Shown: piece after piece, positions 1-20,000 of the stretch
Layout: each line of letters opens with the position of its first letter
Position numbering within the stretch: position 1 is the stretch's first letter
IMG/VR virus record: IMGVR_UViG_3300027833_000038
Reading direction: 5' to 3' (one strand)
Source of the DNA: an uncultured virus (IMG/VR IMGVR_UViG_3300027833_000038)
Lineage: Duplodnaviria; Heunggongvirae; Uroviricota; Caudoviricetes; Crassvirales
DNA: 20,000 nt
Notes under the pieces: model-generated
Seen by the model: only the letters and a program-made list of their open reading frames with translations
What the model was told of the DNA's origin: nothing
Databases searched by the model: none
Translations under genes and position numbers: made by a program

Positions 1-440
1 CTCTGTGTAACAGAACTTTACTTTGTTCCCCTAGAAAAGGAATGAAAGACAAGCTGAATAGAGACGTAAAAAAAAGAGAGTCTTTTAGACCCTTTGCTCC
101 TGTGTGCAGAAAAGAAGACGCACACATTTGGTTTGAACACGGAGAATATACTGACTACATGAGTCACAATGCAACCGTACATAATGTTGTGGATGATATA
201 GCTTCTGTTATACATGAAGACTATACAGCAAGACTACAAACAGTAACTTCTGAATCTAATCCCTTCATGTACTTACTACTTACTAGAATGAAAGAGCTAG
301 GACACCCTCCTGTACTTATAAACACTTCGTTTAATTTAATGGGAAAACCAATTTTAAATAGCTGGAAAGAAGCATTTGAGCTAAGGGATGGTGGTGGAAT
401 TCACTCTATAACCGATGGAACAAATAGAATATTATCATGA
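1..440 (+). CDS. Carbamoyltransferase (NodU/CmcH/TobZ family), C-terminal domain; 5'-truncated by the window edge
   Basis: The frame is open from nt 3 (LCNRTLLCSPRKG-MKDKLN), so the ATG at 42 is internal. Motifs LCNRTLL (canonical ALGNRSIL), KRESFRPFAPV, TARLQTV and PVLINTSFNLMGKPI match the Carbam_trans_C domain. Confidence 0.9.
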   Translation, partial: LCNRTLLCSPRKGMKDKLNRDVKKRESFRPFAPVCRKEDAHIWFEHGEYTDYMSHNATVHNVVDDIASVIHEDYTARLQTVTSESNPFMYLLLTRMKELGHPPVLINTSFNLMGKPILNSWKEAFELRDGGGIHSITDGTNRILS

Positions 441-1291
441 AAAGAATATTTATAAGCATATCCTCATATAGGGACCCAGACCTTATTAATACAATAGACG
501 ATGCACTAATGAAAGCATCCATTCCCGAAAGAATTGGCTTTGGAGTTGTTTTTCAGGGAACTAGAAACGAGTTCTTAGAGTTCCTGCCAAAAACTAATAA
601 CAAATTAGTATATATAAAACACGTTGAGATTGAAGATTCAAAGGGAACAGGATGGGCTAGAAACCTCATAACTAAAACTATGTTAGAGACTGAAGACTAT
701 TTTCTTCAAATAGATTCCCACACTAGATTTAAAAAAAACTGGGATGTTGAACTAATATCTTTTTATGAATCAATCGGAGAAGAGTGTATGGTTTCTGCGT
801 ACCCTCCTCACTTTGGAAGAAATGAAACGTATGAAGTTTACTCAAAAAGAAACTTAAATAATCATGCTATAGTTGTAGGCTTTACAGAAATGTACTCATT
901 TAAAGACACTAAGGGTCGTATTCCAGAAGAAGACTATGAAGATTCTATAACTGCTGCTGGAGCTTTTCAGTTTTGCTCAAACGAGGTGGCTAAGTCATTG
1001 ACCTTTGAAGAATACTTTAATCCATGGATGGACCAAGAAATTTCTTCTTGCCTTGCATATATGGGTGGTTACAATATATATGCTCCTAAAGATGCTTTTG
1101 TTTGGCATTGTTATGCAGATAATCATATAGGTTCAGACGAAAAATGGAGACCTCTTATTGCTGATGACAGAATTATATCAGATTTTGACAGGTATCCTTT
1201 TGAAACAATAAAGACTTGGAAAAGAAATAGGTCTTTTGAAGATTGGAAAAATAGAGTTCAAGAGGATATTAATTTAATTAAAGATTGGTAA
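437..1291 (+). CDS. GT-A glycosyltransferase, GT60 / Skp1-hydroxyproline GlcNAc-transferase-like (Pfam GlcNAc)
   Basis: Motifs IFISISSYRDPDLINTI, GTGWARN, YFLQIDSHTRFKKNWD (DxH), SAYP, AGAFQF and VWHCY. ATGA overlap with the upstream gene. Confidence 0.8.
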   Translation: MKRIFISISSYRDPDLINTIDDALMKASIPERIGFGVVFQGTRNEFLEFLPKTNNKLVYIKHVEIEDSKGTGWARNLITKTMLETEDYFLQIDSHTRFKKNWDVELISFYESIGEECMVSAYPPHFGRNETYEVYSKRNLNNHAIVVGFTEMYSFKDTKGRIPEEDYEDSITAAGAFQFCSNEVAKSLTFEEYFNPWMDQEISSCLAYMGGYNIYAPKDAFVWHCYADNHIGSDEKWRPLIADDRIISDFDRYPFETIKTWKRNRSFEDWKNRVQEDINLIKDW

Positions 1292-2271
1292 TGATAAAAA
1301 CAGCTTTAGTATTAGGAGGAGGAGGATTTATAGGTTCTCATTTAGTTAAAAGATTAAAAGAAGAGGGCTACTTTGTTAGGGCAGTAGATTTAAAAAAACC
1401 CGAATTTTGGAAAAGTTATGCTGACGAATTTATTGTAGGAGACTTAAGAAATCCTCAAATAACTAATTCAGCATTTTCTCATTTAGAGGAAAAAACTTAT
1501 TTCGATGAAGTTTACCAACTTGCTGCTGACATGGGAGGAGCTGGATATTTATTTACAGGAGACAGTGATGCAGATATAATGCACAACTCTGGTTTGATAA
1601 ATCTAAACGTTCTTCATGCTGCTAATGAAAAAGGATGCGGAAAGCTTTTTTACGCAAGTAGTGCTTGTGTATATCCTGAGTACAATCAAATAGACCCCGA
1701 AAGCCCCAAGTGTACAGAAGACAGTGTTTATCCAGCAGAACCAGATTCTGAGTATGGATGGGAGAAACTGTTTAGTGAAAGAATGTACATGGCTTTTGCA
1801 AGAAACAAAGAAATAAACGTAAGAATAGCTAGATTTCACGGCATATTTGGTCCTTACGGAACTTGGAATGACGGAAAAGAAAAAGCTCCTGCTGCAATAT
1901 GCAGAAAAGTTGCAGAATCAAAAGACAGTATTGAAATCTGGGGAGACGGAGAACAGACTCGTTCTTTTATGTATATAGATGATGCTGTAGAAACAATTAG
2001 AAGATTTATGATGAACGATGACTTTCAAGGTCCAATGAACATAGGCTCTGAAGAGATGGTTACTATCAATCAATATGCGGACATGGTAATGTCTGTAGCT
2101 GATAAATATTTAGATATAGTTCATATAGAAGGACCCCAAGGAGTTAGAGGAAGAAACTCAGATAACACCTTAATGGAAGAGAAACTTGGATGGACTCCAG
2201 ACGGTTCTTTAATAGACGGAATACATAAAACTTATCAGTGGATTGAGAAGCAAGTGCAAAAAACGTCCTAA
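1291..2271 (+). CDS. GDP-mannose 3,5-epimerase-like NAD-dependent epimerase (extended SDR)
   Basis: GGGGFIG Rossmann motif, LAADMGG, SSACVYP (catalytic Cys), YGWEK (YxxxK), EKAPAAICRK (catalytic Lys), WGDGEQTRSF and GVRGRNSDN. The start is placed at ATG 1291 (TAATG overlap with the upstream stop) rather than TTG 1285. Confidence 0.9.
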   Translation: MIKTALVLGGGGFIGSHLVKRLKEEGYFVRAVDLKKPEFWKSYADEFIVGDLRNPQITNSAFSHLEEKTYFDEVYQLAADMGGAGYLFTGDSDADIMHNSGLINLNVLHAANEKGCGKLFYASSACVYPEYNQIDPESPKCTEDSVYPAEPDSEYGWEKLFSERMYMAFARNKEINVRIARFHGIFGPYGTWNDGKEKAPAAICRKVAESKDSIEIWGDGEQTRSFMYIDDAVETIRRFMMNDDFQGPMNIGSEEMVTINQYADMVMSVADKYLDIVHIEGPQGVRGRNSDNTLMEEKLGWTPDGSLIDGIHKTYQWIEKQVQKTS

Positions 2272-2280
2272 ATAATATTG

Positions 2281-2288
2281 TAAATTTG
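2281..2288 (+). promoter_or_regulatory. Bacteroidota sigma-A -7 element (TAaaTTTG), 4 nt before ATG 2293
   Basis: Exact TAnnTTTG in a 21-nt intergenic gap. No clear -33 TTG at the expected spacing. Confidence 0.5.
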
Positions 2289-2292
2289 CTGT

Positions 2293-3033
2293 ATGGCACA
2301 AAATAGCAATGAAACATTAGGGTTCAGTGAACTAAATAAAGGCTGGACATCATTTTATTCTTTTATTCCTGAAGAAATGGTTAATATTAAATCAGACTTC
2401 TTTACATTTAAGAACGGTAATGTGTACAAACACAACATAAAAGGCGCCAGCAGAAACACTTTTTATGGGCAAGTGTACCCTAGCATAATCGAAACTTTAA
2501 TAAATCAAGACCCAGAAACCGTAAAAAACTTTAGAACACTCAACTTAGAGGGTTCTTCTGGATTTTGGAGGGTAGAAATGACTACTGATTTAGATAAGGG
2601 TGGAGCAACTCACGCAGATTTTGAGGAAAGAGAAAGGTTATTTAAAGCTCACATAAGAACAGATAGAGACGATTCTTTAAATACAGACAGACTTACAGTT
2701 CAAGGATTAGGTACTTTAATATCTAGACAGGATACTAGTTTGTTTTTTAGGTTTATAGATAATGCTATTGAACAAGGGGATTTAGTTTACCAAATATATG
2801 CAGATAAATACGAGTTTCTTGGAGAGATAAAATCGGTTTTTGATAACTACATTTTACTTGATGGAATAAGAAAAGACGTGAAGCTAGGTCAATTTTGCTT
2901 TGTTAGCAAAGACCCTGTTATTGAAAGTTATGGATTAAAAGGATATTTTAGTAGTGTTGTATTAACTAGCTATGAGTCTACAGATATGGAGTTGTTTGCT
3001 GTTAGTACGGAAGTAACCCAAAGTAGTATTTAA
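2293..3033 (+). CDS. Virion structural protein resembling the C-terminal part of podophage tail stabilisation/nozzle proteins
   Basis: Pattern TLGFSE..KGWTSFYSFIPE..FFTFKNGNVYKHN..RNTFYG..KNFRTLNLEG and C-terminal GLKGYF..ELFAVSTEV, recognised from Bacteroidota podophage tail genes. Lies upstream of the GNAT and ejection genes. Confidence 0.6.
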   Translation: MAQNSNETLGFSELNKGWTSFYSFIPEEMVNIKSDFFTFKNGNVYKHNIKGASRNTFYGQVYPSIIETLINQDPETVKNFRTLNLEGSSGFWRVEMTTDLDKGGATHADFEERERLFKAHIRTDRDDSLNTDRLTVQGLGTLISRQDTSLFFRFIDNAIEQGDLVYQIYADKYEFLGEIKSVFDNYILLDGIRKDVKLGQFCFVSKDPVIESYGLKGYFSSVVLTSYESTDMELFAVSTEVTQSSI

Positions 3034-3042
3034 TAAAATTAA

Positions 3043-3462
3043 ATGAAATTAAAATTAAGAAGATTAGAGGAGTCTGATTACGACACCTTAGTTACTTGGT
3101 GGAAAGATTGGAAGTGGGAAGCCCCACCTAGAGACTTTTTACCAGAAAACGGAACTGGAGGCTTTATGGTCTCTAACAATGATAGTGATATTTGTGCAGG
3201 TTTTATATATCTTACAAATTCAAAAATTGCTTGGATTGAGTTTATAATTTCTGATAAGCAATACAAAGAAGAGGATAGGAATGAAGCTATTCAATTCTTA
3301 ATAAACAGTTTGTCTAGTGTAGCCGAAGAAACGGGTGCTAAATATGGATACGCTATTTTAAAAAATAAAAGTCTCATGAAGTATTATGAGGAAGCTAATT
3401 TTACAGTAACAAGTGATAAAAACACTGAAATGATAACAATATGGCAGCAGCAACAACAGTAG
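3043..3462 (+). CDS. GNAT-fold protein of the virion morphogenesis module
   Basis: LRRLEESDY N-terminus, ICAGFIYLT..AWIEFIISD and NKSLMKYYEEANF fit a GNAT topology. The position between tail and ejection genes is typical of podoviruses. Confidence 0.65.
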   Translation: MKLKLRRLEESDYDTLVTWWKDWKWEAPPRDFLPENGTGGFMVSNNDSDICAGFIYLTNSKIAWIEFIISDKQYKEEDRNEAIQFLINSLSSVAEETGAKYGYAILKNKSLMKYYEEANFTVTSDKNTEMITIWQQQQQ

Positions 3463-4019
3463 CTTTAGTAGGCGCAGGAGTAGGACTTTTAGCAGGAGGA
3501 GCGCAAGCAGTCTCTGGTGCAGTTCGTTCTAAAAGAGCAAAAAGAGATTTAGAAAATTACGAAAGACAAGAGGTTACCGACTTGGCAGACAACTTGCGTG
3601 TATCTACCCTAGGGGCAGAGCAGCAACAAGAAGGTCTTGCTCAAAGCGAGTCTACAGCAATAGAAGCCTTACAATCTTCTGGAGCTCGTGGAGTTATAGG
3701 GGGTGTTTCTAAAGTTCAGAAGAACAGAGCTCAAGCTGAACAAGGAATTGCAGCAGGATTAGACCAGCAAATGACTAATATACAGCAAATACAATATCAA
3801 GATAAGGTAAGACAGTTTAACACTACCGAAGGCAGACAAAACCAAGAAATAGCTGGAATGGCTGCTGAGATGCAGGCAGGAAGAGCTGCTGTACAGAACG
3901 GGCTAGGAACAATGGCTGGTGCTGTTACTTCTGGAGCTTCGTCTTATGCTTCAGCAGCAGGAGTTAAAGGAGCAGCCAAGCCGTTTACGGGAGGTAACAC
4001 ACTTTTTAAAGATTCATAA
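3441..4019 (+). CDS. Probable small ejection (internal virion) protein
   Basis: Gly/Ala-rich hydrophobic N-terminus, Gln/Ala-rich helical middle and Gly/Ala-rich C-terminus. First of three genes of increasing size, as in T7 gp14-16 and P22 gp7/20/16. Confidence 0.65.
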   Translation: MAAATTVALVGAGVGLLAGGAQAVSGAVRSKRAKRDLENYERQEVTDLADNLRVSTLGAEQQQEGLAQSESTAIEALQSSGARGVIGGVSKVQKNRAQAEQGIAAGLDQQMTNIQQIQYQDKVRQFNTTEGRQNQEIAGMAAEMQAGRAAVQNGLGTMAGAVTSGASSYASAAGVKGAAKPFTGGNTLFKDS

Positions 4020-4028
4020 ACAATAATT

Positions 4029-5453
4029 ATGGCAAAAGGAGCATACTATGCAGGAATGGCTACAGCGCCTCAAGTAAAGCCAGCGGATTTTTTAACTCCA
4101 CTGACAAACATGTTTGAGAGGCTTACCCAGCAAAGCATAAACAGGAGAAAAGAACAACAGGCTGCTGAAAAGGAAAACGCTAAGTTTTCTTTAAGTCAGC
4201 AAGGACGATTAGAGGATGTAGTTAATTCTACTAGCTTTAAAGGTTTTGGTATAGACCAGCTTGATATGGCTTCAAAGTCATACACTGGATATGTAGACGA
4301 GAATTTTAAAAAAGCAAACGCTGATTTCAATGCAGGTCTTATAAGTAAAAGCCAGTTAAGCTCTATTACTGCTAACCTAATGAACTCATCAAGGTCAGTT
4401 CAGAATTTAGGAAACAGTATTAATGGGTTTATGCAAACAAACTCAAAGCTTGAAATGGAGGGAAAGGATTCTCACTATAACGATTTAGTTATGAGTTTTA
4501 TAGGAGACCTAGGAAACAATGTAAGGTTTGACACAAATTCTTCTGGAGGCATTTCTTTAATTACAGTTGGAGAAGATGGCGTAGAAAAAAAACTTCCAGC
4601 AAATCAAATTAAAAACTTTCTACAACCTAGAGCAGCTACAGATATGGATGCAGTTTTAGAAGACATTGTTACACAATCAAAGCCAAATCAATATGATTTA
4701 GGTGGTTCTATAGGTTTTAGATATTTAGAAAATGGAAGCATAACTCAAAATCAATCAAACCAATTAACCAAAAGACTTTTAAATTTTTCTCCCGAAGAAA
4801 TATACGATGCATCTGTAAGAGCAGGAATAGTGGGAGACAATGAAGGTCAAATTAATGTGTTAACTGATTTTGCAAATGAAGGAGAAATAACAGAAGCAAA
4901 TCTCGATTCAATGAGACAAAGGCTTGGACTTTATGCTGCCGAAAGTTTAACTGAAAAATTCCAAAATGCAGAGTCTAATGTAGCTAAAAAGGTATCAGTT
5001 ACAAAGCCCACTTCTTATGCTAATTTTGATAACAATACAGGAACGTATTCTTACAAAAAAGGAGCACAAACTTCTGTTTTAATTCGGTCTGGATTTACAG
5101 GAAATGATATGGTAAATGATTCTCCTACGGGAAAGACAAACGATGTTCCTCCAAATTCTTATGTTTCTGACGTTAGACTAACTCCTTATGGTTTAGAAGT
5201 ATGGGGTGTTCAGATAGTAAACAAAAAAACTGGAAACATTATGGATTTAATGAATGCTTCTAGTCTTTCTGATTTAGAGGTAGAATCTGCTGGAGGAACT
5301 AGAAAAAACTTTCACAAAGTAATAGACCCTAATAGCAATGGAGTGGCTATTTCTCAATTACAAAGAGTATTTGGATTTAGCACCGATGACTATAAAAACA
5401 CCTTAGATTTAGATATTACAACAGCACCCCCTAAAGGGAAATACGACAAATAG
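4029..5453 (+). CDS. Probable middle ejection (internal virion) protein
   Basis: 474-aa ORF with a coiled-coil-like N-terminus (RRKEQQAAEKENAK) and no Cys. The call rests on synteny; no enzymatic motif recognised. Confidence 0.5.
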   Translation: MAKGAYYAGMATAPQVKPADFLTPLTNMFERLTQQSINRRKEQQAAEKENAKFSLSQQGRLEDVVNSTSFKGFGIDQLDMASKSYTGYVDENFKKANADFNAGLISKSQLSSITANLMNSSRSVQNLGNSINGFMQTNSKLEMEGKDSHYNDLVMSFIGDLGNNVRFDTNSSGGISLITVGEDGVEKKLPANQIKNFLQPRAATDMDAVLEDIVTQSKPNQYDLGGSIGFRYLENGSITQNQSNQLTKRLLNFSPEEIYDASVRAGIVGDNEGQINVLTDFANEGEITEANLDSMRQRLGLYAAESLTEKFQNAESNVAKKVSVTKPTSYANFDNNTGTYSYKKGAQTSVLIRSGFTGNDMVNDSPTGKTNDVPPNSYVSDVRLTPYGLEVWGVQIVNKKTGNIMDLMNASSLSDLEVESAGGTRKNFHKVIDPNSNGVAISQLQRVFGFSTDDYKNTLDLDITTAPPKGKYDK

Positions 5454-5454
5454 T

Positions 5455-8400
5455 ATGGATAATGTTGAAGAGTTATATAACGGTCTGATAGAAGACGGAA
5501 GTCTAACAGCAGAAAATACTTCTTTAGAAAAATTTAGAGTAGACTTACAAGATGAGGGGTATGCTGAAGAGCTATATAATGGACTTTATGACTCTAAGGA
5601 TTACACTTTAGATTACGGTAGTTTTGTTGAGACTTATTCTACACCAAAAAACATAGACCCTCTTGATACTAAAGCCGATACTGGAGATAAGCCTAATATA
5701 ATGTTGCAGGATTTCTCTTTATCTGATGAACTTTTTAATGATAGTGAGGAAGTTAAGTCTCAGTTTAGAACTTTTTATAACTGGCAAGGTAAACTTGAAG
5801 TTGAAGAGGATAAAGATGGTCAGTTTTTAAAAGGAGCCTTTGGCGAGTTTATCAACATGATGCCTATGGGCGATTGGATTGACGACCAAGCTAGAGCTTT
5901 TAGTTCTGGAAGGGAAGATGTTGATGTGCAGGAAACTGGAAATGAAATAATGAATCAGCATTTTGCAGGAAACAAAATAAGCGTTGACCAAGCAAACGAA
6001 ATGCTTAAACAGCTATATGAAAGTCAAAGTACTCCTCGCTCTCAGGAAGTTGAAAACTTTGAAAATATTTTGGTTGAAAATGGTATGGACGGTTTTGCTG
6101 CTGTAAAAGCTATATATGAAGAGCCTAGCGCTGCAATGGAATATGTTACTCGAAGCATATCATCCATGATTAACTGGGATAATGCTGGAGTTGCGGCAGC
6201 TACTATGGGCACTATGACTGCTGGAGGTGCAATGATAGGGGGTCCTGTTGGAGCTTTATCTGGATTTTTAACATCAATACCTGCTGCTATGGCTGCTGCT
6301 GGAGCCAATACCGATATGGGTATGTCTTACGCTAATTTTTTTGCAGAAGAACTTGGAGAAGACTATACTAGAGAAGATTTAAAAGCTCTTATAGAAGACC
6401 AAGACAGAATGGATAACATAGAGAACAAGGCGTTAGCTAGAGGTGTTTCGATTGCTGCTGTTTCAGCTTTTACAGCAGGCATAGGGGCTAATGTAGCTGC
6501 TAATGTTTTTAGAAACGGAAGAAGAGGTATTAGAGCAAGTGCAGAAGCTTTTGCTAGAGTAACTCCTTTATCTATGGCTGGCGGAGCTACTGGAGAAGCT
6601 TTAGCTCAAACTACTTCAGGTCAAGATTTTAGCGGAGCAGAGGTTGTTTTAGAGGGACTTTTAGACCCTATCGGAAGCATTGGAACTACTATAGGTGGTT
6701 TTGGACAAGCTATAGCTTCTGCACCATCTTACAAAATAAACGGAGGTGGTACTACAAAAGCAGAGTTCATTAGGAGATTTAATTCAATGACTGACGAGCA
6801 AGCTAAAAGAGCTTCGTTTGAAGTAAACAATGATGAGGACACTTTCAGCGTAATAGATGACAGGTTAGGTTCTTTAAAAGTTAGAGAAGAAATTAAAAAA
6901 GTCTATGGAGACATGGACGAAGAGCAAATAACAAGATTAAGTAGCTTAGAAGCAGAAAAGAAAAAAGTTTCAAAGCTTAATTCTGAGACAGCTAAAAAAA
7001 GAGCAGCAGAAATAAACCAGGAAATTGATGAGGTTGTAAACATTTATAAAACAAAAAGAGATGTTATTGGTGTTTTATCTGCTCCTTATTATGATTTAAA
7101 TATAACGAGTGTTGAGGATGCTCAATCTAAAAGAAAAACTAAAGAATACAAGTCATACATAAACAAGGCTAAAAGATTAGCTGAAACAATGAACCTAACG
7201 GTTTCAGATGTAAACGATGGCATTGGAGGTTACTTCCTAGATGATGGAACCTATCTTCAGGAATTATCTTCAGAGGTTTATTTAGAAGGCGCTACCTATG
7301 AGCAAGCTATCGAATATGCTTCTATTTTAGGAGCTATAACTCCTGAAACTCAAGAAAGCACTATAGCAGGTATGATAGTGGGTCCTGGAGAGGGAGATGC
7401 AGGTAAATTTACTTTTGCAATAGAAGATAATAGTGTACTAGAAGACGTTAGAAGTGCTCTTGATGAGCTTAAAATTGAGTATTCAATGAATACTGATACA
7501 GGGGAGATAGGAATTATTGACTTTTCTAATGGAGATGATGTTGAACTTAACGAAAAACTTGGTATCTTTGTAGAGGTACTGGAAAAAAACCAAATAAATC
7601 ATGAGCAAAAATCTGAGAGAATCCGTTCAAAGTATATTGGCGCAAAAGACAGGGCTGACAACTTACAACAAATTAAAGAATCTTCCGATAAGTACGGAAA
7701 GAATGGGGAAAGCATTCGTTACATCGCCGAAAAAGCAGAGCAAAGGAACGAAGAATACTTAGGAAATAAGACTCCTCCTCCTCCTGAAGAAACTCCAAGC
7801 CTAGAGCCAGTAGTTGTAAGAACTAATGTCAGAAAAATATATGACGCTTTAGGACAAAAGAAAGCCATCAAAAAAGTAAGAAGGTTTTTCTTAGAAACTT
7901 TTTATAGCGGTGGCGGATTAGATTCTAAATCCGAAGAAATAATAAGAGCCTTTAGAAGAAAAGGAACTGCAACGCAAAATTTCTTAAAAACAGAGTCAGC
8001 TATATTTGAGGCTCAATTTGAGTTGGACACAAAAAAAATGTCTACTTCAGATGCTATGCTTTACAAGACAGCAATAAACGACTATCTATCAGGAAAAACA
8101 GACATTGAACTTTCTCCAGAAATGAAACCAGTTCTTGATGAGATGCGTTCACAGATTGACCAAAGAACAAACATACTGTTAGGATTGCTAAAGGAAAAGG
8201 GTAGACCTGGACCTGAGCTTGACCAGTTAATAGAAACTTTAGAAAACAACAAAGGTTCTTATTTACATAGAGCATATTCTGCTTTTAAAGATTTAAGCTA
8301 CATGGAAGAGCTTCTTTCTGACCCATCAATGGCTCGTTCTGAAATAAATGAAACTTATGATTTGCTAGTTGCTGAGACAGCAATGGACCAAGGAATTACT

Positions 8401-10929
8401 GTTGATGAAGCAAAAGATTTAGTTGACCAATATATTGCGGACACCTTTAGTTCCCCAGACAGAGGAACTCATATAGCATCTTTGGCTGATGGAAAAATAT
8501 CTTCTCCATTTTTAAAAAAGAAAAATAAAAATCTTTCTGATACTTTTAGAAAATTCTTAGGGGAAATAGATGACCCTTTATTTAATTATGTAAACACAAT
8601 TGAGAAAGTTTCTGGATATGTTGCTTCTGTTGAATACCAATCAAAGCTTTCAGATTTTTTAAAAGAAAGTGGTATTGCTACAACCAAACCTAACAGAGAC
8701 TCGGGAAGAACAAATCAACTTCAACTAGGAGCAAAAGGTCTTAATGTATTAGATAAGCTTTACGTGGACCTAGACTTTATAGAAGCTTTTGAATCAATTC
8801 AAAGACTAGCTCCTATTGAGGGCTCTTTAAAATATTTAGTTGCAGCTCAAGGAATAACTAAATATGGTAAAACAATTTTGTCTCCTACTACAACGGCAAG
8901 AAACTACATTTCAGGTTCTTTAATAACCCTGATGAATGGAGAAAACATATTAAATCCAGCAAATTGGAAAAAGGCTTCTAGAGCAGCTAAGTTAGCTTGG
9001 AACAGTCCTAAGAATCCTAAAGAAATTAAAGCCGAAGTACAAAGACTTATAGAACATGGAGTCTTACAGGATGGAGGTAGAGCTCAGGAGGTAATGATGA
9101 TTCTTAATGATATATATGCACTAGAATCAAAAAGAAGAACAGACGGTTTAAGCACTGAGGGAATGAGAAAGTTTAATGATGCCGTGACTAAGATATATCA
9201 GTTCGGAGATGATTACTTTAAAACATTTGCTTTTTATGAAAAGAGAGATGCCTTTATGAGAGAGGGTATGTCTCTTGAAGAAGCCGAAGAAATAGCTGCC
9301 TACAGAGTAAGAAAAGGTCAACCAACTTACTCCGAGCTTCCAAAAAACATGAGGAGCTTGAGAAGATTTCCCCTTACAGGAACGTTTGTTTCATTCCCTT
9401 ATTTAATTACAAAAGCACATAAAGAAAACTTAATGTTTATTGCTGAAGATTTTAAAGCAGGAAGAACAAAAATGGCTGCAAAAAGTTTAGCTAATTATGC
9501 TGCATCTGTCGCTATACCATACGGAATTGCTGAGGGAATGAAATCGGCACTTGGAGTTTCTGACGAAGAGGATAAAGCTTTGAAAGACATGGCTCCAAAA
9601 TATTATAAAGATGCGCAGTTTATATATACATCAAAAGACGAAGAGACCAACGAGTTAACTTATTTTGATGTAAACTCAATAGCACCTTCAGCTCAAATAG
9701 TACAGGGATTAACTATATTGGCTCAAGACAGACATGGAAGAAATCTTTCAGACAAAATAGGAGAGTCAGTTATGTCTCAATTAAAGCCATACGTTAGTTT
9801 AGATTTATTAGTAAATACTGGAACTGCTGTTATGTCTGGTAAAGACCCTAACAGTGGTAAAAATATTGGAGAAGATACTTACGACAGATTAAAGTGGGGT
9901 GTAAATAACATATCTCCTGGAGTAGTAAGAAATTTAGCGAACATAGCACGTTCTCAAGGATGGTTCGAGTTAGATGAAATAAATAAATTTACAGGAAAGA
10001 AATATACTTTAGAAGATGAACTTGCAGCATTGCTTGGTCTTAGGTTTCAAACAACAAACTGGAATTTACAACTTCAGAGCTACGCAAAAGGTCAAAGCAT
10101 TGATTTTGCTAATGATGTTAAAGGTCAGCTCAGAGACGTAAAATCACAACAAAAAATTCCACTACAAGAGGTTAGTATGATTGTTTCTGATATGTACGAA
10201 AAAGATGCAGAGTACAGTGGTAATTTATTACATCAAATTGAAGTAGCTAGAAAACAAAATTTAACTGAATCTGAAATAGTTGACGCTTTGTCTGCTGCTG
10301 GAATAAGAGCTAATGATATAAACTCACTAATGAAGGGAGAGTTTATGGAGCTTAAAGGAATAGGAACTGAAGTATACAAGAAAGAGATAGAATCTTTAAG
10401 CAGTAGACCAGACCTAGCCGACAACATGAAAAGAAATTTAGATACTTATCAGTATTTAGTTGGAGAAAGAAATGCTGACGGTAGAGCAAAAACTGACTTA
10501 TATAAGCTATATGTTTCTGGAGCTGATGATACAGTTGTTTTAGATAGAATCAAAAAAGCTTCTAAAAACATTTACAAAAGAAGTAAAACTCAAATAGGTT
10601 TTGATGAAAATGCGTTTACTCAAAAAGATATTGCTGATGCGGAAAATGTCTCTGTAAAAAGATATTTTAATATATACAAAGGATATAAAACTTTAGGTGA
10701 GAGTCCTAAACTTAGCAACCTTCCCATAAGCGCTAAAGCTACTATTGATATGATTTATGAAAAAGACCCTGAAATACAGTCGTTTTTATTTCATAAATTT
10801 TTAGATGGAAAAACTGATGATAAATCTATAAACGGCTTAAACACATTGTACAAGTCTATAACAGGAAAAAATATGTCTAAGACAGTTCTTGAGTTACTTG
10901 TGTATAGAATCAAACAGGATAAAAAATAA
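5455..10929 (+). CDS. Large ejection / polyvalent virion protein (1824 aa)
   Basis: Acidic N-terminus and Gly/Ala-rich hydrophobic helices (about aa 245-420). An alpha/beta insert (about aa 537-730) precedes a PPPP linker. The helical C-terminal region GDDYFKTFAF..EAEEIAAYRVRKGQPTYSELP..FPLTGTFVSFPY is typical of large phage polyvalent/ejection proteins. Confidence 0.7.
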   Translation: MDNVEELYNGLIEDGSLTAENTSLEKFRVDLQDEGYAEELYNGLYDSKDYTLDYGSFVETYSTPKNIDPLDTKADTGDKPNIMLQDFSLSDELFNDSEEVKSQFRTFYNWQGKLEVEEDKDGQFLKGAFGEFINMMPMGDWIDDQARAFSSGREDVDVQETGNEIMNQHFAGNKISVDQANEMLKQLYESQSTPRSQEVENFENILVENGMDGFAAVKAIYEEPSAAMEYVTRSISSMINWDNAGVAAATMGTMTAGGAMIGGPVGALSGFLTSIPAAMAAAGANTDMGMSYANFFAEELGEDYTREDLKALIEDQDRMDNIENKALARGVSIAAVSAFTAGIGANVAANVFRNGRRGIRASAEAFARVTPLSMAGGATGEALAQTTSGQDFSGAEVVLEGLLDPIGSIGTTIGGFGQAIASAPSYKINGGGTTKAEFIRRFNSMTDEQAKRASFEVNNDEDTFSVIDDRLGSLKVREEIKKVYGDMDEEQITRLSSLEAEKKKVSKLNSETAKKRAAEINQEIDEVVNIYKTKRDVIGVLSAPYYDLNITSVEDAQSKRKTKEYKSYINKAKRLAETMNLTVSDVNDGIGGYFLDDGTYLQELSSEVYLEGATYEQAIEYASILGAITPETQESTIAGMIVGPGEGDAGKFTFAIEDNSVLEDVRSALDELKIEYSMNTDTGEIGIIDFSNGDDVELNEKLGIFVEVLEKNQINHEQKSERIRSKYIGAKDRADNLQQIKESSDKYGKNGESIRYIAEKAEQRNEEYLGNKTPPPPEETPSLEPVVVRTNVRKIYDALGQKKAIKKVRRFFLETFYSGGGLDSKSEEIIRAFRRKGTATQNFLKTESAIFEAQFELDTKKMSTSDAMLYKTAINDYLSGKTDIELSPEMKPVLDEMRSQIDQRTNILLGLLKEKGRPGPELDQLIETLENNKGSYLHRAYSAFKDLSYMEELLSDPSMARSEINETYDLLVAETAMDQGITVDEAKDLVDQYIADTFSSPDRGTHIASLADGKISSPFLKKKNKNLSDTFRKFLGEIDDPLFNYVNTIEKVSGYVASVEYQSKLSDFLKESGIATTKPNRDSGRTNQLQLGAKGLNVLDKLYVDLDFIEAFESIQRLAPIEGSLKYLVAAQGITKYGKTILSPTTTARNYISGSLITLMNGENILNPANWKKASRAAKLAWNSPKNPKEIKAEVQRLIEHGVLQDGGRAQEVMMILNDIYALESKRRTDGLSTEGMRKFNDAVTKIYQFGDDYFKTFAFYEKRDAFMREGMSLEEAEEIAAYRVRKGQPTYSELPKNMRSLRRFPLTGTFVSFPYLITKAHKENLMFIAEDFKAGRTKMAAKSLANYAASVAIPYGIAEGMKSALGVSDEEDKALKDMAPKYYKDAQFIYTSKDEETNELTYFDVNSIAPSAQIVQGLTILAQDRHGRNLSDKIGESVMSQLKPYVSLDLLVNTGTAVMSGKDPNSGKNIGEDTYDRLKWGVNNISPGVVRNLANIARSQGWFELDEINKFTGKKYTLEDELAALLGLRFQTTNWNLQLQSYAKGQSIDFANDVKGQLRDVKSQQKIPLQEVSMIVSDMYEKDAEYSGNLLHQIEVARKQNLTESEIVDALSAAGIRANDINSLMKGEFMELKGIGTEVYKKEIESLSSRPDLADNMKRNLDTYQYLVGERNADGRAKTDLYKLYVSGADDTVVLDRIKKASKNIYKRSKTQIGFDENAFTQKDIADAENVSVKRYFNIYKGYKTLGESPKLSNLPISAKATIDMIYEKDPEIQSFLFHKFLDGKTDDKSINGLNTLYKSITGKNMSKTVLELLVYRIKQDKK
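7541..7570 (+). promoter_or_regulatory. Putative internal Bacteroidota promoter TTG-N19-TAtcTTTG
   Basis: TTG at 7541-7543, a 19-nt spacer and TATCTTTG at 7563-7570, followed by an A-rich leader and ATG 7601. Confidence 0.5.
7601..7762 (+). CDS. Putative nested +1-frame ORF, 53 aa basic peptide (MSKNLRESVQSILAQKTGLTTYNKLKNLPISTERMGKAFVTSPKKQSKGTKNT)
   Basis: Manually translated from ATG 7601 to TAG 7760-7762. Leader aaaaaaaccaaataaatc has A at -3 and lies downstream of the promoter match. Host-frame codons here are unusually C/G-ending. Confidence 0.45.
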   Translation: MSKNLRESVQSILAQKTGLTTYNKLKNLPISTERMGKAFVTSPKKQSKGTKNT

Positions 10930-10962
10930 AAAAGCCTCACGGTGTTACGAATGAGGCTTTTT
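10928..10962. terminator. Bidirectional intrinsic terminator between the convergent arms
   Basis: aaaaaAGCCTCA-cggtgttacgaa-TGAGGCTtttt: a perfect stem with an A-tract before and a T-tract after, directly behind the stop at 10929. Confidence 0.85.
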
Positions 10963-11023
10963 ACACGTAATGAAAAAAATTAATAAAGGTTTATTAAAGT
11001 TCCACTTGTCAATCAATACAAAA

Positions 11024-11476
11024 CTACAACTTATTTTTGATTAATTCTACAGTCTTGTCACAATCTTTTTGATTTCTTGGCATATATAGGTCTGCATGTA
11101 TTTCACTATCATGCAAAAACTTCTTAAACAACTTCCATCTTAAAGGAAAAGCTTCGTTTGGATTGCCCTTTGTTTCTATTATATATCTGGGAGGATACTC
11201 TTTGTCTACAAAATCTGGCGTATACTTAATTGGTAGTATTTTTTTATTTCCCCTATTGTTTAATTCTTTCTGAGCTTTTGTCTTTTCATAAGAAATATTG
11301 TCTGAAAAAAACCCGTCCACAACAACATAAGTTTGACCTTCATACACAAAAGGTATTTTAGCTTTCTTAAGGGCTCTGTACATATATAATTCAAGTTTAC
11401 TAGCAAACGACACCCCATCCTCGGTAACCTTCTTAGACCTCGTTATTTGCCTTTTACCCTTCTTTCTTTTAATCAT
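11024..11476 (-). CDS. T7 endonuclease I-like / DUF1064 PD-(D/E)XK nuclease, probable Holliday junction resolvase
   Basis: Motifs FASKLE, FVYE, IKYTPDFV, YIIETKG and FPLRWKLFK. Confidence 0.8.
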   Translation of the reverse strand: MIKRKKGKRQITRSKKVTEDGVSFASKLELYMYRALKKAKIPFVYEGQTYVVVDGFFSDNISYEKTKAQKELNNRGNKKILPIKYTPDFVDKEYPPRYIIETKGNPNEAFPLRWKLFKKFLHDSEIHADLYMPRNQKDCDKTVELIKNKL

Positions 11477-11915
11477 CTACATCTTCTATTTTATGTACAA
11501 CAAAACCAAGCATTGTAAACTCTTCATGAGCTTTTTCTTTGCTCTGGCTATACAGTGTAGCCTCGTGATAAATTAACTCTTTGTTTTGATTAAACGTTTT
11601 TGTGGTTACAATGTACTTACGATATCCATCTATATCATTCCAGTACAACATTTCCCTTAAATCATTAGCAAATCCTGGAAAGTTTCCACAACACCAAAGA
11701 GCCTCTTCATTTGTGCACTCAAGTATTTTAGCTAATGCAAAAACTGATTCTTCTGGATATCTTATAATTTCTACTGCACCATCTGAAGCGTCTAATTCTA
11801 CATAGAAAAAATGCTGTTGCAAGTCAAAGCCTTGAGCCATCATTTCCTCCACATACTCTTTAATTATTTCTTTCTCCCAATCATCGGGACTTCTACTATA
11901 TAGCAATCTAGACAT
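11469..11915 (-). CDS. Hypothetical acidic protein
   Basis: 148-aa ORF that tiles with its neighbours and has a promoter motif just upstream. Confidence 0.65.
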   Translation of the reverse strand: MSRLLYSRSPDDWEKEIIKEYVEEMMAQGFDLQQHFFYVELDASDGAVEIIRYPEESVFALAKILECTNEEALWCCGNFPGFANDLREMLYWNDIDGYRKYIVTTKTFNQNKELIYHEATLYSQSKEKAHEEFTMLGFVVHKIEDVDD

Positions 11916-11920
11916 AATAC

Positions 11921-11928
11921 CAAATATA
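11921..11928 (-). promoter_or_regulatory. Bacteroidota -7 element (TAtaTTTG), 5 nt before ATG 11915
   Basis: Minus strand reads ttttgTATATTTGgtattATG, in an intergenic gap. Confidence 0.5.
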
Positions 11929-11946
11929 CAAAATACAAGTATTATG

Positions 11947-12342
11947 TTAGTGTAGGCAACTCTTAAGTTTCTCTATATTATGTTTGTCTGCTATCTGAAT
12001 AAGAAACTCTTTAACTGACGCTTCATGGTTATGAGTTTTTGACTTCCTATAGATACTTGTTGTGCTGCAATTAATCATATTAATTATTTCAGAAGCATTC
12101 GTATTGTGCTCACAGTAAGCTACCCAACAGGGTCCATTAGTCTTTTCCCAAGAATCAGCTATTCTTTCAAACAAAAGTTTTTGACCTATAGGAACTGCAA
12201 CACCTTTCTTTTTTACCTCAAAGATTATAAGATATTTATTATCAAATTCAAGCAAAGCATCTAGGTCGCTAGGATGTATTTTTTCATTCCCAACTCCGCT
12301 AAAGTCTATAACCTGACTGATTCTGTTTTTATATTTTATCAA
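11947..12342 (-). CDS. PD-(D/E)XK-like phage protein
   Basis: HPSDLDALLEF..LIIFEVKK..GQKLLFERIADSW resembles a restriction-fold active site. The start is re-assigned to TTG 12342 (TTGA overlap with the upstream stop) instead of 12441. Confidence 0.55.
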   Translation of the reverse strand: MIKYKNRISQVIDFSGVGNEKIHPSDLDALLEFDNKYLIIFEVKKKGVAVPIGQKLLFERIADSWEKTNGPCWVAYCEHNTNASEIINMINCSTTSIYRKSKTHNHEASVKEFLIQIADKHNIEKLKSCLH

Positions 12343-13499
12343 AATGTGTGAGTTAATCTTGCAATCTGACCAAATTCGCTGTGATGTAAAAATCCTTCTA
12401 TAGCTCTTGGAGAATGTTGGTATCCTTTTATATGATGCCAACTGTCTGAAGAACTTGGAGACCTTAAGGATTCTAAAGTTACACCTGCGTAATCTTTTGA
12501 AGTCTTGTGGTGTACATGATGCGTATAAATGTATCTGTGCTTTGTGTCAGCCCACATATTTTTAGCCTCTGTAGCCATCAAAAGAGGTAAATCATTGTTC
12601 TTTGCACCATCTCCGTGAGTGGTTCCTATGAGGTTGTTGTTCCACTGATAATATTTTCTATGAGCAATACTATTATCAAACGTTATATTCTTACAGTCCT
12701 TGTACCAAGACTCTATGTTGTGAGCTAAGAAAAAACCATTTGTGTAATCATGGTTCGACGGGTTAAAAACAAAATGAACGTCTGCTTCAAGCAGCAATCT
12801 ATCTATGACAGTGATATACATTTCTTTTGCTTTTAGAAAGTTGTCGTACCACATTCCGTCTGTATCTTGACTGGTTCCTTTTCTTGTTTTTCTATCAGGA
12901 GTGTCAATATGAAGAACATCATTACCTGCAACAAATAATATTTTTTCTACATGAAAACCTTTAACCTTTTCAAGTATACCTGCAACGCCTTCATGTACTC
13001 TTTTGATGGCTATCTCCGTGTTATACTCTTCCCCCGTTTCATACGCTCTCGCAAGCTTCCCCACATGAATGTCAGCAGGGTCAACAACAAGAAGATGACG
13101 GTCTTCACTTTTTTCTTTATTTCTTTTAATTTCATATTTAAATGTATGTTTTTTTACAGAGTCGATATGGTCTTTTAACATGTCCTCAAACTTTGGACCT
13201 TTGTCGCTAGGAGAAAATGATATTGACCAGTTTTTACCCTTGTACCATGCCATTCTTATATCTTCAGGAGCAATACCTACTGTCTTTGCTTCCTCGTAAA
13301 GAGCAGGATTCTCTTCAGCAAGAATATTTTTTTGTATTTTTTTAGACAAATTTCTTCTAGCTGATTCTATTGTAAGTCCTTCTGGATTTCCTAATTCATC
13401 CAAAACCTTTCTAGCTATTTCGGTTTTATTCATGCCCTGCTTGTTCTTAGGAAAGTGCTTTTTTGCTCTTTCTAAGAAATCGTTCCAATCAATATTCAT
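12339..13499 (-). CDS. Calcineurin-like metallophosphoesterase with N-terminal helical/HTH-like extension
   Basis: Metal-binding motifs DPADIHVGK, GNDVLHID, PSNHD, THGD and HHVHH. Confidence 0.85.
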   Translation of the reverse strand: MNIDWNDFLERAKKHFPKNKQGMNKTEIARKVLDELGNPEGLTIESARRNLSKKIQKNILAEENPALYEEAKTVGIAPEDIRMAWYKGKNWSISFSPSDKGPKFEDMLKDHIDSVKKHTFKYEIKRNKEKSEDRHLLVVDPADIHVGKLARAYETGEEYNTEIAIKRVHEGVAGILEKVKGFHVEKILFVAGNDVLHIDTPDRKTRKGTSQDTDGMWYDNFLKAKEMYITVIDRLLLEADVHFVFNPSNHDYTNGFFLAHNIESWYKDCKNITFDNSIAHRKYYQWNNNLIGTTHGDGAKNNDLPLLMATEAKNMWADTKHRYIYTHHVHHKTSKDYAGVTLESLRSPSSSDSWHHIKGYQHSPRAIEGFLHHSEFGQIARLTHTF

Positions 13500-13668
13500 T
13501 GTTTTCGTGTATTAGGTTACTAAGGCGCTCGACTGATATAAGAAGTTTGCGGACTCCCACCCTTGCCTCTTCATTGTTTACATCTAGTAAACCTTCACAA
13601 GCATTTGCAACGTTGTTGTGGATTTCTTCACAAAAATCTACAATGTATTTTTCCCTTGGTGTTAACAT
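13489..13668 (-). CDS. Small hypothetical protein, 59 aa, not in the ORF track (MLTPREKYIVDFCEEIHNNVANACEGLLDVNNEEARVGVRKLLISVERLSNLIHENNEY)
   Basis: Manually translated. It fills the gap between the 13674 and 13499 genes on the coding strand and has an A-rich leader. Confidence 0.65.
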   Translation of the reverse strand: MLTPREKYIVDFCEEIHNNVANACEGLLDVNNEEARVGVRKLLISVERLSNLIHENNEY

Positions 13669-13673
13669 TTATT

Positions 13674-13964
13674 TTAATCATCGTCCTGAAAAATAAGGAA
13701 TGTTTCCCCCAGTTTTTTGTCAAGTCTTTTAATACCTCTGTAAATAATTCTAGACTTTACCATGATTTTTTTCTTATCATGTACAGTGTGGTCTACGTCA
13801 AGTTCTCCGTGCAATGTGTGGTCAAAAAGTAAAAGCCTATCTATTTTTTGTGTAATAGAAAGAGATTTCCTTGATAACACATTTTCAATGATATCATTTA
13901 AGCTGTCTTTTGATGCGTTCATCTTTAACGCTTTTCTCTGTTTAGCTGTTGGTTCCACATGCAT
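13674..13964 (-). CDS. Hypothetical phage protein
   Basis: 96-aa helical ORF (QKIDRLL..KSRIIYRGIKRLD) in the operon. The start could instead be the internal Met. Confidence 0.65.
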   Translation of the reverse strand: MHVEPTAKQRKALKMNASKDSLNDIIENVLSRKSLSITQKIDRLLLFDHTLHGELDVDHTVHDKKKIMVKSRIIYRGIKRLDKKLGETFLIFQDDD

Positions 13965-13996
13965 CTCACATAAAGTTAAAGTTAATTATTGACAAT

Positions 13997-14242
13997 TTAC
14001 GATTTAATTTGATATTTTTCTCTGAGCTTCACGTAAATGTCCCATATTTTTTGTTGAGCCTCACAGTTTTCGTAGGTTTCTGGAGACACAGTTGAGCGTT
14101 TTTTTACACAAATTTCTAAACGAACTCCAGTAGGAGTAGGAAATGGTTTAACAAATATTTTATTTCTCATACACCAAAGCATAGAGTCATAATGTTCTTT
14201 TGTTGTATTAATATCGCAGGGTACCTTCCTTTGTCTTGGCAT
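13997..14242 (-). CDS. Hypothetical phage protein
   Basis: 81-aa ORF with a TAATG overlap with the primase-helicase stop. Confidence 0.65.
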   Translation of the reverse strand: MPRQRKVPCDINTTKEHYDSMLWCMRNKIFVKPFPTPTGVRLEICVKKRSTVSPETYENCEAQQKIWDIYVKLREKYQIKS

Positions 14243-16056
14243 TAAAACAAATCTAAATCATCTTCTTTATCTTCTTTCCAAGGGTTTGAACCTTGAGGTA
14301 TAGTTGCGTATGGATTTTTAGATTCAAAGGGTTCTGAATAATATTCTTTTGAAATCATGCTTTGAGTATTTACTTTTTTGCCTACTGCATAATATCTTCC
14401 GCTAGGCAAATCATATCTAAACACTTCCTCTTCCAGGGTGTCTCCCTGAAATTTCATTTTTTGTTTTAACGACTTAACAACAACATCGTCTTTTCGGTAA
14501 TCCATGTAATCTTTAAAGTATCTATAAACTAGAAGTCCATCATGGCAAACGTTTTTAAAATCAGCACTACCACTAACGCTATATAAATCTGGTTGTTTGT
14601 AGTATCCTAAGTCATCCTTTTGCATCTTTGTTGGGTGTGCTACTAGAAATATCATTACATCGTTTTGCTGTGCAAAATTAGTAAGCTTTGTTAGGGTTGT
14701 TCTTATTTCAGCAAGCTCACTTTTATTGCCTCCCATTTCAACTTTATTAAAAGCATCTATAACAAAAATATCAACTCCATAAGAATAAACCTGCTCTTTA
14801 AATGTTTCTAAAAGCCATTTCCATGTAGGTCTTTTGTCCTCTTCAGGATAAGTTATATATATTTTTTCTTTTGACCACTCAATGTAATCTTTGATATCAT
14901 CCTTTGAAACTTTTGGTCTGTCGTTGTTTTCCATGAAAAAATTCTTTCCCATAACTTTTTCAATAAAAGTGGATTGATGCAAAGCCATTGGATGATGCTC
15001 AGGAGAATAAAAAGAAGCTTTCATTTTGTAGTCTTGAAGTAAATTTAAAACATACCATTCAACAAAATTTGATTTACCGTGAGAGGGTATTCCTGTAATG
15101 ACAGTTAAATGTCCTCTCATTGTCGAAAAAGCACCCTTAAGCTCTCCAAAAGCATAGTTCTTTGGATATATTGTCTTAGGCTTACCGTGTGCATGAAGCT
15201 TATAAATGTCATCAGCAATGTCTTCTGCTGTGAATGTTCCGCTTGCAGGATACTTTGTGCTTGATGATAGTGATGTTTCTAAACCTATTTTACCTCCATC
15301 TATTAAGTCTCCATTAGCGTCTTTATTTTTAAAGATTACTCTCTCACATCTGTATCTTCCTAACCTATGAGCTATCTTGTCTGACAAAGCTTGACCTTTT
15401 TCATCGCTATCAGTACAAATGAATATTTTTTTTGCATCTGACAAATACTTTTCTGAATTAATCCAGTAGTTGTCGTTGTCGTTTGCTCCGTTTGGAACAG
15501 ATACTGCGTTTTTATATCCTATCTCCCACATGGCTAACACATCAAACTCACCTTCCATAATATAAACTACATCACTAGCTATAATATTATTTACATTGTA
15601 TAGTATTGGCTTGCCGTCTTTTGATTGGGTAAAGTTTTTCTCAGCATCTCTATATTTCTTATTAACTACTTTATCTCCTTCAAAATAATTAAACACAAAA
15701 CAATTAAGCTCTTTACCTTTTTGTGGTATATAATATTTCTCTTGAGTAATGCCCATTTCCTGTAAAGTCTTTTGAGAAATTCTTCTTTTCTCTGCAAACT
15801 TGACAAATCCATCTGAAAATTCCGTGTGATTTTTCCACTCTTGGGGAGGTAGTGTATACTCTTTTTTCTCTTCCTCTTCTCTAATGCTTATTGCCTCGCA
15901 GTAGTGACACTTAGCAACACCTTTAGCTACATTAACACTTAGGCTTCTATCCCCTTTGTTGCTTCTTCTGTTTATACAGCTTGGGCATTTAACTTTTACC
16001 TGACCAGTTTTGTTTCCGATTGACGACTGAACTTCACTCCACTCTATTTTTTCCAT
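14242..16056 (-). CDS. Bifunctional primase-helicase (T7 gp4/Twinkle-like)
   Basis: Zn finger CPSC..CHYC, TOPRIM EGEFD and DSD, KDANG, Walker A GIPSHGKS, Walker B FVIDAF, LVAHPTK and SGSADF. Confidence 0.93.
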   Translation of the reverse strand: MEKIEWSEVQSSIGNKTGQVKVKCPSCINRRSNKGDRSLSVNVAKGVAKCHYCEAISIREEEEKKEYTLPPQEWKNHTEFSDGFVKFAEKRRISQKTLQEMGITQEKYYIPQKGKELNCFVFNYFEGDKVVNKKYRDAEKNFTQSKDGKPILYNVNNIIASDVVYIMEGEFDVLAMWEIGYKNAVSVPNGANDNDNYWINSEKYLSDAKKIFICTDSDEKGQALSDKIAHRLGRYRCERVIFKNKDANGDLIDGGKIGLETSLSSSTKYPASGTFTAEDIADDIYKLHAHGKPKTIYPKNYAFGELKGAFSTMRGHLTVITGIPSHGKSNFVEWYVLNLLQDYKMKASFYSPEHHPMALHQSTFIEKVMGKNFFMENNDRPKVSKDDIKDYIEWSKEKIYITYPEEDKRPTWKWLLETFKEQVYSYGVDIFVIDAFNKVEMGGNKSELAEIRTTLTKLTNFAQQNDVMIFLVAHPTKMQKDDLGYYKQPDLYSVSGSADFKNVCHDGLLVYRYFKDYMDYRKDDVVVKSLKQKMKFQGDTLEEEVFRYDLPSGRYYAVGKKVNTQSMISKEYYSEPFESKNPYATIPQGSNPWKEDKEDDLDLF

Positions 16057-16060
16057 TGTG

Positions 16061-16726
16061 CTACATTGTTAAATTATTGTGTCTTGAGTTTGATTCTTTC
16101 TGAGCATCACTTCTTAGCCAACCTGAAAATCCACTCTTAAATCTTTTTATATTGACAGTAACCTCATCTTTATCTTTCAAGAAGTTTACGAAGTTATCCA
16201 TCTTTAAATTGATTTTAGTTTTTTTAAGAGAATATCTCATCATCAAATGCTCTAACCAAATCTCATCTCTTTTTGCTAAAGCATAAGATTCTTCTAAATT
16301 TCCTGCGGCTGCAATAACATTATTTTCTTTATTAACCTTATTTACATTATTAGTAGTGGTTAGCTGTTGGTTAGCCGTTGGTTGCTTGTTGGTTAGCTGT
16401 TGGTTAGAAGACTTATCAATTTGATACGCATCGTAGTTGTTTACTGATACTACCGTGTGTTGTCTGTTGGTTAGAAGTGTTACCTCTTTTGTCTCGGTTA
16501 GCTGCCTAATTGCAGTTCTTATTTGCTGGCGAGAAAGGTTTAATTCTAGAGCTAATTTATCTGTAGAAGTAATGAACGAACCCCTTTTAATACTATGGTT
16601 CTCCCACTCTTTGTCTTTGAAATTTGCCTTGAGTAATATGTGAATAAACAGCCTAATTGTATTTGGTCTTTTATACCACCTCCAGTCTAATATTTTTCTA
16701 TTTAATGATATAAAATTAGATTTCAT
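16061..16726 (-). CDS. Phage replication initiator / replisome organiser (lambda O/DnaD-like N-terminal wHTH)
   Basis: FISLNRKILDWRWY..LFIHILLKAN..IKRGSFITS..LALELNLSRQQIRTAI pattern, plus a low-complexity N/Q/T linker encoded by iterons. Confidence 0.8.
   Translation of the reverse strand: MKSNFISLNRKILDWRWYKRPNTIRLFIHILLKANFKDKEWENHSIKRGSFITSTDKLALELNLSRQQIRTAIRQLTETKEVTLLTNRQHTVVSVNNYDAYQIDKSSNQQLTNKQPTANQQLTTTNNVNKVNKENNVIAAAGNLEESYALAKRDEIWLEHLMMRYSLKKTKINLKMDNFVNFLKDKDEVTVNIKRFKSGFSGWLRSDAQKESNSRHNNLTM
16357..16407. repeat. Tandem 11-bp iterons (TGGTTAGCTGT, about 4.6 copies), probable replication origin
   Basis: Units tggttagctgt, tggttagccgt, tggttgcttgt, tggttagctgt and tggttag. 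Extra copies at 16464-16477 and 16496-16504, with an AT-rich tract at about 16316-16352. Confidence 0.8.
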
Positions 16727-17216
16727 TTGATTCTCTTTTTCTAAATTTTTCTACTTCACGTATTTTTTTTAATTTCTCTTCAAGTTTAATACTATATTTT
16801 CTGAAAAAATTAAGCTTAGTTTTTGTAGCGTGATATCTTCTGATATATTTCCTAGATAAATCTAAAGGGTCTGCTTCTATTTTTGGGATTGAATCAAGAC
16901 TAGCTGAGGGAAATATTGCAATAATTTTTTGCTCTGCTATTCTATAATCTCTGTAGGCTTTTTTATTATTTATACAAAAGACTTCAAAGTTATTTCTGTA
17001 ATGTAGTACGCTTGCGTGATGTCTGTTTATAAATTTAGCAATCGTTGTGGTAGTTGCATTCGTGTAATCAAGACACAGTTTTACAAAGAAAACTCTGTAA
17101 TCAACAATGTCTCTAGTTCTTCTGTTAATCATTATGTCAACAGGAGAAATGTTTTTGTAAATTTTATAAATGTCTTCGCAGTCAGGAATGGTTCCTTCTA
17201 TTCTTTTTGTTTTCAT
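16716..17216 (-). CDS. DnaA C-terminal (domain IV)-like HTH protein
   Basis: RRTRDIVDYR..TTTTIAKFINRHHASVLHY matches the DnaA-C signature (R.R.iv.aR..sl..IG..f.RdHtTVlh). No AAA+ domain. Confidence 0.75.
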   Translation of the reverse strand: MKTKRIEGTIPDCEDIYKIYKNISPVDIMINRRTRDIVDYRVFFVKLCLDYTNATTTTIAKFINRHHASVLHYRNNFEVFCINNKKAYRDYRIAEQKIIAIFPSASLDSIPKIEADPLDLSRKYIRRYHATKTKLNFFRKYSIKLEEKLKKIREVEKFRKRESNEI

Positions 17217-17236
17217 TAAATTAAATTAGATTAGAT

Positions 17237-17261
17237 AAAAAGGGGTAGAATTAACTACCCC
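17237..17261 (-). terminator. Intrinsic terminator downstream of the SSB-like gene
   Basis: Minus strand reads GGGGTAG-ttaatt-CTACCCC-TTTTT. Confidence 0.75.
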
Positions 17262-17285
17262 CATATTTATGATAGTGAATAAATA

Positions 17286-17588
17286 TTACCCGAATAAATC
17301 GTCATCATCTTCAGCAGGCTTAGTTTGTTGTGCCTCTGGTTTATAATCGTTTATTCTTGCATAACCTTTTGGAACTTCAGGGGTGCTTGCTTTAGCTTTG
17401 TTGATGTCTAAAACCACTTGGTCTTCTCCGTTATACTTTTGTAAAAAATTAGGGTTAGCTTTTAGCCATGCTCCAAACTTTTTAGGATAGATGATAATTT
17501 TACCATCCGCCCACTCAGGGGCTGTTGCTCTTGACGGCATGTAAAGAAGTCCGTCAGGATACTCTGGGTTGTCTTGTTGTTGTTGCAT
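17286..17588 (-). CDS. Putative single-stranded DNA-binding protein
   Basis: Small beta-rich protein with an acidic tail (EDDDDLFG), directly after the annealing protein and exonuclease genes. Confidence 0.55.
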   Translation of the reverse strand: MQQQQDNPEYPDGLLYMPSRATAPEWADGKIIIYPKKFGAWLKANPNFLQKYNGEDQVVLDINKAKASTPEVPKGYARINDYKPEAQQTKPAEDDDDLFG

Positions 17589-18358
17589 TATATTTCAAGT
17601 TTAATTAAGTGTTGCGCAGCGTCTTCCCTCGCTCCATTAGGGTCTATATACTTATAGAAAAGTTCTTCTGCTTTTACTACTTTTTCCTCGCCTTTTTCCA
17701 AAGCATATTCTGAAAAATGTGAAATAGCAATTTGCATTGTATTTTTATCAATAATAACCAGTATCATATCAAAACCAAAAAGCTGTTTATATATATATGA
17801 TTGACTGTGATAGTTATATTTATAGGCACTACTCTTAAATCTTTCAAGAGAACTTGTAGTCTTTAAATCTACTATCAATTTTCTCTCTTTATTTATTATA
17901 TCTGCTTTGCCTTTCCAAAGGTATTGACCTCCATCTAAAGCCATTCCTATTGCTGGAACCTCAACCTCTATTTTGGTGGGGTCTATAAGCTCAAAAACCT
18001 CTTCATTTGATGTCAATTTGTGAGCTAATAACTCACACTTTTCAATCTCATCCTGAAGCATTAACTCTTCGCCTCCGTTTTCCTCCCTAGCGTCCCTGTA
18101 TTTATTAGTGTTTCTGCCTTTAACATCTACAGATGCATAATCCGAACATTTTTCAGGCTCCAACATTACATTATGAAAATATCTGCCCATAATCATTTCG
18201 GGGGTAGACTTGCCTTTGATTCCTTTGTCTTTTTGATATTTAAATAAGTAAGGGTTTTCTAAAATTCCTTTTATATCTGAGTTGCTCATGTAACTACTTC
18301 CTAGGTCTCCATAATAGTTCTCGTCAATTCTAAGTTTTTCTATTATATCTTTACTCAT
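17588..18358 (-). CDS. RecE/exonuclease VIII-like PD-(D/E)XK exonuclease (DUF3799 type)
   Basis: Motifs YY..MSNSDI, MGRYFH..LEPEK, EVP, WKGKADI, VDLKTT and YNYHSQSYIY. Confidence 0.85.
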   Translation of the reverse strand: MSKDIIEKLRIDENYYGDLGSSYMSNSDIKGILENPYLFKYQKDKGIKGKSTPEMIMGRYFHNVMLEPEKCSDYASVDVKGRNTNKYRDAREENGGEELMLQDEIEKCELLAHKLTSNEEVFELIDPTKIEVEVPAIGMALDGGQYLWKGKADIINKERKLIVDLKTTSSLERFKSSAYKYNYHSQSYIYKQLFGFDMILVIIDKNTMQIAISHFSEYALEKGEEKVVKAEELFYKYIDPNGAREDAAQHLIKLEI

Positions 18359-19008
18359 GATGTCGCTTTTATTAAGAGAGAGTAGTCTGCTTTAGATATT
18401 TCAAACTTTTCTATTAACTGCTCTACCGTGCCTTCTCCTTGCTTAATTTTATCTATTGCTGTATTGAATAGCTTTGAACCTGCCGTAAGTTGTTTTCTGT
18501 TTGGCTTAGGTTTAATTGTTGTTTTGGTTATTGGCTGTATTGATGATGGTGATTCTTCTCCTTCAGGCAAATCTTCTCCTGCATATATATATATACCTAG
18601 ACCAAACATTGCTAGGTTCTTAACTAAGCACCTCATGAGTGTTTTGTTTACATCAAACATTGTTGCTCCTGAAACTGCCTTGTCTCCCCATTTAGTTTTA
18701 TAACTGTAAGGCTCTTCCTTCATAGCTTTGTTTGCTCCATCCATTACAGGAAGCCACATGGATTTTGTCTGCCCATCAATTTGGACTATTGTTTCGCACA
18801 TTATTCCAAGAGAGGATGCTACGTAAGGATACGTCTGCCCATCTTTCCCCATTGTCTTTACGATACTGTAGGTTGCTTCAGGGTAATGCTTCTGTATTTC
18901 ACTCCAAGCCCATGCCCATGATAGGTATGTGAGCCCATTCTTTTTTTCTACCCTGTCATTCACGTTGATTTGCGACAAGGTTTCGAATACTGATTTTGTT
19001 TTGTTCAT
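18355..19008 (-). CDS. Sak3/DUF1071 single-strand annealing recombinase
   Basis: Motifs VEKKNGLTYLSWAWAW, MWLPVMDGANK and FDVNKTLMRCLVKNLAMFGLGIYIYAGEDLP. Confidence 0.9.
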   Translation of the reverse strand: MNKTKSVFETLSQINVNDRVEKKNGLTYLSWAWAWSEIQKHYPEATYSIVKTMGKDGQTYPYVASSLGIMCETIVQIDGQTKSMWLPVMDGANKAMKEEPYSYKTKWGDKAVSGATMFDVNKTLMRCLVKNLAMFGLGIYIYAGEDLPEGEESPSSIQPITKTTIKPKPNRKQLTAGSKLFNTAIDKIKQGEGTVEQLIEKFEISKADYSLLIKATS

Positions 19009-19451
19009 TTTATTAAATTTAAGTTAATTGTGTTTCCGCTTTTATATATATTACTTATCTCTGCGTTGAGGTTAGTTACTATTGCATCAAAATGTTCAGG
19101 TTTGTTTTTTGATTTCAAAAGCTTTTTCAATGCTTTCTTTTTAGTAAAGATTCTTAAGGTTCTGCTGTAAGTTGAAATTCCATACTTAATACATAAATCA
19201 ATATGACCCTCTTCTAATGGCATGTATAGTTCTGTATTCGTATTGAAAATGCCGTATTTCACAAACTTATTTGATTGAAACTTTTCGACTGCTACTCTTG
19301 GAAAGAAAAACTTTTCAGTAAAAATCTCATCTTTGCTATTTGACGATTGATTGAGGTGGTGCATTTTTTTTATGTTATGCTTCTTTTCTCTGTTAAAAAT
19401 ATATTGAATTTTTCTTTGCCTTCTAGCGTTGTTTTCCTTTTCCATTTCCAT
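19005..19451 (-). CDS. Hypothetical basic protein
   Basis: 148-aa ORF overlapping the Sak3 start by 4 nt. The exact start is uncertain. Confidence 0.55.
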   Translation of the reverse strand: MEMEKENNARRQRKIQYIFNREKKHNIKKMHHLNQSSNSKDEIFTEKFFFPRVAVEKFQSNKFVKYGIFNTNTELYMPLEEGHIDLCIKYGISTYSRTLRIFTKKKALKKLLKSKNKPEHFDAIVTNLNAEISNIYKSGNTINLNLIK

Positions 19452-19569
19452 TTATTTTATTCTCCACGATTGCTTTTAACAATGTGTTTTCTGTTTTAAG
19501 TCTAAAGTTTTCTTTTCGTAAAGCTTCTACGCTTGCCTGAAGAAAATCTGTGTTATGTTCGCTGACCAT
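19423..19569 (-). CDS. Small coiled-coil protein, 48 aa, not in the ORF track (MVSEHNTDFLQASVEALRKENFRLKTENTLLKAIVENKINGNGKGKQR)
   Basis: ATG lies 1 nt after the upstream stop. Shows a leucine heptad pattern and fills the intergenic gap. Confidence 0.6.
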   Translation of the reverse strand: MVSEHNTDFLQASVEALRKENFRLKTENTLLKAIVENKINGNGKGKQR

Positions 19570-19570
19570 G

Positions 19571-19921
19571 TTAAAATATATTGTAATTAAACACCTTTTG
19601 CAATTTACTAACTTTTTTTCTGTTGGTGTTAATAACGAGAGAAAAACCTTCCATCGTTGGCTGAATGTAGTGTACTCTGAAAGACCCTACTCTAACCATT
19701 CCGTCATTTGACTGTTCTTTTAAATCTTCAAAAAGCTTCTCAAGGTCTATGCTCGAGTAGTCATTTTTCATGGCATTGAAAACTAAGTTTCCATCCTCCA
19801 TTCCTGCCCCTCCCACATAATAATAATATGGCTGTCCGTCCCAAAACTTTTTAATCTTTATTTTGGTAGAGGATGTTAAGTCTAATTCATTTACTCTGGT
19901 AATAAAATTTTCTATTGTCAT
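19571..19921 (-). CDS. Hypothetical protein
   Basis: 116-aa ORF with an A-rich leader (ctaaaacaaaactATG) and an upstream promoter motif. Confidence 0.65.
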   Translation of the reverse strand: MTIENFITRVNELDLTSSTKIKIKKFWDGQPYYYYVGGAGMEDGNLVFNAMKNDYSSIDLEKLFEDLKEQSNDGMVRVGSFRVHYIQPTMEGFSLVINTNRKKVSKLQKVFNYNIF

Positions 19922-19938
19922 AGTTTTGTTTTAGAATT

Positions 19939-19946
19939 CAAAGGTA
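19939..19946 (-). promoter_or_regulatory. Bacteroidota -7 element (TAccTTTG)
   Basis: Minus strand reads gtaTACCTTTGaattctaaaacaaaactATG, 17 nt before ATG 19921. Confidence 0.55.
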
Positions 19947-20000
19947 TACATTTATGCTTATGCCTGCTGTAGGCGAAACATTGACCGTACAATCGAGTCT

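Follow-up and report, generated by a model that had tools for sequence, protein, structure and literature searches.

The SAM lyases described so far are small phage proteins made early in infection, and their families have diverged to the point of sharing only three residues. The window analysed here (the whole stretch of 20,000 nucleotides from an uncultured virus of the Crassvirales, IMG/VR record IMGVR_UViG_3300027833_000038) raises the question of whether a domain of this type is also carried inside a giant virion protein. The ORF concerned, at positions 5455..10929, encodes a protein of 1824 aa (P0002) and is the final gene of a + strand virion gene block; all features described below are on this strand. 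The original prediction was that aa 537-642 (7063..7380), here called D1, resemble the T3 SAMase. The sequence on which this was based is sound, as positions 7063-7380 translate without stops and are in frame in ORF 5455-10929, and the numbers given for Y593, E603 and Q633 are right (aa n starts at nt 5455+3(n-1)). The T3 pattern given in that prediction is present in the gene 0.3 product (NC_003298), namely VLVSAF, G55-C-Y57, E67-E68-K-T70, the AQALNVARLAC helix and E93-Q94-D95. The spacing is also close: in T3 the Glu follows the Tyr by 11 residues and the Gln follows the Glu by 26, and in D1 these distances are 10 and 30.

D1 is treated as a candidate SAM-lyase-type domain on the basis of AF2 models, its family and conservation. 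In the AF2 models, it has the predicted ferredoxin-like fold (beta-alpha-beta-beta-alpha-beta) with a long beta2-beta3 hairpin, and modelled alone it reaches a pLDDT of 82.7. It is followed by D2, modelled as a second ferredoxin-like domain (aa 649-729; 7399..7641), and by two long helices (aa 730-772; 7642..7770), predicted with high pLDDT, that close the module. Together, D1, D2 and the helices, in that order, make up a conserved module of ~240 aa (aa 537-772), and the AF2 model of aa 526-775, which consists of two ferredoxin-like domains plus helices, has a pLDDT of 87.5 and a pTM of 0.86. D2 comes after D1 in 126 of 142 D1-bearing proteins, and the structural alignment ranges place the first half of D2 over the C-terminal part of the T3 SAMase. 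The idea that D2 is a recognisable duplicate of D1 was not supported (hhalign probability 0.9%, the alpha2-beta4 motif being echoed only faintly).

The D1 alignment includes 143 sequences, namely the D1 of the window and 142 of the 150 matches listed. Three columns alone never vary, namely G591, E603 and Q633 (143/143 in each case). G591 begins the segment G591-G592-Y593, located at the end of beta2 (7225..7233), and position 593 is always aromatic (Y in 80, F in 54 and W in 9). E603 is in the segment E603-L-S605 at the start of beta3, just past the hairpin tip (7261..7269), and position 605 is S in 121 sequences, T in 18 and A in four, i.e. S or T in 139/143. The segment Q633-E634-S635 forms part of the loop between alpha2 and beta4 (7351..7359), and here position 634 is E in 105 sequences, D in 32 and another residue in six (E or D in 137/143), while position 635 is S or A in 133/143. 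The residues originally singled out, Y593, E603 and Q633, are kept in homologues, the first as an aromatic residue.

In the accessible text of the Svi3-3 study, the only residues strictly conserved in four active SAMases are Gly56, Glu69 and Gln104 (Guo et al. 2021, PMC7877911). The same text assigns a cation-pi contact with the sulfonium to Tyr58, ribose binding to Ser71 and carboxylate binding to the backbone of Glu105 and Ser106. In the D1 model, G591, E603 and Q633 appear to occupy the topological positions of this strict trio. The residue equivalences that we propose rest on topology (DSSP of the model) and alignment ranges rather than residue-level superposition: G591 and Y593 with Svi3-3 Gly56 and Tyr58, E603 and S605 with Svi3-3 Glu69 and Ser71 and with T3 Glu68 and Thr70, and Q633-E634-S635 with Svi3-3 Gln104-Glu105-Ser106, Q633-E634 also corresponding to T3 Gln94-Asp95. 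When the pattern G.[YFW].{9,10}E.[ST].{23,32}Q[ED] was scanned, it was found inside D1 in 102/143 D1-bearing proteins and in 40/46 T3-family SAMases. Elsewhere in the D1-bearing proteins (310,695 residues), it turns up six times, and shuffled sequence totalling 6.2 million residues contained it 39 times, a chance rate of ~7e-4 per 113-aa domain.

Sequence searches did not connect D1 with the known enzymes. BLASTP against the T3 SAMase gave an E value of 0.2 in the wrong register. The Pfam model PF23780 (gathering threshold 28 bits), which finds the T3 SAMase at 5.7e-42 and 143 bits, has no match to D1 at E<=10, and D1 is therefore kept out of this family. However, phmmer with the T3 SAMase as query also misses Svi3-3 at E<=10, and HMMER silence is therefore expected among true SAM lyases. 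The hhalign probabilities against the T3 SAMase were 0.1% (profile-sequence) and 7%, 1.6% and 3.2% (profile-profile), for a profile of the narrow T3 family only. The hhalign local score of 19.0 exceeded 196/200 column shuffles, with 4/200 shuffles reaching the real score. In the global alignment, GGY falls on T3 GCY and Q633-E634 (QE) on T3 Q94-D95 (QD), and in the hhalign alignments E603 is off T3 E68 by 1-2 residues. PDB sequence searches (module, A2 and A3) gave chance-level matches only.

The module model was compared with 48,161 PDB representatives and was separately re-aligned to the best 999 Foldseek chains. Among the 48,161 representatives, the Svi3-3 SAM lyase (6zm9_A) ranked first (Z 7.8, rmsd 3.8, 114/129 residues), the T3 SAMase (7ock_L) sixth (Z 6.8, 134/152 residues) and the SAM-AMP lyase 9gab_D fifteenth (Z 5.2). 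Among the best 999 Foldseek chains, 6zm9 and 7ock_J ranked first and second (Z 7.8 and 7.1, with 131/149 residues for 7ock_J). In BFVD, two annotated phage SAM hydrolases appeared at ranks 37 and 47 (probabilities 0.97 and 0.93), and Foldseek searches of the PDB with the module and D1 models gave no SAM lyase among the matches listed. The Z scores of the SAM lyases are all <8, a range where the tool cautions that the similarity may reflect merely a common arrangement. For D1 alone, 356 chains had Z>=5 and 16 had Z>=8 (S6, ACT, NikR and MgtC-C), with no SAM lyase among the 16; the SAM-AMP lyase was at rank 18 (Z 7.8) and Svi3-3 at rank 28 (Z 7.6), level with many others. The predicted structural likeness to Svi3-3 and the T3 SAMase, the top two of the re-alignment, is thus seen with the whole module, but D1 alone is no closer to them than to many other ferredoxin-like proteins.

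We lean towards the view that D1 is a very divergent SAM-lyase-type domain with a PII-like ferredoxin fold, carried as cargo of a giant polyvalent virion protein. The SAM-lyase-like reading put forward at the outset is in accord with the fold, the conserved residues and the module matches, but no significant sequence relationship stands behind it. The absence of significant similarity to PF23780, together with the lyase Z scores <8, would also suit a different function for the two ferredoxin-like domains in tandem, e.g. as a ligand-binding unit (for another nucleotide or metabolite, for instance), a protein-binding unit or a structural spacer of polyvalent virion proteins, with the triad match due to coincidence or convergence. 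The match of D1 alone to the S6, ACT, NikR, PII and CutA-type folds equals or exceeds its match to the lyases, and RND-pump porter domains and other tandem ferredoxin-like proteins tie with the lyases when the whole module is used. We nevertheless consider this rather unlikely, as the order and topological sites of the invariant trio, like its residue types, are those of the strict SAM-lyase residues and four accessory positions agree too, two solved SAM lyases unrelated to each other in sequence rank first and second against the module, and the motif is rarely met by chance.

It is improbable that D1, while being a lyase of this type, acts on a SAM conjugate or another sulfonium compound; with SAM-AMP, the signal molecule of type III CRISPR, as substrate, it would be an injected anti-CRISPR like AcrIIIB4. 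The best-ranked lyase against D1 alone is 9gab_D, with 96 residues aligned, and the available sections of PMC12255297 describe an active phage fusion form and report that the Glu and Gln are all that the SAM-AMP lyases have in common with SAM lyase. However, against the whole module Svi3-3 and the T3 SAMase outscore 9gab, and D1 keeps the Gly-x-aromatic and the Glu/Asp after the Gln that are described for SAM lyases, structural conservation between the two types of enzyme being confined to E71 and Q108 according to those sections. In the C. botulinum SAM-AMP lyase (9GAB) and phage AcrIIIB4, which are PII-like, the Glu follows the T-loop and the Gln is in the B-loop, as in D1, and AcrIIIB4 is a fusion protein, as is the protein that carries D1. 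In contrast to the proposal for D1, SAM-AMP lyases are small trimers with SAM-AMP as substrate, and the Gly-x-aromatic is not reported as shared in the available sections (PMC12255297).

There is likewise only a slim chance that SAM or a related ligand is bound by D1 but not turned over, making D1 a sensor or switch of the giant protein (e.g. for arrival in the cytoplasm) or a stoichiometric SAM sponge: PII-like folds are typically ligand sensors (PMC12255297, in part) and Svi3-3 E69Q still binds SAM (PMC7877911, in part), so that binding and catalysis are separable, but all of the catalysis-linked residues of Svi3-3, the invariant Glu among them, persist across the 143 diverse D1 sequences, and the lyase reaction is described in the accessible text of the latter as unimolecular, with little needed beyond correct binding. 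A kinetic argument also speaks for binding without turnover. Svi3-3 turns over 9.5 times per second, and a few injected copies working at that rate would need many minutes to empty the SAM pool of a cell. This makes rapid depletion in bulk doubtful and also weighs against the lyase reading.

If D1 is a SAM lyase, as we favour, its ligand, catalysis and delivery may be pictured as follows. The pocket would be formed by the beta2-beta3 hairpin and the alpha2-beta4 loop, as known from Svi3-3. G591 would leave room for the ribose and the aromatic residue at 593 would stack onto the sulfonium, while E603 with S605 would hold the amino group and a ribose hydroxyl, and Q633 and the backbone of E634-S635 would hold the amino acid end. 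SAM bound in this way would cyclise to give homoserine lactone and MTA. In the known enzymes, the active site is completed at a subunit interface, in a trimer for Svi3-3 and a dimer for T3, according to the parts of the literature available, and in D1 the second wall of the pocket could be provided by D2 or by a further copy of the protein, where Svi3-3 uses the neighbouring subunit with its Ser50. Within D2, S725 is invariant.

Svi3-3, which is from an environmental phage (6ZM9), shares the ferredoxin-like fold and the long beta hairpin with D1 and its Gly, aromatic, Glu-x-Ser and Gln-Glu-Ser elements follow one another as in D1, at matching topological places, but with no detectable sequence similarity. 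It is a free trimeric protein of ~146 aa with the site between subunits (PMC7877911, accessible text), whereas D1 lies inside a protein of 1824 aa, ahead of D2, and its helix-1 region exceeds that of Svi3-3 by ~10 residues. The T3 gp0.3 SAMase (7OCK; PF23780) has G55-x-Y57, E68-x-T70 and Q94-D95 in an order and spacing like those of D1. However, it is early and freely expressed, forms dimers and polymerises host MetK (as far as described in the available part of PMC8406200), unlike D1.

The 1824-aa protein has no Pfam family at E<=0.001, and a second enzymatic domain was not identified in the Pfam scan. Its N-terminal conserved region (aa 139-535; 5869..7059) matches phrog_32588 (E 5.6e-19) and in the hydropathy profile shows two hydrophobic stretches rich in Gly and Ala (aa 264-283 and 326-352). 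The C-terminal region (aa 807-1671; 7873..10467) is a homologue of gp123 of Cellulophaga phage phi18:3 (32% identity, E 4e-103, tblastn), and phrog_22602 matches aa 923-1640 (E 2.2e-114). According to its annotation note, phi18:3 gp123 is a virion structural protein verified by MS/MS, and in that phage (Pachyviridae) it is likewise the last gene of the virion block. Homology of aa 807-1671 to gp123 suggests a virion location for the 1824-aa protein; the label 'ejection protein', used in the original prediction, is an inference. Unlike the 1824-aa protein, gp123 is without D1, and the cargo part is exchanged between the two.

Because the protein that carries D1 is homologous to a proteomically verified virion protein, D1 may enter the cell with the DNA or just afterwards. 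It would then act on SAM-dependent defences (type I R-M and BREX) ahead of phage gene expression. A SAM hydrolase, ORF6 of cyanophage S-CREM2, was detected in virions by mass spectrometry, which is a precedent for delivery with the particle. Unlike D1, it is described in the available part of that report as a separate protein of a T4-like myovirus with a conventional SAM hydrolase annotation (PMC10665884).

D1 was found in 249 protein clusters (50% identity), mostly giant phage polyvalent proteins. At least 1300 aa are present in 115 D1-bearing proteins and the longest reach 4280 aa, with the relative position of D1 varying from 0.02 to 0.77. Matches of the module in BFVD bear the name large polyvalent proteins, and among ten D1-bearing relatives scanned ART-PolyVal is present in two; a weak LPD38 match was also seen. 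These are very large multidomain phage proteins, in a virion-gene setting, that combine unrelated effector domains, which are the traits of polyvalent proteins. The polyvalent proteins of phages and conjugative elements are giant, multidomain and encoded among virion genes, and packaging and delivery have been predicted for them (Iyer et al. 2017, PMC5512222). SAMase, S-adenosylmethionine, SAM hydrolase, ferredoxin and PII are all absent from the main text of that study, and no paper in the literature searched ties a SAM lyase to polyvalent or ejection proteins or names a SAM-lyase-like domain. No family was assigned by Pfam, PHROGs or NCBIfam to D1, the module or stand-alone homologues, none of the Pfam LPD models covers D1-D2, and the ESM Atlas gave no usable match. 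A PF23780 lyase was found in none of five D1-bearing phage records, four of which are >=90% complete, nor in the nearest genome record (G001, an 11-kb fragment). No copies of D1 were found among 50,697 GenBank phage records.

We propose that the module of D1, D2 and helices (aa 537-772) is shuffled by phages as cargo of giant polyvalent virion proteins. More tentatively, the D1-D2 pairs in the 249 clusters could be unrecognised, widespread single-chain SAM lyases in which a degenerate D2 replaces the neighbouring subunit and which are strung into injected polyvalent proteins. Numerous phages of marine origin, most of them associated with Bacteroidota, might then deliver SAM destruction with their DNA against restriction, BREX or SAM-AMP signalling before expression begins.

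Should D1 prove active, it would represent a large new branch of SAM lyases found only in uncultured phages, and giant cargo proteins of virions would be seen to include the SAM lyase among their building blocks. The signature G-x-aromatic, E-x-S/T, Q-E/D could then be used to find hidden members, and counter-defence before phage transcription would become a testable question. Such counter-defence has so far been documented for cargo of the DarA/DarB, Alt and N4 vRNAP types (PMC5512222). For a SAM hydrolase, delivery before transcription has only been hinted at, by one virion proteome (PMC10665884, in the part available). An uncultured marine phage may carry an anti-defence enzyme in with its DNA.

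Two genes preceding the giant ORF were also compared with phi18:3. The 474-aa ORF at 4029-5453 was tried as the syntenic counterpart of phi18:3 gp121 and rejected, as there is no similarity. The gene at 3441..4019 (phrog_13764) is a homologue of phi18:3 gp120, an MS/MS-verified virion protein (E 3e-14), and is evidence of a virion-module context for the giant ORF.

The plus-strand segment at 7063-7380 translates in frame, within the ORF at 5455-10929 (1824 aa; the giant ORF), to exactly the sequence in which the original prediction saw a domain resembling T3 SAMase, and the numbering of Y593, E603 and Q633 in the giant ORF is right. The T3 pattern used for comparison is also accurate: in the T3 record, the gene 0.3 product has the VLVSAF strand, G55-C-Y57, E67-E68-K-T70, the AQALNVARLAC helix and E93-Q94-D95. 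Between T3 SAMase and the domain considered here (D1, aa 537-642), the spacings are close: Tyr to Glu is 11 residues in T3 and 10 in D1, and Glu to Gln is 26 in T3 and 30 in D1.

The strongest evidence for a possible relationship to the SAM lyases is the residue conservation seen when D1 sequences are aligned. In an alignment of 143 D1 domains, G591, E603 and Q633 are the only invariant columns and position 593 is aromatic throughout, and the expectation that Y593, E603 and Q633 are kept in homologues was borne out. Gly56, Glu69 and Gln104 are reported as the only strictly conserved residues among four active SAMases (Guo et al. 2021, PMC7877911). The same paper equates T3 Glu68 with Glu69 of Svi3-3, the SAM lyase from an environmental phage. 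In Svi3-3, Tyr58 engages the sulfonium through a cation-pi contact, though Y58F causes only a fivefold loss of activity, the ribose is bound by Ser71, and the carboxylate is held by the backbone of both Glu105 and Ser106 (PMC7877911). Accessory positions in the 143 D1 domains are 605 (S/T in 139), 634 (E/D in 137) and 635 (S/A in 133). In the predicted structure, the conserved residues end strand beta2, begin strand beta3 immediately beyond the tip of the hairpin, and occupy the alpha2-beta4 loop, the same topological places as the site residues described for Svi3-3 (PMC7877911) and a SAM-AMP lyase (PMC12255297). The alignment ranges against the lyases fit these equivalences, provided that the helix-1 region of D1 is taken as longer by about 10 residues. 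From shuffled sequence, about 7e-4 occurrences of the combined motif are expected per 113-aa domain; outside D1 it was found six times in 310,695 residues.

Sequence statistics link D1 to the SAM lyases only weakly. BLASTP against T3 SAMase gave an E value of 0.2, and the Pfam S-AdoMet_lyase model (PF23780) did not match D1. Using hhalign, probabilities against the T3 family were 0.1-7 %, and the real score was reached by 4 of 200 column shuffles; in the global alignment, GGY coincided with GCY and QE with QD, and the Glu was displaced by 1-2 residues. As a control, T3 SAMase had no phmmer match to Svi3-3 in the PDB at E<=10, in line with the description of similarity among SAM lyases as 'barely detectable' (PMC7877911).

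Aa 526-775 were modelled with good confidence (pLDDT 87.5, pTM 0.86). The model predicts a beta-alpha-beta-beta-alpha-beta topology for D1, the same topology for a second domain (D2, aa 649-729), and then two long helices, together forming a module (aa 537-772). For the module model, the PDB proteins listed by Foldseek were all tandem ferredoxin-like, and their TM-scores were poor. An exhaustive VIA-align comparison with 48,161 representatives ranked Svi3-3 (6zm9_A) first (Z 7.8, rmsd 3.8, 114/129 residues), T3 SAMase sixth (Z 6.8, 134/152) and the SAM-AMP lyase fifteenth (Z 5.2), with RND-pump porter domains level with the lyases (Z 6.7-7.8). When the best 999 Foldseek chains were re-aligned to the module, 6zm9 and 7ock_J (T3 SAMase) ranked first and second. 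Folded alone (pLDDT 82.7), D1 has a generic ferredoxin-like fold, with 16 chains at Z>=8 (S6, ACT, NikR and others), the SAM-AMP lyase at rank 18 (Z 7.8) and Svi3-3 at rank 28 (Z 7.6); Foldseek led to S6, GlnK/PII and CutA1. The top rank of the lyases with the whole module arises from their coverage of strands contributed by D2 as well, and T3 SAMase aligned to residues 4-169 of the module model. The predicted structure is compatible with a SAM-lyase relationship and suggestive of it, but not decisive. In D2 (7600-7641), there is a faint echo, E-x-x-x-x-I-x-S-K/R-Y-I (probability 0.9 %), of the D1 motif P-E-x-Q-E-x-x-I-A-x-x-Y-V (7351-7380). Both occupy the alpha2-beta4 position, S725 is invariant in a 51-sequence alignment, and the echo hints at an old internal duplication.

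The predicted ferredoxin-like fold and the invariant G591, E603 and Q633 favour the SAM-lyase reading of D1, whereas the sequence statistics and the generic fold of D1 alone do not, and the original interpretation is partly supported: by a narrow margin, D1 is probably a divergent SAM-lyase-type cargo domain. D1 would then form a SAM-lyase-type pocket, with the second wall coming from D2 or from a second protein copy. Known lyases differ in oligomeric state, Svi3-3 being trimeric (PMC7877911) and T3 SAMase dimeric (PMC8406200), so that a putative pocket completed by D1 and D2 together is plausible. At the 9.5 turnovers per second reported for Svi3-3 (PMC7877911), a few injected molecules would, we infer, deplete the whole-cell SAM pool slowly, and D1 may instead act locally. 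D1 may also act on another substrate such as SAM-AMP (compare PMC12255297), or have a sensing role. A PF23780 lyase was found in none of five D1-bearing phage records.

Residues 500-800 of the giant ORF are matched by 26 giant proteins with the module conserved, and the module is encoded at 64 IMG/VR loci. The window and, after 14 near-duplicate or truncated loci had been set aside, the remaining 50 loci provided a D1 profile (alignment A3, the D1 columns of alignment A2). In a search of 1.84 billion representatives, this profile matched 249 clusters at E<=0.001. The sample of D1-bearing proteins comprised 142 of the best 150 of the 249 matches (8 partial matches were dropped and 99 lay outside the listing). 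Among the matches listed, 115/142 are at least 1300 aa, with D1 at relative positions from 0.02 to 0.77 within them, and D2 directly follows D1 in 126/142. D1 also occurs in stand-alone proteins that begin with methionine and are 270-325 aa long. In two stand-alone D1-D2 proteins, P0173 and P0187, the module is preceded by near-identical first ~17 residues (M-x-Y-D-P-x-E-P-R-D-E-x-G-R-W-T-D), which may act as a tag for packaging or processing. ART-PolyVal ADP-ribosyltransferase domains are on the same polypeptide as D1 in two of ten relatives scanned (P0097, aa 2445-2573; P0157, aa 2869-3000). P0097 additionally has DUF7178, and another relative, P0125, has BspA-type LRRs. In P0016, a zincin-like H-E-F-G-H motif is visible downstream of D1-D2, and a Pfam scan found no family in this protein; HExxH is absent from the window's giant protein. 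The best BFVD structural matches of the module are large polyvalent proteins from uncultured phages. The module is not covered by any model in Pfam, PHROG or NCBIfam, and GenBank phage records contain no BLAST-detectable copy. Five MAG contigs carry it, four in Bacteroidota bins and one in an Aliivibrio bin; the latter, a D1-D2 locus on a 3-kb contig (L068), may owe its gammaproteobacterial placement to faulty binning or to a host range that extends further.

For a virion-associated SAM hydrolase there is one proteomic precedent, in cyanophage S-CREM2 (PMC10665884). The present case is distinct in being a family that PF23780 does not detect, with a fixed two-domain module located within giant polyvalent proteins. 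The main text of the 2017 polyvalent-protein survey (PMC5512222) does not mention SAM-degrading domains, and no description of such a PF23780-invisible module in giant polyvalent proteins was found in the literature searched.

The window is phage DNA. Its plus-strand block begins with sugar-modifying genes, continues with virion genes and ends with the giant ORF, and it is faced by a minus-strand block of replication/recombination genes. Aa 923-1640 of the giant ORF match phrog_22602, 'virion structural protein' (E 2.2e-114), and aa 807-1671 share 32 % identity with gp123 of Cellulophaga phage phi18:3, a virion protein according to its MS/MS proteomics annotation and, like the giant ORF product, encoded at the end of its virion block. 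The ORF at 3441-4019 is homologous to the phi18:3 virion protein gp120 (E 3e-14). Given this homology to phi18:3 virion proteins, assignment of the giant ORF product as a virion protein is well supported by sequence comparison. The earlier label 'ejection protein' is what we infer from the polyvalent-protein paradigm (PMC5512222). Unlike the giant ORF, gp123 does not contain D1, so the middle of the giant protein is cargo that can be exchanged while the virion scaffold is conserved.

The virion genes are directly preceded by three sugar-chemistry genes (3-2271, plus strand), which encode a Nol-like carbamoyltransferase C-terminus, a glycosyltransferase and a nucleotide-sugar epimerase; what they modify may be DNA, the virion or the surface of the host. 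In the conserved N-terminal region of the giant ORF (phrog_32588), Gly/Ala-rich hydrophobic segments at 6244-6303 and 6430-6510 on the plus strand (aa 264-283 and 326-352) could be membrane-inserting; similar runs are visible in the D1-bearing proteins P0016 and P0027. The virion and replication blocks converge with a gap of only 94 bases (10930-11023). The minus-strand ORFs listed at 11947-12441 and 12339-13499 overlap by ~100 bases, and the ATG at 12441 is probably not the real start of the former.

What the first reader, a model, noticed from the sequence alone, without database searches (positions are those of the whole stretch)
7541..7762. Internal promoter plus overprinted 53-aa ORF right after the putative effector domain: candidate nested antidote
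Seen: TTG-N19-TATCTTTG (a full Flavobacterium/Bacteroides promoter match), an A-rich leader with A at -3, then a +1-frame ORF from 7601 to 7762 that ends just before the PPPP linker. In this stretch the host frame uses many C/G-ending or rare codons (atc cgt, ggc, gac agg, tcc, ggg, cgt tac atc gcc), unlike most of the gene, as expected for dual coding. Inference: an effector domain plus a separately transcribed inhibitor or regulator peptide hidden in a structural gene, analogous to toxin-immunity pairs. It might prevent SAM depletion while the virion protein is made. Caveat: the -7 motif alone occurs by chance several times per window, and a 53-codon ORF is short.
Basis: partly seen in the sequence, partly recalled or inferred. 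Interest (0 to 1): 0.8.

Follow-up and report, generated by a model that had tools for sequence, protein, structure and literature searches.

The report
Small gene hidden inside phage gene
A 53-codon gene for a small, strongly basic protein is written in a second reading frame inside a giant virion-protein gene of a marine Bacteroidota phage; every relative of that gene segment examined keeps it, so it is very probably real, although no annotation shows it and its job is unknown.

Summary
ATG 7601 to TAG 7762 is a 53-codon ORF in the +1 frame of the 1824-codon virion gene 5455-10929. It lies 30 nt downstream of TATCTTTG (7563-7570).

It is far more than chance. All 48 sources carrying the ~240-residue host domain (39 distinct records, about ten deep lineages, host identity down to ~27-32%) hold a homologous 47-103-codon ORF. 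It is always in the +1 frame at the same end of the domain. Random synonymous recoding keeps it open with its ATG in only 0.3-10% of trials per lineage.

Host synonymous variation is lowest in the whole gene exactly here, and the same dip appears in a second clade. The +1 peptide is conserved at least as well as the host protein, with differences falling on +1 wobble positions. Free-standing homologues exist in three Bacteroidota genomes.

I read it as a real nested gene for a basic peptide (pI ~10.6), made up of an N-terminal helix and a conserved P-x-x-x-x-x-x-G-(K/Q)-x-F-(V/I) motif.

The -7 promoter box is conserved in 9 of 18 lineages. No transcript-start or translation data exist. The 'antidote to a SAM-lyase effector' idea is untested, and the fold resemblance behind it is weak.

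The parts
5455..10929 (+). Host gene: 1824-aa giant virion (polyvalent/cargo-type) protein of a crAss-like marine phage
   Evidence: ORF. phrog_22602 'virion structural protein', E 2.2e-114, over aa 923-1640. A neighbouring gene has the crAss muzzle C-terminal domain. 13 full-length homologues of 1817-1834 aa.
7072..7779 (+). Host domain (aa 540-775) with the invariant PETQESTIA motif; the nested gene overlaps its C-terminal strand and two helices
   Evidence: Domain HMM hit at 7072-7779. AlphaFold2 model pLDDT 87.9, pTM 0.85; strand 177-189 and helices 191-203 and 205-231 lie under the ORF. Found at different positions in proteins of 1327-3312 aa.
7541..7543 (+).
   Evidence: Present, but the aligned position reads TAG in L003/L004/L005. 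Not conserved.
7563..7570 (+). Bacteroidota sigma-A type -7 box TATCTTTG (TAnnTTTG)
   Evidence: Conserved at the aligned site in 4 of 5 clade relatives, while the other three in-gene motifs are conserved in 0 of 5. Sits at -38 from the ATG in 9 of 18 lineages. The host codons read xxT Axx TTT Gxx even though the amino acids change (G/A/V, I/T/K/R).
7575..7575 (+). Predicted transcription start (inferred, not observed)
   Evidence: The -7 box occupies -12 to -5 relative to the start in Flavobacterium (passages of PMC9723704; PMC6847099). This gives a 26-nt leader against a published median of 24.
7576..7600 (+). A-rich leader without a Shine-Dalgarno sequence; contains the +1-frame stop TAA at 7595-7597
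   Evidence: A at -3, -12 and -13. Among 18 nested lineages, A at -12 and -13 in 15 each and A at -3 in 9; A fraction 0.55 over -20..-1. The upstream +1 stop lies 0-2 codons before the first ATG in 14 of the 18 lineages; L056 (24 open codons), L060 (8) and L099/L104 (6 and 1 by my reading) are the exceptions.
7601..7762 (+). Nested +1-frame gene, 53 aa, pI 10.6: N-terminal helix plus the conserved motif P29-x6-G36-K-A-F-V40 and a basic tail
   Evidence: conserved ORF. (selection on the +1 protein). (helix 3-26). (pI).
7672..7728 (+). Core of near-total synonymous invariance (host aa 740-758), encoding the conserved peptide motif
   Evidence: Host aa 740-754: 2 synonymous differences observed against 25.9 expected. 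Here host codon position 3 varies less (0.14) than position 1 (0.25), which is the +1 wobble position.
7774..7785 (+). PPPP linker of the host protein just after the nested stop codon

Best explanation
The ORF at 7601-7762 is a genuine protein-coding gene nested in the +1 frame of the giant virion-protein gene. It belongs to a small-protein family that travels with one particular ~240-residue domain (motif PETQESTIA) wherever that domain sits in giant phage proteins.

Shown:
- The frame, its start and its stop are kept across very deep divergence.
- Selection acts on the +1 amino-acid sequence.
- The product is a 47-53-aa basic peptide, extended to 69-103 aa in three lineages. It has an N-terminal amphipathic helix, a conserved C-terminal P-(F/Y/L/I)-x5-G-(K/Q)-x-F-(I/V) motif and a Lys/Arg/Ser tail.

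Inferred:
- It is translated on its own from AUG 7601 by the Shine-Dalgarno-independent, A-rich-leader route of Bacteroidota.
- In this phage the message is a short internal transcript started near 7575 by host RNA polymerase at the -7 box TATCTTTG. This would let the peptide be made independently of the late virion gene.

Function (inferred, low certainty): the C-terminal motif is disordered on its own and probably docks as a strand onto a partner. My odds:
- about 35%: it works on or with the domain that houses it
- about 35%: it is an independent host-directed (conflict or takeover) factor
- about 10%: it is specifically an antidote to a toxic enzyme domain
- the remainder: something else
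For: (1) Conservation of the ORF.
- The same ATG, the same stop and an upstream +1 stop are present in four deep lineages of the 1820-aa protein, at host identity 41-57%.
- The ORF is present in 48 of 48 domain-bearing sources (39 distinct records), always +1 and always at the domain's C-terminal end. This includes hosts with only 27-32% identity in the domain.

(2) It is not forced by the host protein.
- Random synonymous recoding keeps the frame open with an ATG in 0.3-10% of trials per lineage.
- The jointly open +1 run is 54 codons against a next-best of 23. It is the longest in any of the five alternative frames.

(3) Synonymous suppression.
- The lowest observed/expected ratio of the whole gene is at aa 714-758 (43 against 82.9; the next-best window has z -3.6 against -6.1).
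- At aa 740-754 it is 2 against 25.9.
- Codon-invariant columns number 12 of 25 in the ORF against 112 of 469 elsewhere, p 0.009.
- An independent 2200-aa clade shows 57 against 99.2 over the homologous ORF.

(4) Selection on the +1 protein.
- In a 16-codon block the +1 frame scores BLOSUM 1.79 per site (41% identity) against 1.21 (29%) for the host frame. In two control blocks the host scores 3.76 and 2.15 against 0.54 and -0.21 for the +1 frame.
- Over 26 codons and 12 lineages the observed +1 similarity is 1.45, against a recoding null of -0.22 +/- 0.10. None of 2000 replicates reached it.
- Host position-3 diversity falls from 0.51 to 0.29 (core 0.14) in clade 1 and from 0.45 to 0.28 in clade 2. 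In the clade-1 core, position 1, the +1 wobble, becomes the most variable.

(5) A peptide-first search returned 7 of 7 viral loci nested in the same way.

(6) Free-standing homologues that are not nested in a larger gene occur in three bacterial genomes. One carries TACATTTG ending 21 nt before its ATG.

(7) Promoter and leader evidence.
Against: - There is no direct evidence of expression. The only RNA-library material is assembled contigs, which cannot show a start. One of them begins upstream of the proposed start.
- The -7 box is missing in 9 of 18 lineages and the -33 TTG is not conserved.
- The middle of the ORF (host aa 725-739) shows no synonymous suppression (30 observed, 30.1 expected), and the N-terminal half of the peptide is poorly conserved. 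Only about the last 25 residues may be constrained.
- The peptide model is of modest confidence (pLDDT 70.8) and gives no structure for the conserved motif.
- In L065 and L088 the aligned Met is replaced and an ATG six codons upstream must serve.
- The recoding null ignores shared ancestry.
- Many peptides in the 48-of-48 tally were in the profile's training set.
- The peptide matches no Pfam or PHROG family.
Confidence: 0.8

Rival explanations
1. Chance ORF. The +1 frame is open only because this part of the host protein is conserved and poor in codons that make +1 stops. Nothing is made from it.
For: The ORF is short. The host segment is well conserved within the 1820-aa clade. The -7 motif is common in the window.
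Against: Recoding simulations give 0.3-10% per lineage for open frame plus ATG, and 0 of 2000 replicates were free of stops in all 12 lineages. The +1 peptide is conserved where the host sequence is not (GESVRYI against GGQDLYN). The ORF is present in 48 of 48 sources. Free-standing homologues exist.
Confidence: 0.02
2. A nucleotide-level element causes the synonymous constraint, and the open frame is incidental. Candidates are an RNA structure, a protein-binding DNA site, a packaging or replication signal, or a promoter serving something else.
For: The 57-nt core (7672-7728) is almost invariant at the nucleotide level within the 1820-aa clade. Suppression also extends upstream of the ATG, over host aa 690-724.
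Against: Across deeper lineages the nucleotides differ, yet the +1 amino acids persist through +1-synonymous changes (GGG AAA GCA TTC GTT against GGC AAG ACC TTT ATA). Diversity shifts to the +1 wobble position in the clade-1 core. The window RNA folds no better than shuffles (z +0.71; 148 of 200 shuffles fold at least as well). An element of this kind explains neither the conserved ATG and stop nor the free-standing protein homologues.
Confidence: 0.04
3. Programmed +1 ribosomal frameshift. Ribosomes translating the giant gene shift into the +1 frame inside the domain and stop at 7760-7762. This yields a truncated N-terminal protein with an alternative tail, rather than a separately initiated peptide.
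For: The +1 stop lies exactly at the domain/linker boundary. One database protein (P0081) runs from the host-frame domain straight into the +1 peptide. In L057 the host frame carries an in-frame TAG while the +1 ORF stays open.
Against: A +1-frame stop lies 0-2 codons upstream of the first ATG in 14 of the 18 lineages. The ATG or a nearby ATG is kept in all of them. I saw no conserved slippery site: the A-run at 7583-7589 is absent from relatives. Free-standing genes begin at the equivalent Met. P0081 may simply be an assembly indel.
Confidence: 0.06
4. The peptide is an antidote or inhibitor that binds the SAM-lyase-like effector domain and prevents self-harm (SAM depletion) while the virion protein is made.
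For: The ORF and the domain co-occur strictly in phage genes. The domain model has a weak match to phage SAM lyase (6zm9_A, Z 6.7, rmsd 2.8, 101 aligned), to 7ock_L 'MAT in complex with SAMH' (Z 5.6) and to SAM-AMP lyase 9gab_D (Z 4.7). The peptide's conserved motif is unstructured alone, as docking motifs often are.
Against: The SAM-lyase match is below the RND-pump subdomain matches (Z 7.7) and inside the tool's stated noise range. Foldseek found nothing at E <= 0.001 in the PDB. The domain has no Pfam family. Co-occurrence is automatic for a nested gene. Free-standing copies occur in two genomes where the domain was not found (the MAGs are incomplete). No toxicity or binding test was possible.
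Confidence: 0.1

Closest known systems
Phage lambda Rz1 embedded in Rz (+1 frame), with embedded, overlapped and separated forms in other phages (recalled knowledge; also named as closest in earlier scan notes)
   Same: A small gene lies wholly inside a larger same-strand phage gene in the +1 frame, with its own start codon. Relatives also exist as separate genes.
   Different: Rz1 is an outer-membrane lipoprotein with a signal peptide and a lipobox Cys. This peptide has no Cys and no hydrophobic segment. The host gene is a giant virion protein rather than a lysis gene, and no functional link between the two products is shown.
phiX174 nested genes (E inside D, B inside A) and viral overprinting in general (recalled; reviews listed, seen as listing and abstract only)
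   Same: Dual coding of one DNA stretch, suppressed synonymous change in the older frame, and a short basic or disordered novel product.
   Different: Those cases occur in tiny genomes under size pressure. Here the genome is probably ~70 kb (homologous contigs run to 63-69 kb). The nested gene is ancient, moves with a shuffled protein domain, and has free-standing homologues. It may therefore not have arisen de novo in this position.
Polyvalent proteins of phages and conjugative elements (Iyer et al. 2017, PMC5512222; abstract and 'find' passages read)
   Same: The host is a giant multi-domain protein delivered with the DNA. The domain model matches predicted structures of proteins labelled 'large polyvalent protein associated domain-containing'.
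   Different: The text of that paper has no occurrence of 'overlapping' or 'frameshift'. The nested coding layer is not part of the published description. Membership of this host protein was not tested domain by domain.
Bacteroidota sigma-A promoter (-33 TTTG / -7 TAnnTTTG) and SD-less, adenine-tuned initiation (PMC6847099 and PMC9723704, passages read)
   Same: TATCTTTG fits TAnnTTTG and its refinement TAHHTTTG. The implied leader is 26 nt against a published median of 24. A is present at -3, -12 and -13.
   Different: The -33 element is only TTG and is not conserved. Position -6 is T in 14 of 18 lineages. No transcription start was mapped.

Membership tests
Nested (overprinted) protein-coding gene in a virus | Alternative frame kept open, with conserved start and stop, across diverged homologues | tested here: met
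   48 of 48 domain-bearing sources. Same ATG and stop in clade 1. Per-lineage null probability 0.003-0.10.
Nested (overprinted) protein-coding gene in a virus | Local drop of synonymous substitution in the host frame that coincides with the ORF | tested here: met
   Gene-wide minimum at aa 714-758. Replicated in a second clade. Not uniform: there is no drop at aa 725-739.
Nested (overprinted) protein-coding gene in a virus | Purifying selection on the alternative-frame amino-acid sequence | tested here: met
   +1 similarity 1.45 against a null of -0.22 +/- 0.10, reached by 0 of 2000 replicates. The +1 frame is conserved at least as well as the host frame. Diversity shifts to the +1 wobble position.
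Nested (overprinted) protein-coding gene in a virus | Direct evidence of expression (transcript start, ribosome footprints, peptide) | not testable with these tools
   Only assembled contigs of two RNA libraries touch the region. No raw reads and no proteomics were available.
Embedded o-spanin (Rz1-like) | N-terminal signal peptide with a lipobox cysteine | tested here: not met
   No Cys and no hydrophobic stretch in any of the 20 aligned peptides.
Toxin-antidote / effector-immunity pair | The partner domain is toxic or enzymatically active, and the small protein binds and neutralises it | not testable with these tools
The domain has no family assignment.
Phage SAM lyase (for the host domain) | Fold and sequence-family match to solved SAM lyases | tested here: inconclusive
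   6zm9_A Z 6.7, rmsd 2.8, 101 of 129 residues aligned, 13% identity. This ranks below RND-pump subdomains and lies within the tool's noise range. Foldseek gave nothing at E <= 0.001. No Pfam hit. Catalytic residues were not checked.
Bacteroidota sigma-A promoter | -7 box TAnnTTTG at -12..-5 of a mapped start, with a -33 TTTG | tested here: inconclusive
   The -7 box is present and conserved in 9 of 18 lineages. The -33 element is only TTG and is not conserved. No start was mapped.
C2H2 zinc finger (raised by profile hits) | Two Cys and two His that bind zinc | tested here: not met
   The long multi-stretch hit I read (P0042) is a run of Zn-finger repeats, PFSCSECGKxFIRKS. The peptide has no Cys in the motif and lacks the His pair. 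I treat the resemblance as spurious.
Polyvalent protein (Iyer et al. 2017) for the host gene | Giant virion- or DNA-associated protein that joins several unrelated effector domains | tested here: inconclusive
   1824 aa; the PHROG hit is to a virion structural protein. The domain model matches LPD-labelled viral proteins. A relative's C-terminal part is annotated as ADP-ribosyltransferase. Individual domains were not assigned.

The most novel reading that the evidence does not exclude
The PETQESTIA domain and its nested peptide are a two-part module that has moved together through many giant phage proteins. In this reading the peptide is the domain's obligate partner (regulator, chaperone or co-effector) and is made by host RNA polymerase from its own promoter at a different time from the late virion gene. 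Bacterial mobile elements have captured free-standing, tandem or membrane-anchored copies as decoys or sensors against incoming phage proteins. More broadly, giant polyvalent phage genes would carry a systematic hidden layer of +1-frame small genes. A second, unrelated nested gene (MPFKSQAQRRWMY...) found here in relatives points the same way.
Probability: 0.15. Interest if true: 0.85.

Novelty: new member of a known kind. Interest (0 to 1): 0.72.

Why it matters
Gene callers never report genes nested inside long ORFs, so this family is missing from the annotation of its host genes. Small-protein records that match it do exist in protein collections, without any indication that they are nested.

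The comparative evidence here is unusually strong for a 53-codon gene: about ten deep lineages, two independent synonymous-rate dips, and selection on the second frame. The case shows that a shuffled protein domain can carry its own embedded gene from one protein architecture to another.

If the peptide acts with or against the domain, it gives a handle on the function of an uncharacterised module of the giant proteins that marine Bacteroidota phages pack into virions. Together with the second nested gene seen in relatives, and with similar unverified notes from this scan, it suggests that giant polyvalent genes are a good place to look for hidden phage genes.

Tried and rejected
- megablast of the gene against GenBank phages found no match. 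tblastn found only distant C-terminal relatives (aa 802-1671) that lack the region. tblastn of the domain against phages found no match.
- The window's own assembly is not held. The nearest record, G001, is an 11-kb fragment with no match to 7000-8200.
- A first locus search with aa 501-882 gave only two marginal loci, L001 and L002, which I did not use.
- DNA for P0011 and P0012 could not be found in viral contigs. P0003, P0011, P0012 and P0013 were therefore compared as proteins only.
- The peptide matches no family in Pfam or PHROGs at E <= 0.01.
- The Atlas look-up of free-standing P0056 gave no usable hit.
- Of the long proteins in the peptide-profile hit list, the one I read (P0042) is a run of C2H2 zinc-finger repeats. 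I rejected it as spurious.
- Complex prediction (domain plus peptide) was not available, so binding is untested.
- RNA structure: z +0.71. Rejected as an explanation.
- Sequencing runs: two metatranscriptome runs hold small parts as contigs. X19 has a 163-nt contig at 7484-7644. X20 has a 1174-nt contig of an L040-like relative. These cannot show a start, a strand or transcription itself, so I did not use them as evidence either way.
- The A-run at 7583-7589 as a frameshift site: it is not conserved.
- Earlier-findings look-ups by place and by sequence found nothing.
- Literature searches for a prior report listed nothing on a nested gene in these proteins. This covers only those three searches of the held library.
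Full report
WHAT IS THERE

The window is a piece of a crAss-like marine phage. The gene at 2293-3033 carries the crAss muzzle C-terminal domain, and the minus-strand block encodes primase/helicase, a Sak annealing protein and nucleases. The gene 5455-10929 encodes an 1824-aa protein. It has no Pfam family, but it matches phrog_22602 'virion structural protein' over aa 923-1640.

- TTG at 7541-7543, then 19 nt, then TATCTTTG at 7563-7570.
- An A-rich leader with A at -3.
- ATG at 7601 and TAG at 7760-7762, giving 53 aa in the +1 frame.
- The PPPP codons at 7774-7785.

The codon remark is also right. GC3 is 0.407 in host codons 716-769 against 0.233 for the gene, and no other 54-codon window is higher (0 of 1772).

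On its own none of this is compelling. TAnnTTTG occurs 27 times in the window, four of them in this gene, and the gene holds 28 alternative-frame ORFs of 30 aa or more.

CLOSE RELATIVES

GenBank phages hold nothing that covers the region. A protein search found 13 full-length homologues of 1817-1834 aa. I obtained DNA for four deep lineages of this clade, at 41-57% pairwise protein identity: the L003/L004/L005/L037/L038 group, L054, L006/L039 and L040/L041.

In every one the +1 frame has an ATG at the aligned site. This holds even where the host His-Glu has become Tyr-Gly. Each also has a stop two codons upstream, 53 open codons and a stop at the same place.

Several tests show this is not forced by the host protein:
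- Recoding each host protein at random with its own codon usage keeps 'open plus ATG' in 2.0%, 0.3%, 6.1%, 2.7% and 1.3% of trials.
- Across the whole gene the jointly open +1 run here is 54 columns against a next-best of 23. It is the longest in any of the five alternative frames, the next being 47 on the antisense strand.
- A synplot-style count of synonymous differences against per-amino-acid expectation puts the gene-wide minimum at aa 714-758: 43 observed, 82.9 expected, z -6.1, with the next window at -3.6. The z value is inflated because the lineage pairs are not independent; the rank is what matters.
- Codon-invariant columns among amino-acid-invariant ones number 12 of 25 in the ORF against 112 of 469 elsewhere (one-sided p 0.009). 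A first version with another set of representatives gave 15 of 31 against 141 of 542, p 0.011.

At finer scale the dip has two parts. One covers aa 690-724, spanning the promoter-like stretch and the start. The other, extreme, covers aa 740-758 (2 observed, 25.9 expected at 740-754). There is no dip at aa 725-739.

DISTANT RELATIVES

The segment aa 540-775 is a discrete domain. It recurs at different positions in proteins of 1327-3312 aa.

I collected DNA by routes that do not depend on the ORF:
- a degenerate pattern for the invariant host motif PETQESTIA;
- host-protein alignments of two other clades;
- the genome collection.

Every domain-bearing source has a homologous ORF in the +1 frame at the domain's C-terminal end. 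That is 48 of 48 sources, 39 distinct records, scored with a peptide profile. Many of these peptides were in the profile's training alignment, so their matches are by construction. ORF lengths are 47-53 aa in most lineages, 69-72 aa in L057 and L060, and 103 aa in L100-L105.

Per-lineage null probabilities are 0.003-0.10. A search that started from the peptide instead returned seven viral loci, and all seven are nested in the same way. L083, a homologue of one giant protein, has neither a domain hit nor a peptide hit.

WHICH FRAME IS SELECTED

Around the conserved peptide motif the +1 translation is better conserved than the host translation. Mean BLOSUM62 per site is 1.79 (41% identity) against 1.21 (29%) over nine lineages. 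In two control blocks of the same domain the host frame scores 3.76 and 2.15, and the +1 frame 0.54 and -0.21 with many stops.

Between the window and L056 the host reads GESIRYI against GGQDLYN. The +1 frame reads GKAFVT against GKTFIT, and the nucleotide differences fall on +1 third positions.

Over 26 codons and 12 lineages the observed +1 similarity is 1.45, against 1.32 for the host. Random synonymous recoding gives -0.22 +/- 0.10 with a maximum of 0.11. None of 2000 replicates reached the observed value, and none was free of stops in all lineages.

Pairwise diversity by host codon position changes from 0.25/0.20/0.51 in the rest of the domain to 0.23/0.14/0.29 in the ORF and 0.25/0.12/0.14 in its core. 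In that core the +1 wobble position becomes the most variable. A second clade shows the same drop at host position 3: 0.23/0.12/0.45 to 0.30/0.17/0.28. That clade also has a synonymous dip over its copy of the ORF, 57 observed against 99.2 expected, the second lowest in its gene.

An RNA-structure explanation finds no support: z +0.71.

THE PRODUCT

The window peptide has pI 10.6, with 11 Lys+Arg and 2 Asp+Glu. All 20 aligned peptides but one have pI above 9.7.

The alignment shows a variable, polar N-terminus. It is followed by G-x-x-(F/L/Y)-x-x-x-(L/F)-x-K, then P-(F/Y/L/I)-x5-G-(K/Q)-x-F-(I/V), and finally a Lys/Arg/Ser tail.

AlphaFold2 gives a helix for residues 3-26 (block pLDDT 64-84) and no structure for the conserved motif (mean pLDDT 70.8). 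This fits a motif that folds on a partner.

No Pfam or PHROG family matches. A profile search of 1.84 billion representatives gave 112 hits at E <= 0.001. Of the 38 I read:
- Several are the same nested peptides called on fragments.
- One (P0042) is a run of C2H2 zinc-finger repeats, which I reject because the peptide lacks the Cys and His ligands.
- Others look free-standing. These include two-copy proteins (P0038, P0055, P0056) and proteins with an N-terminal membrane segment by my reading of the sequences (P0040, P0091, P0102, P0106).

I could see DNA for three free-standing cases. Searches of 301 and 401 sampled Bacteroidota genomes found matches in 3 and 2 genomes, nested copies included.
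- A 139-aa gene lies just after mnmE, an integrase and a type I restriction-modification operon (L112).
- A 63-aa gene lies near a PIN gene and has TACATTTG ending 21 nt before its ATG (L113).
- Three tandem 63-66-aa genes lie beside a tyrosine-recombinase gene (L114).

The domain was not found in the first two genomes (the MAGs are incomplete).

THE HOST DOMAIN

The AlphaFold2 model is confident (pLDDT 87.9, pTM 0.85). It shows alternating helices and strand pairs, followed by a long strand and two helices that lie under the nested ORF.

- Foldseek found nothing in the PDB at E <= 0.001.
- The wide structural search gave RND-pump subdomains (Z 7.7) and phage SAM lyase 6zm9_A (Z 6.7, rmsd 2.8, 101 aligned). 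All are within the range the tool calls common arrangements.
- In the viral library the model matches giant proteins, some labelled as carrying 'large polyvalent protein associated' domains.

The SAM-lyase idea therefore stays open and weak.

EXPRESSION SIGNALS

The -7 box at 7563 is conserved at the aligned site in 4 of 5 clade relatives. The other three in-gene motifs are conserved in 0 of 5.

The host codons there read xxT Axx TTT Gxx while the amino acids change (Gly/Ala/Val; Ile/Thr/Lys/Arg). The motif sits at -38 from the ATG in 9 of 18 lineages.

Passages I read place the sigma-A -7 box at -12 to -5 and give a median leader of 24 nt in Flavobacterium psychrophilum (PMC9723704). They also name A at -3, -6, -12 and -13 as positive for initiation in F. 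johnsoniae (PMC6847099). The window then implies a start at about 7575 and a 26-nt leader. A is found at -12 and -13 in 15 of 18 lineages each, at -3 in 9 of 18 and at -6 in 4 of 18.

No transcript 5' ends could be seen. The RNA-library material consists of contigs only.

VERDICT

The +1 ORF is very probably a real nested gene (about 0.8-0.9). Separate initiation at its ATG is the most economical reading. The internal promoter is plausible for this lineage (about 0.4-0.5). The antidote function is untested (about 0.1).

Nested same-strand phage genes are a known kind (lambda Rz1 in Rz and the phiX174 genes; recalled knowledge). This is a new, deeply conserved and unannotated member of that kind. 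My three literature searches and the passages of the polyvalent-protein paper show no report of it.

Earlier unverified notes of this scan describe other small genes nested in giant phage genes. They agree with the theme but were not tested here.

Noticed in passing
Relatives only, not in the window: L056:6557-6691, L073/L075/L079:10042-10206, L074:10040-10204, L080:10030-10194, L087:9772-9936, L088:9763-9936, L083:9964-10122, L084/L085:10543-10701, L089:8858-8980, L090:7439-7561: A second, unrelated small ORF (MPFKS(Q/E)(A/K)QRR(W/Y)(M/L)Y..N.P..A..W..., 40-57 aa, Lys/Arg tail). It is in the +1 frame of the giant gene, just upstream of the domain, in the lineages where I checked the frame (L056, L075, L076, L079, L087, L088). 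It also occurs in loci without the domain, where the frame was not checked. It coincides with the strongest synonymous dip of that clade's gene (13 observed, 97.5 expected). It has weak matches to phrog_1375 (best E 0.0011) and no significant Pfam match.
   Followed up: partly
L057:3-578 (same record as L108): In this Chitinophaga-labelled MAG contig the host frame of the domain carries an in-frame TAG, while similarity continues after it. The 69-aa +1 ORF spans the break intact.
   Followed up: no
Protein P0081 (152 aa; no DNA seen): A database protein that begins in the host-frame domain (…SPDVQESTIAARYVEE…) and continues into the +1 peptide (…MPYTSKVGKGFVMSS…). It is either an assembly indel or a natural frame fusion.
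   Followed up: no
L112:743-9103; L114:1261-3142; L113:3599-4713: Free-standing homologues of the peptide sit in mobile or defence-type surroundings. One lies after mnmE-integrase-HsdM-HsdS-HsdR. Three tandem copies lie next to a tyrosine recombinase. One lies near a PIN gene.
   Followed up: partly
L100-L105 (e.g. L104:5004-5312): In this lineage the nested ORF is 103 aa. It has a second conserved part (…SISPSRELRKLRIDIIKEFSA…), also seen in P0075.
   Followed up: no
window 3-3033: A carbamoyltransferase C-terminal part, a GlcNAc-type glycosyltransferase and an NAD-dependent sugar epimerase lie directly upstream of a 246-aa gene. That gene matches only the last ~40 positions of the crAss muzzle protein plus the muzzle C-terminal domain. 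This is an unusual neighbourhood, or a short form of the muzzle gene.
   Followed up: no
window 7583-7589: A run of seven A in the host frame (GAA AAA AAC) just upstream of the nested ATG. It resembles a slippery site but is not conserved in relatives.
   Followed up: yes
Peptide motif against C2H2 zinc fingers (P0042): The conserved PF-x5-G(K/Q)xFIRKS motif resembles the hairpin part of C2H2 zinc-finger repeats (PFSCSECGKxFIRKS) closely enough to pull in long multi-stretch proteins in a profile search; the one I read is a zinc-finger protein. The peptide lacks the metal ligands.
   Followed up: partly
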